The notes under the pieces: generated by a model
Databases searched by the model: none
Told to the model about the DNA's origin: nothing
What the model saw: the letters and a program-made list of their open reading frames with translations, nothing else
Position numbers and translations under genes: made by a program
Shown: in pieces, positions 1 to 64,000 of the stretch
How the letters are laid out: each line of letters starts with the position of its first letter
Position numbering within the stretch: the first letter of the stretch is position 1
Origin: a phage
DNA: 64,000 nt
Sequence record: NC_094493.1
Strand: one strand, 5' to 3'

Positions 1-136
1 ATTCAGTTTCCCAAGTCCAGTATCCTACAAAAGCCACAACAGCTACCCACATTAATATCGATTTAATCTTTGACATTCTCTCTACCTCTTTCTTAATTTG
101 TTTAATTATGGCACATCCTTTGTGCCTTGTTGCACA

Positions 137-598
137 CTACTTAAACAACAGTTCAAAATAGTGCAAAATTAACAGAAGTTGAATTACGCCTAGCACAACA
201 GCAAGTATGTTAATCTTAGAATCAAAAAACTTCTTAACTTTTACCCTAAAAGGTTCCTTAATGTCCTTTACGATCCTATCTATAGATGACCTCATATCCC
301 TGATTACCATCCTGAACATTAAAGACGGATGATCCCTCTCTGTAACGGAATCGAAAACATACTCTCTTTGATCACAAGGGCCGCCAGCTCTGCGTATTAA
401 CCTCTCCACAGAGACCTCGTACGACACACCTGTAACGTAATCATCTATGACAAGGAGTGACGGGTCTTTATCGTCCAAGGGTATCAAAGTTATCTTTCCA
501 GATTTTGTTAAAATTTCTCCTTTTTCAAGTAAGGTGTACCAATGCTCTCTGCCAAGACTGTTGAGGCACGTTTTTACATATTTAACAAACATCGTCAC
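137..598 (-). CDS. hypothetical protein with C-terminal hydrophobic helix
   Basis: 153-aa ORF; C-terminal ILAVVLGVIQLLLILHYF resembles a membrane anchor; no catalytic motif recognised. Confidence 0.4.
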   Translation of the reverse strand: MTMFVKYVKTCLNSLGREHWYTLLEKGEILTKSGKITLIPLDDKDPSLLVIDDYVTGVSYEVSVERLIRRAGGPCDQREYVFDSVTERDHPSLMFRMVIRDMRSSIDRIVKDIKEPFRVKVKKFFDSKINILAVVLGVIQLLLILHYFELLFK

Positions 599-798
599 CC
601 CTCATCGCACGTCTGATATAACCACTCTATAAAATCTTGATACCATTCGCCCTCTGAGCGCTCCGTAGGCCAATAATCTTCACCCTCTCGTGCATTAAAA
701 TCTGAGTATTCAACTTTCCACTCCTTTACCAGCTCGTGGAGAAGGTTTTCAGCCTGCTCTAAAGATTTATTTTTTGCCATTGCTGTCTCCTTTTTCAA
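595..798 (-). CDS. hypothetical small protein
   Basis: 67-aa ORF in same-strand gene run; start overlaps stop of upstream ORF. Confidence 0.3.
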   Translation of the reverse strand: MKKETAMAKNKSLEQAENLLHELVKEWKVEYSDFNAREGEDYWPTERSEGEWYQDFIEWLYQTCDEG

Positions 799-999
799 GA
801 TAGTTATACATCAGAACTGCACCACCTAAGATGGCTACCAGTAACAATACCCCAGATAGCATCTCAATAAACATGGCTTGAAACACTGGAAGGTCTCCCT
901 AAATTAACGCACCATTTTAAATACATGCTCTTTTCCCATAAAGGTGCCTGGCTAAGATCTGCGTAGAACGCAATCTCTTTAAGAACAGTATAAACAGTT

Positions 1000-1236
1000 T
1001 TAGGTGCGGTCTCCATCCCTACTCTCCTTTTTCTCCTTACGGATATTCTTGTAGTAATCAACTAGGCACATTATTACAATGAAGATAACAATAGGCCAAA
1101 AAGGTGCAGCAGTGATGATGGTGATAAAATCATCAAACTTCACCTTTCGTCTAGCTACTATGCATACACCTGTCAAGAATACCGCTGTTATAACGGCTAT
1201 TACCAGGTAACCTATTAGCACAGCATTTATACTCAT
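1000..1236 (-). CDS. small membrane protein (two predicted TM helices)
   Basis: 78 aa; hydrophobic segments AVLIGYLVIAVITAVFLTGVCIV and ITAAPFWPIVIFIVIMCLV; charged C-tail. Confidence 0.4.
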   Translation of the reverse strand: MSINAVLIGYLVIAVITAVFLTGVCIVARRKVKFDDFITIITAAPFWPIVIFIVIMCLVDYYKNIRKEKKESRDGDRT

Positions 1237-1267
1237 TAGTCCTCCCTTTTGTAGGTTAAATTATATA

Positions 1268-1801
1268 CTACAGATGGTTGCTTATGGTGTCAAGAAAATT
1301 ATCTCGTTCTTTCTCGGAGTTTTCACGGGTGTAGCTGAAAAACATATCTAGAATAACCTTATTGATATATTCCAGCTCCTCTGTGTTCAGGTACTTAGCA
1401 GGATCTACAATGACATCCCAAATATCATACAGACCACACTCATGATATCCATAACGCCACTCAATTGTCAAGCTGAGCGGCAAATCTTTACCGTCACAAA
1501 CAACCTTCCATCTACATATGTTGGTATCTGGGCGTATCTGTGCACGGTATACCTGTACAAAATCCAATTTGAATTTGAGGTATTCGTCATACAATTTAAG
1601 CACAAAGCTCTCGATTTGTGGAGACACTTTTGCAGCAAACTGTGCGTATTTGTATTTGCACTGGATGATCTTTCTGCGTTTTGCAGTTAAATTTTTTGCC
1701 GCCAGTTGTTCTTCAGTGTATCTCCACCTACGATCAACAAACGCAACAGGGTCTTTGTCCCCATAGAGGTCTTCCCAGTTAATCAGAAGCATACCTGTCA
1801 C
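1268..1801 (-). CDS. hypothetical protein
   Basis: 177-aa ORF, coupled to downstream ORF; no motif recognised. Confidence 0.4.
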   Translation of the reverse strand: MTGMLLINWEDLYGDKDPVAFVDRRWRYTEEQLAAKNLTAKRRKIIQCKYKYAQFAAKVSPQIESFVLKLYDEYLKFKLDFVQVYRAQIRPDTNICRWKVVCDGKDLPLSLTIEWRYGYHECGLYDIWDVIVDPAKYLNTEELEYINKVILDMFFSYTRENSEKERDNFLDTISNHL

Positions 1802-2031
1802 TCCTCCACAACTTCAAGGCCTTTACCGCCTCGCTCTGGCAGATTACTTAAAGATAGGTAATACATATAATCAGGAGAGATCCTGCCAGACTCTGCACCT
1901 GCAGATAGTAAATCTTTTCCCTTAACCATGACAACATTATCGTTTGCAGATAGTCGTTTTGCTTCCACAATTTTACCAACGCAGTCAACCAAGGAAGGGT
2001 ACCCTAAATCTGTAAGAAATTTAACTTTCAT
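1798..2031 (-). CDS. hypothetical small protein
   Basis: 77-aa ORF overlapping the start codon of 1268..1801. Confidence 0.3.
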   Translation of the reverse strand: MKVKFLTDLGYPSLVDCVGKIVEAKRLSANDNVVMVKGKDLLSAGAESGRISPDYMYYLSLSNLPERGGKGLEVVEE

Positions 2032-2070
2032 GCTACCTCCTACCTCTACCGTCCCTGGTAAGATAAATTA

Positions 2071-2469
2071 TTACTGAACAAAGCGCGGAGCTGGGAAGGA
2101 TAACTCTTCTAAAGAGAAGATTTCATTCCCCACAATCCATGTTGCAGGATCATCTGGGTTGACTGGATAGATAATCATCACCTCGTCAGTGTTACATACC
2201 CGCTTTTTACCTGTGGAGTCATCAGCAACCAGCATGCGCGGTTCTTCAGAAATGCACAGGTAGCCTCCTCGGCCCACTGTTCCTTCCACAGGGTCTTGCC
2301 CTTTGATCACGATGATTATCTTCTCTCCTGTGGTGATATTACCTTGCACACTCACCGTTTGACCAACTTTAGATGTGCCGAACTTGGTGGTTTCAAACAT
2401 TAAATCTCGAATTACTGTTGCATAGTCTCCAGACACTTTCTTACCTTCTTTAGTGATCTCAATCTTCAT
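2071..2469 (-). CDS. hypothetical protein
   Basis: 132-aa ORF; no motif recognised. Confidence 0.4.
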   Translation of the reverse strand: MKIEITKEGKKVSGDYATVIRDLMFETTKFGTSKVGQTVSVQGNITTGEKIIIVIKGQDPVEGTVGRGGYLCISEEPRMLVADDSTGKKRVCNTDEVMIIYPVNPDDPATWIVGNEIFSLEELSFPAPRFVQ

Positions 2470-2732
2470 ACACTGGGCTCCTTAAATGAATCTATGTAAT
2501 CAATTAAATCCCAAGCATCCCTATGACCTGTCAGAGGGTATACTTCTCCAAGAGGGATCATAGCAATAAGTCTATCAAAAACCCAATCTGGGCGCAACAT
2601 TTTATGGTGATACTCCCACTCACCTTCTACAGATTTTTTCTGAGTAATCAGGATCTCTGTGTAGTGTTTCGCCTGTCTTGAGTAAATTGAAAATGACTTG
2701 TACATAAATGACCCCCTTGTTGAGAACAACAA
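2466..2732 (-). CDS. hypothetical protein
   Basis: 88-aa ORF, 4-nt overlap with downstream ORF. Confidence 0.35.
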   Translation of the reverse strand: MLFSTRGSFMYKSFSIYSRQAKHYTEILITQKKSVEGEWEYHHKMLRPDWVFDRLIAMIPLGEVYPLTGHRDAWDLIDYIDSFKEPSV

Positions 2733-2739
2733 TACATAA

Positions 2740-3093
2740 CTACCAGGTTACTGTCAAGTAGGCAACCGTGTTATTTTTCTCTGGAGAGATGCCAACAACA
2801 TCTACCTGCAGACCTCCTGCCCTCAAATCCCCAACAATATGCGGGAAGTAATCTGAGAGATGTGAGGGTAGATTTATCGAAAATCCGCATCCCAGAAAGC
2901 CTGCTAACGCTTTATTTTGTATCTCCCCTACAATCGCATCATAAATGGAGTTAAGCTCGTCAGGGAGCGTTACAGGACGTTTTAGCGCTAACTGGTGCAA
3001 CTTGTCCTTAGCACTCATTTTCATTTCAAATCTGCCTCTGGTGGTGCCAACCACATAAATGGCGGCAAGTTTAGACGGTTTTTCTTGTCCCAT
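2740..3093 (-). CDS. hypothetical protein; 5' end overlaps methyltransferase ORF in another frame
   Basis: 117-aa ORF; first 73 nt overlap 3021..3554; internal Met (MKMSAKD) may be the real start. Confidence 0.3.
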   Translation of the reverse strand: MGQEKPSKLAAIYVVGTTRGRFEMKMSAKDKLHQLALKRPVTLPDELNSIYDAIVGEIQNKALAGFLGCGFSINLPSHLSDYFPHIVGDLRAGGLQVDVVGISPEKNNTVAYLTVTW

Positions 3094-3554
3094 ACAAAAT
3101 ATGCATATGCCTGCCCATCCGTTCTACCATTGGATTGGAATGACGGGCGCTTAGATATTGTGATCACAGTGGTAGGTGCATTATCAAGCCACCATTCAAA
3201 TCTGGCCTTGCTTTCCAGAAAATTAAGACGCAAAAGCATAATAACTACGTCGGCATCTTTCAACGCCTTGTCCACAAACTCACGAGCCAGGCTGTACGGC
3301 GGGTTGGTGATAATACAGTCAACATGGTTGTATTCTGTATTCAGATAGTCAACACCTTCTTGGATTTCTCCCCATGCAGATCCTAATGGCATACGGGAGT
3401 AGAACACACCTGAGGCACTATTCCTGCAAGGCTCTAAGTAGGTCCAGTCTTCTGGGAACGTAATAAGGTCATACAGCCCTTCTGCACACCACTCCGGTGT
3501 CACATACTCATCGTAGGCGTTACGTTGTTCATCAGGTTTTCTAGCACAAGTCAT
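3021..3554 (-). CDS. small phage Dam-like DNA N6-adenine methyltransferase (putative)
   Basis: 177 aa; motif IV DCIITNPPY; size typical of small phage Dam-type MTases; motif I not confidently located. Confidence 0.5.
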   Translation of the reverse strand: MTCARKPDEQRNAYDEYVTPEWCAEGLYDLITFPEDWTYLEPCRNSASGVFYSRMPLGSAWGEIQEGVDYLNTEYNHVDCIITNPPYSLAREFVDKALKDADVVIMLLRLNFLESKARFEWWLDNAPTTVITISKRPSFQSNGRTDGQAYAYFVWDKKNRLNLPPFMWLAPPEADLK

Positions 3555-3570
3555 GCAAATCTCCAGATCA

Positions 3571-3594
3571 TAAAAGCCCTCCGAAGAGGGCTTT
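3571..3594 (-). terminator. rho-independent terminator-like hairpin
   Basis: aagccctc-cgaa-gagggctt stem-loop followed on minus strand by TTTTAT, just downstream of 3606..4655. Confidence 0.45.
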
Positions 3595-3605
3595 AGAATT
3601 AATGT

Positions 3606-4655
3606 TTAAGCTTCTTCGACAATTCCTGCACCCAGGATTTTTTCATTGAGCTCTTTTGCTGTTTTAATGATATTGTCCATCAGACGCTTGCGGGTCTTAT
3701 CTTTCACCTTAACCTCTTCACCGCCGTTCAGAGTAGTCTTCAATTGAGACAGAATATCCTGAAGTTCAACGACAGAGAATCTCTGCAGATCTTCTGAAGT
3801 AATCTCACCCAGGGCAATTCTGACGGTCTCGCCACTTTCCATCTGCAGATTCAGGAACACAGTGTGAACATCACCTTTCGAACCACCCGCTTTTGCAGAT
3901 TCAACCGCATGAACTAACTCATCTAAAGATGTGCACTGGTGAATCTCCGGAAGACCTGCTTCACCTAACACGCCTTCTTCATCACCTTTTGCCAGAAGCT
4001 TTTTCGGTTTTTGTCCGTTCTGGATGCGTTGTATGTTGCCTTCATCCAGAATAATAGCTCCAGTGCGTGCTGCCAGCTCTTCTCCGTCCAACCACACTTC
4101 GCCACCAGCTGTGATGGATGCGATCTCATCTTCTGTTAGCACCCCACCGTAGTATTTTTCGATCAGGCGTTCAAAACGTTTTTTCCAGTAGCTGACCTGA
4201 GTATTCATGTTCACACCGTTACCATAAGTGCCACCTTGATAGTAGTGGAACATAAACTCTGTGTCCGGAGCCACAGTACGTTCTTTACAACCAAGCCATA
4301 AGATTGTTCCAGCAGAGCAGCACATCCCTTCAGCATGTGCAACAACGCTTGCCTGAGACTCTCGGAATGCCTGCAGATAAGCCATTGCAATGTGCACGCA
4401 ACCCCCAGGGCTATTGATGATCACCCGAATGCTTTCTTCCGGCTGAGCCATACGGATCGTCTGCAGACGAGACATATGATCTTGTAAGTCTTCCAAATCG
4501 TCGATATAAAGAACGTGGTCAACAACAGGTGTTGGGTAGCTGTATGTTTCCATGATACCGCCCGGCATACCAAACATTTTATTACTCATAGGTTCGAAAC
4601 CGTTCTGTTTTTCTTTCATGCCGTGTACCATGGCTCTGCGAGGTGTTAAATTCAT
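3606..4655 (-). CDS. ClpP-like serine protease with C-terminal charged/helical extension
   Basis: 349 aa; ClpP-type VIINSPGG and catalytic-Ser context GMCCSAGT; about 120 aa of charged C-terminal sequence. Confidence 0.55.
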   Translation of the reverse strand: MNLTPRRAMVHGMKEKQNGFEPMSNKMFGMPGGIMETYSYPTPVVDHVLYIDDLEDLQDHMSRLQTIRMAQPEESIRVIINSPGGCVHIAMAYLQAFRESQASVVAHAEGMCCSAGTILWLGCKERTVAPDTEFMFHYYQGGTYGNGVNMNTQVSYWKKRFERLIEKYYGGVLTEDEIASITAGGEVWLDGEELAARTGAIILDEGNIQRIQNGQKPKKLLAKGDEEGVLGEAGLPEIHQCTSLDELVHAVESAKAGGSKGDVHTVFLNLQMESGETVRIALGEITSEDLQRFSVVELQDILSQLKTTLNGGEEVKVKDKTRKRLMDNIIKTAKELNEKILGAGIVEEA

Positions 4656-4715
4656 GAGAAATCCTTAATATTGGAAGTTGAAAGCTATTTATTTAAACCT
4701 GATTCACATTTACCT

Positions 4716-5027
4716 TTATTTAGCAATCACTATGGAATACTTACGATTGTCAGAAGCATCACAACTCAATGATTGCCAGTCTACCACATACCACGTATCA
4801 TTGTCAACAATTACTTTATCGCCTGTTCTGTAGCAAGTGCTGCTTTCAATAATTCTAGACTCGATAAAGAATCTGTGTCGGCGCTCACGTAGCAACGCTA
4901 AGTTAATTATATTACCACCGCTGTCCTTGGTCCACACATTCTTGGATCCCTTATTTGCCAAAATTGTCTCTCCGTTATAGACAAACAGGCAGTATATTTT
5001 ATTCAGTTTCTCTTGTATTGTAGCCAT
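4716..5027 (-). CDS. hypothetical protein
   Basis: 103-aa ORF preceded by a consensus promoter. Confidence 0.4.
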   Translation of the reverse strand: MATIQEKLNKIYCLFVYNGETILANKGSKNVWTKDSGGNIINLALLRERRHRFFIESRIIESSTCYRTGDKVIVDNDTWYVVDWQSLSCDASDNRKYSIVIAK

Positions 5028-5055
5028 ACTGTCCTTCTCTCTGTTTTGTCCGATA

Positions 5056-5084
5056 ATAATATCTAAAGCTTACCTATTTGTCAA
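5056..5084 (-). promoter_or_regulatory. sigma70-type promoter (minus strand)
   Basis: reverse complement reads TTGACA-17nt-TATTAT upstream of ORF 4716..5027. Confidence 0.5.
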
Positions 5085-5128
5085 CAACTGTTTTAGATAT
5101 TTAAGGGTGGAATAACCACCCTTCTGTA

Positions 5129-5917
5129 TTACTCGGAAACAGGGGTCCAAATATGATTTGCACGATCCTCAATAAGATTGAGTGCGATCTGACGACCCAA
5201 CCCAGAACGAACGACATCGTCTGGACTATCAAAGCTGATCATTCCAACCTCAGGATCTGGATGACGAGTAAAGAAATCCGTCACCCATGCAAGGCCAGAT
5301 TTACCAGGGATGTCACGTTGGCTATTATCACCCATAATTACAAGGGTGGCTTGATCAGAGATCCTTGTGATAATTGACAACATTTCTTCAGGGTTAGTTT
5401 GCTGTGCCTCGTCAATCAGGACAAAGCATCGCTCATCGAAACTACGACCACGAATGCTTTCAACTTCACAAATCTCGATACGGCTGTTCTGACCGTCTCC
5501 CAGCATTGCGGCAAAAGCACCTTTGCCAACACGACGACAAATCGTGTCCATCATGCTTCGAAGATAGGGCCACAGTTTCTGCATTGCATTTCCAGGTTTA
5601 AATCCTGAAGTCTTTCCTGTCTGAACGTAAGGACGTGCAACAATAATCTTATCAATCTCGTTCTTACGCAGAAGATCACCTGCATATGCAGATGCCATGA
5701 ATGTCTTACCGGATCCAAACACACCGTTTACAATAATAATCTTACGTGACCCTAGATAATCAAGATACTTTTGCTGCTTCTTATTCATTGGTCGGAGAGC
5801 TGGAGCGGTGTGCTCTCTTTCGTCAGCAAATTTCTCAGCAGCCTTACGCAGGCGATCAGATTTGCGAGCCTCTCTAGCTTCATCACGCATGCGTTTTGTT
5901 TCTTTAGCTCGACCCAT
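5129..5917 (-). CDS. phoH: PhoH-like ATPase
   Basis: 262 aa; Walker A GVFGSGKTFMA and Walker B-like FVLIDEAQ in PhoH-type arrangement. Confidence 0.85.
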   Translation of the reverse strand: MGRAKETKRMRDEAREARKSDRLRKAAEKFADEREHTAPALRPMNKKQQKYLDYLGSRKIIIVNGVFGSGKTFMASAYAGDLLRKNEIDKIIVARPYVQTGKTSGFKPGNAMQKLWPYLRSMMDTICRRVGKGAFAAMLGDGQNSRIEICEVESIRGRSFDERCFVLIDEAQQTNPEEMLSIITRISDQATLVIMGDNSQRDIPGKSGLAWVTDFFTRHPDPEVGMISFDSPDDVVRSGLGRQIALNLIEDRANHIWTPVSE

Positions 5918-5955
5918 GTTGGGACTCCTTTCAGATTGAGATGTGCCAAGTACTT

Positions 5956-6306
5956 TTACTGCAACAGTTTTTCAATAGCCGCTTCCATGCTGCTTGCAAC
6001 AGCCTGAACTCGGATATTCATCTCTTCTTGGTGGATCAGCTCCTTAAGCTCTTTAATGGTAAATTCTTTAGAGAAACCTTCCACCATAATCTTGTGCAAG
6101 GCTTCTTGCGTGTCTACTTGCAAGAACTTTTCCAGTTTGTTGGCAGAGGCTTCTAAATCAGCCCGAATACGAGGGTCATCTGTGCGATTCAGCATTAGGC
6201 GTAAGCCATCAAGATTAGTAGAAATAGCATCTGCATGTTGAGTAACTAACCGTGGCAAAATGAGATCTACAAACTTATTAGCCAAATCGATACGTTCTTG
6301 TGTCAC
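5956..6306 (-). CDS. hypothetical protein
   Basis: 116-aa ORF; helical/charged; no motif recognised. Confidence 0.4.
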   Translation of the reverse strand: MTQERIDLANKFVDLILPRLVTQHADAISTNLDGLRLMLNRTDDPRIRADLEASANKLEKFLQVDTQEALHKIMVEGFSKEFTIKELKELIHQEEMNIRVQAVASSMEAAIEKLLQ

Positions 6307-6417
6307 TGTTGCACCCCCTCTTCATCTTCATGATGTTTCTTTTCACGCTTGTGTTTTTTCTTAAGCTCAAGCGCAATCTCTTTCTTGTACGCCTTCTTCA
6401 AGGCTTTTTTAGCCATT
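6304..6417 (-). CDS. small lysine-rich protein (below track size cut-off)
   Basis: 37 codons MAKKALKKAYKKEIALELKKKHKREKKHHEDEEGVQQ read on minus strand; ATG preceded by AGGAGGTG. Confidence 0.25.
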
Positions 6418-6445
6418 TGGCACCTCCTCTGCTTTCATTACGGCA

Positions 6446-6475
6446 ATTATAACCAACTCAACAAAGCTTTGTCAA
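6446..6475 (-). promoter_or_regulatory. sigma70-type promoter (minus strand)
   Basis: reverse complement reads TTGACA-18nt-TATAAT upstream of the small basic ORF. Confidence 0.45.
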
Positions 6476-6478
6476 CAA

Positions 6479-6952
6479 CTAGTCTACCTGAACCCAACCG
6501 CCTGATACTTTTTTAAACATTCTTTGGTTATCACTGCCTCGGAACGGTTTCTTGGTTGGTAAATCTTTTACATACTTACCGTCAATGATGATATCAGCCA
6601 GTTTAAGAACATCACTAGAGATATGGTCAAATGTGAACCCAGTATATACAAGAATAGTTTTCTTGTCACCAAATTTTTCCTTAATTTTCTCCATCAGGCT
6701 AATAATATCTGGCTCATTATAGTATGCTAAGGGTTCTCCACCCAGCAGAGAGATACCGCACACAGACGGGTTATCTAAATCTGACAAGATTTTTTGCAAG
6801 TCTTCTTCAGTAAACTCTCTCCCCTTATCTTTTGACCAAAATGCCTGATTAAAGCAACCATGGCAAGCGTGTGGGCACCCAGATACCCATAAGGCAGTTC
6901 TAATACCTGGCCCTTCGGTGTAAGATATTTCTGTGTATCCGGCAATATTCAT
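6479..6952 (-). CDS. nrdG: anaerobic ribonucleotide reductase activating protein
   Basis: 157 aa; radical-SAM CxxxCxxC (GCPHACHGC); downstream of nrdD. Confidence 0.85.
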   Translation of the reverse strand: MNIAGYTEISYTEGPGIRTALWVSGCPHACHGCFNQAFWSKDKGREFTEEDLQKILSDLDNPSVCGISLLGGEPLAYYNEPDIISLMEKIKEKFGDKKTILVYTGFTFDHISSDVLKLADIIIDGKYVKDLPTKKPFRGSDNQRMFKKVSGGWVQVD

Positions 6953-7068
6953 AGATACTCCGCATCACATTTAGGGCAATGCCAAATAAAATCGTCCAGT
7001 GCCTTGCACCAACGAAGATTGCAACGACAACCACACTTGCAAATTTTATAAATACCTGTAGACATACT
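6949..7068 (-). CDS. small Cys-rich protein (putative zinc ribbon) between nrdD and nrdG
   Basis: 38 codons MSTGIYKICKCGCRCNLRWCKALDDFIWHCPKCDAEYL; GGAGG RBS; ATGA overlap with nrdG start. Confidence 0.3.
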   Translation of the reverse strand, partial: SMSTGIYKICKCGCRCNLRWCKALDDFIWHCPKCDAEYL

Positions 7069-7128
7069 GTACCTCCTAGCTCACTGTATGTCAATAATAT
7101 GCCACATCCTTGTGGCTTTTGTCAAGTA

Positions 7129-9252
7129 TCAGCAACCACAACTTCCGTAGTGCTTAACCCGTTCTATAACTTCCGCTTGCTTACCTTTATTGTAAGGACG
7201 GGAGTTTGGACTAGACAGGTACCCGGATACACGTCTGATCACACTGATCGTTCCCTCTTCATGGTTTCCACACTCTGGGCATACGAATCCCTTAGCTGTT
7301 GCACTGAACTCACCAGAGAAACCACACTTAAGACATTTATCCACAGGCTGGTTGATACCAAAATACATAATGTGTTTATATCCGAAATCAACAAGAGCTT
7401 CCAAAGCATCTAAGTTGTTTTTCAGATTTGGTGTCTCTACGTATCCGATGTTGCCACCAGAAGAGATCATAGCAAAACCTTCCTCATACTCCCACTTATC
7501 AAAAGGAGAGCTATTGATCCATACTGGCTGATGGAAACTGTTGGTGAGATATTCATGCTCGTGCTTCAACACTTCAGGATATTCACGATCCAGACAGGTT
7601 GCAGCTTTATAGCATAGACTCTCAGAAGGGGTGCCGTACAAGCTAAACGCTAGTCTACTTTCCTTCTTGTATCGCTCACAAGCATCTCTCATGTGCTGAA
7701 GTATTCCAAGAGCTAAAGCCTTGTCACCCTCCCTGCCCAAAATCTGACAGGTTTCATACACACCAATATACCCAATACTGATGGAAGCGTACCCGTCATA
7801 GAAGAGTTTATCAATACTCTCTTCAGGATCCAGGCGAGCAAGAGCGCCTTCACACCACATGATAGGGTTCTGCCCTGCCTTTGTTCCTTTTAGACGGTTA
7901 ACCCTTACAAGGTGAGCTTCATACGCCAAATCCAGATACTCGTCAAGAACTGCAAAGAAATCAACACCTTCCGTTTTAGCTTTTGCCGCAATCATTGGTA
8001 GGTTAAGGCTAACAACGCCTAAGTTAAATCTGCCAAGGTATTTCTCCTCGCCTGTTTCCAAGTCATTATATTTGCTAAGAAAACTCCGGCAACCCATGCT
8101 CGTTACTTTACCATCTGTCGAGCCTGTCACTTTACGATTTAGTGGAACAGAAACAAAGTCAGGATAAATCCGCTCTGCAGAGCATTCCAGAGCTAATCGT
8201 TTCAAATCATAGTTAGGATCTCCAGGGTTCATGTTGACACCCTCTTCTAGGAAGAACAGCACTTTAGGGAACACAGGTGTGATACGTTCTTCACCAAGAC
8301 CCATTTTGTGGACTTTCAAGTAATTTTTGGTAATCATTCTACCAAAGACCGAGGTATCCAGTCCTAAACTTAATGTGATGAATGGAGTTTGCCCGTTGAC
8401 AGAAGTTAACGTATTGATTTGATAGAGCAAAGTCTGCATGCTGTCAAATACGTCTTTATCTGTCATTTGCATTGCAACAGTCTCAGCATCTGGCAACCAA
8501 TGTTCCTGGCAAAATTTAAGGTTCTTCTCATAGGTCGCTTCAGCATACTGTGCCAGATAATGATCAATATGGCTCATAGTCTGACCCCCATATTGAGCAC
8601 TAGCTACTGCACTAGAGATTTGGCTAAGGATTGTTGTTGCAACCCCTATTGACTTAGGCTTACTGACATGGGCGTTACCAATGTTGAATCCGTTTTCCAA
8701 CATATCTGGATAATTTACCAAACAACAGTTTGTTAACGGACTGATCAAGTAGTCAAGATCATGCACATGGATGAAGCCTCTATTGTGCTCTTCTGAGACA
8801 CGGTCTGGCAGGATCTGTGTTGATGCAAGGTGTTTGCTAAGGATGCCTGCAAGCAGGTCACGATGAGTGTGTACATGATTGGTAGGCTTATTTGCGTTTT
8901 CTTTTGTAAATTCATCACAAGTGCGATCCAAGAAGCCACTAATATCTGCAAGCAGTTTTCCACCTGCCTCTCTGTTATTATCTCTTGTCTGCCTATACTG
9001 GATGTATTCTCTGGCTGCACATTTTAAACCCATATCCATAAGAGCGTCTTCAACAAGGATATGGATATTTTTTACAGAGATCGTGCACTGGTCGGTTGGT
9101 AGATTGTTAGCAACAACTTCATTAACCGCGCAGGCGATCCGGTAAGCTTCTTCTTCAGTATGCCCAGACTCAAGTAAGGCGGACTCTGCCGCCTTGATCA
9201 CCTTAATTCCGTTATAGACCTCTTCTCTACCATCCCGTTTTACAACTTTCAC
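7129..9252 (-). CDS. nrdD: anaerobic (class III) ribonucleoside-triphosphate reductase
   Basis: 707 aa; C-terminal glycyl-radical motif RVSGYL and terminal Cys cluster. Confidence 0.9.
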   Translation of the reverse strand: MKVVKRDGREEVYNGIKVIKAAESALLESGHTEEEAYRIACAVNEVVANNLPTDQCTISVKNIHILVEDALMDMGLKCAAREYIQYRQTRDNNREAGGKLLADISGFLDRTCDEFTKENANKPTNHVHTHRDLLAGILSKHLASTQILPDRVSEEHNRGFIHVHDLDYLISPLTNCCLVNYPDMLENGFNIGNAHVSKPKSIGVATTILSQISSAVASAQYGGQTMSHIDHYLAQYAEATYEKNLKFCQEHWLPDAETVAMQMTDKDVFDSMQTLLYQINTLTSVNGQTPFITLSLGLDTSVFGRMITKNYLKVHKMGLGEERITPVFPKVLFFLEEGVNMNPGDPNYDLKRLALECSAERIYPDFVSVPLNRKVTGSTDGKVTSMGCRSFLSKYNDLETGEEKYLGRFNLGVVSLNLPMIAAKAKTEGVDFFAVLDEYLDLAYEAHLVRVNRLKGTKAGQNPIMWCEGALARLDPEESIDKLFYDGYASISIGYIGVYETCQILGREGDKALALGILQHMRDACERYKKESRLAFSLYGTPSESLCYKAATCLDREYPEVLKHEHEYLTNSFHQPVWINSSPFDKWEYEEGFAMISSGGNIGYVETPNLKNNLDALEALVDFGYKHIMYFGINQPVDKCLKCGFSGEFSATAKGFVCPECGNHEEGTISVIRRVSGYLSSPNSRPYNKGKQAEVIERVKHYGSCGC

Positions 9253-9527
9253 TTTTTCTCTCCAAAACCATTCTTAACAAAAGAGATGAAATCGTCGGCA
9301 CCGCCTATATGGACACTTTCAAGATTGCTTTCTAAGAAGATCTGCGGCAACGTTCTGGGTACGATTGGACTGCACTTCTCAATAAGCTCTTCTTTTGTGT
9401 AACCCTCGCCAAGTGTCTTATATACAAAAGGCAGACCTTTACTGACTGCAAATTCTTTTGCTCTTACACAATGTGGGCAGTTATCTTTACCGTAAATAAT
9501 AAAGAAAAAAGATTTTTCACAGCTCAT
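9249..9527 (-). CDS. glutaredoxin/thioredoxin-like redoxin
   Basis: 92 aa; CPHC redox motif near N-terminus; coupled between nrdB and nrdD. Confidence 0.7.
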   Translation of the reverse strand: MSCEKSFFFIIYGKDNCPHCVRAKEFAVSKGLPFVYKTLGEGYTKEELIEKCSPIVPRTLPQIFLESNLESVHIGGADDFISFVKNGFGEKK

Positions 9528-9530
9528 GTA

Positions 9531-10619
9531 TTAAAACTCCCAAATTTCTTCTTCAGCGTCATTAACAGTTGTGTTGACGCGGTAGTCAGTGTTCGACATT
9601 TCTTGGTTCGCCGTCTGTTGCAATGAAGGTTTCATCCACACCTGCATAAACGGTAGAGGGTCCTTTGTTGGCGGCACAAAGTCTTTGTCGATGCCGTAGT
9701 AATCATAAATCGGTGAGCAGTTATAGTCAACCCATTCTTTAAGCAACGGTGAGTTAAGACCTATAATCGCTCTTCCTTCGCTGAAAATATAGTCACTCCA
9801 ACCGTACTCTTTGGTTCGTACTTCATCAAGAATCTCTTTTAACTCCCCTTTTATCTCAAGGAAGCTTTTCTCCCATGCCGGATCATTAAGCAGGATATCA
9901 ATGATGGCAAAATCACCTTTCGAATGTAGCATTTCGTCAAGCATGATTTTTTGAACAAGCTGCGCCACCTGAACAAAAATACCCTGTTCAGCTACTGCGA
10001 AAGTGCATGCAAAACTTGCAATAAACTCAATACTTTCCAGGGCTAAAAGTGCAAAAAGCGCTCTAAGAATGCATTTCCGCACAATATCTTCTTCAACACT
10101 AGAAGGATCCAGTCGGTATTTTGCACCAATAACCTCAAGCTCTTGCATGTATTTGACAATAACGCCGGATCTGCTCAGAACGTTTTGGTTTTCCTGAATC
10201 TCTTCTATAATCTCACGGGCATTGGGGAGGCATTGTCTAACAATCTCTGAGTAAGTTAGTGCGTGAAGAACTTCAATCTCTGACTGTTTCATCAATAGAG
10301 TGAAAAGCTCACTATTGGTGATAAATGGTGAAAACAGACAAATGATAGATCTTGCCGCAACGCTATCAGCCTCCCATTGCCACATCAAGGTCTGCACCAT
10401 CACGTCATAAGTTGACTTTGAGCATGTTACAAAATCTGAAATAGATTGCGACAAATCCACTTCATCCTCTGCCCAGTCTTGTTCTTTTTGTTTTTTGTAT
10501 AGTTCAAACAGTTGTGGATATTTTTTGTTGATAGAGTCGTACATACCCATTTGCTGTCCTAGAAACAGCGGATAGTCACCAGTTTTATGAGCGGTGTTCT
10601 CAGCATTAAATACAGCCAT
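9531..10619 (-). CDS. nrdB: ribonucleotide reductase small subunit (class Ia beta)
   Basis: 362 aa helical ferritin-like protein directly downstream of nrdA; acidic C-terminal tail EEEIWEF. Confidence 0.8.
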   Translation of the reverse strand: MAVFNAENTAHKTGDYPLFLGQQMGMYDSINKKYPQLFELYKKQKEQDWAEDEVDLSQSISDFVTCSKSTYDVMVQTLMWQWEADSVAARSIICLFSPFITNSELFTLLMKQSEIEVLHALTYSEIVRQCLPNAREIIEEIQENQNVLSRSGVIVKYMQELEVIGAKYRLDPSSVEEDIVRKCILRALFALLALESIEFIASFACTFAVAEQGIFVQVAQLVQKIMLDEMLHSKGDFAIIDILLNDPAWEKSFLEIKGELKEILDEVRTKEYGWSDYIFSEGRAIIGLNSPLLKEWVDYNCSPIYDYYGIDKDFVPPTKDPLPFMQVWMKPSLQQTANQEMSNTDYRVNTTVNDAEEEIWEF

Positions 10620-10658
10620 TATTCTAACCTCTAAAATGGGGCCGAAGCCCCTTTAAAA

Positions 10659-12974
10659 TTATAGTGCACAACTTTCGCAATACTGATCTTCAACTGAACT
10701 ATCTGCAGTCAAAGGATAGTTCTTTCTGGTTTCATCTTCAGCCTGTTTCTTGGCATGAAGTTCCTCTGCCAAGGAGTCACCAGCACCAACCCTAGAGTTT
10801 AAATAATACCATGTCTTCATTCCGAATTTAGTGGCACGGATAAGGTACCCTAGCTGCTCCTTCATTGAAATTTTACCATCTTTCAACTTGGTGTAGTCTA
10901 TGTACAAATCCGCGCTGATTGCCTGACCTGTGAATTTTTGAATCACAGCATACATATCGATCATGTCGTTAGTATCAACGTCCCAAGCCGAAGTGTAATA
11001 CTCTTTCAACTCATCATAGTCAGGAACGATAAACAGCACCTGCCCTTGTGGCGACTTTTTAAAGATAATGTGCTCACGGACAGGATAGACCCCGTTAGTG
11101 GTGTTTGTTGCCAGCGAAGAGCTTTCATTAGGCATATATGCTTCAAGAACGCTATTACGTAGCCCACCATTTTCAATGATTTCTTTACGTAACCCTTCCC
11201 AATCCTGTTTAAGAGAAGGATCTTTCACCACGCTATCGACCTCTTTGTTATAGGTGTCGATTGGTAACCAACCTTCTGGATATTTTGTTTTATGCATCCA
11301 CTCGCAGACACCACGCTCTTTTGCCAACCGTAAACTTGCCTTATGCAAGCTGTAGCTGTGAAGTTCTGCAAGATCGTGAACGAGCTGTTTACTTTCAGGA
11401 GATCCGTAAGTAACCTTGTGGCTGGCAATAAAATGTGCAACATTGGTAAGGCCAACCCCGATGGATCTGCGTTTTTTAACTGTGCTTTCCATATTTTCAT
11501 ACGGATATGTCATGATTTCCATAACATTGTCAATCATAAGCACCGTATAGTATGCAACATCCTCATACTCCTCTGGAGTAACCCTCCCAGCTACAAGAGA
11601 TGACAGGAAGCACAATGCAACCTCTCCATCATCAGCATCGTACTTGAAGATATTACGCATATCTGAATAGCCTTTTGTCGGGAGGGCTATTTCTGCACAC
11701 AGGTTACTTGAATAGATCACATCTTTAAAAGGTGTATGTCTATTCATCTCATCTGTCCAGTATACATACAGCCTTCCCACCTCAGTACGCTGCGTGATCA
11801 GTTCAACAGCAAGATCTCTAGCCCGGATCCATGTTTTAGGAATACTGTCATCTTTAGCAATACGATCAACCTCTGCATCAAACTCCTCCATAGACATGGT
11901 GAAGATACCCTCATGCAGTTGAGGCGCGTGCTTATAAGAAACAAGCATCCAATCCAAATTCTTAGCCACACGGTTGATAAACGACCTATTAATACCGATG
12001 GAGTAGTCCATGGTGTTGATTCTTTTTGAAGCAACAGTCATAGGGTTTCTCAAACGGATTAGCTCATCAATCTGCGGGTCCAGTGCAAGGAATGATACTG
12101 TTGCAGAACCGCCACGTGATTGTTGTCTGTTCTCCTTAACACCAGCATCAATACCTCGATAATATGGAATCTTACCCATATGTTTAATAGTGTTACCACG
12201 AACACCATCGCCTGCAGATCTTGAGGATAAGTAGTAGCCGATACCTGCCTGGTTAACCGTCATTGTGTACGCAACTTCACGTGCCACACCAATAGATTTT
12301 GCTGTATCGTCAGCTTTTATTACACAACAAGATGCATACCCTGTCTTACCTGTGCGCAGCCCGTTTAAGTACGGTGTCGGGGCATTGATCTTTAAGTCGG
12401 ACAGATAAGTGTATAATTTTACAACATCGTTGATACGACGTTCTTTCGGCATATTCTTCATGACAGCCATTGCTATCCCCATAAACATCATCTGGGGAGA
12501 TTCAAACAGGGTGTCTTTAAGAGTATCTTTGATCCCGTATTTGTCGCGAAACTGTTTAAGGACTGCATAGCCGTAACCGAGATCTTTACTGTGGTCAATA
12601 ACAGCGTCTAAAGTGTTTAGCTCGGTAAAGCTATAACCCATATCCTCCCAATAACCTTTCTCAACCATGTCATTGTAAAATGATGGTAAGGAAGGGATCT
12701 TTGTAAACCCTCCAAAAGCCTCTTTATAGATCTGACCAATAAGAACACGACCAGCCATACGGGAATGTGCTTCGTCTTTACGGCTAACACAAGAGTCTAT
12801 AATAGCTTGGTTAACTTCTTTGGTTGTACATCCATCATACAACCGCTTGTAGGCATCCAGTGCAATATGTGACCAATTGCCGTTACCATCGTCACCGAAA
12901 ATAGCTGCCTTATTTAAACGTTCTGGATCGAATGCCACTTCACATCCGTTGCTTTTAATTACCTTGGTGATCAA
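10659..12974 (-). CDS. nrdA: ribonucleotide reductase large subunit (class Ia alpha)
   Basis: 771 aa; active-site NLCAEIALP; C-terminal redox pair CESCAL. Confidence 0.9.
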   Translation of the reverse strand: MITKVIKSNGCEVAFDPERLNKAAIFGDDGNGNWSHIALDAYKRLYDGCTTKEVNQAIIDSCVSRKDEAHSRMAGRVLIGQIYKEAFGGFTKIPSLPSFYNDMVEKGYWEDMGYSFTELNTLDAVIDHSKDLGYGYAVLKQFRDKYGIKDTLKDTLFESPQMMFMGIAMAVMKNMPKERRINDVVKLYTYLSDLKINAPTPYLNGLRTGKTGYASCCVIKADDTAKSIGVAREVAYTMTVNQAGIGYYLSSRSAGDGVRGNTIKHMGKIPYYRGIDAGVKENRQQSRGGSATVSFLALDPQIDELIRLRNPMTVASKRINTMDYSIGINRSFINRVAKNLDWMLVSYKHAPQLHEGIFTMSMEEFDAEVDRIAKDDSIPKTWIRARDLAVELITQRTEVGRLYVYWTDEMNRHTPFKDVIYSSNLCAEIALPTKGYSDMRNIFKYDADDGEVALCFLSSLVAGRVTPEEYEDVAYYTVLMIDNVMEIMTYPYENMESTVKKRRSIGVGLTNVAHFIASHKVTYGSPESKQLVHDLAELHSYSLHKASLRLAKERGVCEWMHKTKYPEGWLPIDTYNKEVDSVVKDPSLKQDWEGLRKEIIENGGLRNSVLEAYMPNESSSLATNTTNGVYPVREHIIFKKSPQGQVLFIVPDYDELKEYYTSAWDVDTNDMIDMYAVIQKFTGQAISADLYIDYTKLKDGKISMKEQLGYLIRATKFGMKTWYYLNSRVGAGDSLAEELHAKKQAEDETRKNYPLTADSSVEDQYCESCAL

Positions 12975-13279
12975 TTTGCTTCCTCCACTTCACTAACGTA
13001 TTTATCAAGGCAGGTATCAGTATCTTGCTGGATAAAAGTATCCTCTTCTACAGAGATATTTATAATTTTACCTGTATACTCGTCATAATAGACATCATCA
13101 TACATTTTAATATCGTTTGTCAGGCCATTGAACCAAAGCCAACCAACATACTCTGCCCGACTTGCAAAACCAAGATCCTTCCACTTGGAGTTATGACTCA
13201 TCTTCACCACCTTAGCTTTCAATACCGAATAATTTTTCCAGGCGATGCAGATCTTCAAAATTGAAAGGTTCATCAACAA
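12971..13279 (-). CDS. hypothetical protein
   Basis: 102-aa ORF coupled to nrdA start; real start may be internal (MSHNSKW). Confidence 0.35.
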   Translation of the reverse strand: MLMNLSILKICIAWKNYSVLKAKVVKMSHNSKWKDLGFASRAEYVGWLWFNGLTNDIKMYDDVYYDEYTGKIINISVEEDTFIQQDTDTCLDKYVSEVEEAN

Positions 13280-13712
13280 TATGAATATCTTCAGCCTTTT
13301 CAGATTGTTTTGTATACTTTCTTACATTAACACGATCCTCTACAGGGATATCATACGGGAGATCTTGAACAAGCATTGCCTCACCAGGTGCTTTATCTAC
13401 ATCTAAAATATCTACACCGTTATACATTTGTGGGTATCTAAAGTCTGCACGCATGACACCAGCAAATACATCTGCCTTTCGATAATGTGTTGGCTTATTT
13501 TTGCATCGAACGTTTTTTCCACGAAGAACATCAATACTTTTTAAATCAAACCCTACGGCAAAGAGTGCAGCTCGGAGACCGTTTCGTGTGCGAACGTTAA
13601 ACCCGGGGACGGTAGATAGAAAATCTAAAGTAACTGAAATAAATGTCTTTTTAGGAATCATAACATTACTCATATCTGTCTCCATTTCTGGCTCACCAAC
13701 AAAGTGAGCCAT
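13212..13712 (-). CDS. hypothetical protein
   Basis: 166-aa ORF; no motif recognised. Confidence 0.35.
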   Translation of the reverse strand: MAHFVGEPEMETDMSNVMIPKKTFISVTLDFLSTVPGFNVRTRNGLRAALFAVGFDLKSIDVLRGKNVRCKNKPTHYRKADVFAGVMRADFRYPQMYNGVDILDVDKAPGEAMLVQDLPYDIPVEDRVNVRKYTKQSEKAEDIHIVDEPFNFEDLHRLEKLFGIES

Positions 13713-13771
13713 TATTATAGATTATCTAATACTATTAGTCAACACAAAAGTTACCTATCGCTGTGATAGGA

Positions 13772-14755
13772 TTAACCTTTCACGAAGTGGTTATTAAGCA
13801 GTTGTCTGTGCTGAACCCACCCACAAAAGTTGGCAGACCAGAATTTACCATCACGGTCTTGATGGGTTACACCTTCCTGCCAAGTACTGATGTCTTGTGT
13901 GATTTCACATGAAGACAGGTAGTAGTTTAAACGTTCCATTGCGTTATCGTGATCCATAGGTGTTGCCTGGTGCTCGTAAGGGCTTGCATGAATACGATCC
14001 CCACCAATCAATTTTTTAGCCACACTATCTGCCTTTTCAAACGTGCTGTCAATATTTCGATAAGATACTTGTGCACAGCAACTAGCACTGATAGACAGAG
14101 CTTCTTTAGTATCGAGAATGCAGAGCTTTCCTTCTGTGTCACGTACAGCGTAGTTAAACTCTCCGTCCAAATAAACGTGCTCTACATATGGGGTGTGCCA
14201 TTGACCCGGTTTAAGGATTTCAGGAGTGCTATTCTCAAGAGCCTCCCACATACAATTAGCTAACATCTGAATCGTAGGATCCGCATCGTGCCAGCAACGG
14301 AGGTGGAAAAAATTATTCCACTCGGTGCTTGTTACAACTGTTTTCATGCGCTGGAACGGCTCCACTAAGCGGTTACATACTTGCTTATGGTAACCAGCAA
14401 GGGCGAACTTCTCTGCATGCCAAGCGGCGTTTTTTGCAGCTTCTTTCCAAAACTCTTCAGGAGTTAGCTCCATGTCAGTGTACTCTACACGGATCTTTTG
14501 ATCGTGTTCCCCACCATCTTCCATTCCTCGCTTATTTACACCGAAGCGAACTGGCATTGCCGGATTCTCCACAATCTGTTGCAGCATCTTGCCGACAGGT
14601 ACTGCACGGGAAGACATGGCGTTTCGGCTGAACACTCGGTGCGTCATAAGCTCTGAGTGAATAATTCGAGGATACTCTAGTTCAAAAGTGGTGATACGCT
14701 TACCTTTCTCGGAAATGCTGTCAGCAATAATCTTTGCAGTGCACAGTTTTAGCAT
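13772..14755 (-). CDS. thyX: ThyX-like flavin-dependent thymidylate synthase (putative)
   Basis: 327 aa; ThyX signature HR-x7-S (THRVFSRNAMSSR, cf. RHRIASYNELSGRY); nucleotide-metabolism neighbourhood. Confidence 0.6.
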   Translation of the reverse strand: MLKLCTAKIIADSISEKGKRITTFELEYPRIIHSELMTHRVFSRNAMSSRAVPVGKMLQQIVENPAMPVRFGVNKRGMEDGGEHDQKIRVEYTDMELTPEEFWKEAAKNAAWHAEKFALAGYHKQVCNRLVEPFQRMKTVVTSTEWNNFFHLRCWHDADPTIQMLANCMWEALENSTPEILKPGQWHTPYVEHVYLDGEFNYAVRDTEGKLCILDTKEALSISASCCAQVSYRNIDSTFEKADSVAKKLIGGDRIHASPYEHQATPMDHDNAMERLNYYLSSCEITQDISTWQEGVTHQDRDGKFWSANFCGWVQHRQLLNNHFVKG

Positions 14756-14955
14756 TATTTAGCTCTCCTTGTTTTAATTTTGGAAATTTCGTCTGGGTTT
14801 ATGTTGGCCTTAAATGCAAGGTATCTGTTGAACATGTCAGAGCACATATCTTGGGTGATCCTAGAGGCATACACTAGCTTACCTCCTAGATCATACACCT
14901 CTAGCCAGTCACCGTATCTGACTACAGGATCGCCACCTTTAGAACATCTGCCCAT
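14755..14955 (-). CDS. hypothetical small protein
   Basis: 66-aa ORF coupled to thyX-like gene. Confidence 0.3.
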   Translation of the reverse strand: MGRCSKGGDPVVRYGDWLEVYDLGGKLVYASRITQDMCSDMFNRYLAFKANINPDEISKIKTRRAK

Positions 14956-14956
14956 T

Positions 14957-15550
14957 TCAAATACCTTCTAAAAACTTTCCTATTTTATACCAGCTATTGG
15001 CGGTATAGTCAACACTGACCTTTAACTCCTCGAATTGCTCATAAGGCGTATCTTTTAGGATTTTAATAACTTCAGGTCGTGAAGCGAATTGGTTAAGGTA
15101 TTCATGCCTGTCGTCAATTATAACATCTACAGCCACATTTCCTTTGAAATGTGTGGCGTAGAAGCCGTGACCCTGGGTGTGATCGTCCAGATCCATAAAA
15201 TCACTGGTCCAACGCTTTAAGAACCTTGATTTAGATGCAAGGTGACCTTTCTTGCATACCGAGATAAATGCAAGCTTGTGACCACGAGCCACCAAATCTT
15301 TCATAACCTCAATAGCCCCCTCTTCAGGCTTAAGAAAGTCGTAGAGGAATGGGTCACTCCAGAAATCAAAAGGCCCTATGATGTTTTCTTTGGGGCGATC
15401 AGGCCAATACTTTGACAGATCGTAATACATCAGTCCATTAGAAGGTTTAGCGACTGTCTTACTGGCTGGACCATACAAACGCTCCAACCACTCCCACCAT
15501 GCTGTTCCTGAATCTACCAGTGTCAAATCTACATCAATTCCGATTAACAT
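14957..15550 (-). CDS. HAD-family phosphatase, likely 5'(3')-deoxyribonucleotidase
   Basis: 197 aa; N-terminal DxDxT motif (GIDVDLTLVD). Confidence 0.6.
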   Translation of the reverse strand: MLIGIDVDLTLVDSGTAWWEWLERLYGPASKTVAKPSNGLMYYDLSKYWPDRPKENIIGPFDFWSDPFLYDFLKPEEGAIEVMKDLVARGHKLAFISVCKKGHLASKSRFLKRWTSDFMDLDDHTQGHGFYATHFKGNVAVDVIIDDRHEYLNQFASRPEVIKILKDTPYEQFEELKVSVDYTANSWYKIGKFLEGI

Positions 15551-16161
15551 TCTTCTTGGGCCTCTTTAGCATCAATATACTTGCACACAATCTCCGATGC
15601 ACACTCCCAAGGTGCACCTTCAGGGTTTACAACATCGAACTCAATCCCTTTTATTCCGTTCTTTTCCAGACTTAGATAGGTTCTGGAATCATTTCCCCAG
15701 TCATATCCGACACGGTGAATACGGAACAACAACAGATCTCCACCTGTGCTGTATGCGTACTCGCTAAGGCATGCCAGCTCCTCTTTGAATCCACCATCGG
15801 AGTAAACAACAACCCCTTTACCTTTAGGGAAATCTTTCTTCAAGGATGTGACTGCGGCCTTACCGAAAGCATCTTCACCAAAGATAGGTTTAATCAGATT
15901 TTCACTACAATGGATCATCCACTCTCGCGGAGAAACATGCTTACCGTCTATCATTAAGAAAGGGCAAGGCTCTTCTTTGTAGTGGCGGTCATAAAGTGCA
16001 TTCCAGAGTTGAGGAGTTACACCAGCTGCCTTAATTGCCACGCTGAAGAGCATCTCCTTAACCTCACGATGGTGTGAGTTAGGAATAGCTTCCAACAAGA
16101 GATCTGCAATGTGATCCTTACCACTACTAGGTGGGGCGTTAAGAACAATAATATCCATCAA
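15544..16161 (-). CDS. deoxynucleoside monophosphate kinase (T4 gp1-like)
   Basis: 205 aa; N-terminal P-loop LNAPPSSGKD resembling T4 gp1 SGVKRSGKD. Confidence 0.65.
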   Translation of the reverse strand: MMDIIVLNAPPSSGKDHIADLLLEAIPNSHHREVKEMLFSVAIKAAGVTPQLWNALYDRHYKEEPCPFLMIDGKHVSPREWMIHCSENLIKPIFGEDAFGKAAVTSLKKDFPKGKGVVVYSDGGFKEELACLSEYAYSTGGDLLLFRIHRVGYDWGNDSRTYLSLEKNGIKGIEFDVVNPEGAPWECASEIVCKYIDAKEAQEEC

Positions 16162-16361
16162 AAACCTCCGTGGTATTCTTCAACTGCATCAATAATACTT
16201 TTACACTTATCTACCAGCTCGTTAGCCACTACAGCATCGTCTTCCCAAACAGCCTCTTCAATCTGATCAAGCAATGATCGCATCTTATCCATCATTTCTG
16301 GGATAAAGTTTTCTGAAAAGCTGTCTGGAACTGTTAACCTTAGTGTCATTGCGGTCTCCAA
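16158..16361 (-). CDS. hypothetical acidic small protein
   Basis: 67-aa ORF, acidic, coupled to dNMP kinase gene. Confidence 0.3.
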   Translation of the reverse strand: METAMTLRLTVPDSFSENFIPEMMDKMRSLLDQIEEAVWEDDAVVANELVDKCKSIIDAVEEYHGGF

Positions 16362-16376
16362 TCATACTATGCGTTA

Positions 16377-16835
16377 TTAGAAGTTTGTTTTTACACGTCC
16401 CTTTTCATCTACCTCATTGTTAGCTAAAAGCGTTACAAAGTCTGTGAAACGGACATGAAGAACTCTTTTCTTGTCAAGGTATCCTAAAGCCACCCCTGAA
16501 AAATTTAGCATCAAGGGGGCTAAAGAAGCTCTAGCACTGAAATGCTGTTGTTCTACTCTTCCTACACCCTTAGTGTAGGATGGGTTAAGATTGTAAGTTC
16601 TGAATCCCAGTTTTGTTGGAGCTTTAGAATTAAAAACAACTTTATAGCGTTTCTTACTCAACTTATGCTCCAGGATAAGAATTCCCTTATCACCCTTGAT
16701 AAGTTGAAAATCTGTAAAGTGCTCTTTTAAGACGAAAGGTAGTGCCAGTCCCATCGCCTGCCCTCTTTGTACCGCTGTCTCACCAAAAGCTTTCGCATCA
16801 GTGAGTTCTTTGGTCAAGTCTATGCTTTTGATCAT
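16377..16835 (-). CDS. hypothetical protein, possible PD-(D/E)xK nuclease
   Basis: 152 aa; candidate D-x9-ExK (IKGDKGILILEHK); 5' end overlaps the 3' end of the upstream methyltransferase gene by about 38 nt. Confidence 0.3.
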   Translation of the reverse strand: MIKSIDLTKELTDAKAFGETAVQRGQAMGLALPFVLKEHFTDFQLIKGDKGILILEHKLSKKRYKVVFNSKAPTKLGFRTYNLNPSYTKGVGRVEQQHFSARASLAPLMLNFSGVALGYLDKKRVLHVRFTDFVTLLANNEVDEKGRVKTNF

Positions 16836-17646
16836 ACCTGGTCTCCAAAATGTATTGTAGTTCTTTCTTGCCTATACTCTTCATTCCAGCAGTCTTACCT
16901 GCTTCTTCTTGAAAAGAAGAATAGCATTCAGCAAACACTCTGTCAACACCGTCAACTAAAGATTTTATGAAATATGTCGATTCTTCAGATTTTGGGTCAT
17001 CATCTCCCAATACTTTTCCAGCATTATACCCAACACGTCTTACACAGAAGTCGTAGTCATCTGGAGTGCTAAAAGAAAATAACTTATTCTCTCCAATCTC
17101 TACAGGATCCCTATTACACGCCTTTTTCTCCCAAATTTGGAAAACACACGGCACGTCATAAGGTTTGCCATTAAGTAAAAACGAATTCTTAGGGCACCTT
17201 TCGCTGTAGACAAGGTGCATCGACATGTCCAGTTTGTTTGCAAAAAATATTTTTTCAAATGTCCGTGGCAAGATGAAGGCTATAGCCCCTCCAAGCTCTA
17301 GCAATGATGCACAATGGTTGAAGAATTTGCAAGCTAAAGATGAATTCTTGCCAAATGGTGGGTTACCTATGAAGACATCTGCCTTGGGATGCACCTCCAA
17401 GAAGTTTGCCTGAATGCACGGTGTTGGTCCTTCAAATTCAGGATCTGGTACTAAATCGTACGACAGTATCTCTGAAAATAGTTTTGAAAAAGAACCCCTT
17501 CCAGCAGAAGGCTCAACGTATGCACAATTCCCATACTTATCTTTTACTTTACCAACAAGATATTCTGCATACTCAGGGTTTGTGTAATATTTGTCGTTGG
17601 ACTCTTTCTTACTCAAAGTGCCTCCAAAAGGAAAAGGGAGGCGCAA
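16798..17646 (-). CDS. DNA N6-adenine methyltransferase (gamma-class)
   Basis: 282 aa; motif I VEPSAGRGSF followed by motif IV FIGNPPFG. Confidence 0.7.
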   Translation of the reverse strand: MRLPFPFGGTLSKKESNDKYYTNPEYAEYLVGKVKDKYGNCAYVEPSAGRGSFSKLFSEILSYDLVPDPEFEGPTPCIQANFLEVHPKADVFIGNPPFGKNSSLACKFFNHCASLLELGGAIAFILPRTFEKIFFANKLDMSMHLVYSERCPKNSFLLNGKPYDVPCVFQIWEKKACNRDPVEIGENKLFSFSTPDDYDFCVRRVGYNAGKVLGDDDPKSEESTYFIKSLVDGVDRVFAECYSSFQEEAGKTAGMKSIGKKELQYILETRYDQKHRLDQRTH

Positions 17647-17661
17647 GCCTCCCTCTACTTG

Positions 17662-18645
17662 TTAGATTATCTGAATCAGGGTGTTTTTCATCTCTTCTCT
17701 GGTACGGATGTTGTTACGATCACGAACAACAGATCCACAACCTTCGCAGCGGTATGTTTTAAATGCACTCAGCTGAGTATACGCCAAAGCTTCTTCCTCG
17801 TGAAGGTGTTCTCCACCACAGCGTGGGCAACGAACCTTTGGCTCCTCGTCCTGGTAGTACAATGACATGTTTGGGTGCTGCTTAGCAAACGGGCGAGCCA
17901 GCAAATACAAGCCTTCCAGAGACAGGATATCACCAACATTATACTCCCGCATCTGTTTAAATGCCTCAAGATCGCCATGGACACACTTGATCCACATTTC
18001 AAATGTGTGGTCAATCAGTTTCTGTCGGGCCAGTTGGAAGTATTTGCATGCATACTCTAAAGTGTTTGCATTCAAACGGAATGCCTTCTTGATCATTTTA
18101 AGGGTGTCAACCTCTTTGTAGGGGCTTGTTGGAGGCAACCCGTGAAATGCAAATCGTTGGTTGGCCCACCCGCAGTCAAAACCTGAATTGTGGGCTACTG
18201 CGACATCGCATTTATCCAGATAATACCACAAATCCTGAATCAATTCGAGATCATTGTGAATATCCTCATCCCACATTTTGTAATCTGGAAGAGCGCAGTC
18301 AACCACACTAGGGCTGTCTAACCACTTACCTGCGAAAGTTAGCATATAGGGCATAACTTCAATACCACAGGTTTGAATGTTGGTCTTATAGTGCCCAAAG
18401 AACCAGCCGTTTGTTGGGGATGTCTCTGTATCATACACCCAAACTTTAGCACCTTTGTGCTCTTCAAGGAAGCGCTCCGTTGCTTCTCCTACAATCTCCG
18501 ACATATTCTCTTGTGCACGTTTAAGCTGTAGTCGGATCCAGCTCTCACGTGACTCACGGCCTAAAAATTCACGAGCAATTTGTCTATTAGTGTATCCTTG
18601 TTGCTTTAGTGTTAAAATTTGCTCAAGAGTTAACTTTGTCATCAT
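17662..18645 (-). CDS. DEDD-family 3'-5' exonuclease with C-terminal zinc ribbon
   Basis: 327 aa; Exo I VYDTETSP, Exo II AVAHNSGFD, Exo III YNVGDI; CPRCGG...CEGCG. Confidence 0.6.
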   Translation of the reverse strand: MMTKLTLEQILTLKQQGYTNRQIAREFLGRESRESWIRLQLKRAQENMSEIVGEATERFLEEHKGAKVWVYDTETSPTNGWFFGHYKTNIQTCGIEVMPYMLTFAGKWLDSPSVVDCALPDYKMWDEDIHNDLELIQDLWYYLDKCDVAVAHNSGFDCGWANQRFAFHGLPPTSPYKEVDTLKMIKKAFRLNANTLEYACKYFQLARQKLIDHTFEMWIKCVHGDLEAFKQMREYNVGDILSLEGLYLLARPFAKQHPNMSLYYQDEEPKVRCPRCGGEHLHEEEALAYTQLSAFKTYRCEGCGSVVRDRNNIRTREEMKNTLIQII

Positions 18646-18657
18646 CGTTAAGATTCC

Positions 18658-18879
18658 TTAGTAAAACTGAAGAATGTCTTTTAAAGCGAAGTCACGATAT
18701 TCGCCCTTGTCTACATCGAAGGCACGCATCAACCACTGCTCTTCTTTATGATACTCTGTAGAGCCAAACCATAAATTAGGCTCAGTAACGCAGCGATCTG
18801 CAACAACACCTTTCCAGTTACGGTATTTCATCCTGATCAGGACTGAGTCGCAAGGATTGAATACCTTTTTCATCCCCAT
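18658..18879 (-). CDS. hypothetical small protein
   Basis: 73-aa ORF, overlaps 3' end of 18818..19423. Confidence 0.3.
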   Translation of the reverse strand: MGMKKVFNPCDSVLIRMKYRNWKGVVADRCVTEPNLWFGSTEYHKEEQWLMRAFDVDKGEYRDFALKDILQFY

Positions 18880-19423
18880 AGAAATCTCTCTCCTCAGTTT
18901 TCTTTATAAACTCCTGCATGTAGAGCTCAATAGCCTCATGCTTGGTGCACTCTGGATTAATGACAAGATTGAGATCTGATTCTGCTCGTGCAATAATCGT
19001 AGCTTTAGAGCATCTCCTCAAGAACTTTGTCATATCATCTCTGTAGTTTTTGTGGAGCGGGAAGTCGCTGTAGTCTTTCTCCAAATAGTCAGCCATCCGG
19101 CGCAACGCCTCTGATAAACTGCAATCTGTATACTCGTTACAGTATTTCATCCAGTATTTAAGCACATACCCCTCAAAGGTATTAGTGCATTGAGACAAAA
19201 CACCCCTGCAACGACCAGTCAGATGATCATGATCTAAACAAGGCTTACGAAGTGGCTCGCACAAGATCGGATCAAGACCATCCTGCTCCTCTGACAATTC
19301 TTTTCGAAAGTTGGCTATGTCCTTAGAATCTTTTAACCACCCGTTATGAACTGGGGCTTTGACAGCTTTCTTTCTTATTTTACGCTTTGCGATAATCCCT
19401 CCAGATGAGCCCTGCCTATCCAA
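18818..19423 (-). CDS. Endonuclease VII-like junction-resolving nuclease
   Basis: 201 aa; CLDHDHLTGRCRGVLSQCTN matches Endo VII His-Me/zinc motif. Confidence 0.65.
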   Translation of the reverse strand: MDRQGSSGGIIAKRKIRKKAVKAPVHNGWLKDSKDIANFRKELSEEQDGLDPILCEPLRKPCLDHDHLTGRCRGVLSQCTNTFEGYVLKYWMKYCNEYTDCSLSEALRRMADYLEKDYSDFPLHKNYRDDMTKFLRRCSKATIIARAESDLNLVINPECTKHEAIELYMQEFIKKTEERDFYGDEKGIQSLRLSPDQDEIP

Positions 19424-20004
19424 TAAGCATCTGCGAGATCGGCCTTACCTTGTACCAAATTGATCCCGTCTAGGAACCCAGGTTCAGATACTTCGCAGGC
19501 CTTAACCATCAACTTTTTATCCATTGTAACAGGTTTCTTCACAGTATGCTCTTTACCTGTCTTTTTGTCAAGCTTTTTCTTCTCCTCAAAAGCAAGTTCT
19601 TCAGGAAGATGACTACGAGCAAACTTTTTGGCAGTTGTTGGTGTCACTGTGTGGACCTTAAACAGGCCGTCATTTTCACAATCAGCTAAGGCATCCCAAA
19701 GCATAATTTCAAGACCGTAAAACAACCCAGCCAGTTCACGTGTGGCATCCCCGCGTGATCCAAAGGAAAGCCCTTCCATAACCACGGTGTCAACGTGATG
19801 CGTGTGGATATAATATCTGACCTGTTTGCAGATCCAGTCAATACGCTCAGCAGCTGTTGCAAAAGAAACCGTCCCTGGTTTCTTCTCTTTTGCAGATGAG
19901 CTTTGAGTTCGTAACACAACCTTATGAACAGGCTTTCCATCGTCCCATACAACGCAAGCTGTGTGTGTCAACGACTGGTCTATGGATAATAGACGCTCTC
20001 TCAT
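19375..20004 (-). CDS. RNase H-fold nuclease, possibly RuvC-like resolvase
   Basis: 209 aa; LSIDQSLTHTACVV and VVMEGLSFG resemble RuvC carboxylate motifs; weak. Confidence 0.3.
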   Translation of the reverse strand: MRERLLSIDQSLTHTACVVWDDGKPVHKVVLRTQSSSAKEKKPGTVSFATAAERIDWICKQVRYYIHTHHVDTVVMEGLSFGSRGDATRELAGLFYGLEIMLWDALADCENDGLFKVHTVTPTTAKKFARSHLPEELAFEEKKKLDKKTGKEHTVKKPVTMDKKLMVKACEVSEPGFLDGINLVQGKADLADAYWIGRAHLEGLSQSVK

Positions 20005-20336
20005 GCTTCCTCATCCTCCTCTCCTTCATCAGGAGCATAAGCCTTATCTTTGAACAAGACGAGAGAGCAAAGCTTAACATCTGTTTCCACACTGGTGAAC
20101 ATGCATAACCGCTCGCCCTCAATCAACTCACAATCCTCTTTTAAAACAGCAGACCATACACGGTCATCTGCGTAATCATCTGTGTACAGGATGTATGAAA
20201 TAGTGTCATCTTCATACAACCGCCACATACCTGTGGCAACAATAAATGTATTTTTTGTTTTAATGGTCCCTGTTGTATGATCATCCTCAAAAACAGCTTC
20301 CATAATTGCATTATCTACAGAATTTTTAGTCATCAA
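20001..20336 (-). CDS. hypothetical acidic protein
   Basis: 111 aa, Asp/Glu-rich with C-terminal DEGEEDEEA. Confidence 0.35.
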   Translation of the reverse strand: MMTKNSVDNAIMEAVFEDDHTTGTIKTKNTFIVATGMWRLYEDDTISYILYTDDYADDRVWSAVLKEDCELIEGERLCMFTSVETDVKLCSLVLFKDKAYAPDEGEEDEEA

Positions 20337-21472
20337 ATTGCTCCAACATTTCTAAGAACGTTAACAAGTTTTGTTCGATCATTGAATGTTCGCTTCATAT
20401 ACAAACAGTCAAAAATTATACTCATCCACTGACCTACGGAAATTCTACGATCAATACCATTGAAGTCAGTATACTTAACAACACCTTTCGGGAACCACTT
20501 CTTGTACTGATCAATAATAGCCGCCCACATCTCCTTTGGAGTGCTGCACTGAGACAGTAGGTAGAATGCTGAGGCATCCCCGAACTTACCCTTACCGATA
20601 AGTCCTTGATACGGCTTGATGTTGTCAGCAGAGTCACCACACAGCATTTGGTATCCGAAGAACAGCATTCCGTAACCACCAACCTCTCCATTAGGCTTCA
20701 TGAAGATGTTACCCATACCGTTATCGATCAGCATAGGGGTTTCCCTTACAAAATCTCCCTTATCATTTCGCATGGGATCGAACACAAGCCCCGGTAGTGT
20801 TCTTTGGTCCTTATCAATAGAGATAATAAACTTGTTGAACTTACCTGTTTTTTGGTAGTGGTTCCAACCTTCAAATTGCTGGATAGCTAACCAGTCGTCA
20901 GCCTCGATACCGTTGATCACTTGAGCATTATACTGCTTTTGGAGATACTGTCTTGCATCTCCAAGCAGCAGTGGTCGAAGAGTATTGTTACGGTTGGCTT
21001 TATATCTTTCCGGCATTGGGAGATCTAGTCTGAAGTTACCTGTGCCTCCCAGCACCCCAACGCACCGATCTTCCGGAATACCGAGATAATTAAGGACTGC
21101 ATTAGCTTTACACTTAATTGTGTGCAAGCAGTTCTCTACAGGATCTGGGGTTTGGATATCCAAGACATCGAAATCTTCTCGTGTCCACGGAATAAACTCC
21201 TTGCCAGCCTTTTTACATGCAGCTTCACGGTTGGTATTCTCAGCTTTTAACCAACCACCAACGGTGTTCTTCTGCCGCCCCCAGAACTCTGTTCGTGTTT
21301 TAAACATCTTCTTACGTCCGGAGGCTTTGTGTGTTACCTCAATTGTCCTTTTTTCACAACTTGCTGCAGCTTGATATGCAACCTGATCGAAGTCATAATA
21401 AACTATAGCGTCAGGTTCAAGAAGATCAGCCAGACAATCTATGGACTCAATAAGCGGATATTCTCTACTCAA
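20333..21472 (-). CDS. flap endonuclease / 5'-3' exonuclease (RNase H-type)
   Basis: 379 aa; IEADD, ISIDKD and GDSADNIKPYQGLIGKG motifs of the FEN family. Confidence 0.75.
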   Translation of the reverse strand: MSREYPLIESIDCLADLLEPDAIVYYDFDQVAYQAAASCEKRTIEVTHKASGRKKMFKTRTEFWGRQKNTVGGWLKAENTNREAACKKAGKEFIPWTREDFDVLDIQTPDPVENCLHTIKCKANAVLNYLGIPEDRCVGVLGGTGNFRLDLPMPERYKANRNNTLRPLLLGDARQYLQKQYNAQVINGIEADDWLAIQQFEGWNHYQKTGKFNKFIISIDKDQRTLPGLVFDPMRNDKGDFVRETPMLIDNGMGNIFMKPNGEVGGYGMLFFGYQMLCGDSADNIKPYQGLIGKGKFGDASAFYLLSQCSTPKEMWAAIIDQYKKWFPKGVVKYTDFNGIDRRISVGQWMSIIFDCLYMKRTFNDRTKLVNVLRNVGAI

Positions 21473-21773
21473 AGACCCTCCTGTTAGTTATTCTGCAAGA
21501 TGGTTGGATGCTGTAATGGAATGCATCATCACTCTCTGCAATAAGTGACTCAACATCCCAATACTTTTCAAAAAGGAACGGATTAGACCCCCAGTGGTGG
21601 GTTATTTTCATCAAGGAGTCTGGTATCATATAACCACAGATCTTAATTACATCGCCAGGTTGAATTGTGTTTTCATGAAGGTTGCTTGCCTTCTTCAGAA
21701 TCATACCTTTATGATTCTCGTTTGCATACAACTGGACAATATCTTTATCTTCAATAATAAAAATTTTAAGCAT
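21465..21773 (-). CDS. hypothetical protein
   Basis: 102-aa ORF preceded by consensus promoter. Confidence 0.35.
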   Translation of the reverse strand: MLKIFIIEDKDIVQLYANENHKGMILKKASNLHENTIQPGDVIKICGYMIPDSLMKITHHWGSNPFLFEKYWDVESLIAESDDAFHYSIQPSCRITNRRVFE

Positions 21774-21806
21774 ATCTAGTTCTCCTAGTTTATAGATATC
21801 TGACCG

Positions 21807-21836
21807 ATAATATCAGATTAATAACACTTTTGTCAA
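21807..21836 (-). promoter_or_regulatory. sigma70-type promoter (minus strand)
   Basis: reverse complement reads TTGACA-18nt-TATTAT upstream of 21465..21773. Confidence 0.45.
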
Positions 21837-22126
21837 GACTTTTTAGTCTTTCTTGGAGAGCTTTTTGTTGATCTTTTCCTTTTGTGGTAGATTCCAAGTG
21901 CAGCGTTTTCTTGGGCGCACGTTTTAACAGTTCTCAGACAAGAACTTTCAGCTTTAGGCAGGTTTAACTCCCACCAACCAAGCCAGTAAAGTTCTGATTC
22001 AGACAACTGCTCAGATTCAGCCTTCCGATACAAGGCTTGCATACCTCTGATGATATCGTCCAGAGGTGTATCGAATACAAAAGCTGTCTTATCGAATTTC
22101 TCTTTTACAGGTTTCTTAGCCATCAA
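21833..22126 (-). CDS. hypothetical protein with basic C-tail
   Basis: 97 aa; C-terminal KRKRSTKSSPRKTKKS. Confidence 0.35.
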   Translation of the reverse strand: MMAKKPVKEKFDKTAFVFDTPLDDIIRGMQALYRKAESEQLSESELYWLGWWELNLPKAESSCLRTVKTCAQENAALGIYHKRKRSTKSSPRKTKKS

Positions 22127-22580
22127 GGTAACCCTCTATCCACGAAAAGTCAGTCTTCCATTCTGGAACTTTACTAAGCTCACGCCACTCTGCAAAGCAG
22201 TCTCGGTAATAGGCCTCTGCCATACCCTTGGTGATCTTATTCACCTTAGCTAACTGACTAACTGCCTGAGCATACTTTCCACGGATATTTGCTAACCCAG
22301 GATGCACCGATGTGTGACAATCTGGGCACAACGCTATCAGTCCGACAAGCCGGATCACTCCCTCTTCGAAAGTGTAAAGTTCATGACACTCCACTGGGTG
22401 TTTGCTGCCTTTACCGCCGCACACCTCACAGGTGTAGTTGGCTTCTCTATAGCACTTCTTGCGGATCTTATCCCACTCACTCTTCTTCACAGCGTTTCGG
22501 AGGTTATTATACCAAGCTGTTTCTGGGATCAGTTGCACAATAAGCCTGCGTTCAGACTTCATTAAACGTCCGTCTTCCAC
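22116..22580 (-). CDS. HNH/His-Me finger nuclease-like protein
   Basis: 154 aa; CEVCGG...HPVECHE...LCPDCHTSVH pattern. Confidence 0.45.
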   Translation of the reverse strand: MEDGRLMKSERRLIVQLIPETAWYNNLRNAVKKSEWDKIRKKCYREANYTCEVCGGKGSKHPVECHELYTFEEGVIRLVGLIALCPDCHTSVHPGLANIRGKYAQAVSQLAKVNKITKGMAEAYYRDCFAEWRELSKVPEWKTDFSWIEGYLDG

Positions 22581-22589
22581 GTATTCTCC

Positions 22590-22796
22590 TCACTCAAAGA
22601 AATGGGTGCGAGGACAAGATCCAGCCTCGCCTTGTTTCACAAGCTCGTAGAGCTCACCTTGACTTGTCTCATAAAGGCAAATACGTTTACCATTGTCCCG
22701 ATATACATCGACAAGATACGCTGTTTCACCTGCAAACACGACACCACAGGCCAGACATGCTGCCATGAACAAAATTGCCAACAGAAAGTCTTTCAT
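22590..22796 (-). CDS. small lipoprotein
   Basis: 68 aa; signal peptide MKDFLLAILFMAACLACGVVFAG with lipobox-like Cys; directly downstream of endolysin. Confidence 0.5.
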   Translation of the reverse strand: MKDFLLAILFMAACLACGVVFAGETAYLVDVYRDNGKRICLYETSQGELYELVKQGEAGSCPRTHFFE

Positions 22797-22859
22797 GGTT
22801 AAACCCTCCTAAACATTTTATGAGGTAACAATACCACGTCCGTGTGGTTATGTCAATGA

Positions 22860-23330
22860 TCAATCAAGGACAACACCGCCTGCCTTTTTAAACACCTCGA
22901 TCAACTTCTCAATCTTCTGTTCATGCTGACCATATCCAGCACCAGGCAACGAAGCCCAGCGGGAACGGCATTTATGGATAGCCTCGTGGATACGCCCTTC
23001 GTCAATGTCGGCGAGAGCCTTGCACTCACGGATCAGTTGCAACGCAATCTTGTCCTGACTGGCAGGGCCAAAATCTGGCAATCCTAACTGTTCCATGTAG
23101 TGTTTAGCAAACTTCTCCAAAACCTGGTAACGCCCAGCAGCGGAGGAGGTAAGTTTAGCATTTAGCTTAACGTAAACACCGGGATGCTTGCTGTAATCGC
23201 TGAACAGCTTGCCTCCGACTATGACATCGTATCCCCGATCCTTGGTAGGTTGTCTACCATTATCTGTGCCTTCCGAATATGCGATCATATCCAAGAAAGC
23301 CTTTCGTTGAACATTTTTATCAAGTTTCAT
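22860..23330 (-). CDS. endolysin, lambda R-like lytic transglycosylase
   Basis: 156 aa, near-colinear with lambda R including catalytic AYSEGTDNGRQ and C-terminal WASLPGAGYGQ. Confidence 0.9.
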   Translation of the reverse strand: MKLDKNVQRKAFLDMIAYSEGTDNGRQPTKDRGYDVIVGGKLFSDYSKHPGVYVKLNAKLTSSAAGRYQVLEKFAKHYMEQLGLPDFGPASQDKIALQLIRECKALADIDEGRIHEAIHKCRSRWASLPGAGYGQHEQKIEKLIEVFKKAGGVVLD

Positions 23331-23472
23331 TTTTCATACTCTCCAGTTCACTCATAACGAGCCCCGATCAGCACCACTGTGTGGTGTGGCTAGGTTGCAC
23401 AGTTCATACATCAGGGCATATGTAGGTGCAAATTGAAAACACTTATTCAATTGGCTACTAAACATACCTAAA

Positions 23473-24756
23473 TTATTCCAGCACCTCCCAAGTGTCTGGG
23501 TTAACATTTCGGACGCAGATACCGACAGGGAATTGGTAGTTGTTGTCTTCTGTCCTTGCTTGATATTTGAAGGTGACAAACTTGCCGATCATTTCCTGCA
23601 TTCTGTCATAGCTACGCTCCTCGTGCGTACCTTTCATCTTCATTTTAACAACAATACCTTCCTTGTCAACACAGATAAGAACACCTTCATCATTCTTATC
23701 TTTCTCAACGTCAATAACTTTCACCTCTGCGTCGTTGAACTTTTTCCATTTCAATGCTTCAGATGTTCTCTGACCGTACTCATATTTACCACAGAAGTTA
23801 CGCATAATGGTACCTTCATATCCTTCGGACATGAATATACCAACAGATTCTTCGCAATGATCAACTGTGTACGCAAGCTCTGCGTCAACAACCTTGATAT
23901 GGTCAAGCATCAGAGTGGTAACGGTATCCTCTGCATCCATAAGATCCTTGCAGCGTCCAGACTCTGTTTCGGGATCCCACCACACCTTGTCGCTAGGAAT
24001 ATCAAAAATGTGATACTCCAGATCGTAGCTACAGTACCCACCGTAACGCAAATCATCACGAACAGGCTCAACATCGACAGGAATATCTACCTTGTTGAAG
24101 TTTTTATATGTTGATAAGCCGGACTTAATTGCGGCATGACGGCGTTTTTTATCTGCCTCATAGTCTTTATCGATCTCGGCCTGAATCTCTTCCTGTGTGC
24201 GCCACCGTTTAGCAAGAGACACTATTTTCTGCAAAGGAAGACCATGAATGTATAGTTCCCCATCAAGTTGTTTAATCCCAGTGGTAGAATGGAAAGAACG
24301 AAGTTGCTCTAAAAGCTTTCCTTGAATAGGGTAGGACTTATTACCACGGGAAATAAATTTAGGCTCACCATTTTGGAAAACAACAAGCAGACGAAGGCCA
24401 TCTAACTTACGCAAGATCCAGCAAGGTAGTTTAAGTGCCTTGCCACGCTTCAGGTAGTCATGCACCAGCATGGGTAAAAGATCAACACCCTGCTCGCAAT
24501 CTTCCATGTTTTCAACATACCCCAGACGGACTTGTTTTTCCCACTTGCTGATAGCCTCAAGCTCGGCCTGTTGCTCAGCTGTAGTCTCATTGGCACGACC
24601 TACGTTCTTAGGTGTGCATACCGTCTCTTTGTACTGCAATTTACCGTCAAGCTTGCCAAACTCTACGATAACCTTTTCGCCATCAGTGAATACTTTCCAC
24701 TGTTGGTAGCTGCCATCTTTGTTCAGTGCGTACAGTGTTGTTTTGATTTGATGCAT
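23473..24756 (-). CDS. ATP-dependent DNA ligase
   Basis: 427 aa; nucleotidyltransferase motif I KLDGLR. Confidence 0.7.
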   Translation of the reverse strand: MHQIKTTLYALNKDGSYQQWKVFTDGEKVIVEFGKLDGKLQYKETVCTPKNVGRANETTAEQQAELEAISKWEKQVRLGYVENMEDCEQGVDLLPMLVHDYLKRGKALKLPCWILRKLDGLRLLVVFQNGEPKFISRGNKSYPIQGKLLEQLRSFHSTTGIKQLDGELYIHGLPLQKIVSLAKRWRTQEEIQAEIDKDYEADKKRRHAAIKSGLSTYKNFNKVDIPVDVEPVRDDLRYGGYCSYDLEYHIFDIPSDKVWWDPETESGRCKDLMDAEDTVTTLMLDHIKVVDAELAYTVDHCEESVGIFMSEGYEGTIMRNFCGKYEYGQRTSEALKWKKFNDAEVKVIDVEKDKNDEGVLICVDKEGIVVKMKMKGTHEERSYDRMQEMIGKFVTFKYQARTEDNNYQFPVGICVRNVNPDTWEVLE

Positions 24757-25025
24757 TACTCGGCCTCTTCCTTAAAAATTTTAAACATCTCTTCTTTACT
24801 CATTACCAACCAGTCTCCCATAAAGTCAACTAGCCAATCTCCCTGGTACAAGACAAGGTTACCAAAAGGCTCGACAAGCTCACACATGCGACGAAGATCT
24901 CTGGTCCGAACAGGTGACGATGTAAACACACCTGTATCAATCCACCGTTGCAGATCAGATACTGATGAAGAGCTTCCGTCAAACTGGTGGGCTTCTACAG
25001 GTTTAGCAAGATTAAATAACGGCAT
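24756..25025 (-). CDS. hypothetical protein
   Basis: 89-aa ORF coupled to ligase gene. Confidence 0.3.
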   Translation of the reverse strand: MPLFNLAKPVEAHQFDGSSSSVSDLQRWIDTGVFTSSPVRTRDLRRMCELVEPFGNLVLYQGDWLVDFMGDWLVMSKEEMFKIFKEEAE

Positions 25026-25320
25026 TGCAGTCCTCCTTCTGTAGTAGGTCTTTTATAGGATAAACAAGTAAGTGTGGATCGGAATAACGTATAGTCTTAT
25101 TCTGCCACACTATGAACTTTATTACAACCAAATTTACAATATCTTTATCACCATGTAGCCCAACACACACATTTGTCCATATTTTGTGGTTGAAGATCTT
25201 GCTATCGATGTAGATTTTAGTGTCAAACTTATCTTCCATTCTACCTATAAGTTTGATCAGCTCCTTCATCTGGTCGCCAAACACAGCATCTTTTTCAAGA
25301 TCTCTGGAATGCTTGTACAT
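25012..25320 (-). CDS. hypothetical protein
   Basis: 102-aa ORF; no motif recognised. Confidence 0.3.
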   Translation of the reverse strand: MYKHSRDLEKDAVFGDQMKELIKLIGRMEDKFDTKIYIDSKIFNHKIWTNVCVGLHGDKDIVNLVVIKFIVWQNKTIRYSDPHLLVYPIKDLLQKEDCNAVI

Positions 25321-25358
25321 AACTAACTACCTCGCTGCATACTTTCCATAATAAGTAA

Positions 25359-25376
25359 AGCCGGGATTACCCGGCT
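25359..25376 (-). terminator. terminator-like hairpin (minus strand)
   Basis: gccggg-atta-cccggc stem-loop followed on minus strand by TTTACTTATT, downstream of 25383..26096. Confidence 0.4.
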
Positions 25377-25382
25377 ATGTTG

Positions 25383-26096
25383 TCAAATATACTCTGTTAC
25401 ATCCTTGAAGCTCGAAGGCTTCATGATCTTACCTTTACTGTCAAGGAATATGATAACTTTATTACCGTTGTAGAATTCTTCCTTAGCAACAAAACCTTCA
25501 TATCGACCATCAAAGCGTCGCTCAAGATCTTTAATCTCCAACTCGATGAGTTGTTCAGCAGGCATATCTGCACTGGCACCGTGTGAATACCGTAGATGGT
25601 TGACCCGTGCAAACTTGCTGTCATTCGATTTGAGAACCTTACGCATCATCCCGCACACATCGCCGCGAAGCTGGAACAGCAAAGCTGTTGACAACTCTGC
25701 TAAGCGGTAAGCAGACGCTCTTTGCTTAGAGGTGTTTTTCGCAGCGATCAGTGTATCATAGAACTCACCAATCTTGAACTTAATACCTCGTGGATTATCA
25801 AACAGGTTTGACCACTTTTCGTGATTGTCATTAACAAGATAAGCGGCATAACTTGTGACAACATGAAGATCGCAGGCCTCTTTTAGCAAGTGATCTCCAC
25901 CATCACCTTTCTCCAGCTCTTCCAAAACTTCATTGAACTCTTCCTCAATGAAGCTAAGCTGTAATTCGAATGGTGTGTATGATTTTTTCACCTTAGCTGC
26001 CACACGGTTCCAGTTTTCCACCCAGTTGGCAGACCAAAGGTAGTTTTCAGGCTGAGACAGTTTTTCCAGGTTGTCGATCAGTTTAGTATTCAGCAT
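25383..26096 (-). CDS. hypothetical protein, possibly MazG-like pyrophosphohydrolase
   Basis: 237 aa; acidic helix FIEEEFNEVLEELEKG reminiscent of MazG EExxE metal site; weak. Confidence 0.25.
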   Translation of the reverse strand: MLNTKLIDNLEKLSQPENYLWSANWVENWNRVAAKVKKSYTPFELQLSFIEEEFNEVLEELEKGDGGDHLLKEACDLHVVTSYAAYLVNDNHEKWSNLFDNPRGIKFKIGEFYDTLIAAKNTSKQRASAYRLAELSTALLFQLRGDVCGMMRKVLKSNDSKFARVNHLRYSHGASADMPAEQLIELEIKDLERRFDGRYEGFVAKEEFYNGNKVIIFLDSKGKIMKPSSFKDVTEYI

Positions 26097-26109
26097 TAAA
26101 GGTCTCCTT

Positions 26110-26871
26110 TTAAAGTTCCATAAAGTTTTCTACAGTTTCAATAAATACTTTATCAGAGAAAGCGTCAACAGCACCGTTAAACCATACAGGGATCCCGCGA
26201 TCCTCATATTGATAAAGGTCGCTACGTGAAATGCCACTTCCATCTGCACTCTGCGAATCATACTTGTTTACAATCAGCAGTTTTGTGCCTTTACAAGTAG
26301 CAGGAAACAATTCCCAGTTAAAATTAATAACTGTGTTAGAACAACCTACCAGGATAACCATATCATTGCTTGTGAGAGATGTCAACAGGTCATACATGTC
26401 TGTATACTTAGGAGCAACCTCACCGAAGAACACTACATTGGGCTTAACCCAGGTATACTTACCTGTATCTACCTCCGTGTATCCGATATTTTTAATTACA
26501 TCATTACCTTCAGCATCTTCGTAGGTGATTTCAGGCAAATACCCGTGGACATGTAAAATATCTTCATGTTTTACACCAGCACGCTCCAGCAAATCATCTA
26601 CATTGGTGGTAAGGTTGATCACACGACCAGACCAGCGGGAATACCACTCAGCGATCCGAAGATGTGCAAGGTTAGGATCAACACTGCCCAGAGCTACACG
26701 ACGTGCATTGTAAAAGTCATGCACCTTATAGTAGTTCTTGGCAAAGGTGTGGATGTTGCACACCTCATCTATGCTGAAATTCTCCCACATTGCAGTACTA
26801 CCAGATCGGAAAGTGGGAATACCAGATTCAGCGCTCAAACCAGCACCGGAGATAATAATCAGTCGTCGCAT
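26110..26871 (-). CDS. Sir2-family NAD-dependent protein
   Basis: 253 aa; sirtuin NAD-binding GAGLSAESGIPTFR, TTNVDDL and catalytic HG; no zinc-ribbon Cys pairs seen. Confidence 0.8.
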   Translation of the reverse strand: MRRLIIISGAGLSAESGIPTFRSGSTAMWENFSIDEVCNIHTFAKNYYKVHDFYNARRVALGSVDPNLAHLRIAEWYSRWSGRVINLTTNVDDLLERAGVKHEDILHVHGYLPEITYEDAEGNDVIKNIGYTEVDTGKYTWVKPNVVFFGEVAPKYTDMYDLLTSLTSNDMVILVGCSNTVINFNWELFPATCKGTKLLIVNKYDSQSADGSGISRSDLYQYEDRGIPVWFNGAVDAFSDKVFIETVENFMEL

Positions 26872-26879
26872 AAGTGCCC

Positions 26880-27230
26880 TCAGTAGATGTTTTGTTTAAT
26901 CTCTATTCCAAACTTTTTAAACGAGTCAGCTGCAAGCATGAATTTACGAGCCGCTGATGGATTAGAAGTATGTACGAAAATCTTCACGTTGTCAACCACG
27001 GGAGGCTTACCGAATACAAATTTTTCCTCCAACATGGATAGGCAATCGTATCCTTCGAATACTTCTCCTAGGTCGTTGTCCATATGCCACTCAGAAACGC
27101 GTCTGTAGAGCTTTCCCTTATCGTTAATAAAATCCATAAACTCGGAGGAATTCTTCAGCCAAACAGCGTCTGGGAGCCCGTAATTTGACGGATCTCTTAA
27201 GTCATCTAGCCACACAATCAACTTCTTCAT
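26880..27230 (-). CDS. small alpha/beta protein with receiver/flavodoxin-like acidic motifs
   Basis: 116 aa; LIVWLDDLRDP, HMDNDLGE, IFVHTSNP; ATGA-coupled to rnlA and 9 nt upstream of the Sir2 gene. Confidence 0.35.
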   Translation of the reverse strand: MKKLIVWLDDLRDPSNYGLPDAVWLKNSSEFMDFINDKGKLYRRVSEWHMDNDLGEVFEGYDCLSMLEEKFVFGKPPVVDNVKIFVHTSNPSAARKFMLAADSFKKFGIEIKQNIY

Positions 27231-28162
27231 TGCATATAGTTCTCGTTGTGGAAATAGTAATCAAGTATCTCACGGCGTTCCTGCTCCAGGAGGCAGTTCC
27301 ACACATCCTCTGTGTAATTGCTACGAATGAAGTTTACCATGCCGTAAAACTCTTCGTCAACACGTTTAAAGATATCATCATCCCAAATCTTCCAAGCTTT
27401 ACCCCTCATTACGGCCTTCCGTGCCAGATAGTATGGAGACTTGATCTTCAGCTGCAGATCATAAGGGTAGTAAGGCTTACGAATCATATACCCTTCACCT
27501 CTTGTTTCTGCAGCTAATTCTTTTGCATAGCTGAACGGAATTTCACGCACAGTGTGAGGACGTTTTGCACCAAGGTATTTGGCAATCCCATCTAAAGCTG
27601 CTTCTGGTAGCATTATTCCAGAATCATTATATCTGCAACCTATCAAATATGCGCCATGATCTTCCTGAACAATATGCGGATCTGAAGGGTGACAAATTTC
27701 AAACATGAATGTCATGTTTTCATTGCCCATAACCTTCTTGATAAGATCTAAATTACCACATTGCTCTTGGATGGTTTCCTTTGCAAGGTTACAATATGGA
27801 GAATCAAGAGACCCGGTTGTTGAGAACAATAGTTCACCTTTATGAGATGATACCACACCGAGGAATCCGTTCTTTTTCTCTACCGCAGTAACAAGTTTAC
27901 TGTCCGGTAGGTTGGTGGAGTTTTCTCCTAAGTTGAATACTTTTGTGAAAGGCCATGCCACAACATTCCCCTCATTGCCAACAACAATACCTCGGCACTC
28001 CAGTAAACGCGGAGACAAATGCCACAGATTGTTGTAGAATACTTTTCTGGCATATTTATAGATCTTTAATCCAAGATCTGGATAATACCGACTGGTTACA
28101 AGACCTTTGTCTACTAGGTCATCTGCATTAAAATACTTCATCATACGTTCCTCATTTGTCAT
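27227..28162 (-). CDS. rnlA: RNA ligase 1 (T4 RnlA-like)
   Basis: 311 aa; RLLECRGIVV...WPFTKVFNLGEN parallels T4 Rnl1 ALECRGIMF...FFNLNEN; motif I lysine in VEKKNG. Confidence 0.8.
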   Translation of the reverse strand: MTNEERMMKYFNADDLVDKGLVTSRYYPDLGLKIYKYARKVFYNNLWHLSPRLLECRGIVVGNEGNVVAWPFTKVFNLGENSTNLPDSKLVTAVEKKNGFLGVVSSHKGELLFSTTGSLDSPYCNLAKETIQEQCGNLDLIKKVMGNENMTFMFEICHPSDPHIVQEDHGAYLIGCRYNDSGIMLPEAALDGIAKYLGAKRPHTVREIPFSYAKELAAETRGEGYMIRKPYYPYDLQLKIKSPYYLARKAVMRGKAWKIWDDDIFKRVDEEFYGMVNFIRSNYTEDVWNCLLEQERREILDYYFHNENYMQ

Positions 28163-28205
28163 TTTGTCAGTCTATCCTGCCACACAAATAACCTAGTGTC
28201 AACAC

Positions 28206-28234
28206 TTGAAATTAACAAAACAGTTAGGTATACT
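28206..28234 (+). promoter_or_regulatory. sigma70-type promoter
   Basis: TTGAAA-17nt-TATACT upstream of kinase gene. Confidence 0.45.
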
Positions 28235-28262
28235 ATCATTAAAATTAAAACGGAGGGTTGCT

Positions 28263-28673
28263 ATGTCTAAAATGCTATATATCGTGCGTGGTCTGCCAGG
28301 GTCTGGCAAATCAACACTGGCAAATGCGCTATCTTTAGAAGGTCTGTATCCACATTTTGAGAACGACATGTTCTGGTATGACGATGACGGCAATTACAAC
28401 TGGGATGCAAGTAAAGTAACACTCGCAGCAAAATGGTGCAAAGATAACGTAGAAGATATGATGCGTATGGGATACGACCGTATCGTGGTAAGTAATACGT
28501 TTACAAAAGAAAAACATGTGCAGGAATATGTTGACATGGCAATCAGTCACGGGTATAGTTATACCGTGATCGTGGTTGAAAACCGCCACGGTAATAAAAG
28601 CATTCATGATGTTCCAGACAAGGTTGTGGATCGTATGGAACGCCAGCTTAAAAACTGCATTAAACTTAAATGA
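28263..28673 (+). CDS. P-loop kinase, polynucleotide 5'-kinase-like
   Basis: 136 aa from ATG after GGAGGG; Walker A RGLPGSGKST as in T4 Pnk kinase domain GCPGSGKST. Confidence 0.65.
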   Translation: MSKMLYIVRGLPGSGKSTLANALSLEGLYPHFENDMFWYDDDGNYNWDASKVTLAAKWCKDNVEDMMRMGYDRIVVSNTFTKEKHVQEYVDMAISHGYSYTVIVVENRHGNKSIHDVPDKVVDRMERQLKNCIKLK

Positions 28674-28680
28674 GGAATGT

Positions 28681-29235
28681 ATGAAATACTTTGTAACAAG
28701 CGACACACACTTTCTCCACCAGCGGGTCATGGAGTTTGATTCATGTCAAAAACACAGATCTCAGTATGATCACAATCTTGACAGTATGAATGCGGGAATC
28801 ATCACCAAGTGGAACTCTGTTGTGTCACCTGCAGACACTGTGTTTCACTTGGGAGATATTGCGTGCACTAATGATAAGAATATCAACAAATTGCTCCCAG
28901 ATGTTCTAAATATGTTGAACGGACATATTATTCTTGTTCGTGGTAACCATGACACAAGGACGACTGTCAGAATTATGAAAGAGTTCGGTCATGAGGTTGT
29001 AGATTATTACGAGCTTCGCCACAACAAGAATTTGATCTGTATGAGCCATTACCAGTTTGCAAAGTGGAACAGAAAGCCTCACGGATCAGTCCAACTGTTC
29101 GGTCATGCTCACGGAACCACACAGCAGTTGTTTGGCAGGCAGTTTGATGTCGGTTGGGATGTGTGGGGGAGACTCTTACCATTAGAAGAGGCATACCGTA
29201 TTGCAATGAGTCTTGCTATTGACAGCGGGGAGTAA
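28681..29235 (+). CDS. calcineurin-like metallophosphatase
   Basis: 184 aa from ATG 7 nt after kinase stop with GAGGA RBS; motifs SDTHF, GDIA, GNHD, GHAH. Confidence 0.75.
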   Translation: MKYFVTSDTHFLHQRVMEFDSCQKHRSQYDHNLDSMNAGIITKWNSVVSPADTVFHLGDIACTNDKNINKLLPDVLNMLNGHIILVRGNHDTRTTVRIMKEFGHEVVDYYELRHNKNLICMSHYQFAKWNRKPHGSVQLFGHAHGTTQQLFGRQFDVGWDVWGRLLPLEEAYRIAMSLAIDSGE

Positions 29236-29282
29236 TCCCTGCTATTTTAAAGAAAATTGCCACACAAGGAGAATCAGGAGAT

Positions 29283-29633
29283 ATGAAAGATGGGGATAAG
29301 CTGCTATATCTTAAAGTCCCCCTTGAAATACTGTCTATGTCAAAAGTTTTGAATGACACAACTGGGGAGGTTGTTGTTCTTGACTTATATGACAAGATCG
29401 TATACTGCTACCTGCACAACTGGTATAAGCTTGGAGGAAATTCACGCTTCACACCCAGCACAAGGAAAATTGCAGCAGATGTTGGGATAAAGAAAACAAA
29501 AGCAGCAGCGTGCGTTAAAACTTTAGAATGTGCAGGAGTGGTTGAAATATCCACACAAGGGAGAGGTAAAAGATGTACATTTTCCAAAGTTTTGCCACCA
29601 GAAGAGGTTATTCGAATGTCAACAACTGGTTAG
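29283..29633 (+). CDS. hypothetical protein, possible HTH DNA-binding
   Basis: 116 aa; helix-turn-helix-like TRKIAADVGIKKTKAAACVKTL; immediately upstream of palindrome array. Confidence 0.3.
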   Translation: MKDGDKLLYLKVPLEILSMSKVLNDTTGEVVVLDLYDKIVYCYLHNWYKLGGNSRFTPSTRKIAADVGIKKTKAAACVKTLECAGVVEISTQGRGKRCTFSKVLPPEEVIRMSTTG

Positions 29634-29709
29634 ACCAGTAAAAACTTAAATATCTGTACTATAAGGATTCGTATGTTTTATGTTCGCTCTGGAACAGAGG
29701 TCAGTAACT

Positions 29710-29788
29710 GTCCGTGATACGGACACTACTGTCCGTCACGCGGACACATCTGCCCGTAATACGGACACTAACTGTCCGTGATACGGAC
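29710..29788. repeat. array of four 15-bp palindromes GTCCGT-N3/4-ACGGAC
   Basis: copies start near 29710, 29731, 29752, 29774 (21-22 bp spacing); followed by AT-rich tract with AGTAC...GTACT palindromes. Confidence 0.7.
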
Positions 29789-29929
29789 ACATAAAGAATA
29801 TAACTAAAATAACTAAATAATAAAAATAAAAGATCTAGTACTTATGGTACTAAGTACATATACTTAACTTATGTAGAATATACTAGATCCTAAGTACCAT
29901 GTTTTAAAATTATTACTTACTATAGGTAG

Positions 29930-30180
29930 TGTCGGCCCTTCATTGGCACTCGCCTACGAGGGGCGAGATGCCGGGCCTCCTTGGTGCACACAATAACAGA
30001 AGTGCATACATGCAGGTCTGTTAACATGTGTGGGAGCGAAGCGATAGCGCAGGCCAAAGGCCGAGCACTGATGTGGACCACCGACGAAAGCTTGCCAGCG
30101 CCGTAAGGAGTCGGTTGAGAGTCTCCCGCGCGAGCTTGGATGAAGTTTATGTGTGGAAACTGACAAGAAGGCCCCTAAAT
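29930..30180. ncRNA. candidate structured non-coding RNA (GC-rich island, strand undetermined)
   Basis: about 250 nt visibly GC-rich in AT-rich context, no credible ORF, local hairpins (ctcgcc/ggcgag; ccgac...gtcgg). Confidence 0.25.
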
Positions 30181-30292
30181 CGCTCCACAGCTATATAAAC
30201 TATACCAGGTAATGCAATCGCACCAGTTTGATAGAAAAGCTCGTTACAAAGTGATACAGTGAGTTTTTCTATAACTTGAAGAGGAGGCGGCT

Positions 30293-30871
30293 ATGGGTTC
30301 ACGCAAAGATGACCGTGAAAAGATTGCAAAACGTTATCAGAATGAAGAACAGATGGAGAAAACTTTCAAATGGAAGCCTGGTTTCCAGCGTAATCATTCT
30401 AACGCTCGTGATCGTAAGCATCCAGATAAGTGGCTAACACCGCCAAATGATGGCATGCAGGTTGGTGATGAGAAGGAGATGTCACCTGGAAAAGATGGCA
30501 ACTACATTCGCACTAAGGAAGCTGGTCCAAAGGATGACAGCTATCTTGTAGATAAGGTTCTTAATGGTATTGATGTAGATGTTGACACTGCACGAAACCT
30601 TTTTCTTGGTTGGTATCGTACAGGGTTTTTCGACATCAAGGCTATTCGTCGTGTTTGTGATATTAAAAAGTCTGCCTATGATGATGACTCCCTACATCGC
30701 ACTCTGAGACAATACTCAGAGAGATACGGTCATCCAGTTATCACTCTTGACGATATTAACGAAGTGATGTATCATGCAGAGGTTGTTGCAGGTAGATTCG
30801 GTGATGCATATCTAGATATCCTTTCTGCAAAGGATGAGGTAATGTTAAATAAGATTTACTATGAACGCTGA
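30293..30871 (+). CDS. hypothetical protein
   Basis: 192-aa ORF with GAGGAGG RBS; no motif recognised. Confidence 0.4.
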   Translation: MGSRKDDREKIAKRYQNEEQMEKTFKWKPGFQRNHSNARDRKHPDKWLTPPNDGMQVGDEKEMSPGKDGNYIRTKEAGPKDDSYLVDKVLNGIDVDVDTARNLFLGWYRTGFFDIKAIRRVCDIKKSAYDDDSLHRTLRQYSERYGHPVITLDDINEVMYHAEVVAGRFGDAYLDILSAKDEVMLNKIYYER

Positions 30872-31070
30872 GGGGTGCTTAATGAACAATCCGGTAGCAA
30901 AGAACTGTAATAAGTTCAACAAGTCTGCAATTCACACTGACAGGAAAAAGAGCTGGTCTCCTGACATTGACGAGGAGCTTGAGAGTTACTTTGAAGACAT
31001 GGTCACCAATGCAGATGAGGTTGCGATTAAAGAATACGCAGACAGGAAGGATAAGGCCGGAATCTGTTGA
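30861..31070 (+). CDS. hypothetical small protein
   Basis: 69-aa ORF overlapping stop of upstream gene. Confidence 0.3.
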   Translation: MNAEGCLMNNPVAKNCNKFNKSAIHTDRKKSWSPDIDEELESYFEDMVTNADEVAIKEYADRKDKAGIC

Positions 31071-31095
31071 CAAAAATAGTGTTACCTGATAAGAT
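31067..31095 (+). promoter_or_regulatory. sigma70-type promoter
   Basis: TTGACA-17nt-TAAGAT upstream of 31147..31389. Confidence 0.5.
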
Positions 31096-31146
31096 CTGCA
31101 ATATGATGTGATGCAATTTTAACTTACGAGGTCTACAGGTAATGCT

Positions 31147-31389
31147 ATGTTTAAGGTTAAGCTCGTTTTTCGTTCCATGAATGAGGATTATTTAGAAGAT
31201 GAAGGTGAATTTCGTGCACTGGATGATGCAATAGATTTTGCCAACGACTTAGCTTGTATGAATACAGGTTATGGGCTATGTTGTTGGGATGGTGGTGTTC
31301 AGATCGGTGATAGCAAGATCTTCTACTTCTACCCTGAGCCTGATAACAAACAAATTAAGTATGTTTTATTTATTTGTGCTTTACAATGA
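31147..31389 (+). CDS. hypothetical protein
   Basis: 80-aa ORF; acidic. Confidence 0.35.
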   Translation: MFKVKLVFRSMNEDYLEDEGEFRALDDAIDFANDLACMNTGYGLCCWDGGVQIGDSKIFYFYPEPDNKQIKYVLFICALQ

Positions 31390-31429
31390 GGTTGTTTTCG
31401 TGTATCATGATGAATATCCAATTTAAAGA

Positions 31430-31680
31430 TGAATTTGATGGCTTTATCTCTGGATGCTTTGAAACAGGGTTCGGAGAAGGCTGAGTTCCCCTTAGAGGGC
31501 TTGATAGTGCACCACACTTAAAATGGTAGGGGCAGCCAGCACATGACGATGTGACCCCAGCCAACCTGTAACAAGGTCGAGCCGAAGCGCGGGTAATAGG
31601 CCTCTGGTAACCCACTTGTTGGGTCTTGCTGGTCCAGGACGCTGGACAAGTCGCAGGGAATACCACCCTGCGGCGAACTT
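31430..31680. ncRNA. candidate structured non-coding RNA (GC-rich island, strand undetermined)
   Basis: about 250 nt GC-rich, no credible ORF; perfect small hairpins cacat-GACG-atgtg, gtccag-GACG-ctggac, caggg-aatacca-ccctg. Confidence 0.3.
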
Positions 31681-31707
31681 GACAATCAGTATTTGCTATG
31701 ATAAAAT
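31679..31707 (+). promoter_or_regulatory. sigma70-type promoter
   Basis: TTGACA-17nt-TAAAAT; GGAGG RBS and ATG at 31736 follow. Confidence 0.55.
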
Positions 31708-31735
31708 CCACCTATCACGTGATAATGGAGGAAAC

Positions 31736-32074
31736 ATGGCGGATACAACTAAAAAGCGTCGCCGTAGAGGCAGACCTCTGAAAGAGGAGTCCAACGCCAT
31801 TCAGCTAGAGAAGAACATCCTTGATATGAAGGAATCTTTTATAGCGATGGTTCCAGAAGCTCACAAAGTTTTAAGAGAGCTGATGTTGGACCCGAAAACC
31901 AAACAAAATATTCGTCAAAGCATTGCAGAGTATGTTCTTGATAAGGCAGACCGAATGCAGGAAGAATATGATGAGATGTTTGGTGAAGAGGAAGAGGTGG
32001 TAGTGGAAGAGGCTGAAAAACCAGCACCTTTTATGCCATTTACTACAGAAATACAGCCTGTTAGCAATAGCTAA
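31736..32074 (+). CDS. small DNA-binding protein with AT-hook-like motif and acidic tail
   Basis: 112 aa from ATG; N-terminal KKRRRRGRPLKEE, C-terminal EEYDEMFGEEEEVVVEE. Confidence 0.4.
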   Translation: MADTTKKRRRRGRPLKEESNAIQLEKNILDMKESFIAMVPEAHKVLRELMLDPKTKQNIRQSIAEYVLDKADRMQEEYDEMFGEEEEVVVEEAEKPAPFMPFTTEIQPVSNS

Positions 32075-32083
32075 AATATTTTC

Positions 32084-32112
32084 TTGACAAACTTTGCTTA
32101 ACAGTGTAATAT
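32084..32112 (+). promoter_or_regulatory. sigma70 consensus promoter of tRNA cluster
   Basis: TTGACA-17nt-TAATAT about 60 nt upstream of first tRNA. Confidence 0.6.
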
Positions 32113-32170
32113 TGTAAACATGGTCTCCCACCTTTTCTGGCGGCTAAGGTGTAAAAGAAAGCCACCCAGT

Positions 32171-32245
32171 GCCCTGTTAGCTTAGTGGATAAAGCAGCGG
32201 CCTTCTAAGCCGTTGACACTGGTTCGAGTCCAGTACGGGGTGCCA
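32171..32245 (+). tRNA. tRNA-Arg (anticodon TCT)
   Basis: cloverleaf drawn by hand: acceptor gccctgt/acggggt, anticodon loop cttctaa, T-loop ttcgagt, encoded CCA. Confidence 0.75.
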
Positions 32246-32249
32246 AATT

Positions 32250-32336
32250 GGGGAGTTATCCCGTAGAGGTAGCGGTGTAGACTGTAAATCTATTGTCATT
32301 GCGACTCGGGTGGTTCGACTCCACCACTCCCCACCA
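32250..32336 (+). tRNA. tRNA-Tyr (anticodon GTA), long variable arm
   Basis: acceptor ggggagt/actcccc, anticodon loop ctgtaaa, T-arm ggtgg-ttcgact-ccacc, CCA; 87 nt. Confidence 0.75.
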
Positions 32337-32450
32337 AATTTATATTTTTAGATGCATAAATAATACAGATAATGGCATTGATATTTATCGTCGTTTATAC
32401 TAGTCACTAACTGCTCGAAAATCAGTGTCATTATCAGTATAATTTATAAA

Positions 32451-32541
32451 GGAGGGTAGGGAGCAATGGTGCTCAAGCGGTCTTGAAAACCGTCCCGTTG
32501 AGGATGACTCGATGATGGTTCGATTCCATTACTCTCCGCCA
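32451..32541 (+). tRNA. tRNA-Ser (anticodon TGA), long variable arm
   Basis: acceptor ggagggt/actctcc, anticodon stem gcggt/accgt with loop cttgaaa, T-loop ttcgatt, CCA; about 91 nt. Confidence 0.7.
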
Positions 32542-32639
32542 CATTGTTGACCTTGTAATTAAGCGAAAGCCGGAAGCAGAACCGGATTATCAAATGTTAC
32601 AGTCGTCATCGCCGACTAGCAACATGGTCAACATACTGA

Positions 32640-32736
32640 GCTAGGTAAGCCCTTTGGCAAGGGCGAGGATTTTTAATCCTGAAAATAGACGAGGTAGTCG
32701 TTGAATACATAGGTGGTTCGATTCCATCACCTAGCA
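32640..32736 (+). tRNA. atypical tRNA-like gene (possible tRNA-Lys TTT variant, about 97 nt)
   Basis: acceptor gctaggt/acctagc, D-arm gccc...gggc, T-arm ggtgg-ttcgatt-ccatc; anticodon arm aggatttttaatcct ambiguous; about 30-nt extra arm; no CCA. Confidence 0.45.
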
Positions 32737-32743
32737 CCTTTTT

Positions 32744-32819
32744 GCTGATGTAGCACAATCGGTAGTGCAATTGATTTGTAATCAATAGGTTGTAGGTTCA
32801 AGTCCTGCCATCAGCACCA
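32744..32819 (+). tRNA. tRNA-Thr (anticodon TGT)
   Basis: acceptor gctgatg/catcagc, anticodon stem attga/tcaat with loop tttgtaa, T-loop ttcaagt, CCA. Confidence 0.75.
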
Positions 32820-32820
32820 A

Positions 32821-32895
32821 GGCCCTGTAGCTGGAAGGTTCAAGCAAGCGACTCATAATCGCCAGACGGTGGTTCAATTCCACCCAGGGCCACCA
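32821..32895 (+). tRNA. tRNA-Met/Ile2 (anticodon CAT), elongator-type
   Basis: acceptor ggccctg/cagggcc with paired 1-72, anticodon loop ctcataa, T-arm ggtgg-ttcaatt-ccacc, CCA. Confidence 0.7.
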
Positions 32896-32906
32896 AATAG
32901 TAAATA

Positions 32907-32983
32907 CTCCGCGTAGCTCAGCTTGGTAGAGCGCCTGATTTGGGATCAGGAGGTCGAGTGTTCGAATCACTCCGTGGAGACCA
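32907..32983 (+). tRNA. tRNA-Pro (anticodon TGG)
   Basis: acceptor ctccgcg/cgtggag, anticodon stem cctga/tcagg with loop tttggga, T-loop ttcgaat, CCA. Confidence 0.75.
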
Positions 32984-33029
32984 CTTTCAGTTATACTTTA
33001 AACATATACAAACAAAAGGAACCTTTAAA

Positions 33030-33299
33030 ATGTATACACTTAAAATTGTAGAGCGTGTAAATCCAACTCATACCGTAGATTTTCGTGACGATTTCAATCC
33101 TCTGGCTGTAAATCTTCGAGAGTCATATCATGAACTCAGCTGCGATGCAGTGGTGGTCTTTTTTGAAGACAACTCTGAAGGGGCGGTAGCTTGTGTTGTT
33201 GATAGTGAGCAGAAGTTTTATATTTACAGAGATGTAGATGCATACTTGATGAATGAAAATGCAGTTACTGTTAGAATCATCCACCGAGTGCCTCGATAA
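33030..33299 (+). CDS. hypothetical protein
   Basis: 89 aa from first ATG after tRNA-Pro (track ORF 32940 starts inside the tRNA). Confidence 0.35.
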   Translation: MYTLKIVERVNPTHTVDFRDDFNPLAVNLRESYHELSCDAVVVFFEDNSEGAVACVVDSEQKFYIYRDVDAYLMNENAVTVRIIHRVPR

Positions 33300-33353
33300 G
33301 TATTAGTCTCCTTTTAGTTAGTTTCGATCTATTTAGGTTACTCAATTTTAACC

Positions 33354-33386
33354 CGCCCCGTTAGCTGTATAGCTGCGGGGTTTTTT
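33354..33386 (+). terminator. rho-independent terminator
   Basis: ccccg...cgggg stem enclosing agctgtatagct, followed by TTTTTT. Confidence 0.5.
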
Positions 33387-33404
33387 CGTTTCTGGAGCCT
33401 TAAA

Positions 33405-33803
33405 ATGATTTCAGTTTTAACATGGCTGAGTAGGTATAGAGGGATCATAAAAGGTTTAGTTTTTGCAGCTGCGATAGGTACAGCTTATCTTGGAGCCGTG
33501 TATTGGTTTAACTCTAAGCTTAATGATGCCTACCAAGAAGGTGTGTCAGCAACAGAGTTAAAGTGGGAACGGATCCTTGATCAGCAACAAAAGCAGGCCG
33601 ACAAAATTAAAATGGGCCACGCAGAGGAGGTTAAAAACCTTGAAAAATCCCTTTCTGACCTGCAGGATAAATTAAATATGGCTGAGAAGGCAGGTAAAGA
33701 AAAGCAGATTATTTACCTCCAATCACCTGAGGGTAAGAAGTCAACACTCCCTGATCAGCTTATAGATATTTATAATGAGAGTATTAATCAGGAGGGTCGA
33801 TGA
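33405..33803 (+). CDS. i-spanin (Rz-like)
   Basis: 132 aa; N-terminal TM helix IIKGLVFAAAIGTAYLGAVYWF then charged coiled-coil region; 4-nt overlap with lipoprotein gene. Confidence 0.5.
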   Translation: MISVLTWLSRYRGIIKGLVFAAAIGTAYLGAVYWFNSKLNDAYQEGVSATELKWERILDQQQKQADKIKMGHAEEVKNLEKSLSDLQDKLNMAEKAGKEKQIIYLQSPEGKKSTLPDQLIDIYNESINQEGR

Positions 33804-34087
33804 GAGTTGCTGCACTGTTTATTGTGTGCTTGTTATTGTGTGGGTGTGCAACCAGCGTTGAGAGAGAATACAAGATTGACCCTCCAGATGTAGGAAGGTT
33901 GATTGTTAAACCCCCGGAAGGTGCCATGAAACCACCTGCTAAAGCTATACCTTTAAAGAAAGGTGCGCCAGATGCGGTGAATTCTGGCATTATGAGGGAT
34001 AATAATCTGTCTTGTAGCAATGATAGAGCTAAATTGATCATTTTGCAAGACTATATTAGAACACTGTTTCCAAAGGAGAGAGGTTAA
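33800..34087 (+). CDS. o-spanin (Rz1-like lipoprotein)
   Basis: 95 aa; signal peptide with lipobox LLLCGCAT, Pro-rich mature part. Confidence 0.55.
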   Translation: MRVAALFIVCLLLCGCATSVEREYKIDPPDVGRLIVKPPEGAMKPPAKAIPLKKGAPDAVNSGIMRDNNLSCSNDRAKLIILQDYIRTLFPKERG

Positions 34088-34830
34088 TGTCTAAGATTTA
34101 CGGACCGTGTTCTGAAAAGCAGAAGATGATCCTAGAAAACGATGCAGATATTTTGGTAATCGGCGGTGCCGCAGGGTCTGGCAAGTCGTTCCTCTTGCAG
34201 TTGATGCCGCTTAAAATTATTGATGACCCCCACAGCTCTGTGGTTATGTTCCGAAGAACAACCCCACAGTTGGAAGGTGAGGGTGGACTATGGCCTAAAG
34301 CAGTAGCTATTTATAGTGATCTGCCTGAAAACATTAAGCCAAAGTTCAGAGAGAAGGATCATAAGTTCATTTTTCCACGGTTTGATCCGAACACTGGCAA
34401 GTGGGATAGGAGCAAAAAGGGAGCTGTTGTAAAATACTGCCACATGGAGTATGTACAAGATAAGCTTAACCATCAAGGGCTTGAGTACACCATGGTTTGC
34501 TTCGATGAGGGAACGCAGTTCGAATGGGAGCAGATAGACTATCTGATGTCTCGTCTGCGATCTCAGTCAAAGTATCCATCAAGAATGGTTATCAGCTGTA
34601 ACCCAGATTCAGAACACATGCTTGCCAAACTGGTTAGATGGTGGTTGGACGATGAAGGGTATCCAGATCCGGAGAAATGCGGTAAGAAAAGATATTTTAT
34701 CCGACGCGACGGTGAATTTATCTGGGGAGACTCTAAAGAAGAGTTGATAGAGAAATACACCACGGTTAACGGACTGGGTGTGGAGATCAAGCCAAGACCG
34801 TTGTCATTCTCGTTTATAGGCGCAACCATT
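34087..34830 (+). CDS. terminase large subunit, exon 1 (ATPase domain)
   Basis: Walker A LVIGGAAGSGKSF, Walker B MVCFDEGTQ; proposed 5' splice site after T34829/34830, in-frame TGA at 34834 lies in intron. Confidence 0.8.
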
Positions 34831-35830
34831 AAATGATAGTGGCTTCGTGCAGAAATGCACGTCGAATAACTTCGTTAATTGCTGGAAAATCCGATTGCTA
34901 AACGGACAATCAGCAGCTATAATTACCCTTCCGAACCTGTAGTAGGGAGATGTTTGAAATGAAAAATTTAGGCTTTTTAGGCTACAATCATTATTGTGCT
35001 ACATACGATGGCAGAATTTACAGTCTGTATTCTAATAAATTCCTCCATCCTAATGTGCAGAAAAAGACTGGCTATGCTATGGTAACTTTGTGCGAGGACG
35101 GTAAAAAGTTCCAAGTGCTCGTTCACAGAGTGATTGCTATGACTTTTGTTGATAATGATAATCCCAGCGTGAAAACTCAAGTAAATCACCTTGATGGCAA
35201 TAAGTTGAATAACGCCGCATGGAACCTTGAGTGGACAACACCTGAGGAAAACACACATCATGCTCATGAAATGGGACTTAAAAAGGACTATGTCAATAAA
35301 TACAGGTCCCTAGATGATGCCACTGCTCTTGAAATATGTAGACTGTTAGAGCAAGGTGCAAGGGTAAAAGACATTTGTGAAATGTTTGGTGTCAATCAAC
35401 CACTTGTAAGTGGTATAAAGAATGGCTCAGTATACCCAGATATTTCTAAAGAGTTTAACTTTAGAAAAGTGCCAACCTCTAATAGGATAAGTGAGCACAA
35501 GATAATAGGTATCTGCGAGGATCTTAGTGATAGGGTTTTGTGTGTAAATAAAATAGCTAAGAAGTGGGGCGTAAGTTTTAGTGTTGTTAAAGGAATAAAA
35601 GACCGTAAGACTTACACCTATATTTCAAACAATTACGATTGGTAATGTAGTTCAACGACTATCCCGAGAGGGAGTAGGGCGCAAGCTTATGGCGCTCGAA
35701 AAGCGAAGCACCCTGAGATGGGTGGTGATATAGTCTACTCTGCATGGTAACATGCAGCGGCACGTAATGGTGCGGAGGGTGGTGTTGCGACCACCTTTGA
35801 ATATAAGGATTCGATAATCCTGTCTGCTTG
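34831..35830 (+). mobile_element. group I intron with embedded HNH homing endonuclease gene
   Basis: ordered core elements P aattgctggaaaa (about 34877), Q aatcagcagc (about 34908), R gttcaacgacta (about 35649), S gatatagtc (about 35726); GACTA/TAGTC form P7; P9 hairpins downstream; boundaries +/-3 nt. Confidence 0.8.
34959..35645 (+). CDS. HNH homing endonuclease (intron-encoded)
   Basis: 228 aa from second ATG (RBS GGGAGA); HNH motif VNHLDGNKLNNAAWNLEWTTPEENTHH; ORF sits between Q and R. Confidence 0.85.
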   Translation: MKNLGFLGYNHYCATYDGRIYSLYSNKFLHPNVQKKTGYAMVTLCEDGKKFQVLVHRVIAMTFVDNDNPSVKTQVNHLDGNKLNNAAWNLEWTTPEENTHHAHEMGLKKDYVNKYRSLDDATALEICRLLEQGARVKDICEMFGVNQPLVSGIKNGSVYPDISKEFNFRKVPTSNRISEHKIIGICEDLSDRVLCVNKIAKKWGVSFSVVKGIKDRKTYTYISNNYDW

Positions 35831-36613
35831 AGAGACAACCCAGAATACCTTGCTTTCCTCGAAGGTCTACCAGAGCTGGAAAAAGCTCAGCTTCTCCATG
35901 GTAACTGGTTTGCAAAGCCTGAGGGTGCAAACTATTTTCAAAGATCTTTCCTTCGTGATGCCGATAGAGTACCTCTTGGGTCAGTATCTTGCAGGGCATG
36001 GGATAAGGCAGGAACCGAGAGAACTTCCGGTAATAAATTTCCTGACTTTACTGCCAGTATTAAGGTAAGTAAAGATAGCGACGGCTTTTATTACCTGTCC
36101 GGTGATTATTGTCCTGAGAACGTGGATGACGGGAGGTATTCCACAGGTCTGGAAGGCAAGTTCTGTAAAAAGGCTGGTGAACGAGATGTGATCATCAGGA
36201 AACAGGCGCAGTTCGATGGTGATGATTGCATAATCGTCTTCTCTGTGGACCCAGGGCAGGCAGGTAAGAGTGAGTTCTTAACCTCCTCCAGATCCTTGCT
36301 TGCCGAAGGGTTCAGGGTTGAAGAAGACCCAATGCCTTCCAACAAGTCTAAACTGACAAGGTTCTCACCTTTTGCCAATCTTGCCCAACAAGGAATGGTG
36401 AGGATTGTAAAATCCAGTTTCCATCCTGATACTCTGGAAGCATTTCTGACTGAACTTGAAAAATTCAACGGGGAAAGATCAACATTTAACAGAAAAGACG
36501 ACTGGGCCGACTGTGTAGCTTCTGCGATTAATTTCCTAGAGAAAGAGGAGGTAGCACTTCCTTGTGTGATTCCATCAATCTCATCACCTTCTATGTTCAA
36601 GCGTTTTATCTAA
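35831..36613 (+). CDS. terminase large subunit, exon 2 (nuclease domain)
   Basis: frame open without start/RBS; LLHGNW, VDPGQAGKSE and KDDWADCV motifs of terminase RNase H-like nuclease. Confidence 0.8.
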   Translation, partial: RDNPEYLAFLEGLPELEKAQLLHGNWFAKPEGANYFQRSFLRDADRVPLGSVSCRAWDKAGTERTSGNKFPDFTASIKVSKDSDGFYYLSGDYCPENVDDGRYSTGLEGKFCKKAGERDVIIRKQAQFDGDDCIIVFSVDPGQAGKSEFLTSSRSLLAEGFRVEEDPMPSNKSKLTRFSPFANLAQQGMVRIVKSSFHPDTLEAFLTELEKFNGERSTFNRKDDWADCVASAINFLEKEEVALPCVIPSISSPSMFKRFI

Positions 36614-36616
36614 GTG

Positions 36617-36645
36617 TTGCCAATCTTAATTAGATGTGGTACAAT
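36617..36645 (+). promoter_or_regulatory. sigma70-type promoter
   Basis: TTGCCA-17nt-TACAAT between terminase stop and portal start. Confidence 0.45.
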
Positions 36646-36663
36646 AAAGTAATTGGAGATACT

Positions 36664-36690
36664 AGCCCTCTGACGAGGGCTATTTTGTTA
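36664..36690 (+). terminator. terminator/attenuator-like hairpin in portal leader
   Basis: agccctc-tgac-gagggct stem-loop followed by ATTTTGTT. Confidence 0.4.
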
Positions 36691-36713
36691 TACTGTTTTG
36701 AGGGGTAAAGCTT

Positions 36714-38270
36714 GTGTCCAAAAAGAACCGCAGGAAACACAACGCCACAGCCAAAACTGTGAATAAATCTGGGAACGCAGGCGCACCAACTCATAATGTT
36801 CGTATGAGTGAGATCGGTTCTGGCGCACTTTCCCAAATTATGGCAGAATCGCAATCTATGATGGTTGAGGAATTGCGTTGGCCTCAGCTGATTGCCACAG
36901 TGGAGACTATGAAATGTGATTCCACAGTTGCTACTGCCTTAGATACAAAATATGTTTTCATCACGAAAGCATTCAATGATTTTAAGATCCTTTATAATGT
37001 TAAAAGTGAAGACTCTAAGAAAGCTGCCGAGCTTATAGAGTATTCTTTGCGTAATTTGGCAAACCAACAAACTCTTCGAGATATTGCAAGAAGCGCAGCT
37101 ACCTTTAACGAGTATGGTTTTTCACTGTTTGAGAAAGTATACCGCAGAGAGAAAGAAGGTAAATATGCCGGGATGCTTCTTATCGATAAAATTGCATTCC
37201 GACCTCAGGCCAGCCTGTCCAGATCAGAGCCGTTTGTTTTTGATAAGAATAGCAGAACACTGACAGGTATTTATCAGTCACCTAATGCATTTCTAAACAC
37301 TCAGAATGCACGCTGGGCTGGACCTCTTGCTGCAATGCCTTCAAAAGGCTTTAATGAGCCTGAAATTTTCATCCCTGCTAAAAAGCTTATGCTCATGACC
37401 CTGTCAGGAACAGAATCTAACCCTGCAGGTGTGTCACCTATGATAGGTTGCTACAGATCTTTCCGTGAGAAAGTTCTGATTGAAAACCTTGAGGTTGTTG
37501 GCTGTTCCAAAGACCTTGGTGGTGTGCTTGAGCTGAAAATTCCTTCCAATATTTTGAACAAGGCCAGCATTGACCCGAATTCAATGGAAGGGAGAATGGT
37601 TGCAGACCTTATGCTTGACGCAGCAAACGCCCATAGTGGTGAGCAAAGTTTCTTTATACTTCCGTCTGATAGAGATAAGTCTGGTAAAGAGCTTTACTCC
37701 ATGACCCTGAAGGGGGTTGACGGTATGGGCAAGCAGTATTCCACTAAAGATTTGATTGATGCCCGTAAGAAGGCGATTCTTGACCGTTTCGGTGCTGGCT
37801 TTATTAACCTCGGTAACGATAACGTCGGATCTTTCTCTCTGTCTGAGTCAAAACAGTCTATCCATGGTCATTTTGTTCAGCGTGATATAGATATTATCAC
37901 TGAGGCCTTCAATAAAGATCTTATTCCACAGCTTCTGGCATTGAATGGTATCATCCTTGAAGATGATGATATGCCTAAACTGAAACCTGGCCTGATTGAA
38001 GAGGTGGACATGGAGAGCTTCTCCAAGTTTGTCCAGAGGATCGGTGCTGTAGGTTACTTGCCAAAAACTCCTGCAGTAATTAATAAGATTCTTGAAGTAG
38101 GTGGGTTTGATGAAAGATTTGACGAGGACATGGATCAGGAAGAGCTAATGAAGCTCTTGGGCCAGGACATCAGTAGGGCTGGCGATGGAATGGCTGCAGG
38201 ATCCACTGGCAACGGCACTTCTAAGATGTCATCAACCAGAGATAATTCCATATCCAACATGGAAAATTAA
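36714..38270 (+). CDS. portal protein (putative)
   Basis: 518 aa, GTG start; position immediately after terminase large subunit; called from size and order only. Confidence 0.55.
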   Translation: MSKKNRRKHNATAKTVNKSGNAGAPTHNVRMSEIGSGALSQIMAESQSMMVEELRWPQLIATVETMKCDSTVATALDTKYVFITKAFNDFKILYNVKSEDSKKAAELIEYSLRNLANQQTLRDIARSAATFNEYGFSLFEKVYRREKEGKYAGMLLIDKIAFRPQASLSRSEPFVFDKNSRTLTGIYQSPNAFLNTQNARWAGPLAAMPSKGFNEPEIFIPAKKLMLMTLSGTESNPAGVSPMIGCYRSFREKVLIENLEVVGCSKDLGGVLELKIPSNILNKASIDPNSMEGRMVADLMLDAANAHSGEQSFFILPSDRDKSGKELYSMTLKGVDGMGKQYSTKDLIDARKKAILDRFGAGFINLGNDNVGSFSLSESKQSIHGHFVQRDIDIITEAFNKDLIPQLLALNGIILEDDDMPKLKPGLIEEVDMESFSKFVQRIGAVGYLPKTPAVINKILEVGGFDERFDEDMDQEELMKLLGQDISRAGDGMAAGSTGNGTSKMSSTRDNSISNMEN

Positions 38271-38337
38271 AAATTATCAACACAGGGGGTTGCAAAACCT
38301 CCTTTGGCGTGATAAAATAATCCACATGGGGAATAAG

Positions 38338-38757
38338 ATGCCACAGGAAGAAATGATTTCCTACGAAATCATCTACGAACCGGACACTAAAGACGCTCAC
38401 GGTGAGTGGATGAGTAAAGACACCATCAAAAAGGCTAAAGATAATTGGGACGCAGCATACGCCGCAGGCCTAGTTTCTGAAAACCTTTTCCACTTGACCT
38501 CTACAGATGCTTTCACTATTGAAAAGACGTGGATTCAAGAAGAGTTTGATGTTGTAGTAATTGGTACTGAGCAGGTCATCAAGGCTGGCTCTTGGGTTGC
38601 TAAAGTTAAATACAATAATCCTGAATTATGGGAAGCTAAGAAGGCGGGCATTGTTGGTGGCCTAAGCATTCAGGCAACAGGTAATGTTGATGAAGAGACG
38701 GGCGAAATTACCAATGTAAATTTCGGGATCAGTGTTGTAGAAGAGGGCAATGAATAA
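38338..38757 (+). CDS. hypothetical head morphogenesis protein (possible prohead protease)
   Basis: 139 aa from ATG with GGGGA RBS; sits between portal and scaffold. Confidence 0.3.
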   Translation: MPQEEMISYEIIYEPDTKDAHGEWMSKDTIKKAKDNWDAAYAAGLVSENLFHLTSTDAFTIEKTWIQEEFDVVVIGTEQVIKAGSWVAKVKYNNPELWEAKKAGIVGGLSIQATGNVDEETGEITNVNFGISVVEEGNE

Positions 38758-39737
38758 TGTCTGAAAAAACAATCACTATTAAAGAGAAGGGTATTGCCCT
38801 GTGCCATAAGGCGCAAGGCTATAGCGCTAACAATCGGCCTGTATCTCTTTTAATGAAGAGCGATCTTAAGCCTGAGCAGTTAACAGACGATATTGTTAAG
38901 GCACTTCGCCAAGTTACTGTGGAGCTCAGTTTTGAAGAATACCTGCGTCGTTTTTTCGATATGTGGTATGACGATGCTAAGGCACTGGCTCACCTGCTTG
39001 GGTTCGAGATTGAGGAAGAAGCTTGGGCAAAAGAACACCCAGATTGGGAGTGGGCACAGGCTGATGCAGAGGCTTGTGTGCAGTGGTTAGAAGAACGTTG
39101 TGATAACGTAACCATTCACAAAGCTGCTAAAGAAGGTAAAGATTTAAGTATTGTTGACCAATACACTCTGTTGAAAACCCAACAAGTTTTTGAGCAGATG
39201 ACCGCTGATCTCTTCGATGAAGAAGGGAAACTTATTAAAGCGGCGCAGGAAACCACAGAAGAAGTTGTTACAGACGCTGTGGACAATGTTGATAAATCCG
39301 CAAATACCGAGGAGAATCCGGTGGAAGACGTAACCAAGTCTCAAGAGTACCTGGACCTGCTGAAACAGTTCGAAGAACTGAAAGCTACCAATGAAAAGGC
39401 TGAAGAAATCATCAAGGCTCAGGTAGAAGTTGAAAAAGCTAAAATGCTGGAAAAAGCTCAGGCGTTAAGCTTCACCACTGAAGAAGACCACGCATCTCTG
39501 GTCGAATTCATGCTGGATAAAGCTAACGCTCCTGTTGTTGAATTGCTGGAAAAAGCTCAAGCTCGTATTGCTGAACTGGAAGCTAAAGTTGAAAAAGCTA
39601 AAGAAGAGTTCGCAACCACCGAGCAAGGCAAAGATGGTGATGTCGTAGTAGATGACATTGCTAAATCTGCTGAAGATATTATTGCTGAAAACGTCGCTAA
39701 AGCTCTGGCTCGTGCACGTAAAGAATCTAATAAATAA
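38757..39737 (+). CDS. scaffolding protein (putative)
   Basis: 326 aa; acidic, C-terminal half of Ala/Glu/Lys coiled-coil repeats (EKAKMLEKAQA, ELEAKVEKAKEE); upstream of capsid gene. Confidence 0.55.
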   Translation: MSEKTITIKEKGIALCHKAQGYSANNRPVSLLMKSDLKPEQLTDDIVKALRQVTVELSFEEYLRRFFDMWYDDAKALAHLLGFEIEEEAWAKEHPDWEWAQADAEACVQWLEERCDNVTIHKAAKEGKDLSIVDQYTLLKTQQVFEQMTADLFDEEGKLIKAAQETTEEVVTDAVDNVDKSANTEENPVEDVTKSQEYLDLLKQFEELKATNEKAEEIIKAQVEVEKAKMLEKAQALSFTTEEDHASLVEFMLDKANAPVVELLEKAQARIAELEAKVEKAKEEFATTEQGKDGDVVVDDIAKSAEDIIAENVAKALARARKESNK

Positions 39738-39758
39738 TCTGCTTAATAGGGGAAAATA

Positions 39759-40133
39759 ATGATCACCACTCAATATTCTGATATCGTGCTCGGCAAAGTA
39801 GATGCAAGCGATGCAGGTTTCAACTTTAAAGAGATTGAAATTACCCTTACTGCTGATCACGTTGCTGGCGCAGTAGTTACCAAAACTGGCACTCTGGCTA
39901 ACAAAGATGGCACAGACACATTTGGTGTTCTGGTTGACCGTGCACTTCTGCCGGACTCTGCTGGCAAAGTTAATCTGGCAGAGCCTCTGACTGTGGGTCA
40001 GAAATACAAATTAGTCGTTGCTGTTCGTGGCGTTACTTTCGCTAAAAAACACCTGAAAGTAGCCAGCGGCGAAGCTGCACCTGCTGCAGTTCTGGAAGCT
40101 CTCGAAGCCAAAGGCAACAAAGTTCAGGAATAA
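39759..40133 (+). CDS. head decoration/accessory protein (putative)
   Basis: 124 aa with strongly host-optimal codons (ctg, cgt, ggt), directly upstream of capsid gene. Confidence 0.4.
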   Translation: MITTQYSDIVLGKVDASDAGFNFKEIEITLTADHVAGAVVTKTGTLANKDGTDTFGVLVDRALLPDSAGKVNLAEPLTVGQKYKLVVAVRGVTFAKKHLKVASGEAAPAAVLEALEAKGNKVQE

Positions 40134-40167
40134 TCCTAGATCTTTGGGAAACAAATTTTAAAGTTAT

Positions 40168-41184
40168 TTGGAGAAAATAATGCGTAAAGATGATTTTGGT
40201 ATTGTTGATTTAGGTGCTACTCTTGAACTGGTTCCGCGCCAATATCGCCTGATCACTGGTATGGATCTGTTTGAAACCCATCTCGGCACCTCAACAATCG
40301 CACAGATCGAACGTGTTGATGAAGTGGTTGGTGATATCGCCGCTCGCCGCCGTGGTGGTGAACGTAACTACGTTGATAGCGAACGTGCACAGATCAAAAA
40401 CCTGAACATCCCGTTCTTCCCGCTGGATAAGGGCATTACTGCTGCGGACGTTCAGAACTTTCGTCGCTACTTCACCCCAGATGCACCGAAAACTGTGCAA
40501 GACGTGGTTACTCGTGTAGTTCGTCGTATTCGTCTGAGCCACGAAACCCTGCGTGAAAAAGCTCTTTTTTCTGCAATTCTGGGTAAATCCTATGCACCTG
40601 GTGACAAAACTTGCCAGTATGACTATTACACGCTGTGGGGCGTTTCTCAGAAATCTATCGAAATCGATCCTAAAAATGCAGCACAGGACCCGATGGAAGT
40701 AATCGAAGATGCACGTCTGCACATTGCTCTGCAGGCTGGTGACAACGCTGGTGCTTATAACATCATCGCGCTGTGCTCTCCGAAATTCTTCTCTGCACTG
40801 GTTCATCACCCACTGGTAGAGCTGGCCTACACCTACTACAGCTCTTCTCAGGAACCGCTGCGTCGTCGTCTGGGTGCAGGTGGCGAACAAAGCATTTACC
40901 GTGTGTTTGAACACAAGGGTATGACCTTTATCGAAGATATTTCTGGCAACATTCCGGACGGTGAGGCTCGCCTGATGCCTATGGGTATCGATCAGATGTT
41001 CCAGCTGCACTTTGCCCCGGCTGACACTGTGGAAGATGCAAATACCCCAGCTCAAGAGCTGTATATGTGGTATAAACACTCTGCCTACCTGAGAGAACAG
41101 AAAATCGAATCTGAAACCTCTATGCTGGCAGTTAACACCCGTCCAGAGCTGGTTGTTAAAGCAACTCTGAAAGGTGGTGACTAA
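40168..41184 (+). CDS. major capsid protein (putative)
   Basis: 338 aa; extreme host-optimal codon bias, follows scaffold/decoration genes, ends at very strong terminator. Confidence 0.65.
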   Translation: MEKIMRKDDFGIVDLGATLELVPRQYRLITGMDLFETHLGTSTIAQIERVDEVVGDIAARRRGGERNYVDSERAQIKNLNIPFFPLDKGITAADVQNFRRYFTPDAPKTVQDVVTRVVRRIRLSHETLREKALFSAILGKSYAPGDKTCQYDYYTLWGVSQKSIEIDPKNAAQDPMEVIEDARLHIALQAGDNAGAYNIIALCSPKFFSALVHHPLVELAYTYYSSSQEPLRRRLGAGGEQSIYRVFEHKGMTFIEDISGNIPDGEARLMPMGIDQMFQLHFAPADTVEDANTPAQELYMWYKHSAYLREQKIESETSMLAVNTRPELVVKATLKGGD

Positions 41185-41208
41185 TCACTAAGGTGATTCA
41201 TCCCATAT

Positions 41209-41238
41209 GGGGAGGGGGTTCTCCCCCTCCCCTTTTTA
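41209..41238 (+). terminator. rho-independent terminator
   Basis: ggggaggggg-ttct-ccccctcccc followed by TTTTT. Confidence 0.7.
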
Positions 41239-41265
41239 TTTATTAGGGTTTAACAGGAGTGTCCC

Positions 41266-42120
41266 GTGAATAGAGTTGTATATCCAGTCGAGTATGATCC
41301 TCTATTAAGAGTTTTCAACAATCAGTTAAGTTTTTATCAATTTTTAGCACAATACAATCCAGAAATCAATGTTGGTTTATCAGCCCTGCTGCCACCAACA
41401 GAGTTCGTTATTGGAAGTGTTCACTATCCATGCAGAACGATTGTAGACTTCTTCGAGAAGATTGCAAAACACACAGGCCTGCCAATTGATACTGGTATCT
41501 CAACTATCCGTATGGGTGTTATTCTTCTGTTCTTCACAGAGAACCTTGATGAAAGCACTTTAACACTGCAAAGCGGTGATGTCAATATCACACTCACCCC
41601 GTCAGTGTTTAAAGAGGTAGATGCCGCTTTCAAAGTTTCAGTGGCAGAGGGCCATCTGTGGGACCCTGAAGGGATGCCCAAAAAAGTGACCATAAACGAT
41701 GAGCAATGCGATGTTGCTTATGCAGAAGATACCCAGACTTTCACCATTGAGTGGCCTAAGAAACGTTCTCAGGTTGTAAATCTTGGGCTGACTTCTACAG
41801 TAGCCCCAGAACCTGAACCAGAGCCGGAGCCACCTGTAGGCCCTACTGAACCTGGTGGTGGCAGTGAGGAATCACCAGGCCCGACCGCACAGGAGGGTAC
41901 GGAAGGTACTGAACAGGATCCTGAGCAGGCACAAGAATCAAGATCTTCTCACGGCGATGTTGATGCCATACTGCACCAAGCCGCAGCTCTTAACAACGAA
42001 GATGACAAAAGTGGTTCGAAAGATGCACTCCAAACCTTCGCCAAAGAGCACGGTGTTACCTTAAGTAAGGCAAAAACTTTCCAAAATATGATGAAAGATT
42101 TTGAGGCTGCACTGGCATAA
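41266..42120 (+). CDS. hypothetical structural protein with PE-repeat linker
   Basis: 284 aa, GTG start after AGGAG; APEPEPEPEPP linker. Confidence 0.35.
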   Translation: MNRVVYPVEYDPLLRVFNNQLSFYQFLAQYNPEINVGLSALLPPTEFVIGSVHYPCRTIVDFFEKIAKHTGLPIDTGISTIRMGVILLFFTENLDESTLTLQSGDVNITLTPSVFKEVDAAFKVSVAEGHLWDPEGMPKKVTINDEQCDVAYAEDTQTFTIEWPKKRSQVVNLGLTSTVAPEPEPEPEPPVGPTEPGGGSEESPGPTAQEGTEGTEQDPEQAQESRSSHGDVDAILHQAAALNNEDDKSGSKDALQTFAKEHGVTLSKAKTFQNMMKDFEAALA

Positions 42121-42182
42121 TTTTGTTAAGGCCCCTTCCAAATCAGGAATGGGGCTTTATTTTTACGAGGTATTTTCAAATG

Positions 42183-42800
42183 GCATGGTATGAAGATGAA
42201 GAGATTATCCCGTCCCCGCCTAACCATGATGGTGTAGTCGATACCCCAGAAGAACCACCAAAAGAAGATCCTGTACTTCCGGAACCTGATCCAGACCAAC
42301 CTCTTATCAATATTATGAGGTTGTTGCTCGGCAATGTTGATGAGGAAACTCTCCCTGATGAGGTAATTAAAACATTCCTTGACATGGAGAAGTTGAAACT
42401 AAATTATCCGGCAGATCCTGATAAGCTACCTCTGCTCAAGTACAATGTGCTTGTGCAACTTGTGCGGTGGCTAATGATGCAGGAAGTGTCCAGCGGTAAT
42501 GCAAGTATAACTTCCCGTCTGGAAAAAATAGGTGATGAGACCATAGAGATTCGTGGTGGATCTTCCTACGCTCAATGGAAAGATTTCCTTGATTGGCTGC
42601 TGGCACACCCAGACTATGTAGATTCTGAGCTAGATGCTTACAGCAGAATGATTATCATTGGTGGTGTTCGTGTAGATGAAGGAATTCGGGTTAAATTTAA
42701 TGAAAACAGCAACGGGCCGTTCGATGTCCAGGGTATTACACCTATCAGTGGTCTAAATAACCAACCTCCTCGCCACCCAAGACGCAAACGCAGTTTTTAA
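42183..42800 (+). CDS. hypothetical structural protein
   Basis: 206 aa from ATG with GAGG RBS; Pro/Glu-rich N-terminus. Confidence 0.35.
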   Translation, partial: AWYEDEEIIPSPPNHDGVVDTPEEPPKEDPVLPEPDPDQPLINIMRLLLGNVDEETLPDEVIKTFLDMEKLKLNYPADPDKLPLLKYNVLVQLVRWLMMQEVSSGNASITSRLEKIGDETIEIRGGSSYAQWKDFLDWLLAHPDYVDSELDAYSRMIIIGGVRVDEGIRVKFNENSNGPFDVQGITPISGLNNQPPRHPRRKRSF

Positions 42801-42806
42801 AAATTG

Positions 42807-42835
42807 TTGCTTTTGATGTATCTTTGTGGTAAAAT
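42807..42835 (+). promoter_or_regulatory. sigma70-type promoter
   Basis: TTGCTT-17nt-TAAAAT upstream of 42854. Confidence 0.45.
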
Positions 42836-42853
42836 ACATTAGTGAGGGATATA

Positions 42854-43312
42854 ATGCTAAAGGTTAAATGTCAAACAAAGTTCAACCTAAAGCGTTTAGA
42901 TCGCTTCTACAAAGAACTTGTGAGACTTGAAAGTAAAACAATAACCTACGGCTTTTATGACGAACCTCACCCGTCAGGCTTAAATATGGCAACATTGGCA
43001 GCCATTCACAACTTCGGTTGGAACGGGCTGCCTGTTCGCAATTTCATGGAGACAGCCTTTGCATTTCACAGTACTCAACTACAGACCTTGACAGAAAAAT
43101 TGTTGAGAGCTATGGCTAGAGGGTCAAGTGCAGAGGCTATTCTTAAGCAGATGGGGGACACAGGGGCCAAAGCTATCCAGTTTGTTATTGAGGCTGGGCA
43201 GTTTAGTAATCCTACTGTTAGCGAGCAGTGGGCACAAGAGAAAGGCTTCAACGAGGCTATGCGGCATTACGATGTGCTGCTTGAATCTGCAACCTTTAAG
43301 ATCGGACAGTAA
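42854..43312 (+). CDS. hypothetical head-tail joining protein
   Basis: 152 aa from ATG; position between capsid and tail genes. Confidence 0.3.
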   Translation: MLKVKCQTKFNLKRLDRFYKELVRLESKTITYGFYDEPHPSGLNMATLAAIHNFGWNGLPVRNFMETAFAFHSTQLQTLTEKLLRAMARGSSAEAILKQMGDTGAKAIQFVIEAGQFSNPTVSEQWAQEKGFNEAMRHYDVLLESATFKIGQ

Positions 43313-43327
43313 AAATAAGGGGGTTGA

Positions 43328-43753
43328 GTGGCAGCAGGTTATAAGCTGATAGGAAAGAACAGACTAATACCTCGTAAAACATTCAAAGGTCGCCACAGAG
43401 TGTATAACAAAACAGTTGGTGGCCCTTTTGCCAACGAGGGGTTAGAACTTGAGTATGAAGAGTTTGATGTCTTAGAGTGTGTTGTGCAGCCGTTGACAGG
43501 AAGGGCGGCTAAAGATTACTCCTCTCAAATAAACCCTGAAGGTGACAGACAGTACGAGGCTTTTACAGTTTACTCCTCAACCAAGTTGTATAGTCCGGAT
43601 GAAGGAACATATGCAATGGCTGATCAAATTCAACTTCCTGACATCCGTGGTGACTTGAAATGGTTTACCGTTTTAAAATGCGATGCATATGTTACCTCTG
43701 GTGGTGGGAGATATAGATTTTTTGTGGTAGAAGAGCCTGAAGGAGAAAACTAA
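43328..43753 (+). CDS. hypothetical head-tail joining protein
   Basis: 141 aa, GTG start after AAGGGGG. Confidence 0.3.
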   Translation: MAAGYKLIGKNRLIPRKTFKGRHRVYNKTVGGPFANEGLELEYEEFDVLECVVQPLTGRAAKDYSSQINPEGDRQYEAFTVYSSTKLYSPDEGTYAMADQIQLPDIRGDLKWFTVLKCDAYVTSGGGRYRFFVVEEPEGEN

Positions 43754-44304
43754 TGGAAGCTTTCGAAAAAGTTTTTTCTGATCTTGAAACAACCATTGCT
43801 AAGCTCGTCAAGGTTGCCACAGGAAGAACTGTAGTTCTGGCAGAAAGCTCTACCATACCGAAGCCGGAAGGTGAGTTTGTACTTTTACAAACCTTGGCGA
43901 TCAATCCCACCACTTGGGAAGATAATGAGTTTCAAGATGCGGAGGGTAATGCTTACGTCACCCACAGCTACACTGTTACTTATATGTTAACAGCTTATCG
44001 TGGCAGGGCATATGCTGCACTTAGCAGAGTATTGCAAGCAATAAACCTTCCAATGTTTTATGACAAGTATTTCCCTCTGGGATCGTGCTTTGCCTACTCT
44101 AACAATTCAACAATCTCATCCCAAAGAGTGCCGTTGAATAAGCAGACGTATGAAAATAGAGCCACTGTGATGCTGACATTTAACGTAAGGTTTGTTGAAA
44201 CAGACATTGGGGCTTTTGAGGATCTTCAGGGAATTAAGGCTGAAATAACCACACACTTCCCTTCACCCAATTCTGGTAAAGCGGTTACAGACAGTGGTCA
44301 GTAA
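43753..44304 (+). CDS. hypothetical tail completion protein
   Basis: 183 aa, ATGA-coupled to upstream gene, precedes sheath-sized gene. Confidence 0.3.
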   Translation: MEAFEKVFSDLETTIAKLVKVATGRTVVLAESSTIPKPEGEFVLLQTLAINPTTWEDNEFQDAEGNAYVTHSYTVTYMLTAYRGRAYAALSRVLQAINLPMFYDKYFPLGSCFAYSNNSTISSQRVPLNKQTYENRATVMLTFNVRFVETDIGAFEDLQGIKAEITTHFPSPNSGKAVTDSGQ

Positions 44305-44319
44305 TCGTTATAATTGTGT

Positions 44320-44336
44320 AGTGTAATGATTACACT
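44320..44336. promoter_or_regulatory. 17-bp perfect palindrome in sheath gene leader (operator-like)
   Basis: AGTGTAAT-g-ATTACACT just downstream of a TATAAT hexamer (44309-44314) and 40 nt upstream of 44377. Confidence 0.4.
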
Positions 44337-44376
44337 GCGTGTTTGATATCCGTGCACAGATATTAAGAGGAAACAA

Positions 44377-45753
44377 ATGCCATATTTAGATAAAGTGGTA
44401 GATGTTACAGTTAACCTCGGAACCCAGCCTATTGACACTGTAGGTTTCGAAACTCCCCTGTTCATCGCTATCCACAATAACTTTACTGAGCGAGCTCGCG
44501 TATATGCGGAGCTGGATCAGATGGTGGAAGATGGTTTCGCACAAGGCTCTGCAGCGTATGAGTTTGCAGCAAAAGCTTTTGGTGGTGTATTCCCTCCACA
44601 ATACGTTATGATCGGCAGACAGGCCAAAGAAAAGACCACTGTAGATTTTAAAGGTATTGCTGCCGCAGCTGATACCGATGTTGTAATGACTATTGCAAAA
44701 GGTGACTACAATACTGCCTTGATAGTCCCTATCTCTGGTGGAACAGGGGCAACTCAGATCGCAGAGGCAATGAAGGAAAAAATTGAGGCTGATGATAGCT
44801 TAGACGGTATCACCGTGCAGGCCGAAGAAGGTGTTATCACCATCACTGGTGATTGTACTGTTGGTTATCATACTGGTAACTATACGATCAAAAACATTGC
44901 TAATAGTGAAAAACCTTCTACCGTGATCGACAAGATCAACGCTGAGCAGGATAATTGGTACTTCCTGTGTCATGAAGACCACACGGACATTGAAGCGTGT
45001 GCTAAGTGGGCTCAGGCTAACTACAAACTGCATGTCTACTCTACTGCAGAAGATGTGACTGGTAAAGACAGCAATATTGCCACTAAACTGAAAGCTGCAA
45101 AATATGACAGTGTTGGTATGTACGACCCTCGCGCAGACAAAGACTTCCCAGAGGGCGGTATTATCGGTGCTATGGCATCCAACGATCCGTCATACGGCGA
45201 CAGCTTACACTTAAAACAGATGCCTGGTGTTCTTGCACCATCCCTGACCTTGACCCAGCGCATGGCGATTTGGGAGAACAACATTAACTTCTACAGAACA
45301 ATCAACGGTGTTGGTGCTTTCTGGGAAGGTAAGTGTGCTTCAGGTCAGTATGCAGACGCTATTCGTTTTGCACACTGGATCAAGTTCAGATCTGAAGAGT
45401 CCATGTTTGGGTACATGCATCGTCGCTCCAATATGGGTTTAAGCATGAAGATGTCTGATGATGATCTTCCGGTTATCAAGTCTGTCCTGATGAACAACCC
45501 AATCAACACTGGCATTAAGAATGGTGCGATCCTGACAGGTTTCGACGAAGACAATAATGTGTTCTACGACCCGATCATCACAGTTCCTAAACGTGCAGAA
45601 ATCCCAACCAATCAGTTGGCTGCTCGTGTTCTGGAAGGTGTGAAAGTAGAACTGGTGTATAATAACGCCCTGCACTTCGTTCGTATCCGGATCAACGTCC
45701 TTCTGGACAAAGTTGGTTCTAAATCCACCAATGCTGTTGCAATGACTGAATAA
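44377..45753 (+). CDS. tail sheath protein (putative)
   Basis: 458 aa, host-optimal codons; followed by 157-aa tube-sized ORF, then chaperone pair and tape measure. Confidence 0.5.
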   Translation: MPYLDKVVDVTVNLGTQPIDTVGFETPLFIAIHNNFTERARVYAELDQMVEDGFAQGSAAYEFAAKAFGGVFPPQYVMIGRQAKEKTTVDFKGIAAAADTDVVMTIAKGDYNTALIVPISGGTGATQIAEAMKEKIEADDSLDGITVQAEEGVITITGDCTVGYHTGNYTIKNIANSEKPSTVIDKINAEQDNWYFLCHEDHTDIEACAKWAQANYKLHVYSTAEDVTGKDSNIATKLKAAKYDSVGMYDPRADKDFPEGGIIGAMASNDPSYGDSLHLKQMPGVLAPSLTLTQRMAIWENNINFYRTINGVGAFWEGKCASGQYADAIRFAHWIKFRSEESMFGYMHRRSNMGLSMKMSDDDLPVIKSVLMNNPINTGIKNGAILTGFDEDNNVFYDPIITVPKRAEIPTNQLAARVLEGVKVELVYNNALHFVRIRINVLLDKVGSKSTNAVAMTE

Positions 45754-45763
45754 GGAAGCCTAG

Positions 45764-46237
45764 ATGGAAACTCAAATTTTAACTCCTTATGCGTATGACC
45801 CTAAAAAGGTCAAACTGTATCTGATGCAGCAGCGTGTCACTGGCTTCGCTGCTGACACCAAGATTGTTGTTTCAAGAAACGAAGACAACATTTATCCTCA
45901 CGTCGGTGTGGATGGTGAAATGTCTGCAGCTCTGTCCCGTAACCAATCTGGTGTTATGACTGTGTCTTTGCAGAACACTTCTGTATGGAACGCTTACCTT
46001 TCTGACTGGCAGAAACAGGCATCTATTACTGGCCTGGTATTCTTCCCGGTTCTGCTGGAAGGTAGCCAGGGCCCTGGTATTTCCACAATCGGTTGGATCC
46101 AGAAACAGCCTGACCTGACTTACGGAACCGAAGTAGGTCAACTGGACTGGGATATCGGTATTTTGGATGCATGGCTCAACCGTGATAACATTACTGGTGC
46201 TCTCACTGGCCTCGCAGGTCTTGCAGGTATTATCTAA
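45764..46237 (+). CDS. tail tube protein (putative)
   Basis: 157 aa directly after sheath candidate; ends at terminator. Confidence 0.5.
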   Translation: METQILTPYAYDPKKVKLYLMQQRVTGFAADTKIVVSRNEDNIYPHVGVDGEMSAALSRNQSGVMTVSLQNTSVWNAYLSDWQKQASITGLVFFPVLLEGSQGPGISTIGWIQKQPDLTYGTEVGQLDWDIGILDAWLNRDNITGALTGLAGLAGII

Positions 46238-46254
46238 GGGCACGCTTTAGCATA

Positions 46255-46280
46255 AGCCTCACCTTCGGGTGGGGCTTTTT
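46255..46280 (+). terminator. rho-independent terminator
   Basis: agcctcacc-ttcg-ggtggggct followed by TTTT. Confidence 0.65.
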
Positions 46281-46292
46281 GCTTTTATGGTT

Positions 46293-46321
46293 TTGACATG
46301 TGTGTTTGTTTTTGGTATCAT
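46293..46321 (+). promoter_or_regulatory. sigma70-type promoter
   Basis: TTGACA-17nt-TATCAT upstream of 46351. Confidence 0.5.
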
Positions 46322-46350
46322 AGGTTGTAGGAAAAGTAAAGGAGATAATC

Positions 46351-48201
46351 GTGGCTAGAAAACTAAGATCAAGCACAGAGGAGTTCATTGCTAAGGCTAG
46401 GGAAGTTCATGGGGATAAGTATTCTTACGAAAAAACTGTGTACACAGGTTGTACAAAACCTCTGATTGTAACGTGCAGCTTGCACGGTGACTTCAAAATA
46501 ACTCCGCACAAACACATCTCTGGTAAGCAAGGTTGCCCGGAGTGTGGTAAGCTGGTTCGGGCAGCGAAAAAGAATAAGGGCGCTCTGTTTGTAGAAAGAG
46601 CTAAAGCTATCCACGGGGATAAATACGACTACTCCCTTGTGAATTACAAAACTTGCAAAGATCCTGTGGAAATCATCTGTAATAAATGTGGTAAACATTT
46701 TCTGCAAACTCCTGACAACCACATTAACACCAAAAAAGGTTGCCCCGTTTGTGGTAAGGAGAGGTCAAAAGAGAAATTGGTGGCTAGAGGAAAAGAACGT
46801 AGAGGAAAACCGAATCTTAGGCACAGATCTTCAACAGAAGAGTTTTTAAAGAAAGTTTTCAATAAATTCCCTCAGAACAGGGATTTGTTTGATTACTCAC
46901 ACGTTAAGTATACAACTTGTGAGGAAAAAGTAGAGATTCATTGTAAGGTTTGTGGGTACGTTATGCATCAAAAACCTTCAGACCATCTACAAGGGAAAGG
47001 GTGTAAGCGCTGTGCTGGAATGGCTACTTCTGCGAAAAAAGTGCCAAGTTTTCAAGAGGTGGCAGAAAGAGCCAAAGCTGTACATGGCGACAAATACGAA
47101 TATTTTGAAGATTCTTATGTGAATGCCTCAACACCTATGAAAATACGTCACAAAGAGTGTGGTAACATCTTCATGCAGCGTCCGGAGTTCCATTATGGTA
47201 AAGGCCAGGGTTGTCCTCGTTGTTGCCATAATCAGTCAACTGGCGAGAAAGATGTGCTGTCATTCATTAAAGGTATATATAGTGGTGTTGTTGAAGAGAA
47301 TGCGTGGGTTTTGGAAAACTTCAAATATCCGTCTAAGAAAAAGATGGAATTGGATATTTACCTCCCAGAGTTAAAGCTTGCTGTAGAATACAATGGTGTC
47401 TTCTGGCACTCAGTTGATCGTAAAGGGAAAGGATATCATATCCAGAAGAGAAAGGCTTGTGAGCAACAAGGAATTCGCATGCTATCTATTTGGGAATGTG
47501 ACTGGCATGATTCTCGTAAAAGGCCTATCATTGAGAGATATCTTAAAAACGCTCTTGGTGTTAAAGATGAGAAGACAGTGTATGCAAGGAAGTGCACGAT
47601 AAAAGATGTGGACAATAAAACTTACCGAGATTTTATGGATAAGAACCACATTCAAGGGTATGCAACTGCTAAAGAAGTGAAGAAGGGACTTTTTACAGCC
47701 GACGGTGAACTGGTAGCCTGTATGAGTTTTAAAATACTGAAAAACAAGGATCAAAAGGTAACACCTTTCGTCATGTGGGACATGGTAAGATATGCCACAA
47801 GCTGTAACGTTCCTGGTGGACGTAGCAAGCTGTTTAAACATATCCAAAAGGAGTTTAAGATGGATCATGTTCAATCTTTTCTTGATAGAGACTACTTTAC
47901 GGGCGTGTCCTATAAAGAGGAAGATGGATGGGTTCTGGCAGAGGACGATCAGGTGTCTATCAGTTTCTGGAGTTACCGAGGGGGTAGGATGTCAAGGCAA
48001 GCGTGGTGGAAGTCTAACATTCCAGAAACATTGAAACGTCTTGGGTTGGACGAATCCTTGTATGATCCGGAGAAAACACAAGAGTGGAATGCCAAAAATG
48101 CAGGATGTCACATTTTGGAGAACAGTGGTAACTCTCGCTTCGAGTGGCACAGCGAGGAAGGTAAAAATGACCCTGTGTATTTAAACTGGTTGAAAGGTTA
48201 A
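46351..48201 (+). CDS. free-standing homing-endonuclease-like protein: four zinc-ribbon repeats plus Vsr/PD-(D/E)xK-like nuclease domain
   Basis: 616 aa, GTG after AAGGAG; four repeats of about 60 aa (HGDKY-Y...C..C..HG.F...P..H..GKGCP.CG); later ELDIYLPELKLAVEYNGVFWHS. Confidence 0.5.
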   Translation: MARKLRSSTEEFIAKAREVHGDKYSYEKTVYTGCTKPLIVTCSLHGDFKITPHKHISGKQGCPECGKLVRAAKKNKGALFVERAKAIHGDKYDYSLVNYKTCKDPVEIICNKCGKHFLQTPDNHINTKKGCPVCGKERSKEKLVARGKERRGKPNLRHRSSTEEFLKKVFNKFPQNRDLFDYSHVKYTTCEEKVEIHCKVCGYVMHQKPSDHLQGKGCKRCAGMATSAKKVPSFQEVAERAKAVHGDKYEYFEDSYVNASTPMKIRHKECGNIFMQRPEFHYGKGQGCPRCCHNQSTGEKDVLSFIKGIYSGVVEENAWVLENFKYPSKKKMELDIYLPELKLAVEYNGVFWHSVDRKGKGYHIQKRKACEQQGIRMLSIWECDWHDSRKRPIIERYLKNALGVKDEKTVYARKCTIKDVDNKTYRDFMDKNHIQGYATAKEVKKGLFTADGELVACMSFKILKNKDQKVTPFVMWDMVRYATSCNVPGGRSKLFKHIQKEFKMDHVQSFLDRDYFTGVSYKEEDGWVLAEDDQVSISFWSYRGGRMSRQAWWKSNIPETLKRLGLDESLYDPEKTQEWNAKNAGCHILENSGNSRFEWHSEEGKNDPVYLNWLKG

Positions 48202-48202
48202 A

Positions 48203-48231
48203 TTGACAATGCACCATAATCATGGTAAAAT
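48203..48231 (+). promoter_or_regulatory. sigma70 consensus promoter
   Basis: TTGACA-17nt-TAAAAT upstream of chaperone gene. Confidence 0.55.
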
Positions 48232-48274
48232 ACACAAATATGGTGCACAACATGACTAATAAGGATGCTATAAA

Positions 48275-48748
48275 ATGGCTATAAACTTTAGACCTACAAC
48301 AGAGATTGATTTAGCAGGGCACAACTTTGTGATCACCCACTGGGGACCGATGAAAGCAATGAAAAACATGCCTAAAATCGGTAAGATTGTGGCTGTCCCG
48401 CTAGGTGCTATCGGTGGATCTATTATCTCTGGTGGTCAGAATATGGCAGAGGTCCTTCCTACTGCTCTGGCTTACCTGTTCCAAGAACTTGATGATAATT
48501 CTATTGAAGAGTTATTTAAAATCTTGTTCGAAGATATTACCGTAGATGGTGTGGATAAGCTTAACCCGGATGTTGTGTTTGCAGGGCATCTGCTGGAGAT
48601 GATTAAGCTGGCAGGTAAGGTTCTGGAGGTTAACTACGGCTGTTTTTTCACACAAGACGGTTTAGGAAGCCTTCTGGAGATGTTACAGCAGATGGGTATG
48701 ATTCAGCAGGTGAACAACCTGGATCAGACTCCGGAAGAGCAGGAATAA
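48275..48748 (+). CDS. tail assembly chaperone (G-like)
   Basis: 157 aa directly upstream of tape measure; contains slippery heptamer T_TTT_TTC at 48643-48649. Confidence 0.55.
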   Translation: MAINFRPTTEIDLAGHNFVITHWGPMKAMKNMPKIGKIVAVPLGAIGGSIISGGQNMAEVLPTALAYLFQELDDNSIEELFKILFEDITVDGVDKLNPDVVFAGHLLEMIKLAGKVLEVNYGCFFTQDGLGSLLEMLQQMGMIQQVNNLDQTPEEQE

Positions 48749-49008
48749 GTAAGGTTGTTGTGAGGGCCAGTGAGTGGGCAGCCAAGAACAGTTCACTCAA
48801 CTGGTTCGACTTTCTTTGGTGCAGGGTGCTCAAGAATTTCAAAGGGGAAAATTTTGAATCGCTAAATCTTGCAGATATGGCGTATTTCCTGAAGCTCTGT
48901 GAGTATCTTGATATCGAAGAATTCCTAGATACCGTCCAAAACAGGGAAATGGAGCGGGAGCAGAAGGCTGCCGCAGCTGCTGCGAAAGCTAAGCGCAGGA
49001 GAGGATAA
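48643..49008 (+). CDS. -1 frameshift extension of tail assembly chaperone (GT-like product, C-terminal part)
   Basis: -1 frame is open from slippery site TTTTTTC (48643) to stop at 49008; track ORF 48760..49008 is its distal part. Confidence 0.45.
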   Translation, partial: FFHTRRFRKPSGDVTADGYDSAGEQPGSDSGRAGISKVVVRASEWAAKNSSLNWFDFLWCRVLKNFKGENFESLNLADMAYFLKLCEYLDIEEFLDTVQNREMEREQKAAAAAAKAKRRRG

Positions 49009-49012
49009 TCTA

Positions 49013-49048
49013 AGGGCCGGATTCCTTTTCTGGGATCTGGCCCTTTTT
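49013..49048 (+). terminator. terminator-like hairpin
   Basis: agggccggat...atctggccct imperfect stem followed by TTTTT. Confidence 0.45.
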
Positions 49049-49062
49049 ATTATGAGGAAACC

Positions 49063-51399
49063 ATGGCTACAAACAAAATAGTTGCCACAACAGTCAACAA
49101 GATTGGCTTTGAGATAGAGAACTCCTCCTACAAAAAAGCTGTAGAGAAAATTCGCAGTATTGGGAGGGAGTTCAGGAAACTGGGCGAGGATTTTAACTCA
49201 GCCAACCCCATGAGTAGATGGCAGGCGGTAGCTGTTAAAACCCAGCAGACAATGCAGAGGGTTGCCAGACAGCAATCTCAGGCAAATGCTAAACTGCACA
49301 GAGAGAGCATAGCACAGGCCAAGAAAGAGGCTGCAGTAAGGGCTGCAATAGAACGTAGGGAGAATGCGAGACGTAAACAAGCTGTAGGTAATCTTACCGC
49401 TAAAAATCCAGAAATGGCTAGGATGCGTAAGTTCTACCAGCAGCAAGCTAAAGAGGCCAAAAAGGCTGCCAAATCTGCACCAGTGTCTTACGGTGGTTAT
49501 AAGGCACCTAAGGCAAGAGTTTTGGCTAATGCCAAATCTTTCAAATATATCCCCGGTAACCCTAATATGGGTGGTGTGGCTTCCGACCCTAACCTTGTGA
49601 AAGCTCAGACAGCCGCTATGAATCGTTATCATAGACAGCTAAGAAGAGACAGTAAAGCTGGTATGGATAATAAGCTTATGTCGGATCGTGAGGCAAGGAG
49701 AACCCACCTCTACAACTCCGCGATAAGACTTTCTGCCAAGTATGGGGCCGGATTCCGTGGAAGCTTGCCAGGATACTCAGAGTTAGAGTCCAGGTTTGCT
49801 CGCGGGGAGATGAAGAAGTCAACCTTTAACGCCCACCTGTCAGCGCTGCAGTCTGGGTTTAAAAGCGCCACCAGCCAAACGCTTACACTAGGTGATGCCA
49901 TGAGAGACCTACGTAGATCTGTTATTAATGCAACAGCTGCGTATACGGCTTTTTCTGGATTTGCTGCGGTTAACAGATCCGGTCACATGATGGAGGGGGC
50001 AAGTGCTGCTCTTACTGCTGTTACTGGAGATCCAAACAAAGCCAACAGTGAGGTTGCGTTTGTCCAGCAAGAGGCTATGCGTCTTGGTTTTGATCTCAAA
50101 TCTGGTCTTCAAGGTTACGCCCAGATGTCGGTAAACGCCAAAAACCAGATGACAAATCAGGAAGTGCATGAGCTGTTTTCTGCATACTCACAGTATGCTG
50201 CTGCTTATGGTGCCGATGAGGTAAAATACCAGCGCGGTATTATGGCTATCCAACAGATGCTAGGCAAGGGACAAGTAATGTCCGAAGAACTGAAGCAACA
50301 ACTTGCTGAAGCATTGCCCGGTGCATACGAACCTTTTATCAAGGCCACCAAAGAGGCTTTTGGTCTTTCTGAACTCTCCATGGATCAGTTCATGGACATG
50401 ATGAAGAAAGGTGAGGTTAAAACAGCCAAGATCATGAAGTATGTGGCTAAGTACATGAACGAGGCATCTGCAGCTGGTTATGAAAGAATGCAGAAGTCTA
50501 ACGTGCTGGCAGAAAACAGACTGAAAACCTTTATCGAACTGACTCGTCAGAAACTGTTCACCCGTTGGTCTGACGAACTAACAGAGTTCTATTATACACT
50601 GATCCGCACTGGTGAGACTCTGCAATTTATGTGGGATGCCTCTGGTGATTTTGTTAGCGGGTTTGTGAGAGGCCTTAACTGGGTAGTTGGTGAACTGAAC
50701 AACACTATAGTCAAGATCCGCATGTTTTTCCTTGAATGGGGGATTAAATGGGGGTTCATAACAGCTAAGACGAAGGAATATTCTGAAGAGCTTCATGACA
50801 CCTTTAGCTATGCTAAATGGGCAGGGTTTGCTGCTGCCATCATGCTGGTCGTCAACGCCCTAACAAAAGGTTTTGTCATGGCATCTATGCTTGTAAAAAC
50901 CTTTAAATTCCTTAGCTCTCTAAGGGGTGCAGCTGGAGTAGCAGGTGCCGCTACTACAGAAGGATCTGGTGGTGGCGCTCCGGCAGGAAAAGGGGGAGGT
51001 GGCCTCAAGACACCTGGTGGCAAAGTTGGTCTGCTCGGTAAGCTAGGTATTATCGGTACAATACTAAGCGCCGGGGAATTATTTAATGACCGTTACAACC
51101 CACTAAGTGAAAGAAATCAGCAGCTGGATACTATCAGCGATATGATTCGCAAAGATATCATATCGGGAGGTAACGGGTTTGTTAATCCTTTGGACACCTT
51201 ACCGGGCGGGACTCTTCCGTTGCCGGGTGGCCCTGGTTTTGCTTCTCAATTAAGAACTATGGAAATGCTACCTTTAGAGATCAGTGATGGGAAAATCACG
51301 ATTTCAATAGATGAGGGTGAGTTTAACAAAATATTTGATGCAAAACTTGAGTGGGAGAACAATAAAGATATCAACTTCATGTCTACCGACCTTTGGTAA
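49063..51399 (+). CDS. tail tape measure protein
   Basis: 778 aa, longest ORF after chaperone pair; Ala/Gln/Lys-rich helical N-half, Gly-rich tract GGGAPAGKGGGGLKTPGGKVG. Confidence 0.8.
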   Translation: MATNKIVATTVNKIGFEIENSSYKKAVEKIRSIGREFRKLGEDFNSANPMSRWQAVAVKTQQTMQRVARQQSQANAKLHRESIAQAKKEAAVRAAIERRENARRKQAVGNLTAKNPEMARMRKFYQQQAKEAKKAAKSAPVSYGGYKAPKARVLANAKSFKYIPGNPNMGGVASDPNLVKAQTAAMNRYHRQLRRDSKAGMDNKLMSDREARRTHLYNSAIRLSAKYGAGFRGSLPGYSELESRFARGEMKKSTFNAHLSALQSGFKSATSQTLTLGDAMRDLRRSVINATAAYTAFSGFAAVNRSGHMMEGASAALTAVTGDPNKANSEVAFVQQEAMRLGFDLKSGLQGYAQMSVNAKNQMTNQEVHELFSAYSQYAAAYGADEVKYQRGIMAIQQMLGKGQVMSEELKQQLAEALPGAYEPFIKATKEAFGLSELSMDQFMDMMKKGEVKTAKIMKYVAKYMNEASAAGYERMQKSNVLAENRLKTFIELTRQKLFTRWSDELTEFYYTLIRTGETLQFMWDASGDFVSGFVRGLNWVVGELNNTIVKIRMFFLEWGIKWGFITAKTKEYSEELHDTFSYAKWAGFAAAIMLVVNALTKGFVMASMLVKTFKFLSSLRGAAGVAGAATTEGSGGGAPAGKGGGGLKTPGGKVGLLGKLGIIGTILSAGELFNDRYNPLSERNQQLDTISDMIRKDIISGGNGFVNPLDTLPGGTLPLPGGPGFASQLRTMEMLPLEISDGKITISIDEGEFNKIFDAKLEWENNKDINFMSTDLW

Positions 51400-51410
51400 T
51401 AAACTGTGCA

Positions 51411-51436
51411 GGGGGGCTCCGGCCCCCTTTATTTTA
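51411..51436 (+). terminator. rho-independent terminator
   Basis: gggggc-tccg-gccccc followed by TTTATTTT. Confidence 0.6.
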
Positions 51437-51442
51437 TCGGTG

Positions 51443-51471
51443 TTGTAAAAACGGCTATTTTATGATACAAT
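51443..51471 (+). promoter_or_regulatory. sigma70-type promoter
   Basis: TTGTAA-17nt-TACAAT upstream of 51505. Confidence 0.45.
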
Positions 51472-51504
51472 ATCTAGATGGTATCGGAGTGTCCTGGAGA
51501 GGTT

Positions 51505-52389
51505 ATGCCAAGCAATATAGTTGATGAAAAAGACCTGTACAAGCCTCAAGAGGTTAAATCTCCAAAGGCTGAAAAGGCAGAACAGCAAACTGAAAGCGAT
51601 GTAAAGTACACTATGTTTGTCAGCGGTCTTAACTATGGTGGTCGCAATACGGAGATGAAGGGTAAAAACTTTACTAACGATCTTGCCATCATCTTCGATC
51701 AGGTTGAGAATTACTCTTTCAAACATTCTGTTGATAAGACTGGGTTTGCGGTGGAAGATAAATCTACCCTGTCAGACCACGCTGTAATTAAAGATGGTGT
51801 ATTTTCTTTTACTGGTAGGGTAAATACATCACCACATATAATCTATGAGCAAAACTACATTGACAGGAATACTGACTCTAAAAACCCTGCAGCGTCTATG
51901 CGACCAGGCGCTGCACTGGAGGCTTTGACTGAGATCATTAATAAGCGCCAGTTGGTTTCTTTGGTTACCGAGGAGAGACTCCTTGAGAACTACATCATAA
52001 CCAGCCTTTCTGCCAACAAGTCTGTTGGTGAAGGTGCTGCGATGGTGTTTGATGTAGAACTTACAGAGTTCCGCACATTCTACTTGAACAAGGTTGTTAA
52101 TGCAACTGTATACAGCAACCCTAAGAAAGTAGGCAAGACCCAGCAAAAAGGTGCTGTCAACGACTGTAAGAATGGCAGTAACGTAGGTAACAAGAGGGAC
52201 ACAGGGGCATTTGCAGACACTGCATCCACAAATGCCGCAGAAGAGTGGCAGCCCTACAAATCTATGATGTGGACGGATGAAAACGGTGTTACTCAATCTG
52301 CTGCGGATTGGTATTATCAGGAATATGGAAGACCTTCTACCATAGTCCCATCTGAGCAGGGAAACTACAACAAAGTTAACGGAAAATAA
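51505..52389 (+). CDS. hypothetical tail/baseplate protein
   Basis: 294 aa from ATG with GGAGAGG RBS; first gene after tape measure. Confidence 0.35.
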   Translation: MPSNIVDEKDLYKPQEVKSPKAEKAEQQTESDVKYTMFVSGLNYGGRNTEMKGKNFTNDLAIIFDQVENYSFKHSVDKTGFAVEDKSTLSDHAVIKDGVFSFTGRVNTSPHIIYEQNYIDRNTDSKNPAASMRPGAALEALTEIINKRQLVSLVTEERLLENYIITSLSANKSVGEGAAMVFDVELTEFRTFYLNKVVNATVYSNPKKVGKTQQKGAVNDCKNGSNVGNKRDTGAFADTASTNAAEEWQPYKSMMWTDENGVTQSAADWYYQEYGRPSTIVPSEQGNYNKVNGK

Positions 52390-52401
52390 GGAGAGCGTGT
52401 A

Positions 52402-52782
52402 ATGGAACTTAAAGATTGGTGCATAATCACCTTTGTGTGGGACATTGACGGCTTTCCTGATCAAACCATGCGTGTTGTTTTAGACAATGAGACGTATGAA
52501 ATGCGTATGCAATGGAATGAGAGGGATGAGTCCTGGTGGTTATCTCTTGGTCCGGTAGGTGACAGCCCTTTAGTAACCAGAAAAGTAACAGCTTGTCAAG
52601 ATATTTTAGACGGACTGCATTACAGAGACGATTTACCGAAAGGTAGATTGATGGCGCTGTCGTTTAAAGACGATCAATATTGGGGCAGGGTTGGAAGATA
52701 TAACCTTGGGGCGAGATCTGAGCTACAACTTGTATACGGCACCCCGGTTGATCTTTACAAGGAACAGCAAGGGTTAGAATAA
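52402..52782 (+). CDS. hypothetical baseplate protein
   Basis: 126-aa ORF in tail module. Confidence 0.35.
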   Translation: MELKDWCIITFVWDIDGFPDQTMRVVLDNETYEMRMQWNERDESWWLSLGPVGDSPLVTRKVTACQDILDGLHYRDDLPKGRLMALSFKDDQYWGRVGRYNLGARSELQLVYGTPVDLYKEQQGLE

Positions 52783-53786
52783 TGGCAGAGTACAGACGTA
52801 GAACATGGCGATTATTGTTTGGTCGTCCTGTAGAACATGGCGGTAAATCAAAAACCAATATCCCAAAATCTGTTGAAAAGAAAGGGGAGAGTGATTCCGG
52901 AGTTTATGAAGTTAGCTCGGACACTGGTGCTGCCAATATAGAGTTTGACATACAAAAGGACAATACCAAAGAGCCAAACAAAGGTTATGTGACAGTTTAC
53001 AACCTGTCTGACGATACAGTTAACTATCTGGATATGCATCAGGCTGATGCCCTTGCAGTTATGTTTGAAGCTGGCTATGATAATGAGAACCAGTTGATAT
53101 TCTCCGGAACTGTGGAGTTTGTTGAAGACAGATGGGAAGGTCCGACCAGAAAAACTAAGTTCATCTTTGGAGATGGCACTGAGAACATCATTAAGTGCCA
53201 AAGCACAAGATCTTATCAGAAAGGCACACCTCTGAACTCTGTGCTTAATGACCTGCTGAAGGATATGAACTTGCCAAAAGGTAGGGTTGTTGGTTTTGGA
53301 AACCAGACTTTGCAATACTCTATGGCTTTCTCTGGAAACACTGCAGAGAACCTCCGCAGGTTTGCAAGGCTGACCAACTCAACATTTAGCGTTCAGGATG
53401 GGGCTTTGTATTGGACCAAGGTTGGAAAAAGGTTCAAAGACTCTGTGTTTGAAATAAGTGCAGAGTCTGGGATGCACGGATCTCCTACCCCTAAAAACCC
53501 AGAACCTGCTAAAAAACGAAAAGCTAAAGCTGCTGCCAAAGGTGGTTCGACATCTAAAAAGAAAAAGAAAAACCCGAGAGAGGATGTTGGCCTTACTGTA
53601 ACCACATGCCTTAACGGAGCTATCCTCCCAGAGTCCACTATTTATCTTAAAAGCAAGCAATATACAGGATTCTATAAGGTGATCACGGTGCATCATAAGG
53701 GCACCATAGAAGGAGGTGATTACACTACAGAGCTTGGCCTTGGGGAAACAGTGGGTGGAGTTGTTGACAAAACTGAGGAGGTATAA
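52782..53786 (+). CDS. hypothetical baseplate protein with Lys-rich segment
   Basis: 334 aa; KKRKAKAAAKGGSTSKKKKKNPRE; ATGA-coupled. Confidence 0.35.
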   Translation: MAEYRRRTWRLLFGRPVEHGGKSKTNIPKSVEKKGESDSGVYEVSSDTGAANIEFDIQKDNTKEPNKGYVTVYNLSDDTVNYLDMHQADALAVMFEAGYDNENQLIFSGTVEFVEDRWEGPTRKTKFIFGDGTENIIKCQSTRSYQKGTPLNSVLNDLLKDMNLPKGRVVGFGNQTLQYSMAFSGNTAENLRRFARLTNSTFSVQDGALYWTKVGKRFKDSVFEISAESGMHGSPTPKNPEPAKKRKAKAAAKGGSTSKKKKKNPREDVGLTVTTCLNGAILPESTIYLKSKQYTGFYKVITVHHKGTIEGGDYTTELGLGETVGGVVDKTEEV

Positions 53787-54463
53787 TGGCAATAAATAGG
53801 AAAGATGCTGCTGTAAGATCCTTTATAGAAAAAATAATGAGGGACTACCACACCAGTATCAGGGCCAGAGTTGTCAGTGTTGACTACAGTATACCTTCTG
53901 CAGCCGTGCAGCCAATAGCTGAAACTACGTTTGATGACGGAGATGTGGAGAGATACCCTCTTATCTATGACGTTCCAATTCAGGTGATGTCTGCAAACAG
54001 CGGAAAGGCAAGGTTAACACTTCCTATTAAGGCCGGAGATGTTGTAGGATTACAGTTTTCAGAGAGAAATGAAAACAATAACGACGATCAACAAACTCAC
54101 GGCCTGTTTCCCGGGTGGGCAATCACCTCTGTCCATTCAGACTCAAACGCTTTACAGATCGATCCTGATAACGTAGAGTTATGGAATGATAGGGTTTATT
54201 TTAAACTGACACCTTCTGGCGATTTTGAGCTTCAAACACCTGGTGGGACATTACGGTGCGACAGCAGCGGGGAGTTTTCTTTCACTAACGGGGCTGCCAA
54301 TTTGCGAGCTGCTGTGGATGGAAATATCAGAATGAATGGTGCCACAATAGACCCATCTGGTAGAATTATAACTGCTGCTGGTGTGGATTTGGATTCATTC
54401 TATGCAGAATATAAAGGTCATACCCACTCTTGCCCTGATGGCGAGACAAGTGGACCGCACTAA
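53786..54463 (+). CDS. baseplate central spike-like protein (putative)
   Basis: 225 aa; C-terminal GHTHSCPDG resembles HxH metal-binding spike tips. Confidence 0.4.
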   Translation: MAINRKDAAVRSFIEKIMRDYHTSIRARVVSVDYSIPSAAVQPIAETTFDDGDVERYPLIYDVPIQVMSANSGKARLTLPIKAGDVVGLQFSERNENNNDDQQTHGLFPGWAITSVHSDSNALQIDPDNVELWNDRVYFKLTPSGDFELQTPGGTLRCDSSGEFSFTNGAANLRAAVDGNIRMNGATIDPSGRIITAAGVDLDSFYAEYKGHTHSCPDGETSGPH

Positions 54464-54475
54464 TAGAGGGCTTTC

Positions 54476-55192
54476 ATGGCTACGCTTTATAGTGATATAT
54501 TGATGGACCCACAGACAGGCGATTTGGCGATAGACAAAGGTCTTGAGTTGATAGATTCAAACCAAGTAAGTCTGCGCCAGCGCTTGTGGATGAGGTTTAA
54601 TACGTGGAAGGGGAGCTGGTACTTTGACGAGTTGTTTGGCTTCCCTTATATGGACTTTCTCAGTAAGAAGGTCATGAAGACTGTTCTTGATAACAAGATC
54701 ATGGAAGTGGCAAGACAAGAGCCGGATGTGCTAAACATCATAAACTTCCAGTCTACCATGGACCGAAGATCGAGAACATACCAAGCGTTCTTTGAGGTTG
54801 TTACCAAAGAGAACGAGATTGTAAGGCTGGCTTTCGTAGGTCTTGATCAGTTCACCTACCCACAACCTGATTCTGGGACAACCTCTCTCTGTGATGATGA
54901 GGGTTGGATTAAGTGGGCTAATAAACTGTACTACCTGATCAACTTCAGATTACCTAGAACCGGAGATGCCACATGGTGGAACCAGTATGCTGGTCCTGAG
55001 ATGGAAAACCCGATCCCTGTAGGCTCTCTGTTGACTCAGGATAAAGATCTGCTGATGACTGAGGCAGAACAAACCATTAACCGCAATACCTGGACGCTTG
55101 CTCCAGATGAGCGCGAATACTCTGGTGTTATTGCTACCTCCAATGATGAGGCTATTGCCAACCAGTCTGGTCGTGCTATTGATGTTAACTAA
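54476..55192 (+). CDS. hypothetical baseplate protein
   Basis: 238-aa ORF in tail module. Confidence 0.35.
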   Translation: MATLYSDILMDPQTGDLAIDKGLELIDSNQVSLRQRLWMRFNTWKGSWYFDELFGFPYMDFLSKKVMKTVLDNKIMEVARQEPDVLNIINFQSTMDRRSRTYQAFFEVVTKENEIVRLAFVGLDQFTYPQPDSGTTSLCDDEGWIKWANKLYYLINFRLPRTGDATWWNQYAGPEMENPIPVGSLLTQDKDLLMTEAEQTINRNTWTLAPDEREYSGVIATSNDEAIANQSGRAIDVN

Positions 55193-55201
55193 GGAGAAAT
55201 C

Positions 55202-55870
55202 ATGGCTGTAGCTTATCCTACAATACCAATTCCAGATCTTGAAGATGCAGAAACAGTCCTGAGTGATGACTTCTTGGTTGTCAACCAGACTGATGGGACA
55301 AGAAAGGCTAAGATTGACGATGTTGTCAACGATCTTAGTATTACTAAGATAGTCTATTTCACAGAGGGTGGTTATCTTAAGAGCAAGAAGGACTTTGCTT
55401 ATGACCCAGAGACTAAGCGCTACTACACGTGGAACGGGGATTATCCTAAAATAATCCTCCCAGACTCCACTGTAGAGGGTGCTGGGGGCGTGTCTGCAAA
55501 TGCCTGGTCTGTTTTTGGTGAGCTTGCTGCAACTTCTTCTGGCAGAATAGTTGATTACGGATCTATCGGTGGTCAGCTTGATATGGATCTTGAAGTTGCG
55601 GATACCTTTAAGGTTCGACTAACTTCAAATACCACAATCTCTTTTGAAAATCAAACAGAAGGTCTTGAAGGGGTGGCGAGAACTATAACCGTATGCATTA
55701 CTCAGACCTCTGGCGGCAACAAAGTCTATTGGCCTGGTAATGTTAAATGGTCCTACGGAAGAGATCCTATCCTAACATTTACAGCTGGTGCAACAGATAT
55801 TTTCAAGTTGGAAACCTACGACAACGGGTTAACTTGGTACGGGGCACTGATTATCGCAGGAGCTATCTAA
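55202..55870 (+). CDS. tail fibre-related protein sharing N-terminal module with long fibre
   Basis: 222 aa; N-terminal ETVLSDDFLVVNQTDGTRKAKIDDVVNDL parallels TAVTEDDYLVVQQPDLTRRVKIGDVVHVD of 58505..62323. Confidence 0.4.
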   Translation: MAVAYPTIPIPDLEDAETVLSDDFLVVNQTDGTRKAKIDDVVNDLSITKIVYFTEGGYLKSKKDFAYDPETKRYYTWNGDYPKIILPDSTVEGAGGVSANAWSVFGELAATSSGRIVDYGSIGGQLDMDLEVADTFKVRLTSNTTISFENQTEGLEGVARTITVCITQTSGGNKVYWPGNVKWSYGRDPILTFTAGATDIFKLETYDNGLTWYGALIIAGAI

Positions 55871-55871
55871 G

Positions 55872-58469
55872 ATGCGTATTCAACATAACATTGATAACGT
55901 ATTTCAGATGATTGAGGGGCACAGGAAGTGCCTCGATAACAACACAGGTATTACCAACACCCCTACACAAAATAAGCTAGTAAACCCTGATGGTCTTATA
56001 GCTGCAGGGTGGGCAGGTAATAAGATAAATAATGATTGGGCAATGCATGAGTCCCAAGCTGTGTTGATTCTGGGATACATTGAAGCATACAGGGCATCGA
56101 AAAGCGATTTCTATCTGGATAGGGCAAAAGATGCTTGGGAAGCTTACAATAGCCATCTTCTGGGCGCATATGCAGTAGAAAGTAAAATGCAAAGATTGTC
56201 CCACTACCCTCTATCCACAGATGGGGTTCCATCACATGGTGGGTTTAAAGATGTGGTGGTGTCTTTTACCAACGGTAGAGGAAAAATCCCAGCTGGATCT
56301 CCGACATGGGGGGAATACCTGGACAAGGCATTCCAAGCGTATAAAGGTGTGTTAGGAAGAAACACTGTAGACTCTGATGTTTACGGTGGCACAGATGCTA
56401 ACCCAGATTGGACAACATCCGGATTAAATTGGTGGGTTGAGTGGTACATAGCATGGGATGGTAACCGCTATTGGGCTAACGGGAGCATAGCCGACAGTGG
56501 GCATACGTCTATAGAGTTCGGCACAATCCAATTACAAGATAAGGGTGTTACAGGAAGCCACAAGGTGACCTATTGTGTAAGATTACCTCAAGAGCAGGGT
56601 GGATCGGTGATACCTGCTGGATCCCCTGTAATTGTAAATCCTATAAACGTGGTTGCAGATAATCAGGCCCCAGAGTTGGACGGGGAAGAAATGTGGTGTG
56701 ACGCTTGTTATCAACTCTACACCTTGACAGGTGAGGAAAAGTATCACACCGCATTTAAACAGTCTTACAACAAGTTGCTTAATTTCAGTGATATAAACGC
56801 CTACGACAAACTGTTTAGGAAGACCACGTTGATTAAGGCACCGTTTACAGATGGTACTTGTCTTGTTGCAGGAACAGTTCCTGTCATGAGCAGGGACAGT
56901 GACGGATATATCAATTTTAGAATGAACGCACGCCAGCCTTGCGAAATAATTCAAAAAGGGACTACATACAAAATAGGCAGAGATGCTGAAATTGTTATGA
57001 ATTTCGGAGGAGAAGGGGTTCTGTTCCAGCCACATTTCATCCTTAATGATGGCAACAATAACAAAAAACAGTACAGGATAGGTGTTCCTTTTGGAGGGGC
57101 AGAGGTAACAGAAATAGTTGCCAAGGTTACTGATTTCGTAGAGGTGGTTGGTAAAGACGGTAATCCATATCTCTTACCTAAAGAGGAAAACATTGTCGTA
57201 AGTGGTGGCGCTAGTGTTAGTATGCAGTATGATACCGACATTTACAACCACTCTGACAACTTCACCCGTTGTAATATAGTAAGAGGTAAAGTAACTTTCA
57301 ATTTTGGAAGAGAGATTTCTTTAAACTCAGTAACTTATCGATCAGATGATGAGATGGTAAGGGTCAAATTTCTTGACAAAGACAGGTGGTTATGGTATGC
57401 TGATCTATATGCCACTAATGGACAATGGATAACAGAAACTCTTACTCTAGGAGATTTCAAACTAGATCCGACACAACCTCATCACACTGAAGAAGAGATT
57501 AAACCTTTCTTTGCTAATCCTAAGGGGCTCACCTCTGTAGATTTCAGCCTAAGCGACAGACAGATAGGTAATGGCTTGTTTGATCTGTACTGCGTAAACA
57601 CGCTGCCGCAGTTCTATATTGCAGATAGGGATGCTTATCTAATATGGTTTAGCGTATGGATGGCAAGCAAGACAGAATCAACCGCCAAGGTTGGTGATTG
57701 CTATGTCAGAAACTACAAGCAAGGCGCATACAGGCACACACCGGGTGTGTTCCCTGCCGGAAAGGTGATAGATAAGGAAAACTATCTCTTAGAGGAAAAG
57801 CCAAATTGGCCCTACCCTGGCATGCAATACCCAGCAGTATACTGCATGGGTGCAGAAAACATAGATCGCCATAGATTGTCAAATACAATAGGCTTTCTGT
57901 ATGACGCTCAAGTCTGGTATAATAATACATTTAAGACAGAGGGTCCAGTTGCCTCACGTTATGTATGGCAGAGAGGTAATGAAGGGTTGACTGGTTGGTG
58001 GGAGATGGTAGATAACTCTAAGCTCCAGTCAAGATCTTTTGTTGCTGCGTGCCGCACAATCTATGAGCTCAAGAAACATAAAGAACCTGTTGATGAAAGA
58101 TTATTCCTGTTCTGCCAGAAATGGGCATGGTTCCTCAACAGATTCCAGTCATCTCATTCAGGAAATCTGCCTACAGACTTTAACACCTCTGGGGGATATT
58201 CTTATCAAGACAGAGGGGACAGGATGTGGGTGGTAGGTGAATGGCTTGCAGGTTGCTGCTGGCTAGGTCTGTGCGGGTATTCAGAGACAATACCCCAAAT
58301 AGATATTGTTGTAGAAGCCTGTGTGAAGCTGCTGCAAAAGCACCACTTCATTAATGGGGATAATGTTTTAAACGGCTGCTGGGCAGTTTCTGATCCGGTT
58401 GGCTATCACTCTGGCGAAATCCTTCGCGGTCTGGGACTTTATGCTCAATACCGTGGATTGTACCTTTAA
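55872..58469 (+). CDS. tail fibre/spike protein (putative)
   Basis: 865 aa, Trp/Tyr/Gly-rich; between baseplate genes and long fibre gene. Confidence 0.4.
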   Translation: MRIQHNIDNVFQMIEGHRKCLDNNTGITNTPTQNKLVNPDGLIAAGWAGNKINNDWAMHESQAVLILGYIEAYRASKSDFYLDRAKDAWEAYNSHLLGAYAVESKMQRLSHYPLSTDGVPSHGGFKDVVVSFTNGRGKIPAGSPTWGEYLDKAFQAYKGVLGRNTVDSDVYGGTDANPDWTTSGLNWWVEWYIAWDGNRYWANGSIADSGHTSIEFGTIQLQDKGVTGSHKVTYCVRLPQEQGGSVIPAGSPVIVNPINVVADNQAPELDGEEMWCDACYQLYTLTGEEKYHTAFKQSYNKLLNFSDINAYDKLFRKTTLIKAPFTDGTCLVAGTVPVMSRDSDGYINFRMNARQPCEIIQKGTTYKIGRDAEIVMNFGGEGVLFQPHFILNDGNNNKKQYRIGVPFGGAEVTEIVAKVTDFVEVVGKDGNPYLLPKEENIVVSGGASVSMQYDTDIYNHSDNFTRCNIVRGKVTFNFGREISLNSVTYRSDDEMVRVKFLDKDRWLWYADLYATNGQWITETLTLGDFKLDPTQPHHTEEEIKPFFANPKGLTSVDFSLSDRQIGNGLFDLYCVNTLPQFYIADRDAYLIWFSVWMASKTESTAKVGDCYVRNYKQGAYRHTPGVFPAGKVIDKENYLLEEKPNWPYPGMQYPAVYCMGAENIDRHRLSNTIGFLYDAQVWYNNTFKTEGPVASRYVWQRGNEGLTGWWEMVDNSKLQSRSFVAACRTIYELKKHKEPVDERLFLFCQKWAWFLNRFQSSHSGNLPTDFNTSGGYSYQDRGDRMWVVGEWLAGCCWLGLCGYSETIPQIDIVVEACVKLLQKHHFINGDNVLNGCWAVSDPVGYHSGEILRGLGLYAQYRGLYL

Positions 58470-58472
58470 CAT

Positions 58473-58493
58473 AGGGGGCTGTTTGCCCCCTTT
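58473..58493 (+). terminator. weak terminator/attenuator hairpin
   Basis: agggggc-tgttt-gccccct followed by only TTT, then RBS and ATG of fibre gene. Confidence 0.4.
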
Positions 58494-58504
58494 CAGGAGA
58501 AAGA

Positions 58505-61500
58505 ATGGCTGATATTAAAGTTGTCAGAATTGAATCTCTTCCTGCCACTACCGCAGTGACAGAGGATGATTACCTGGTTGTTCAACAACCAGACCTGACT
58601 CGTCGTGTAAAAATTGGCGATGTTGTCCATGTGGATGGGACTGTTTCTCATGTAATCTCCTTTAAGGAAGGTGGTAAGTTAAACGGCCCAATGGATTTTG
58701 CCTACTTCGAAGAGGAAGACCTCTACCTGCGTTGGAAAGGCGAATTTCCACACACTGTTCCTGCACTATCTTCACCGTACTCCGATGGTGGGATTACTGA
58801 CGCTGCATGGATGGTATATACTGACCCGTCCCTAAGGGAGGAGCTGGAATCTACCATTGGCGCATCTATGATCATGACAGCCGAAGGGCAGTCTGTCCAG
58901 GATGTAATGGATGTTACTGTTCAGACAGCTAACGATGCTAAAGCCCTTGCACAGCGTGTAGATTTTGGTACAGTGCACACTGTAGGTGATGTTATCCACC
59001 TTGATAACTTTGTTGGCCCTGCAGTTATTGAAGAGGGAAGAACCACCAACTACCCTTCTGTAGCAGCTGGTGAAAAATTTCTGAACGGTGTGGTATCTCG
59101 TCGTGATACTACAACTGTTGATGGCATTTTCCGTGGCGCTACCTCCGGAGCCATGTATACCATCGCAGTAACCAACGGTGTAGCGACAACAAAAAGAATA
59201 GCACTTCGTGATGAATTTAAACGCCTAGAGGCAAACAACCCAACAAGAACAGTTATCCGTGCTGGAGATGATTTAAACACGGCAGGGTACTTGCAGCTTG
59301 ACGCAACAGGCCGTTGGGGTATGTGGAACCAACAAACAGCCTCGTGGCAACCTCTTGCTATAGAGCAAGGCGGCACAGGGGCTAGAGATGCCGCTGGAGT
59401 CCGTATCAATATCGGTGCTTTCTATAAGCAACGTGCAGCCCTTGAGCCAAATTTCAATATCAATAACTTGACTGGTAATCAGGATGGTGTATACTACCAG
59501 CCGATGACTGCTTATGCAACTGAGGCAAATGGTTACCCTGCAGGTTCTGGTGCTGGTCACCTGATTGTTTGGCAGAACAATGCTAACGGCGGTACAGGTT
59601 GTCGTCAGGAATACTATCCATTCTCTAACGTAGATGTTTGGTATTTAAGAACCTATCAGGCCAACACAAATCAGTGGACTGCATGGCAGCCGATGGTCAG
59701 ACCTCGTAACGATGATACCTTTAGAGCGCACATCGGTCTCGGGTCTAGAAACTCCCCTACCTTTGGGCACCTTTACCTGTCTCAAAGTTCTGCTGATGTT
59801 AAGTCAGCATCAGGTATTGTTAACGGGGACAAATACAGCGCTGACGGTGTCCTTGAGCATGGATATAGGATCTACTCTGAGGTAAGAAACGACAATAAGG
59901 CTTGGTTGACAATCCACCTGCACAAAGGTGCAAAAGGATCTGAAACTCATAGATATTTAGGTTTCCGCGAAGATGGCGTGTTAGACTGCCCTAAATACAT
60001 GCAGGTTGGGGATCTTACTGGTCAGCTGACAAACTGGGGTCTTGGAGAATGGATCCGTAGTTCAGGGGCAGAAAGAGGCTTCTGGGGGTCCAAGAAAGCC
60101 GCCAAGATGGTTGTCTGGGATGGTGGGATGGACGAATCCGGTAACGGCACTCTGGAATGGGGTGTTTATAACAACCGGAAGGCCAAGTGGGAACCTTTAC
60201 CTCAAGCCGCAGGTGGTACTGGGGCTACAACTTTAGCAGATGCTCAGAATCTGTTCAAAGTTCCTATAGCAGCAGGTGTGAAAGACTTCTTAACACTGCC
60301 AAGAACCGCAGGGATGGAAGATGGGAAATACTACCCGATCATCGTTAGAACAGATCCGTATTACGCCCCTTCGACAGGTACAGATATTACCATAGTCACC
60401 AGGTCTTCATCTGGAAATGACCCTATGAACTGTGCCACCCTGCAGTGTCACTATAGAACTGGCGGCTGGACGGACAGGGGAGACTCTTTCTACGGGGTAG
60501 TAAATTTCTACCAGAATGAAAAAGCACTTCTTGGGATGGTTGCTCCAGCAAGGGGTAAACAAGAGTATGTTGCTTTCTATGCAGAGGCTCGTGCTTTCCC
60601 TGTCAGCATATACGCAAGTAGAAATGTTGTCGAAGTGTTTACCAGAGAGCAAGATTACCAGGTTGGGGCTGTAACAGCCAATCAGGATGGGGTTAAGTTC
60701 GTTGCACCTCTTCAGTCAGCAGATTTGAATCTCGCTATTCTTGGAGATAACAACACCAATACCAGACCTATTGTTGACTTCAAAGGTACTTCAGGGTTCT
60801 ACACTGGCGGCGGCACACAGTGGCACTATATAGGCACTGCTGAACGCTATGCTGTGATGAGCAAAATGAATATGCCTAAAGTCGAGCTATGGGCAGACGG
60901 TATTGACTACCTTTGCCCTGGTAGTCAGACCACTCGAAAAGCACTGTTCTCTAATGCAGGGTTCCAGGCTGCGTCGGAAGGAACAGAGGATCTGATCAAC
61001 AACACCTTTACCTCTAAATGTGGTAATGGTGCAAGACTGCAAGGACAGGCAGAGTTCAGATCTACTCCAGAAGCTGCTCAAGTTATTGTTCGTGATGTTG
61101 TAGGCACAGCTCATAGATTCTACAACTTCAACAAAGATGGCACTTTCTCAGCTCCGGGCGGTTTTGTATGCCACACGGGTGCAGACTGGAACAACCAGTT
61201 TGGGCCTAACAACCCGTCAAAAATAATAGCTGGTAATGTTAACGGCCCACAAGATACCATGGTTGTAGGCGGGTTATCTGTAGGATTCTCGGGAAACTAC
61301 GCTTTCCAGATTGCTGGCAGACAAAGTAACTTATACACCAGGTCTATAGAAGGTGGTAATCACCATCCCTGGAATAAGGCTATGCAACACAGGGGTCAAG
61401 GTCTTGGTTCTTCAGACCTTAACACCTATCACGGATTGTGGGAAGGTATTTACCATCAGCCTGCAAATAATGATGCAACATATGATCGTCATTATCCCGT

Positions 61501-62323
61501 AAATGAGGCCGGAACACTTATTGTGTTGCAAAATAACGCCAATAACGGTAATGGGTGTGTTCAAGAATATATTACCTACCATGGCGATAGATTTACACGT
61601 TATGGGAATATGGTGAAACAGGTCTTCACTTGGGGCCCGTGGACCCAAACAGGTGGTAATGGTGTTAGCTTCAGATATGGAGGAACAACTCCCGAAGGGG
61701 AAATACCGACCTCAGAGTTAAAGGTATATATTTCTGGAAGCCATGTTACTAATAACGGTGGCAACATGCCTGCGAATAGCGCTCATATGCACTATTGGGG
61801 CAACGGCAGCACAGGGGATCGCCCAAACGTGTTAGAGTTTAAGGTTCTTGACGAGTCTCAAGCAAATTGGGTATGGCATTGCGGTACCTTGCCAGATAAA
61901 TCAAGATATTTTGCTGTCAACGGTACGGTAGAATGTACTACTGTTAGCCAAAGTTCCGATAGGGACCTGAAGGATAACATAGAGGTCATACCTAACGCTC
62001 TGGAAGCAATTAGAAAAATGAAAGGTTATACCTACACCTTGAAAGAGAATGGTATGCCTTATGCAGGCGTGATTGCTCAAGAGGTTATGGAAGCATTGCC
62101 AGAGGCAGTAGGATCTTTCGTAAAAAGGAAGGAAATAGAAGGTCCTACTCAAGACGGTATTCCTCTGATGACCGAGGAAAGGTTCTATAACGTTGACTAC
62201 GCAGCTGTAACAGGCTTGCTTGTCCAGGTTTGCAGGGAACAGGACGATAAAATAACCGCCCTTGAGGAGCAGGTTAAAAAATTGACAGAGGTTGTTACTG
62301 GATTGCAAGAGAAACTGAAGTAA
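58505..62323 (+). CDS. long tail fibre protein with C-terminal intramolecular chaperone (S74-type) domain
   Basis: 1272 aa; Gly-rich fibre body; C-terminal SDRDLKDNIEVIPNALEAIRKMKGYTYTL...GVIAQEVMEALPEAV. Confidence 0.7.
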   Translation: MADIKVVRIESLPATTAVTEDDYLVVQQPDLTRRVKIGDVVHVDGTVSHVISFKEGGKLNGPMDFAYFEEEDLYLRWKGEFPHTVPALSSPYSDGGITDAAWMVYTDPSLREELESTIGASMIMTAEGQSVQDVMDVTVQTANDAKALAQRVDFGTVHTVGDVIHLDNFVGPAVIEEGRTTNYPSVAAGEKFLNGVVSRRDTTTVDGIFRGATSGAMYTIAVTNGVATTKRIALRDEFKRLEANNPTRTVIRAGDDLNTAGYLQLDATGRWGMWNQQTASWQPLAIEQGGTGARDAAGVRINIGAFYKQRAALEPNFNINNLTGNQDGVYYQPMTAYATEANGYPAGSGAGHLIVWQNNANGGTGCRQEYYPFSNVDVWYLRTYQANTNQWTAWQPMVRPRNDDTFRAHIGLGSRNSPTFGHLYLSQSSADVKSASGIVNGDKYSADGVLEHGYRIYSEVRNDNKAWLTIHLHKGAKGSETHRYLGFREDGVLDCPKYMQVGDLTGQLTNWGLGEWIRSSGAERGFWGSKKAAKMVVWDGGMDESGNGTLEWGVYNNRKAKWEPLPQAAGGTGATTLADAQNLFKVPIAAGVKDFLTLPRTAGMEDGKYYPIIVRTDPYYAPSTGTDITIVTRSSSGNDPMNCATLQCHYRTGGWTDRGDSFYGVVNFYQNEKALLGMVAPARGKQEYVAFYAEARAFPVSIYASRNVVEVFTREQDYQVGAVTANQDGVKFVAPLQSADLNLAILGDNNTNTRPIVDFKGTSGFYTGGGTQWHYIGTAERYAVMSKMNMPKVELWADGIDYLCPGSQTTRKALFSNAGFQAASEGTEDLINNTFTSKCGNGARLQGQAEFRSTPEAAQVIVRDVVGTAHRFYNFNKDGTFSAPGGFVCHTGADWNNQFGPNNPSKIIAGNVNGPQDTMVVGGLSVGFSGNYAFQIAGRQSNLYTRSIEGGNHHPWNKAMQHRGQGLGSSDLNTYHGLWEGIYHQPANNDATYDRHYPVNEAGTLIVLQNNANNGNGCVQEYITYHGDRFTRYGNMVKQVFTWGPWTQTGGNGVSFRYGGTTPEGEIPTSELKVYISGSHVTNNGGNMPANSAHMHYWGNGSTGDRPNVLEFKVLDESQANWVWHCGTLPDKSRYFAVNGTVECTTVSQSSDRDLKDNIEVIPNALEAIRKMKGYTYTLKENGMPYAGVIAQEVMEALPEAVGSFVKRKEIEGPTQDGIPLMTEERFYNVDYAAVTGLLVQVCREQDDKITALEEQVKKLTEVVTGLQEKLK

Positions 62324-62330
62324 CTGTTTT

Positions 62331-62356
62331 GCCCTCGCTTCGGCGGGGGCTTTTTG
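62331..62356 (+). terminator. rho-independent terminator
   Basis: gccctcgc-ttcg-gcgggggc followed by TTTTT. Confidence 0.65.
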
Positions 62357-62362
62357 TTTGTA

Positions 62363-62391
62363 TTGCGTATTAACTCAAAATCTGGTAAAAT
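62363..62391 (+). promoter_or_regulatory. sigma70-type promoter
   Basis: TTGCGT-17nt-TAAAAT upstream of 62423. Confidence 0.45.
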
Positions 62392-62422
62392 AACTATCAT
62401 GATTGTTTAACCTGGAGGCACA

Positions 62423-63013
62423 ATGTTTTTATGGGAAAGGCCTAGATACCTTCCAGATATTAGATTGGAGCTGCTGGCAGATATTGTTACGTTTAAAAGT
62501 CCGTTTACAGGTAAAACGCAAAAAGTAACCTATGCCACACCTAACTGGAAAGGCACTTTGACGGTTTCCAATATCAGCGAGTCACAGTTGCTAGAGCTTA
62601 AGAGCTTTGTTGATCAGGTGTATAAAGATGGAAACATCTTTCTTATTAAAACTTACGGTCACTCAGTTACAGCTAATGAGCCAATCGCCCTTGGGCCTAC
62701 TGGTAACGACGATTTTTTGAAGACGGTTGGGTGGGAGCCAAACAGAGACATAGCCAGAGCTGGGGATAAAATATCTGTCAATGATGAATTGAAAGTGGTA
62801 ACAGCTCCAGTGCGTAGCGATGGTGTTGGGTCTGCTGTTATAAGCATATCTCCAAGACTTAGAAAACCTATTGCCGCAGGGGACACTATGAAGATAATAA
62901 CTCAATCCCCGAAGGGTAGGTTTCATATCAGAGATATTTATAAAATTAAGCAAAAAGTCGATGCTATGCAAAAAGGTGATAATATAGTTATCAACTTCTT
63001 TGAGGATTTCTAA
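62423..63013 (+). CDS. hypothetical tail-associated protein
   Basis: 196-aa ORF after fibre gene. Confidence 0.35.
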   Translation: MFLWERPRYLPDIRLELLADIVTFKSPFTGKTQKVTYATPNWKGTLTVSNISESQLLELKSFVDQVYKDGNIFLIKTYGHSVTANEPIALGPTGNDDFLKTVGWEPNRDIARAGDKISVNDELKVVTAPVRSDGVGSAVISISPRLRKPIAAGDTMKIITQSPKGRFHIRDIYKIKQKVDAMQKGDNIVINFFEDF

Positions 63014-63014
63014 G

Positions 63015-63566
63015 ATGATCAGAGCGCCATTAGATAATTTATTTCTTGAAAAGCTGGAGCTTGATGGTGTTGAGATCTTAATTGCTGCAAAGCTGGAGCT
63101 ACCGACAGGAACTGTCAGGGTGTGCTCAGGCACTGGTGTTGTAGTAATTGAGGGGCAACATTTTATAGGGATAGGTGGATCAGCAACGTTAACTGCTGTG
63201 TCTGAGAAAGATGCCACCAACTTCGGATCTGTGGTAGCGACATTGAACGGGTTTGATCCTAAGTATGTGGGTGATCTTCTGAAGACGGAGTATTCCGGTT
63301 GTCGTGCCACGTTGTACATTACCGCTATGGAGAATGGTCTGCCTGTCACAACTAATGGCTTGTTTGACGGCCTTATAACAGATATGGCTATTCAGACAGG
63401 GGAGAATAGTGCTTTGTCCATATCCATCTCTTCCATCTTCAATAGTTGGTTAAGAGGTTTTCCTTATCGGTACACGGAGGAAAGCCACAGCTCAAGAAAC
63501 GATAATGACAGATTTTTTAAATATGTGGATCAGGTGGCGAGCCGCCCGATCATTTGGGAGGTTTAA
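63015..63566 (+). CDS. hypothetical tail-associated protein
   Basis: 183 aa from ATG 1 nt after upstream stop. Confidence 0.35.
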   Translation: MIRAPLDNLFLEKLELDGVEILIAAKLELPTGTVRVCSGTGVVVIEGQHFIGIGGSATLTAVSEKDATNFGSVVATLNGFDPKYVGDLLKTEYSGCRATLYITAMENGLPVTTNGLFDGLITDMAIQTGENSALSISISSIFNSWLRGFPYRYTEESHSSRNDNDRFFKYVDQVASRPIIWEV

Positions 63567-63991
63567 TGAGCACACACCCTCGTTTAGTGGATTGGCAAGA
63601 AAGATTGTGGAAAGTGTTTGACGAAGAGGCCACCATACCTTTTGAATGGGGATTCCACGATTGTTGCACCTTTGCGGCTAAGTGTGTTGATGCCCAATAC
63701 GGAACAGATTTTCTTTCCAACTTCGAAGGAACGTATAAAACAGAGTTGGAAAGCAAAAGATGGTGCATGCTTCGTTTCAAAACTACACACCTGCCTACTA
63801 TTTTTGATCTCTTTATGACTCGGCTGGATACTCCTAAACAGGTTCAGCGTGGAGATATTGTCATTTTCGAAGGTCTGAACGGGCTCACCGCTGGTGTGTT
63901 CTGGAACAACCAGATTTGGGCGAAAGGTGATAAAGGGGTCTTTATGTTCGACATGAAAGATTCTATCGTTGTTGATGTCTGGAGGTATTAA
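63566..63991 (+). CDS. hypothetical protein with Cys/His pattern
   Basis: 141 aa from ATG overlapping upstream stop (TAATG); WGFHDCCTFAAKC; function unknown. Confidence 0.3.
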   Translation: MSTHPRLVDWQERLWKVFDEEATIPFEWGFHDCCTFAAKCVDAQYGTDFLSNFEGTYKTELESKRWCMLRFKTTHLPTIFDLFMTRLDTPKQVQRGDIVIFEGLNGLTAGVFWNNQIWAKGDKGVFMFDMKDSIVVDVWRY

Positions 63992-64000
63992 TGCCAATTG

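Follow-up and report, generated by a model that had tools for sequence, protein, structure and literature searches.

Described GTAC systems

The described systems closest to the present locus are the GTAC restriction-modification systems of bacteria and viruses and a cassette of cyanophages. RsaI, from Rhodobacter blasticus 28/5, is a small endonuclease that cuts GT^AC in a host avoiding this word (PMC6256690; PMC2588503). Avoidance of GTAC has been described for genomes with GTAC restriction-modification systems in general (PMC2588503). The presumed GTAC target, the small nuclease and the avoidance of the word are shared with the window, i.e. the whole stretch of 64,000 nucleotides that was analysed. 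The modification enzyme differs, since M.RsaI produces m4C and falls into a different class of methylases (PMC6256690; PMC2588503), whereas the NPPF found in the window is typical of N6-adenine enzymes.

A further GTAC system is HpyAXII of Helicobacter pylori. Its methylase is, like that of the window, a gamma M.TaqI-like adenine enzyme; it acts on GTAC with a mark that blocks RsaI, and its catalytic Asn is residue 87 (PMC2588503), against residue 85 in the window methylase (272-aa numbering). In contrast, M.HpyAXII is longer (331 aa) and R.HpyAXII adopts a PabI-like "half-pipe" fold, not the PD-(D/E)xK fold. The Helicobacter M.HpyAXII locus was sought among 80 bacterial relatives of the window methylase and was absent from them.

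In CviQI, a chlorella virus encodes an adenine methylase as part of a GTAC system (PMC2588503), as is proposed here for the phage. The source is a virus of eukaryotic algae, and the comparison was made by description only; R.CviQI leaves staggered ends, while the fold neighbours of the protein encoded next to the window methylase are mostly blunt cutters. The restriction-modification enzymes of chloroviruses probably take part in the breakdown of host DNA, and this role is also proposed below for the window pair.

The nearest arrangement was found in cyanomyoviruses, where an "R.RsaI endonuclease" is encoded beside a DNA adenine methylase (Syn19 genes 153/154; ACG-2014j genes 47/48). As in the window, the phage is a lytic myovirus and a short endonuclease gene (167-171 aa) overlaps the gene of a methylase of about 265 aa. 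Syn19 is also poor in GTAC (observed/expected ratio, O/E, of 0.47). The cyanophage endonuclease is the nearest structural relative of the window partner outside its own family (TM 0.66) and both carry a PSxxxGxGR motif. On the other hand, sequence identity between the two is only 13-19%, and the cyanophage nucleases keep the canonical YD...E-x-K, unlike the window family. Their methylase is of the beta class (PF01555), with motif IV ahead of motif I, and has no relation to the gamma-type enzyme; the Syn19 enzyme was rejected as a homologue. "R.RsaI" is here an annotation name, and its correspondence to authentic R.RsaI is putative.

As detailed below, it is rather probable that the two overlapping genes of the window form a phage-borne Type II restriction-modification cassette, for which GTAC would be the most likely recognition word.

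Genomic setting of the two genes

The window belongs to a Vequintavirus (rV5-like coliphage), and the cassette lies in a block of replication and nucleotide-metabolism genes. The methyltransferase gene, homologous to rV5 ORF100, occupies 16798..17616 on the minus strand and encodes 272 aa from a TTG at 17616. The partner gene, homologous to rV5 ORF101, occupies 16377..16835 on the same strand and encodes a protein of 152 aa with an ATG start and a pI of 9.95. Its family corresponds to PHROG 9938, which is labelled "unknown function". The methylase 3' end and the partner 5' end share 38 nt in different frames (16798..16835, minus strand), matching the overlap of about 38 nt that had been reported in a preliminary description of the locus.

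The mechanical reading frame of the methylase is longer (16798..17646, minus strand; 282 aa, also with a TTG start). The TTG at 17616 is the likely start because the one at 17646 falls inside a strong terminator-like hairpin (17633..17656, minus strand; a 10-bp stem followed by a T-run), which separates the DNA-polymerase exonuclease gene from that of the methylase, and because the homologues align only from residue 11 onward (282-aa numbering). The rV5 annotation of 819 nt and 272 aa agrees with this start. A Shine-Dalgarno sequence GGAGG was located 4 nt ahead of it (17621..17625, minus strand). For the partner, a GGAG was found 7 nt ahead of the ATG (16843..16846, minus strand), which is annotated as ribosome-binding site in phage Mangalyan. 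A promoter scan gave sites no more numerous than expected by chance. Both are real genes; each is present at ≥90% identity in about 117-119 phage records and each has distant homologues.

The methylase

Motif I, for SAM binding, reads EPSAGRGSF (17488..17514, minus strand; aa 45-53 in the 282-aa numbering used in this section) and the catalytic motif IV reads GNPPFG (17350..17367, minus strand; aa 94-99). In a 44-sequence family alignment, E45, P46, S47, A48, G49, G51 and F53 of the former and all six residues of the latter (G94, N95, P96, P97, F98 and G99) were invariant. An N-terminal YYTNP (aa 20-24) fits motif X. The gap between motifs I and IV is only about 45 aa, so there is no recognition domain between them. 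The order X, I, IV is that of gamma (M.TaqI-like) enzymes and motif IV is of the (N/D)PP(Y/F) type. The earlier assignment as a gamma-class N6-adenine methyltransferase, made on the two motifs, is thus consistent with the sequence. From NPPF and the genomic context, we infer that the methylated base is probably adenine N6 in DNA, with N4-cytosine or RNA as the alternative targets.

The protein matched PHROG 5172 (E = 1.6e-129) and, over its full length, the PADLOC model MTase_II PDLC03255 (E = 3.8e-34). The Pfam Eco57I score of 15.5 bits was below the cut-off of 25.3, and no NCBIfam match was obtained. More than 800 homologues were found, each of 250-290 aa. When the family profile was searched against the PDB, the matches to Ta1320, METTL5 and M.TaqI were restricted to the motif I-IV region; positions 35-94 of the profile align with residues 42-111 of M.TaqI.

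The best of these PDB matches were Ta1320 (E = 3e-4) and METTL5 (E = 0.04), and some sources name family members "predicted RNA methylase", which would suit an rRNA m6A methyltransferase with the pair targeting host or phage RNA. This reading is scarcely credible: the two matches span only the generic region from motif X to motif IV, the full length matches the Type II DNA methylase models mentioned above, and the context is one of a DNA nuclease fold and depletion of a DNA word.

METTL5 requires a small partner, and its place among the best solved relatives brings up a second reading, in which the 152-aa protein has no catalysis of its own and acts as an accessory or specificity subunit, on which the methylase depends to bind or choose its target. 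The tight overlap of the genes, suggesting coupled translation and equal dosage, is in line with this, as is the shortness of the methylase (about 260 aa, only some 90 aa beyond the catalytic core). We consider it highly improbable, given that the homologues stand alone at 250-290 aa, most of them without a neighbour of the partner family, and that the same methylase family pairs in bacteria with at least two unrelated downstream families. Moreover, the partner survives without the methylase in one lineage, and its predicted fold is that of a nuclease, neither TRMT112-like nor of a target-recognition type. With the METTL5 match limited to motifs X-IV, the analogy to METTL5/TRMT112 was rejected.

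A split methylase, with the 152-aa ORF as C-terminal recognition domain or joined to the methylase by a frameshift, was also considered. It was prompted by the 377 positions of PHROG 5172, by the sum 282+152-13, which equals the length of M.TaqI (421 aa), and by the "methylase" label that ORF101 bears in some records. It was ruled out by the hundreds of homologues that are complete at 250-290 aa, by the separate family of the partner and by its nuclease fold; a search for a fused methylase-partner form found none. Within the pair, the enzyme is predicted to act as an N6-adenine DNA methyltransferase with GTAC as its target.

The partner protein

The partner had no match among Pfam, NCBIfam, PADLOC or PDB sequence models, the PADLOC REase_II model included. 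A single-sequence PDB search gave two chance-level matches (E = 0.66 and 1.4) and a profile search against the PDB gave none. Structure prediction was more informative. With an alignment of 4 sequences the AlphaFold model reached a pLDDT of 38, and after the addition of distant family members a confident model was obtained (pLDDT 87). It displays the PD-(D/E)xK core, consisting of a helix, three antiparallel strands and then a helix and a strand, and its structural matches were PD-(D/E)xK nucleases only. Foldseek matches in the PDB were weak. The solved comparators were the BisI-family enzymes NhoI and Eco15I and PvuII, with a sequence identity of 5-8%; BisI enzymes require methylated cytosines and recognise GCNGC, which differs from the activity proposed here.

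The best Foldseek match outside the family was the Syn19 "R.RsaI endonuclease" (E = 3.7e-4, TM 0.66, probability 1.0), a protein that itself matches a PADLOC Type II restriction enzyme model (E = 1.6e-11). Profile-profile comparison of the partner with RsaI-like proteins by hhalign gave E = 0.01 and a probability of 4%, which is weak alone. Intermediates were found in bacteria: in Dehalococcoidia and Rhodobacteraceae contigs, the ORFs that directly follow methylase homologues match a combined partner/RsaI-like profile (E = 7e-7, about 1e-35 after iteration) and carry YD...YE(V/S)(K/R)...PSNQxGQGR. The signature PSxxxGxGR is common to these bacterial homologues, the cyanophage RsaI-like proteins and the partner, where it reads PSYTKGVGR (16557..16583, minus strand; aa 85-93). 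P85, S86, G90 and R93 were invariant in all alignments, RsaI-like sequences included; the loop itself is of low confidence in the AlphaFold model. Through this motif the bacterial sequences appear to connect the two families. Based on the model and the alignments, the partner has a restriction-endonuclease-like fold, is probably related at a distance to the RsaI-like enzymes, and is predicted to be a GTAC-specific endonuclease.

The catalytic residues require more caution. The preliminary description had proposed a candidate nuclease motif D-x9-ExK within IKGDKGILILEHK (aa 46-58 of the 152-aa ORF) and had itself regarded the nuclease assignment as weak. The spacing was miscounted and is actually D49-x6-E56-x-K58. 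These three residues are present in the window protein, but D49 is Ser in one close lineage (P0003) and positions 56 (E, Q or R) and 58 (K, L, S or I) vary in the family. Together with D42, which is Val in two sequences, they constitute the candidate acidic and basic residues (16662..16712, minus strand); the full set is found in Vequintavirus and varies family-wide, the D42/E56/K58 set reading EHL in phAPEC8, RHK in L026 and QD(S/K) in marine members. Where RsaI-like proteins and bacterial homologues carry the canonical D...ExK, the phage family reads I54...K65-V-V67. It is to that stretch that the YD...YExK of the homologues aligns; D42, D49 and E56-H-K58 are all present in the protein from the window.

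The replacement of the canonical positions by I...K-V-V, with substitute residues that vary, is what could be expected if the partner were a catalytically dead relic of a restriction enzyme that now serves in DNA binding, in sensing unmethylated GTAC or in regulation of the methylase, while an orphan methylase shields the phage DNA from GTAC cutters of the host. This reading is unlikely. The clear purifying selection on the partner family across about 30% identity argues against it, as do the GTAC counts and the lineage without methylase described below.

Linkage of the two genes

Homologues of both genes adjoin in at least 10 divergent phage lineages and are adjacent or overlapping in all but one. 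Adjacency was observed in Vequintavirus, phAPEC8, Klebsiella phage 05F01 and several marine or metagenomic phages (L006/7, L008, L009, L010, L011/12, L015/16, L019/20 and L026). The methylase of 05F01, which looks split or decayed in the annotation, is an ORF intact in one frame, and decay was accordingly rejected. The order is partner and then methylase in every lineage except Vequintavirus, where it is swapped. In the marine loci, L026 and related ones, the partner gene extends 8 nt into the start of the methylase gene, and a 9-nt gap separates the two in phAPEC8. The flanking genes vary among lineages: primase/helicase and DNA polymerase, ribonucleotide reductase, or the polymerase exonuclease subunit. 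Salmonella phage PVP-SE1 is without exactly these two genes between orthologous neighbours. The linkage occurs in some bacterial chromosomes as well. Such strict linkage across very divergent phages disfavours the suggestion, raised earlier as one alternative, that the partner is merely an unrelated neighbour.

A selfish site-specific endonuclease, of the homing type or another, that moves the cassette between phage genomes, with the methylase as cargo or as protector of the home site, would be expected to show the sporadic distribution and long target of I-Ssp6803I-like enzymes. Instead, the pair is fixed: about 119 of about 120 Vequintavirus records and every listed Phapecoctavirus record carry the partner, in each case together with the methylase. 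The related pairs in bacterial chromosomes are ordinary methylase-nuclease pairs, and a long-target homing enzyme would leave the genome-wide loss of a 4-bp word unexplained. We regard homing as quite improbable.

GTAC depletion

In the window, GTAC was observed 106 times against 204.6 expected (O/E 0.52), the rarest of the 256 tetramers relative to expectation. It was also the lowest of 256 in Phapecoctavirus B15 (150 kb; 162 against 455.5 expected, O/E 0.36), and the marine phage L042 had 11 against 68.4 expected (O/E 0.16). Relatives without the cassette were less depleted (phi92, 0.72; PVP-SE1, 0.79). Among bacterial loci the ratio was 0.61-0.65 with a putative nuclease beside the methylase homologue and 0.93 with a solitary one.

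GTAC restriction enzymes of the host could be an alternative cause of the depletion, since host restriction yields the same loss of sites, a point in favour of the orphan methylase with a relic partner. Nevertheless, a protective orphan methylase should show the opposite trend to the one found, in which carriers are more depleted than non-carriers. Of the two possibilities in the preliminary description, the methylase-nuclease pair is thus favoured by the linkage, the predicted PD-(D/E)xK fold, the remote RsaI-like kinship and the GTAC depletion. Broad anti-restriction by self-methylation, put forward there under the other possibility, is an unlikely main role, given the exceptional susceptibility to host restriction-modification systems that has been reported for Vequintavirinae (PMC8594841).

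A lineage with the partner and without the methylase

In the P0133 lineage (samples ERZ28638501 and SRR29074720) the partner is kept and the methylase is lost; this loss and the absence of GTAC refer to the roughly 20-25 kb seen, and a methylase may lie elsewhere in the genome. GTAC was found 0 times in four contigs, against 89.8, 80.6, 55.4 and 43.0 expected, and is the only absent tetramer. The avoidance is synonymous and affects all three codon phases. After a codon ending in G, Tyr is encoded by TAT 46 times and by TAC 0 times, while elsewhere TAC (138) exceeds TAT (85).

A toxic enzyme would not normally persist without its methylase unless its sites were gone, and the persistence of the partner is compatible with a dead relic. 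Against the relic, a protein that only regulated the methylase should have disappeared along with it, and the partner is unchanged in 12 contigs of this GTAC-free lineage. Should the cassette be a GTAC restriction-modification system, this lineage would provide one of the rare natural examples of a restriction enzyme that has outlasted its methylase.

Proposed function and significance

According to the favoured cassette model, the 272-aa gamma-type enzyme would methylate the GTAC sites of the phage DNA, most probably as GTm6AC in view of the NPPF in motif IV, and the basic 152-aa protein would be a diverged RsaI-like PD-(D/E)xK endonuclease cutting unmethylated GTAC. The entering phage genome would be already methylated and its copies hemimethylated, and hence the phage would be protected, while host DNA and co-infecting DNA without the mark would be left unprotected. 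Catalytic activity, GTAC as shared target, the methylated base and the use of the pair, whether in host takeover through breakdown of host DNA or in superinfection exclusion of competitors, are what we infer from the evidence above. A literature search for methylomes or RsaI digests of rV5-like phages found none.

A more specific proposal is advanced tentatively, and we hold it with some doubt: the virulent coliphages Vequintavirus and Phapecoctavirus and several marine phages may carry an offensive GTAC cutter with a rearranged, non-canonical PD-(D/E)xK site, directed against the host chromosome and rival phages, their own DNA being protected by the methylase, and one lineage may have deleted the methylase and erased all its GTAC sites, which would leave it with a solitary restriction enzyme.

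rV5-like and phAPEC8-like phages rank among the phages most frequently recovered on E. coli and are common members of therapy collections, yet their ORF101-type gene bears the label "hypothetical" or, wrongly, that of a second methylase. Should the two genes form a GTAC restriction-modification system, the strong compositional signature of these genomes would be explained and RsaI-like endonucleases would gain a new, very small branch. The behaviour of these phages in cocktails, cloning and engineering would be affected, because their DNA would resist RsaI-type enzymes, and the pair would provide a simple mechanism for the breakdown of host DNA or the exclusion of co-infecting phages and plasmids.

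Genomic setting

The 3.2 kb of the window around the methylase and partner genes (16377-17646, minus strand) showed 99.0% identity to Escherichia phage Mangalyan and 90-99% identity to about 120 Vequintavirus (rV5-like) records. About 20 GenBank MG0656xx 'Campylobacter phage' records (host C. jejuni), none of them annotated and some marked UNVERIFIED, share at least 98% identity with rV5-like or phAPEC8-like phages of E. coli, which looks like a wrong host label or taxonomy, or contaminated samples.

The coding strand on this side of the window is the minus strand, with a replication and nucleotide-metabolism block formed by a RuvC-like resolvase, endonuclease VII, a DNA-polymerase exonuclease subunit, the methylase and its partner, a small acidic ORF, a dNMP kinase, a 5'-nucleotidase and ThyX. 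GC skew and AT skew flip sign at about 28000, which fits a coding-strand switch between two divergently oriented gene blocks. The endonuclease VII and RuvC-like resolvase genes adjoin (18818-19423 and 19375-20004, minus strand), and their mechanical ORF calls overlap by about 49 nt; the annotated endonuclease VII start varies by record (159 aa in Mangalyan vs 192-201 aa in rV5 and navn). The acidic ORF, directly 3' of the partner gene (67 aa, 16158-16361, minus strand; PHROG 7393), has a pI of 4.07 and 16 D+E vs 5 K+R, a charge that would suit a DNA mimic or inhibitor. It is orthologous to PVP-SE1 gp129 and therefore lies outside the cassette of partner and methylase genes.

Characterization of the methylase

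The preliminary description was borne out for the two ORFs, their 38-nt overlap, the peptide IKGDKGILILEHK and methylase motifs I and IV. The most likely methylase start is the TTG at 17616, which is preceded by GGAGG and yields 272 aa (16798-17616, minus strand) as in the rV5 annotation, because the TTG at 17646 falls within a terminator-like hairpin and the homologues align only from residue 11. Motifs X (YYTNP), I (EPSAG) and IV (NPPF) are consecutive within 100 residues. This order is the M.TaqI-like layout, and the family profile aligns the stretch to M.TaqI residues 42-111, in agreement with the gamma class proposed earlier. No above-threshold match was found among curated Pfam and NCBIfam models, and PADLOC Type II methylase models cover the full length (E 3.8e-34). 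Nearly all of the more than 800 homologues are stand-alone proteins of 250-290 aa, so the methylase is complete on its own; the same homologues rule out the small ORF as its detached recognition domain. Vequintavirinae are reported to be highly sensitive to host restriction systems (PMC8594841), and the methylase is thus no general shield. The base it modifies, when the pair is expressed and what the pair is used for are matters of inference. Within the gene, a promoter-like TTGACA-17-TATTCT with an upstream TG (16918-16946, minus strand; 10/12 matches) precedes the partner ATG by about 80 nt; it is only a lead, as the whole scan gave no more sites than shuffled sequence.

Linkage of the partner to the methylase

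The partner (152 aa, 16377-16835, minus strand) belongs to a tiny family: 1.8 billion representatives, scanned exhaustively with HMMER, yielded only five distant relatives, and profile search added a few more. A methylase homologue adjoins the partner relatives in phAPEC8, Klebsiella phage 05F01 and TARA and other marine or metagenomic phage contigs (L006-L012, L015/16, L019/20 and L026). This adjacency across lineages, with the P0133 lineage as sole exception, speaks against the earlier suggestion of an unrelated neighbour. The partner gene comes first in phAPEC8, 05F01 and the marine and metagenomic lineages, the order being reversed in Vequintavirus only. In marine, L026 and related loci it shares 8 nt with the start of the methylase gene; in phAPEC8 the two are 9 nt apart. 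The flanks vary by lineage (primase/helicase and DNA polymerase, ribonucleotide reductase, or others). In PVP-SE1, of the same subfamily, the orthologous neighbours gp128 and gp129-131 are kept and exactly the methylase and partner are absent. Given the conserved adjacency, the varied flanks and this two-gene absence, the pair behaves as a two-gene cassette.

The 05F01 methylase (L030:3419-4189, LC483177) is annotated as 34 aa plus 200 aa; one intact frame spans the whole homologue, and the split probably reflects a missed non-ATG start. Cassette-carrying marine contigs also contain IS605-type OrfB/TnpB genes (Cas12f-like; L042:4036-5719 and L011:597-1697), which are mobile elements within phage replication modules, and one has a resolvase gene. 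In a 102-aa database entry (P0005), partner residues 1-53 are flanked on both sides by unrelated low-complexity sequence; the underlying read is probably chimeric or mis-assembled.

Predicted fold and candidate catalytic residues of the partner

The AlphaFold model of the partner matched NhoI (7.7), I-Ssp6803I (7.6), Eco15I (6.8), DpnI (6.6), Hjc (6.1), MspI (5.9) and ThaI (5.2), followed by EcoRV, PvuII, HinP1I and SwaI (4.9). Many in this list leave blunt ends. Foldseek gave weak matches to solved structures; among predicted viral structures the top match outside the family was the 'R.RsaI endonuclease' of Synechococcus phage Syn19 (E 3.7e-4, probability 1.0, TM 0.66/0.60). A PADLOC model for Type II restriction enzymes recognises this Syn19 protein (E 1.6e-11). 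The two families were weakly aligned by hhalign (E 0.01) and share an invariant PSxxxGxGR. The RsaI-like gene (167-171 aa) and a methylase gene overlap in Syn19 (28 nt) and in ACG-2014j (14 nt). The Syn19 methylase is beta-class and unrelated to that of the window.

The canonical YD...YE-x-(K/R) of the RsaI-like and bacterial homologues corresponds to I54...K65-V-V67 in the aligned phage columns. The window partner has D42, D49, E56 and K58, spaced D49-x6-E56-x-K58 instead of the D-x9-ExK first described; the predicted hairpin would place D42 next to E56/K58. Within the family, residue 56 varies among E, Q and R and residue 58 among K, L, S and I; D49 is replaced by Ser in one close lineage and D42 by Val in two members. 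Relocated catalytic residues are well known in the PD-(D/E)xK superfamily. In the BisI family, Q in place of E is functional (PMC11347163).

GTAC depletion in carrier genomes

RsaI cuts GTAC (PMC6256690, PMC2588503) and is blocked by GTm6AC, the product of a gamma-type methylase; genomes with GTAC systems avoid the site (PMC2588503). Palindrome counts were unbiased, and expectations came from a maximal-order Markov model. In the window, GTAC occurred 106 times vs 204.6 expected (O/E 0.52, z -6.9), the most under-represented of 256 tetramers. The complete genome of Phapecoctavirus B15 gave 162 vs 455.5 (O/E 0.36, lowest of 256), marine carrier L042 11 vs 68.4 (O/E 0.16) and Syn19 an O/E of 0.47. 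The cassette-less phages phi92, a close relative, and PVP-SE1 had O/E values of 0.72 and 0.79. Host enzymes could in principle cause such depletion, but a protective methylase should then spare the site in carriers, whose O/E would exceed that of non-carriers; the observed difference runs the other way. Syn19 (L027-L029, 140 kb) also avoids other 4-bp sites (CCGG 0 vs 117 expected; GGCC O/E 0.20; AGCT O/E 0.28) and carries two methylase genes.

Bacterial loci

For bacterial INTERMEDIATES, one genome per bacterial species was scanned, and the methylase family turned up at 80 loci, chiefly in Sphingomonas and Rhodobacterales, with many other taxa besides. The ORF directly 3' of the methylase matched a joint partner and RsaI-like profile in a Dehalococcoidia chromosome (L121), a Rhodobacteraceae contig (L053) and a Hyphomicrobiales contig (L112), with E improving from 7e-7 to about 1e-35 after one iteration. 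At 18 other loci a different conserved downstream protein of about 210 aa was present (PHROG 6892), with a weak PADLOC REase_II match in one; in Poseidonibacter ostreae (L054/L024) a member lies beside a Type I system. This family is probably a second, uncharacterised endonuclease partner of the methylase family. One methylase family with several unrelated small partner proteins is the usual restriction-modification pattern. Loci with an RsaI-like neighbour had a GTAC O/E of 0.61 and those with the 210-aa protein 0.65, compared with 0.93 where the methylase was solitary.

A lineage without the methylase

In the P0133 lineage (12 contigs, several samples) the partner is intact and no methylase was found within 10 kb of it. 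An unrelated 112-aa ORF with no family match (L031-L036, e.g. L031:10475-10813) lies between the partner and DNA polymerase I, the methylase position in phAPEC8, and may have a bearing on how the lineage copes with a solitary nuclease. GTAC counts were 0 vs 89.8, 80.6, 55.4 and 43.0 expected; it is the sole missing tetramer, the next rarest occurring 24 times. The avoidance is synonymous and holds in each of the three codon phases. All 46 Tyr codons that follow a codon ending in G are TAT, against 138 TAC and 85 TAT in other positions; Val is GTA in 0/56 cases before a C-starting codon (elsewhere 131/335); and no xGT codon is followed by ACx.

Conserved adjacency, a predicted nuclease fold, remote RsaI-like kinship and GTAC depletion make a methylase-nuclease pair the better of the two alternatives first proposed. 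With moderate confidence, the pair is regarded as a phage-borne Type II restriction-modification cassette in which a gamma-type methylase accompanies a diverged RsaI-like endonuclease; its specificity is probably for GTAC. The literature search found no paper describing the cassette or its methylase-less variant. The kind of system is known and its carrier unusual. An instructive natural variant is seen in the lineage that has neither the methylase nor GTAC.

Follow-up and report, generated by a model that had tools for sequence, protein, structure and literature searches.

In the 64,000-nt stretch of phage DNA analysed here (sequence record NC_094493.1; referred to below as the window), the lysis genes probably follow a dispersed, T4-like layout, which would comprise a soluble endolysin, separate spanins, a distant putative holin and, directly after the endolysin gene, a 68-aa periplasmic protein that is most probably not a lysis protein. 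Since this dispersed layout has been published for rV5 (PMC3606486) and was restated for LL12, for CB7 (PMC7344957) and in a census of spanins (PMC6139136), the arrangement is the ordinary T4-style one, here in an rV5-like coliphage, and there is nothing new in it. The 68-aa product is best described as a Sec-exported periplasmic peptide of ~46 aa that is cleaved by signal peptidase I (SPase I) and carries one probable disulfide, and it belongs to the family of gp90 of rV5.

Results

The 3-kb stretch around the endolysin and the 68-aa ORF is 100% identical to Escherichia phage Mangalyan and shares 95–99.9% identity with over 100 further genomes of Vequintavirus (rV5-like phages), and the full window matches Mangalyan with 94–98% identity and a few indels. 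Judged by sequence, the window phage is a Vequintavirus, i.e. an rV5-like virulent myovirus, and what has been published on rV5-like phages is directly applicable to it because of this near-identity. An earlier note on this DNA had listed an endolysin gene, a 68-aa ORF and a spanin pair, and all of these ORFs are present where it had placed them. Its description of the layout is largely correct as well, but its label of "lipoprotein" for the 68-aa product and the analogy to Llp that it drew from it do not hold.

The endolysin gene (22860–23330, minus strand) encodes a protein of 156 aa, a homologue of rV5 gp89. A phmmer search against the PDB matched it to lambda lysozyme (1AM7, E=3.4e-56; 3D3D was also matched), it falls into PHROG 90 ("endolysin", E=3e-56), and its counterpart in the GenBank record of Mangalyan is annotated as endolysin. 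The description of the protein as near-colinear with lambda R is borne out by a gap-free, full-length alignment to 1AM7, in which residues 4–154 lie on residues 3–153 with 93 of 151 positions identical (62%). Within this alignment AYSEGT faces AWSEGT of lambda, so that the Glu of the SEGT motif, which we take to be the catalytic residue of lambda-type endolysins, is retained, and the product is predicted to be a lytic transglycosylase acting on murein. The identification was made via the PDB and PHROG and not via Pfam, where the endolysin, the 68-aa ORF and the spanins gave zero matches at E<=0.01. With the N-terminus MKLDKNVQRKAF and no hydrophobic window of at least 1.6 in the TM scan of the 156-aa ORF, the endolysin is predicted to be a soluble, cytoplasmic enzyme that has neither a signal nor a SAR domain. 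According to the lambda paradigm, a soluble endolysin depends on a hole-forming holin for its export, and the endolysin would therefore require such a holin in order to reach the murein.

The spanin genes are located on the plus strand, immediately upstream of the intron-split gene for the large terminase. The first of them (33405–33803) encodes an i-spanin of 132 aa that belongs to PHROG 4297 (Rz-like spanin, E=1.5e-49) and consists of an N-terminal TMD (residues 14–32 in the TM scan) and a periplasmic coiled-coil domain. The second (33800–34087), the start of which overlaps the stop of the i-spanin gene (ATGA), encodes an o-spanin of 95 aa belonging to PHROG 1267 (Rz-like spanin, E=1.8e-22), with the lipobox LLCGC16, Cys16 as the lipobox Cys, a +2 residue other than Asp, and a short, Pro-rich mature part with PPD/KPP/KPP motifs. 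The counterparts of both are annotated as I-spanin and O-spanin in the GenBank record of Mangalyan. The classic pair beside the terminase that the earlier note had described at 33405–34087 is thus recognisable by PHROG family, GenBank annotation, TMD and lipobox, and its sequence features are those of a genuine two-component i-/o-spanin pair of the "separated" architecture, with a predicted role in the disruption of the outer membrane. In line with this, the spanin census counts the "rv5" family among the separated spanins (PMC6139136), and the position beside TerL has already been published for rV5, PVP-SE1 and CB7 (CB7 paper, PMC7344957). The claim that the 68-aa protein is not the o-spanin likewise stands.

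The TM scan, which included out-of-frame ORFs, found no small ORF with two or three TMDs in the several kb around the endolysin and around the spanins, and the intergenic gaps, at 142, 63 and 9 bp, are too short to hide a holin gene. Scan and gap sizes hence agree that no holin adjoins either locus. The statement that there is "no obvious holin" is valid for this immediate neighbourhood but not for the window as a whole, since the holin proposed for rV5, gp129, has an identical counterpart within it (1000–1236, minus strand). This also agrees with the earlier suggestion that the holin may be elsewhere and places endolysin, spanins and holin candidate at three loci, as expected if the lysis functions are scattered. 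Kropinski et al. (2013) regarded gp89 of rV5 as the lysin, found no holin homologue, and proposed as holin the 78-aa protein gp129, "separated as in T4", which was the only rV5 protein with two TMDs by both TMHMM and Phobius (PMC3606486; see also its Table S3).

The ORF at 1000–1236 shares 100% identity with the product that phage V5 encodes at 94058–94291 of NC_011041. Its 78-aa product has TMDs at about residues 3–27 and 37–59, of which the second is invariant, and a charged C-terminal tail rich in Lys and Arg (DYYKNIRKEKKESRDGDRT); small size, two TMDs and a highly charged C-terminus are holin-like features resembling those of class II. The loop between the TMDs (ARRKVKFDD) is, however, basic and fits poorly to the N-in/C-in topology of class II holins. 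The protein showed no homology to a holin family, its single family match being PHROG 10061 (function not assigned), while Pfam and NCBIfam gave nothing significant and PADLOC nothing meaningful. The family is confined to Vequintavirus, no homologue was found beside an endolysin in other phages, and there is no similarity to the two-TMD protein 4MG_114 of Seunavirus. The gene lies 21.6 kb downstream of the endolysin gene and is not linked to it, although the two share a strand and a proposed transcription unit (82–163). The late-promoter motif of rV5, TGGTAAAATA, occurs more often in the structural module than expected (18 matches against 5.9), and no match was found upstream of the endolysin, gp129 or spanin genes.

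The 68-aa ORF (22590–22796, minus strand) is a homologue of rV5 gp90 and 100% identical to the phage V5 product. It belongs to PHROG 4641 (function not assigned, E=4e-28), and tblastn finds homologues in 195 phage records. The 63-bp gap that separates its start from the stop of the endolysin gene contains a predicted sigma70-type promoter (TTGACA-17-TATTGT; 22828–22856, minus strand) with an upstream TG, followed by the Shine-Dalgarno sequence AGGAGG. The same site before gp90 is listed as the sigma70-type promoter P090 in Table S4 of the rV5 paper (PMC3606486), the sole difference being a -10 hexamer of TATTTT instead of TATTGT. In 4MG, KB57, SSE121 and Mydo, the homologues of the 68-aa protein are only ~36% identical, and yet TTGACA-17/18-TATCAT is found at the same distance, ~30 nt before the ATG. 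As the region as a whole shows no excess of sigma70-like hexamers (5 found, 6.4 expected), the promoter call rests on the intergenic position and the conservation across genera.

In all Vequintavirus genomes the 68-aa ORF adjoins the endolysin gene on the same strand. In Seunavirus and Mydovirus, no endolysin but a 296-aa Band_7/SPFH lipoprotein is encoded upstream of the homologue, and neither the window nor Mangalyan contains a counterpart of this Band_7 gene. Directly downstream of the 68-aa ORF lies the gene for an HNH endonuclease (22116–22580, minus strand; PHROG 5200, E=4.5e-72), which is a syntenic neighbour and not a lysis gene, and the order small ORF, HNH endonuclease, exonuclease is retained in 4MG, KB57, SSE121 and Mydo. 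The 68-aa gene therefore does not appear to be coupled to the endolysin, which is its neighbour only in Vequintavirus, as it has a conserved promoter of its own and another upstream gene in other genera. Judged by its synteny and predicted promoter, it is throughout the subfamily a conserved gene of the early/DNA-metabolism region with its own promoter.

Leader and mature part of the family were compared across 120 homologues. A site compatible with the -3/-1 rule of SPase I (such as AFA↓TVN, VFA↓GE or SAHA↓SQ) is found at the aligned position in all 120, a Lys or Arg within the first eight residues in 117, and exactly two Cys in the mature part again in all 120. At a mean pairwise identity of 0.32, the leader is less conserved than the mature part (0.62), which holds all of the invariant or near-invariant residues (T25, L28, D30, Y32, C40, Y42, G47, G59, C61 and P62), and the median uncharged run of the leaders is 12 residues. 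Classical Sec leaders, ending for example in SSPAFA↓TVN or SAHA↓SQ, are seen in the homologues of Seunavirus, Mydovirus and Serratia phages. For the allele in the window, the predicted signal peptide covers residues 1–22 and the predicted cleavage between A22 and G23 (VFA↓GE) would yield a mature peptide of ~45–46 aa with the invariant C40 and C61 and an AGSCP motif. An AF2 model of the precursor, built from the family alignment (pLDDT 80), shows an N-terminal helix corresponding to the leader, followed by a four-stranded beta meander. Foldseek searches with this model against the PDB and BFVD gave no significant match to an annotated protein but only small beta-barrels of a generic kind or phage proteins that are themselves uncharacterised, and PADLOC, NCBIfam, Pfam and PDB fold searches (the latter at E<=0.001) gave no meaningful family.

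The reading of the 68-aa product as a lipoprotein was rejected on grounds of conservation, because a Cys ahead of the conserved mature domain is absent in 93 of the 120 homologues and the SPase I-type site is universal; a loose lipobox match is present in eight. Alleles of the same genus that are 63–74% identical are among those that lack the lipobox, as P0006–P0010 have no leader Cys and P0005 has FLFLC with a Leu at -1, which is not a lipobox. The earlier label is nevertheless understandable, given that the window allele carries FMAAC14, a near match when tested against the pattern [LVI][ASTVI][GAS]C, with a Met at -3 and a Cys just outside the usual range of 15–35. The second leader Cys (CLAC17) does not fit a lipobox. 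This allele also has an unusually long hydrophobic stretch of 20 residues (F4–G23), and retention as a signal anchor or lipidation may occur in this particular allele.

The family extends beyond phages into the chromosomes of Yersinia and Serratia, and one of its members bears the UniRef name "Secreted protein". In both genera the homologue is the immediate neighbour of the integrase gene in an integrative element that has inserted adjacent to rsmI/lpoA (matches to PF00590, TP_methylase/RsmI_C, and PF04348, LppC), which is a typical cargo position. It is preceded by other small proteins with Sec leaders, and genes for a resolvase, a VapE-like primase or restriction-modification are found on these elements.

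Discussion

From our point of view, lysis and envelope functions of this phage are probably organised as follows. The lambda R-type endolysin would be produced as part of a long DNA-metabolism transcription unit, the separated i-/o-spanin pair from just upstream of the terminase gene, and the holin from a third place apart from both, for which the 78-aa protein is the only published candidate. The 68-aa gene would be transcribed early and independently from its sigma70 promoter, and its precursor would be exported by the Sec pathway and cleaved by SPase I at about A22/G23, so that a beta-meander peptide of ~46 aa with a disulfide bond would be set free in the periplasm.

As to the function of this peptide, an accessory role at the envelope, such as superinfection exclusion, appears the most likely one, although we put it forward only tentatively; it is suggested by analogy with Sp and Imm of T4 and by several features taken together, namely the early promoter, the predicted export to the periplasm, the conservation within a lineage of virulent phages and the presence of homologues among the cargo of islands. 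The earlier proposal of "another envelope factor" hence named the most reasonable class of function, but for what is predicted to be a secreted periplasmic mini-protein and not a lipoprotein. One could speculate further that the gp90 family (PHROG 4641) constitutes a so far undescribed group of early, Sec-secreted, disulfide-bonded periplasmic mini-proteins of ~45 aa, which act as superinfection-exclusion or anti-phage envelope factors and are found both in virulent Vequintavirinae, where their sigma70 promoter is conserved, and in islands or satellites of Yersinia and Serratia that are linked to an integrase. If this were true, the peptides could, for example, block the delivery of genomes across the periplasm.

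The position of the 68-aa gene directly after the endolysin gene in every Vequintavirus genome would be explained if its product were a component of the lysis machinery, either a holin with a single TMD or a periplasmic antiholin or timing regulator comparable to RI of T4. The hydrophobic segment of the window allele, 20 residues rich in Ala, Gly and Cys, the presence of rIIA and rIIB homologues in these phages and the fact that no confirmed holin is known for them all are in favour of such a role. We nevertheless consider it unlikely and have rejected the holin and antiholin readings, since conservation is lowest in the hydrophobic segment, which in most homologues is a short leader of the cleavable type, since the gene has an early-type promoter of its own, and since the linkage to the endolysin is lost in other genera. 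Moreover, the family also occurs in integrative elements that are not lytic, and the mature part is acidic, soluble and lacks a charged cytoplasmic tail. The 68-aa ORF is thus most probably not a lysis gene. Even less probable, in our estimate, is a receptor-blocking lipoprotein of the outer membrane comparable to T5 Llp or Cor. For this, one could cite that the gene is predicted to be early and its product directed to the envelope, that a few homologues match a loose lipobox, and that FM(A/T)AC14 of the window allele and its closest relatives satisfies a PROSITE-type lipobox residue pattern. However, most homologues have no leader Cys at all, alleles of the same genus lack the Cys or have Leu at -1, and the SPase I site is conserved throughout. 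Cleavage at Cys14 would in addition give a mature N-terminus that is very hydrophobic (CLACGVVFAG), and neither PHROG nor Pfam links the protein to the Llp or Cor families. Compared to both of these alternatives, a secreted periplasmic mini-protein accounts better for the conserved features, and we suggest that the gene be annotated as encoding a secreted protein and not a lipoprotein, a "membrane protein" or a lysis protein. The gp90 family represents a small and well-defined target for screens of phage proteins that are made early and active in the periplasm.

The identity of the holin is a different matter. While the gp129-type ORF is a putative holin, it is quite conceivable that the true one is another membrane protein, for instance gp31 of rV5 (CPT_029 of Mangalyan) or one of the ~15 other proteins with a TMD. 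The former is a protein of 104 aa with a single TMD, is encoded outside the window in the late tail-fibre cluster, with the late-type promoter P030 listed nearby in rV5, and occupies a position similar to that of t of T4, which also follows the fibre genes. In favour of such an alternative, the basic loop of gp129 conflicts with a class II topology, many other small TMD proteins are encoded in the genome, and the CPT annotators, whose speciality is lysis genes, kept the gp129 homologue as a hypothetical protein and wrote that they could not identify the holin. On the other hand, the agreement of TMHMM and Phobius on two TMDs singles out gp129 among the rV5 proteins, its charged tail is typical of holins, and none of the other candidates matches a holin family either. 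The holin calls of the KP12 paper (PMC9902359) were of no use for this question, and the genome-wide knock-down dataset for EdH4, an rV5-like phage, is limited to the MCP and rII genes as targets. The gp129-type ORF in the window offers a cheap and direct test for the Vequintavirus holin, the identity of which is of practical value, given the wide use of phages of this genus in cocktails for therapy and biocontrol.

With respect to known systems, the window agrees with rV5 in genes and gene order (gp89 as lysin, gp129 as putative holin, and gp66/gp67 next to TerL), with nothing substantively different, and its endolysin/gp90 region is 100% identical to that of Mangalyan. In the rV5 paper (PMC3606486) gp90 carries no annotation, and gp66/gp67 were identified as spanins only in later papers. 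Compared to lambda R (1AM7, 3D3D), the endolysin is alike in length, catalytic Glu and solubility and shares 62% identity without gaps, but R is part of the S-R-Rz/Rz1 cassette, whereas the endolysin described here stands alone.

The 68-aa product resembles T5 Llp and Cor in being small and in its predicted early expression and targeting to the envelope. The analogy to a receptor-blocking lipoprotein of the Llp type, however, fails on the defining feature, as Llp and Cor are lipoproteins with a conserved lipobox, whereas the 68-aa family has no conserved lipobox Cys and a conserved SPase I site instead. Sp (Spackle, gp61.3) and Imm of T4 are early, envelope-located superinfection-exclusion proteins. 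The 68-aa product is like them in its small size, its predicted early expression from a sigma70 promoter, its predicted export to the envelope and its conservation in a virulent group, but no similarity to them in sequence or fold was found (beta-meander AF2 model; PDB and BFVD).

The lysis proteins of the window have no homology to the T holin or the E lysozyme of T4, the endolysin being of the lambda R type. The T holin has one TMD and 218 aa, compared to two TMDs and 78 aa in the holin candidate described here. In its overall layout, T4 is nevertheless the closest parallel outside the rV5-like phages: endolysin, holin and spanins are likewise encoded at separate loci (e, t and pseT.3/pseT.2), the spanins are of the "separated" type too, and e is located among early and middle genes, much as the endolysin gene described here is embedded among genes of nucleotide metabolism.

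Results and Discussion

Three membrane-protein ORFs are clustered on the minus strand of the window, at 1000-1236, 767-886 and 137-598. The first encodes a 78-aa protein with two transmembrane domains (TMDs), the putative holin gp129 of rV5. The second (39 aa, one TMD) overlaps the ORFs on either side; it is gp131 in rV5 and is left without annotation in the close relative Mangalyan. The product of the third is 153 aa long, has its TMD at the C-terminal end, and was identified in rV5 proteomics as a virion structural protein.

With regard to murein hydrolases, a SleB-like "cell wall hydrolase" of 166 aa with an N-terminal Sec signal adjoins rIIA in Mangalyan (OR449013 2083-2583, outside the window), and represents a second murein hydrolase, predicted to be exported. 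A holin candidate with two TMDs overlaps the counterpart of this hydrolase gene in the Certrevirus CB7, whereas such an overlapping two-TMD ORF is absent here. The endolysin itself (22860-23330, minus strand) is a clear homologue of lambda R and matches no family at E<=0.01 in current Pfam-A; for the rV5 lysin, PF00959 was cited (Kropinski 2013; PMC3606486). Annotation pipelines that use Pfam only could miss this lambda R-type endolysin.

Another holin-like protein is encoded just upstream of the homologue of gp90, a predicted Sec-secreted periplasmic mini-protein, in Seunavirus and Mydovirus. Two genes are found at this location (4MG_114 and 4MG_116, at 1684-1875 and 2032-2922 of the 4MG locus, L002). 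The first encodes the holin-like protein, which has 63 aa, two TMDs and a basic C-tail, and the second a 296-aa Band_7/SPFH lipoprotein with a true lipobox, LTGC. Neither gene is present in Vequintavirus, and the 63-aa protein is unrelated to gp129 when the two are compared. In Seunavirus and Mydovirus, the conserved promoter that precedes the gp90 homologue coincides in part with an inverted repeat, which is imperfect, GGCCCGGTGAT...ATCATCGGGTC (L002 2950-2985; equivalents in the KB57, SSE121 and Mydo loci, L003, L004 and L005). This repeat could serve either as an operator or as a terminator for the Band_7 gene that lies upstream.

Homologues of gp90 also occur in Yersinia and Serratia chromosomes (L009 5198-6198 and L013 5680-6198), where they are directly adjoined by an integrase and represent cargo of integrative elements. 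The insertion site adjoins genes whose products match PF00590/RsmI_C and PF04348 (LppC), i.e. rsmI/lpoA. The gp90 homologue is preceded by genes for one or two further small Sec-secreted proteins (80/81 aa, 137 aa); together, these genes may form an accessory module of "secreted mini-proteins".

Within the tRNA cluster of the window (order Arg, Tyr, Ser, ?, Thr, Met, Pro), ARAGORN reported a tRNA-like gene of 99 nt (32640-32738, plus strand) with a four-base anticodon (atcc) and without an identity call. It is annotated as tRNA-Lys in Mangalyan and could be a tRNA that contains an intron or is aberrant.

Among the sequence-search matches were about 19 GenBank records (MG0656xx; "Campylobacter phage C15, A12a, D1 ...") labelled as Campylobacter jejuni phages, which share 96-97% identity with E. 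coli Vequintavirus genomes. Their host labels look doubtful.

Compared to Mangalyan (L001 2419-6594), several kb are missing or rearranged in the window at 6590-8392. The region affected is that of the anaerobic ribonucleotide reductase, and in Mangalyan it is itself split by an HNH endonuclease. The difference between the two sequences represents indel variation driven by mobile endonucleases. The large terminase gene of the window (34087-36613, plus strand) is split into pieces, between which an HNH/homing-endonuclease ORF resides (34950-35645), the same pattern as was described for rV5 and LL12, where TerL is intron-split.

Follow-up and report, generated by a model that had tools for sequence, protein, structure and literature searches.

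The stretch of DNA analyzed here (64,000 nucleotides, referred to below as the window) comes from an rV5-like E. coli phage, i.e., a Vequintavirus (V5 group), and is 96-98% identical to many sequenced phages. Its minus strand carries a run of four genes that begins with an RNA ligase gene and includes genes for a receiver-fold protein and a sirtuin, and that faces two genes on the plus strand (Table 1).

Table 1. Genes and putative signals of the RNA ligase locus (window positions)
Feature	Position	Strand	Remarks
Terminator-like GC hairpin closing the four-gene unit	25359..25376	-	7-bp stem, 6 GC pairs
MazG-like nucleotide pyrophosphohydrolase, 237 aa	25383..26096	-	last of the unit's four genes; phrog_671
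Zinc-less CobB/SIRT5-like (class III-like) sirtuin (Sir2), 253 aa	26110..26871	-	PF02146
cREC, stand-alone receiver-fold protein, 116 aa	26880..27230	-	predicted Asp-based (cyclic) phosphoesterase
Rnl1-family ATP-dependent RNA ligase ORF	27227..28162	-	311-aa ORF; predicted true start ATG 28144, giving 305 aa
Candidate promoter of the minus-strand unit	28174..28202	-	TTGACA, 17 nt, TGg-CAGGAT; read by eye
P-loop kinase, 136 aa, predicted polynucleotide 5'-kinase	28263..28673	+	divergent; Pfam AAA_33
Calcineurin-type metallophosphoesterase, 184 aa, predicted 2'/3'-phosphate end-healing enzyme	28681..29235	+	Pfam Metallophos/Metallophos_2

A preliminary description of this locus stated that the ligase stop codon overlaps the start of the 116-aa ORF and that the Sir2 gene begins just after it, and our analysis confirms this arrangement: the ligase TGA (27229-27227) and the ATG of the 116-aa ORF (27230-27228) overlap as ATGA, and 8 nt lie between the stop codon of this ORF and the start of the Sir2 ORF, with a GAGGG motif 5 nt upstream of the Sir2 ATG. 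The ligase itself probably starts at the ATG at 28144 rather than at 28162, since a GAGG lies upstream and the start is annotated in this way in phage EmilHeitz. From the ligase start down to the hairpin that follows the MazG-like gene, the minus strand has no terminator-like site, and the annotation of the near-identical phage Murica places a terminator at the position matching this hairpin. The candidate promoter has a perfect -35, an extended -10 TG and a weak -10; it was missed by a consensus scan, and we count it as weak evidence only. We predict a single transcription unit made up of the ligase, cREC, Sir2 and MazG-like genes (~28.2 to 25.36 kb, minus strand), facing the divergent kinase and metallophosphoesterase genes. 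Internal promoters that would split these genes were also considered, and the scan was uninformative, as promoter-like matches occur at the frequency of shuffled sequence (18, versus 16.3 +/- 3.9 after shuffling, i.e., no excess).

Genes of this genome are, as a rule, tightly packed. Of the 34 same-strand junctions annotated in Murica, 16 are overlaps and 21 lie within 10 nt, so that an overlap seen in one genome is no evidence of functional coupling. The view that the three genes are packed as one unit holds for the packing itself and for the lack of an internal minus-strand terminator, but such packing is the genome norm; translational coupling, also put forward in the preliminary description, is plausible but non-specific for the same reason. 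Conservation across genera is better evidence than packing in a single genome, and Mydovirus, with a ligase of only ~47% identity, keeps the 4-nt overlap (ATGA) between the Rnl1 and cREC genes.

GC content is uniform (0.39-0.47) and the sole compositional signal is a skew switch at the divergent promoter region, so that a recent horizontal acquisition of the cassette finds no support. A search of the region for structured RNA (Rfam) returned tRNAs only. The phage tRNA cluster lies 3.4 kb from the cassette and includes an odd tRNA-Lys(UUU). An intron in a 97-nt tRNA, which would require the ligase and Tpt1-type splicing, was rejected, because the extra 26 nt sit in the variable region and not in the anticodon loop.

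Sequence and structure of the encoded proteins

The Pfam assignments of the ligase, Sir2 and the 116-aa protein are statistically sound. The ligase matches Pfam PF09511 (RNA_lig_T4_1) at 55.5 bits (9e-15; cut-off 28.3) and phrog_562 at 4e-66. Searches of the PDB with the single sequences of the ligase, the kinase and the MazG-like protein gave no matches, and the ligase needed a profile (seven homologues) to reach the T4 Rnl1 structures 2C5U, 5TT6 and 9DO4 (1e-49), with T4 residues 11-288 covered in 2C5U. The motif I lysine (K of KxNG, here EKKNG) is invariant. The protein lacks the C-terminal tRNA-binding domain of T4 Rnl1, ending at about T4 residue 310 of 374, and scores 38 bits against the NCBIfam equivalog TIGR02308, below the cut-off of 242. 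Judged by these matches, it is a ligase of the T4 Rnl1 type. For the kinase, the match to AAA_33 stands at 1.7e-10, and EmilHeitz is annotated with a polynucleotide kinase; the metallophosphoesterase matches its two Pfam families at ~5e-6 and PDB 1XM7 at 7e-11. The MazG-like protein matches phrog_671 at 5e-22 and Pfam PRA-PH weakly, and MazG superfamily pyrophosphatase is the published label for this protein of the neighborhood (PMC9503650).

The Sir2 ORF matches PF02146 at 98.2 bits (7e-28; cut-off 24), with 178 of 180 profile positions covered. The preliminary description reported a sirtuin NAD pocket and an HG pair in a protein without zinc-ribbon cysteines, and each of these features was found: the pocket motif GAGLSAESGIPTFR occupies residues 9-22, HG is H109 G110, and a Rossmann NAD+ pocket (GAGxS, TxNxD) is present together with the catalytic His. 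Across 30 sequences of the clade, GAG (G9, A10, G11), S16, F21, R22, Y54, R57, N90 and D92 are invariant, as are H109, G110, FGE, S178, N179 and N202. The only cysteines of the protein are C38, C177 and C193, the cysteines of E. coli CobB align with non-Cys residues, and a conserved zinc-ribbon Cys occurs in none of the 30 clade members. In the AF2 model (pLDDT 89.6), a beta-sheet module remains in place of the Cys-ligated zinc ribbon. CobB, SIRT5 and Sir2Af are its nearest matches by sequence and structure (phmmer match to CobB 1S5P at 3e-21; Foldseek TM 0.75-0.84 for the model versus CobB), and the scores fall below the NCBIfam CobB subfamily/equivalog cut-offs (122.6 versus 243 for NF001753, and 104 versus 320 for NF040867). 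Y54 and R57 align to the FYNARR motif of CobB (Tyr92/Arg95), i.e., to the YxxR acyl-carboxylate pocket, where this anion-binding pair is needed for desuccinylation (PMC6636992), and in the phage protein the pair could bind phosphate. On these residues, we class the protein as a divergent, zinc-less CobB/SIRT5-like sirtuin with its NAD+-binding and catalytic set intact. Its close homologues, among the matches listed, are named only in phage records or lie on phage-sized contigs. The protein has a Sir2 fold and matches no other family, a KptA/Tpt1 (ART-like) fold or profile included; the relation to Tpt1/KptA is proposed as functional analogy, not membership.

Among defense-type models, SIR2_2 is matched below threshold (E 0.097) and PADLOC returns no match for Sir2; PADLOC is silent for all six proteins of the locus except for weak P-loop matches of the kinase. 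We therefore rejected a classification of Sir2 as a defense-type Sir2 or an anti-defense protein, and the earlier suggestion that the module counters NAD-based host immunity finds no specific support.

The 116-aa protein matches PF20274 cREC_REC at 54.9 bits (cut-off 27), not Response_reg, and models as a CheY-like receiver fold with conserved aspartates, the first of the three folds (receiver, TIR or SLOG) named in the preliminary description. A search of the PDB with the single sequence returned chance matches only. The receiver-like acidic motifs reported for it were located as LIVWLDDLRDP (residues 4-14), HMDNDLGE (49-56) and VHTSNP (86-91), and the homologues listed all carry PF20274, save one 63-aa fragment. 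Its Asp pocket combines residues from the ends of three strands, D9/D10 (beta1), D51 (beta3) and T88/S89 (beta4). The beta5 Lys of receivers is replaced (Q113 here, Arg in most homologues), R12, D53, H87, N90 and K96 are family-specific invariant polar residues, and no histidine kinase is annotated in the 43 kb around the gene, so that the protein departs from a canonical two-component receiver. The cREC domain was named by Iyer et al. in 2021 (PMC7824862) and is predicted to hydrolyze 2',3'- or 1'',2''-cyclic phosphates, in ADPr derivatives and in RNA (PMC7824862, PMC9503650), where it is described as experimentally uncharacterized.

Gene neighborhoods in other phages

The gene order is Rnl1-cREC-Sir2-MazG in Vequintavirus, Metallophos...Rnl1-cREC-kinase-x-Sir2-DNA ligase...MazG in Mydovirus, and Metallophos-Rnl1-kinase-Sir2 in other related contigs (~147-153 kb), and a MazG-like gene is co-localized in all related loci. 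This conserved, rearranged co-localization with ligase, kinase, metallophosphoesterase and MazG supports the link between Sir2 and RNA repair that had been proposed from the window alone. A core trio emerges from the comparison, made up of ligase, kinase and metallophosphoesterase, and PaP1, Achelous and an Acinetobacter phage show it with neither Sir2 nor cREC; in these three phages the kinase adjoins Rnl1, and in distant phages the metallophosphoesterase stays with these two genes. The NAD+ salvage genes Prs and NAMPT sit next to the trio in Mydo, PaP1 and Achelous.

Genes of the same Sir2 clade are also found in T5-like phages, where a phosphatase of Pfam HAD_SAK_2, "Swiss Army Knife RNA repair", is encoded ~0.2-0.5 kb downstream of Sir2 (28 IMG/VR loci). 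Two unrelated phage families thus couple Sir2 with a phosphoesterase of the Asp-nucleophile kind, cREC in the V5-like group and HAD_SAK_2 in the T5-like group, from which we infer that a phosphate-bearing substrate or product fits better than deacylation, the product of which is O-acyl-ADP-ribose.

This linkage does not hold everywhere. A recognizable RNA end-processing gene is present within 6 kb at 41 of 80 Sir2 loci, a count inflated by shared ancestry since the supporting loci come mostly from few related lineages, and the other 39 have no RNA-repair neighbor. Among 133 neighbor proteins at 23 of these 39 loci, no RNA-repair family is enriched; one matches the Thoeris inhibitor Tad3, and other matches are to NAPRTase or Prs. 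Sir2 is unlinked from RNA-repair genes in many jumbo phages, and in Phapecoctavirus it lies ~31 kb from the Rnl1/cREC cluster, where its upstream partner is phrog_9509, a protein with conserved CETCG...C motifs and no family match. We considered phrog_9509 as a possible hidden phosphoesterase or zinc module acting in trans that might matter for the present phage; the window contains no homologue of it.

Proposed function and its alternatives

We tentatively propose, with slightly less than even confidence, that the three genes are part of a phage RNA (probably tRNA) break-repair cassette with an NAD+-dependent accessory branch. The ligase, kinase and metallophosphoesterase would heal and seal 2',3'-cyclic-phosphate/5'-OH breaks made by host ribotoxins, like T4 Pnkp and Rnl1, and cREC, Sir2 and MazG would make up the accessory branch, in which Sir2, not homologous to Tpt1/KptA but with an analogous function, would use NAD+ as the acceptor of an RNA 2'-phosphate, and the ADP-ribose-phosphate by-product would be degraded by MazG and/or the metallophosphoesterase. 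This mechanism, in which Sir2 takes off RNA 2'-phosphates as KptA/Tpt1 does, was put forward by Iyer et al. in 2022 (PMC9503650). That Sir2 and cREC act in RNA-end or ADPr-phosphate processing seems to us about evenly balanced, and the specific step, i.e., Sir2 as a 2'-phosphotransferase, is doubtful. We hold with similar doubt a wider version, in which the zinc-less Sir2 clade would replace Tpt1/KptA, its partner Asp phosphoesterase (cREC or HAD_SAK_2) would make the substrate or clear ADP-ribose-cyclic-phosphate, and this dyad would be an add-on to the trio. For T4 Pnkp, the phosphatase is described as forming an Asp-phosphoenzyme when it resolves 2',3'-cyclic phosphate (PMC3592404), so that Asp chemistry on RNA ends of this type has a precedent.

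Several observations count against this mechanism. The trio is complete with neither Sir2 nor cREC in the three phages named above, and a metallophosphoesterase able to clear 2'/3'-phosphates would make a Tpt1-like step unnecessary; because the ligase is T4 Rnl1-like and not Trl1-like, there is no sign of a 2'-phosphate requirement; and Sir2 retains every lysine deacylase feature, including FGE and YxxR. Sir2 is also unlinked in Phapecoctavirus and at the 39 loci described above, and distant cRECs (28-35% identity) have no recognizable RNA-repair neighbors. In addition, retron Eco2 is still protective against Vequintavirinae (PMC12916289). The searchable literature yielded no experimental work on phage sirtuins, cREC or Vequintavirus RNA repair.

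The alternative that survives best, although we regard it as unlikely, is that Sir2 is an ordinary NAD+-dependent lysine deacylase (a CobB-like deacetylase/desuccinylase) that remodels host or phage acylation, and that it adjoins the ligase through the dense packing of early/middle metabolic genes. Its nearest relatives in sequence and structure are of this kind, H109, the peptide-binding motif FGE and the succinyl-lysine pair Y54/R57 are all conserved, abutting or overlapping genes are the norm in this genome, and half of the sampled loci, together with Phapecoctavirus, have Sir2 without RNA-repair linkage. In classical sirtuins, however, the zinc-ribbon cysteines hold the substrate-binding small domain. 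These cysteines are lost throughout the clade, the scores lie far below the CobB cut-offs, and ordinary deacylation leaves unexplained the repeated linkage to a phosphoesterase, cREC or HAD_SAK_2, in two unrelated phage families.

Distinctly improbable, in our estimate, is the counter-defense role raised in the preliminary description, with small NAD+/ADP-ribose-derived or cyclic-phosphate nucleotides, and not RNA ends, as the substrates of Sir2 and cREC, which might, e.g., destroy host immune signals (cADPR isomers, 2',3'-cyclic nucleotides or cyclic oligoadenylate products) or buffer NAD+ chemistry. The prediction for cREC extends to cyclic phosphates in ADPr derivatives (PMC7824862, PMC9503650), MazG-type pyrophosphatases use free nucleotides, and this role would suit the NAD+ salvage genes beside the trio in Mydo, PaP1 and Achelous as well as the Tad3, NAPRTase and Prs matches near Sir2 elsewhere. 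Against this, Sir2, cREC and MazG match no PADLOC or anti-defense family, tblastn finds no Prs or NAMPT homologue in the window, a NAD+-consuming sirtuin would worsen rather than ease NAD+-depleting immunity, and the conserved partners (ligase, kinase and HAD_SAK_2) are RNA-end enzymes.

CobB has been reported to deacetylate CheY. That cREC is a phosphorylation-dependent switch, i.e., a single-domain response regulator (phosphorylated either from acetyl phosphate or through a host kinase) that controls the ligase or Sir2 or is a substrate of either, would accord with its receiver fold and phospho-acceptor pocket and with the Rnl1/cREC overlap kept across genera, but is very improbable given the replaced beta5 Lys, the extra invariant residues that suggest a remodeled catalytic site, the separation of cREC from Sir2 in Phapecoctavirus, and the occurrence of cREC in fusion to Nudix but never in company with histidine kinases (PMC9503650).

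If the published prediction is right, these phages would have a second way of mending RNA ends, one that depends on NAD+ and combines a sirtuin with a receiver-fold enzyme. We know of no sirtuin or receiver-fold enzyme that acts on RNA; the chemistry of sirtuins would then reach beyond acyl-lysine to RNA phosphate, and receiver domains would serve in catalysis as well as in signaling. Such a route would account in part for the ability of large virulent coliphages, such as the BASEL Vequintavirinae, to withstand tRNA-cleaving defenses. The idea that Sir2 replaces Tpt1 is already in print, and the novelty would lie in its demonstration and in the Sir2/phosphoesterase dyad as a unit. The cassette offers a well-defined, cheap target for experiments.

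Comparison with known systems

The proposed logic is like that of fungal and plant tRNA splicing (Trl1/AtRNL and Tpt1, then Cpd1/Poa1 on Appr>p). In heal-and-seal repair as outlined in PMC10946426 and PMC11417386, a cyclic phosphodiesterase leaves a 2'-phosphate, a kinase provides the 5'-phosphate, an ATP ligase seals, and NAD+-dependent removal of the 2'-phosphate is followed by clean-up of the by-product. The phage proteins are non-homologous to these, with a Sir2 fold in place of the ART fold of Tpt1/KptA and a receiver fold in place of the 2H phosphodiesterase; the phage ligase is T4 Rnl1-like, not Trl1, and the locus encodes a metallophosphoesterase as well.

Phage T4 counters the anticodon nuclease PrrC with Pnkp and Rnl1. 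The present locus resembles this tRNA repair system in its Rnl1-family ligase, P-loop 5'-kinase and 3'-end phosphoesterase, and in the phage having its own tRNA genes nearby. It differs in that the kinase and phosphatase are separate proteins, the phosphatase is calcineurin-type and not HAD, the ligase is without the T4 C-terminal domain, and Sir2, cREC and MazG have no T4 counterpart.

The Sir2 protein shares GAG, TxNxD, the catalytic His, FGE and the succinyl-lysine Tyr/Arg pair with E. coli CobB and human SIRT5, but it has no zinc-binding cysteines, reaches about half of the NCBIfam cut-offs and is linked to a phosphoesterase. The defense Sir2 NADases (ThsA, DSR, SIR2-HerA and pAgo-Sir2) likewise belong to the Sir2 superfamily, use NAD+ and are without a zinc ribbon, whereas the protein studied here is phage-encoded and stand-alone, with no sensor or effector partner and no PADLOC match. 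Unlike the CheY-like receivers of two-component systems, cREC has no conserved beta5 Lys, no output domain and no annotated histidine kinase in the region.

The closest comparison is with the sirtuin-centered phage RNA-repair neighborhood of type 2 described by Iyer, Burroughs, Anantharaman and Aravind in 2022 (Viruses 14:1977; PMC9503650, section 3.7.3), which contains a sirtuin, a T4-like tRNA ligase, cREC, a nucleotide kinase, MazG and an occasional calcineurin-like phosphoesterase, and is "prototyped by Escherichia phage V5 and Proteus phage Mydo". The gene set here is identical and nothing substantive differs, i.e., this is the same system, and the suggestion that the gene combination may be undescribed was wrong. 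The cassette is a re-discovery, with near-identical phages sequenced and annotated, the neighborhood in print and the function remaining a prediction. To the published account, our analysis adds details of gene order and overlap, structural models, the division into a core trio and accessory genes, and counts of where the linkage of Sir2 to RNA repair holds and where it fails.

Layout of the region

The whole region is 96-98% identical to about 120 sequenced Vequintavirus phages (rV5-like E. coli myoviruses), close relatives including phiWec189, Murica, JES2013 and the BASEL phage EmilHeitz, and their records list RNA ligase, hypothetical protein, Sir2/NAD-dependent deacetylase and nucleotide pyrophosphohydrolase genes on the minus strand, with polynucleotide kinase and phosphoesterase genes on the opposite strand. 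About 20 "Campylobacter phage" records (host C. jejuni; MG065639-MG065690) show 96-98% identity to E. coli vequintaviruses here, and these host labels are probably wrong or due to contamination.

The ORF list and a reverse-strand read confirmed the arrangement of three minus-strand genes given in the preliminary description, and every motif quoted there was found in the sequence: the ligase TGA overlaps the cREC ATG as ATGA, and the Sir2 start lies 8 nt beyond the cREC stop. For the ligase, the most likely true start is ATG 28144, preceded by GAGG and used in the EmilHeitz annotation. A terminator-like hairpin, the sole strong one of the region, follows the MazG-like gene and is also annotated in Murica. 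The kinase and phosphoesterase genes diverge from this unit across an intergenic region of ~100 nt; GC skew flips sign exactly here (window about 28100-28260), at the switch between leftward and rightward transcription blocks. In the mechanical ORF list both begin at upstream TTG codons (window 28206-28262 and 28576-28680), giving an apparent 98-nt overlap that is abolished by the ATG starts (28263, 28681) of relatives' annotation.

Features of the repair gene region and of comparison loci (positions in the window unless a fetched phage locus, L, is named)
Feature	Position	Strand	Details
Terminator-like hairpin	25359-25376		after MazG-like gene
MazG-like, 237-aa ORF	25383..26096	-	13 nt downstream of Sir2 gene; AAGGAG site
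Sir2, 253-aa ORF	26110..26871	-	ribosome-binding site GAGGG
cREC, 116-aa ORF	26880..27230	-	ORF list, reverse-strand read
Rnl1-type RNA ligase, 311-aa ORF	27227..28162	-	ORF list, reverse-strand read
P-loop kinase gene	28263..28673	+	AAA_33
Metallophosphoesterase gene	28681..29235	+	calcineurin-type
97-nt tRNA gene	32640-32736	+	inside phage tRNA cluster 32171-32983
phrog_9509 protein before Sir2	L020 4525-5010; L053 5504-6007; L057 5444-5986; L061 5417-6001
AKFV33 orf108 (T5.105)	L019 6132-6638

Tight packing is not meaningful by itself, because overlaps and near-contacts are so common in the same 43 kb of the Murica annotation (16 of 34 same-strand junctions overlapping, 21 of 34 within 10 nt). 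Sequences resembling promoters or terminators showed no excess here over shuffled sequence. Conservation in rearranged genomes is what counts.

Proteins of the cluster and the nearby tRNA gene

Sir2 belongs to the sirtuin family proper (PF02146, 98 bits) and is nearest by sequence and model to E. coli CobB, SIRT5 and Sir2Af; its scores against the NCBIfam CobB models come to only about half the cut-offs. The canonical NAD pocket without zinc-ribbon cysteines noted earlier holds across the 30 aligned clade members, none of which has these cysteines; in the alignment with CobB, the cysteines of CobB face other residues in Sir2. These 30 proteins share an invariant NAD pocket, catalytic H109, FGE motif and class III pair Y54/R57; the pair corresponds to CobB Tyr92/Arg95, which are required for desuccinylation (PMC6636992). 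No defence-system model matched Sir2.

The receiver-like reading of the 116-aa protein was borne out by a match to the Pfam "cyclic-phosphate processing receiver domain" (PF20274, 54.9 bits vs a cut-off of 27) and by a confident AlphaFold model (40 homologues, pLDDT 91.9) with a conserved phospho-acceptor pocket, comprising D9/D10 after beta1, D51 after beta3 and T88/S89 after beta4. Where receivers have their beta5 lysine, this protein has Gln and most homologues have Arg; R12, P14, D53, H87, N90 and K96 are family-specific invariant residues.

The ligase matches Pfam RNA_lig_T4_1 (9e-15), and a seven-homologue profile matches T4 Rnl1 crystal structures across the nucleotidyltransferase domain at 1e-49, a score inflated by the one T4-like Rnl1 sequence in the profile. 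The motif I lysine is invariant among homologues; the C-terminal domain found in T4 Rnl1 is missing from the window ligase, which matched no Trl1-type ligase. The fourth gene is MazG-like (phrog_671), and the divergent pair codes for a P-loop kinase (AAA_33) and a metallophosphoesterase of the calcineurin type.

The classic target of anticodon nucleases is tRNA-Lys(UUU). A 97-nt tRNA gene 3.4 kb from the repair genes, labeled tRNA-Lys in EmilHeitz and "tRNA-OTHER" in Murica, is aligned by Infernal as a tRNA with anticodon loop UUUUUAA and anticodon UUU (Lys), and its 26-nt variable-region insertion folds as a hairpin; ARAGORN could assign it no name.

Gene associations in other phages

That this combination might be undescribed did not stand, since the system is already known from comparative genomics, in Vequintavirus itself: cREC was named, and its operonic ties to RNA ligases remarked, by Iyer et al. 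2021 (PMC7824862), and Iyer et al. 2022 (PMC9503650, section 3.7.3) described three sirtuin-centred phage neighbourhoods, the third being a T5-like/SP15 type with a HAD phosphatase. The latter paper calls cREC experimentally uncharacterised, and our literature searches found no later experimental work on these systems; the cassette is of interest chiefly as a ready experimental target.

Mydovirus and its relatives of 146 kb have the order Metallophos ... Rnl1-cREC-kinase-(75 aa)-Sir2-DNA ligase ... MazG, with the 4-nt Rnl1/cREC overlap kept despite ligase identity of only about 47%, and other contigs of about 147-153 kb carry Metallophos-Rnl1-kinase-Sir2-DNA ligase-MazG. Pseudomonas phage PaP1, Vibrio phage Achelous and an Acinetobacter phage (L106) have ligase, kinase (about 135 aa) and metallophosphoesterase (about 185 aa) adjacent without Sir2 or cREC, and the trio is therefore the conserved core, of predicted heal-and-seal function, with Sir2, cREC and MazG as lineage-specific additions. 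Genes for NAD+ salvage (ribose-phosphate pyrophosphokinase, nicotinamide phosphoribosyltransferase) adjoin the trio in PaP1, Achelous and Mydo; the window contains neither.

Among 50,697 phage records, 1010 have the Sir2 clade, 814 Rnl1 homologues and 356 cREC, and Sir2 is thus far more widespread than cREC. In our sample of 80 Sir2 loci from IMG/VR, 13 contain the trio and 28 are T5-like, with a HAD_SAK_2 "Swiss Army Knife RNA repair" phosphatase (Pfam) about 0.2-0.5 kb downstream, and 39 contain neither. RNA-repair families were not enriched among the 133 proteins adjoining Sir2 in 23 of those 39 loci; these proteins include one match to Pfam Tad3 (type I Thoeris inhibitor) and others to NAPRTase and ribose-phosphate pyrophosphokinase, a hint that the context of some phage Sir2 genes is NAD+/anti-Thoeris rather than RNA repair. 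Distant cRECs (28-35% identity) had no recognisable RNA-repair neighbours. Because most supporting loci come from a few related lineages, we count about two to three independent Sir2-RNA-repair links, not dozens.

Sir2 in Phapecoctavirus lies about 31 kb from a cREC-Metallophos-Rnl1-kinase cluster, and the gene just before Sir2 in Phapecoctavirus-like phages, overlapping its start, encodes a conserved and acidic phrog_9509 protein (about 160 aa; no homologue in the window). This protein's invariant S-x-CETCG and ASC motifs are possibly metal-binding, which is intriguing beside a sirtuin without its zinc cysteines. Escherichia phage AKFV33 orf108 (T5.105), labeled "Sir2 (NAD-dependent deacetylase)" in RefSeq and PHROG, is a HAD_SAK_2 phosphatase (2.4e-20), and this label is likely an error spread from its neighbour.

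Possible roles of Sir2 and cREC

Our analysis establishes the enzyme families, folds, catalytic residues and conserved clustering. We give about an even chance to Sir2 and cREC acting in RNA-end or ADPr-phosphate processing. Two unrelated phage families pair Sir2 with a phosphoesterase that has an Asp nucleophile, either the receiver-fold cREC or HAD. This favours phosphate chemistry over deacylation, because O-acyl-ADP-ribose, the deacylase product, would need no phosphatase; the retained anion-binding Tyr/Arg pair favours it too.

As the most likely mechanism we adopt the published model (PMC9503650), in which the sirtuin would act on 2'-phosphates like KptA/Tpt1, and cREC, HAD, calcineurin-like enzyme and Nudix would either open the cyclic phosphate or handle ADP-ribose cyclic phosphate. 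A 2'-phosphotransferase role for Sir2 is less likely than not. Several points count against the model: the trio is self-sufficient elsewhere, its metallophosphoesterase could remove 2'/3'-phosphates, the ligase resembles the T4 type and not Trl1 in sequence, half of the sampled loci have no Sir2-RNA-repair linkage, and Vequintavirinae are still restricted by retron Eco2 (PMC12916289). Sir2 also keeps every deacylase feature, which counts against that model and agrees with an ordinary protein deacylase, a reading that we consider rather unlikely given the phosphoesterase pairing. Small-molecule or counter-defence chemistry, to which the Tad3 and NAPRTase neighbours would be relevant, is improbable beside the recurrent repair clusters, and a phospho-switch role for cREC, with its intact acceptor pocket and replaced beta5 lysine, is very improbable.

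Under phosphate processing, cREC, Sir2 and MazG would form an NAD+-dependent accessory branch for 2'-phosphate or cyclic phosphate, and the trio would repair 2',3'-cyclic-phosphate/5'-OH breaks like T4 Pnkp and Rnl1. The HAD phosphatase of T4 Pnkp resolves cyclic phosphates via an aspartyl-phosphate (PMC3592404), so that the route proposed for cREC has a chemical precedent.
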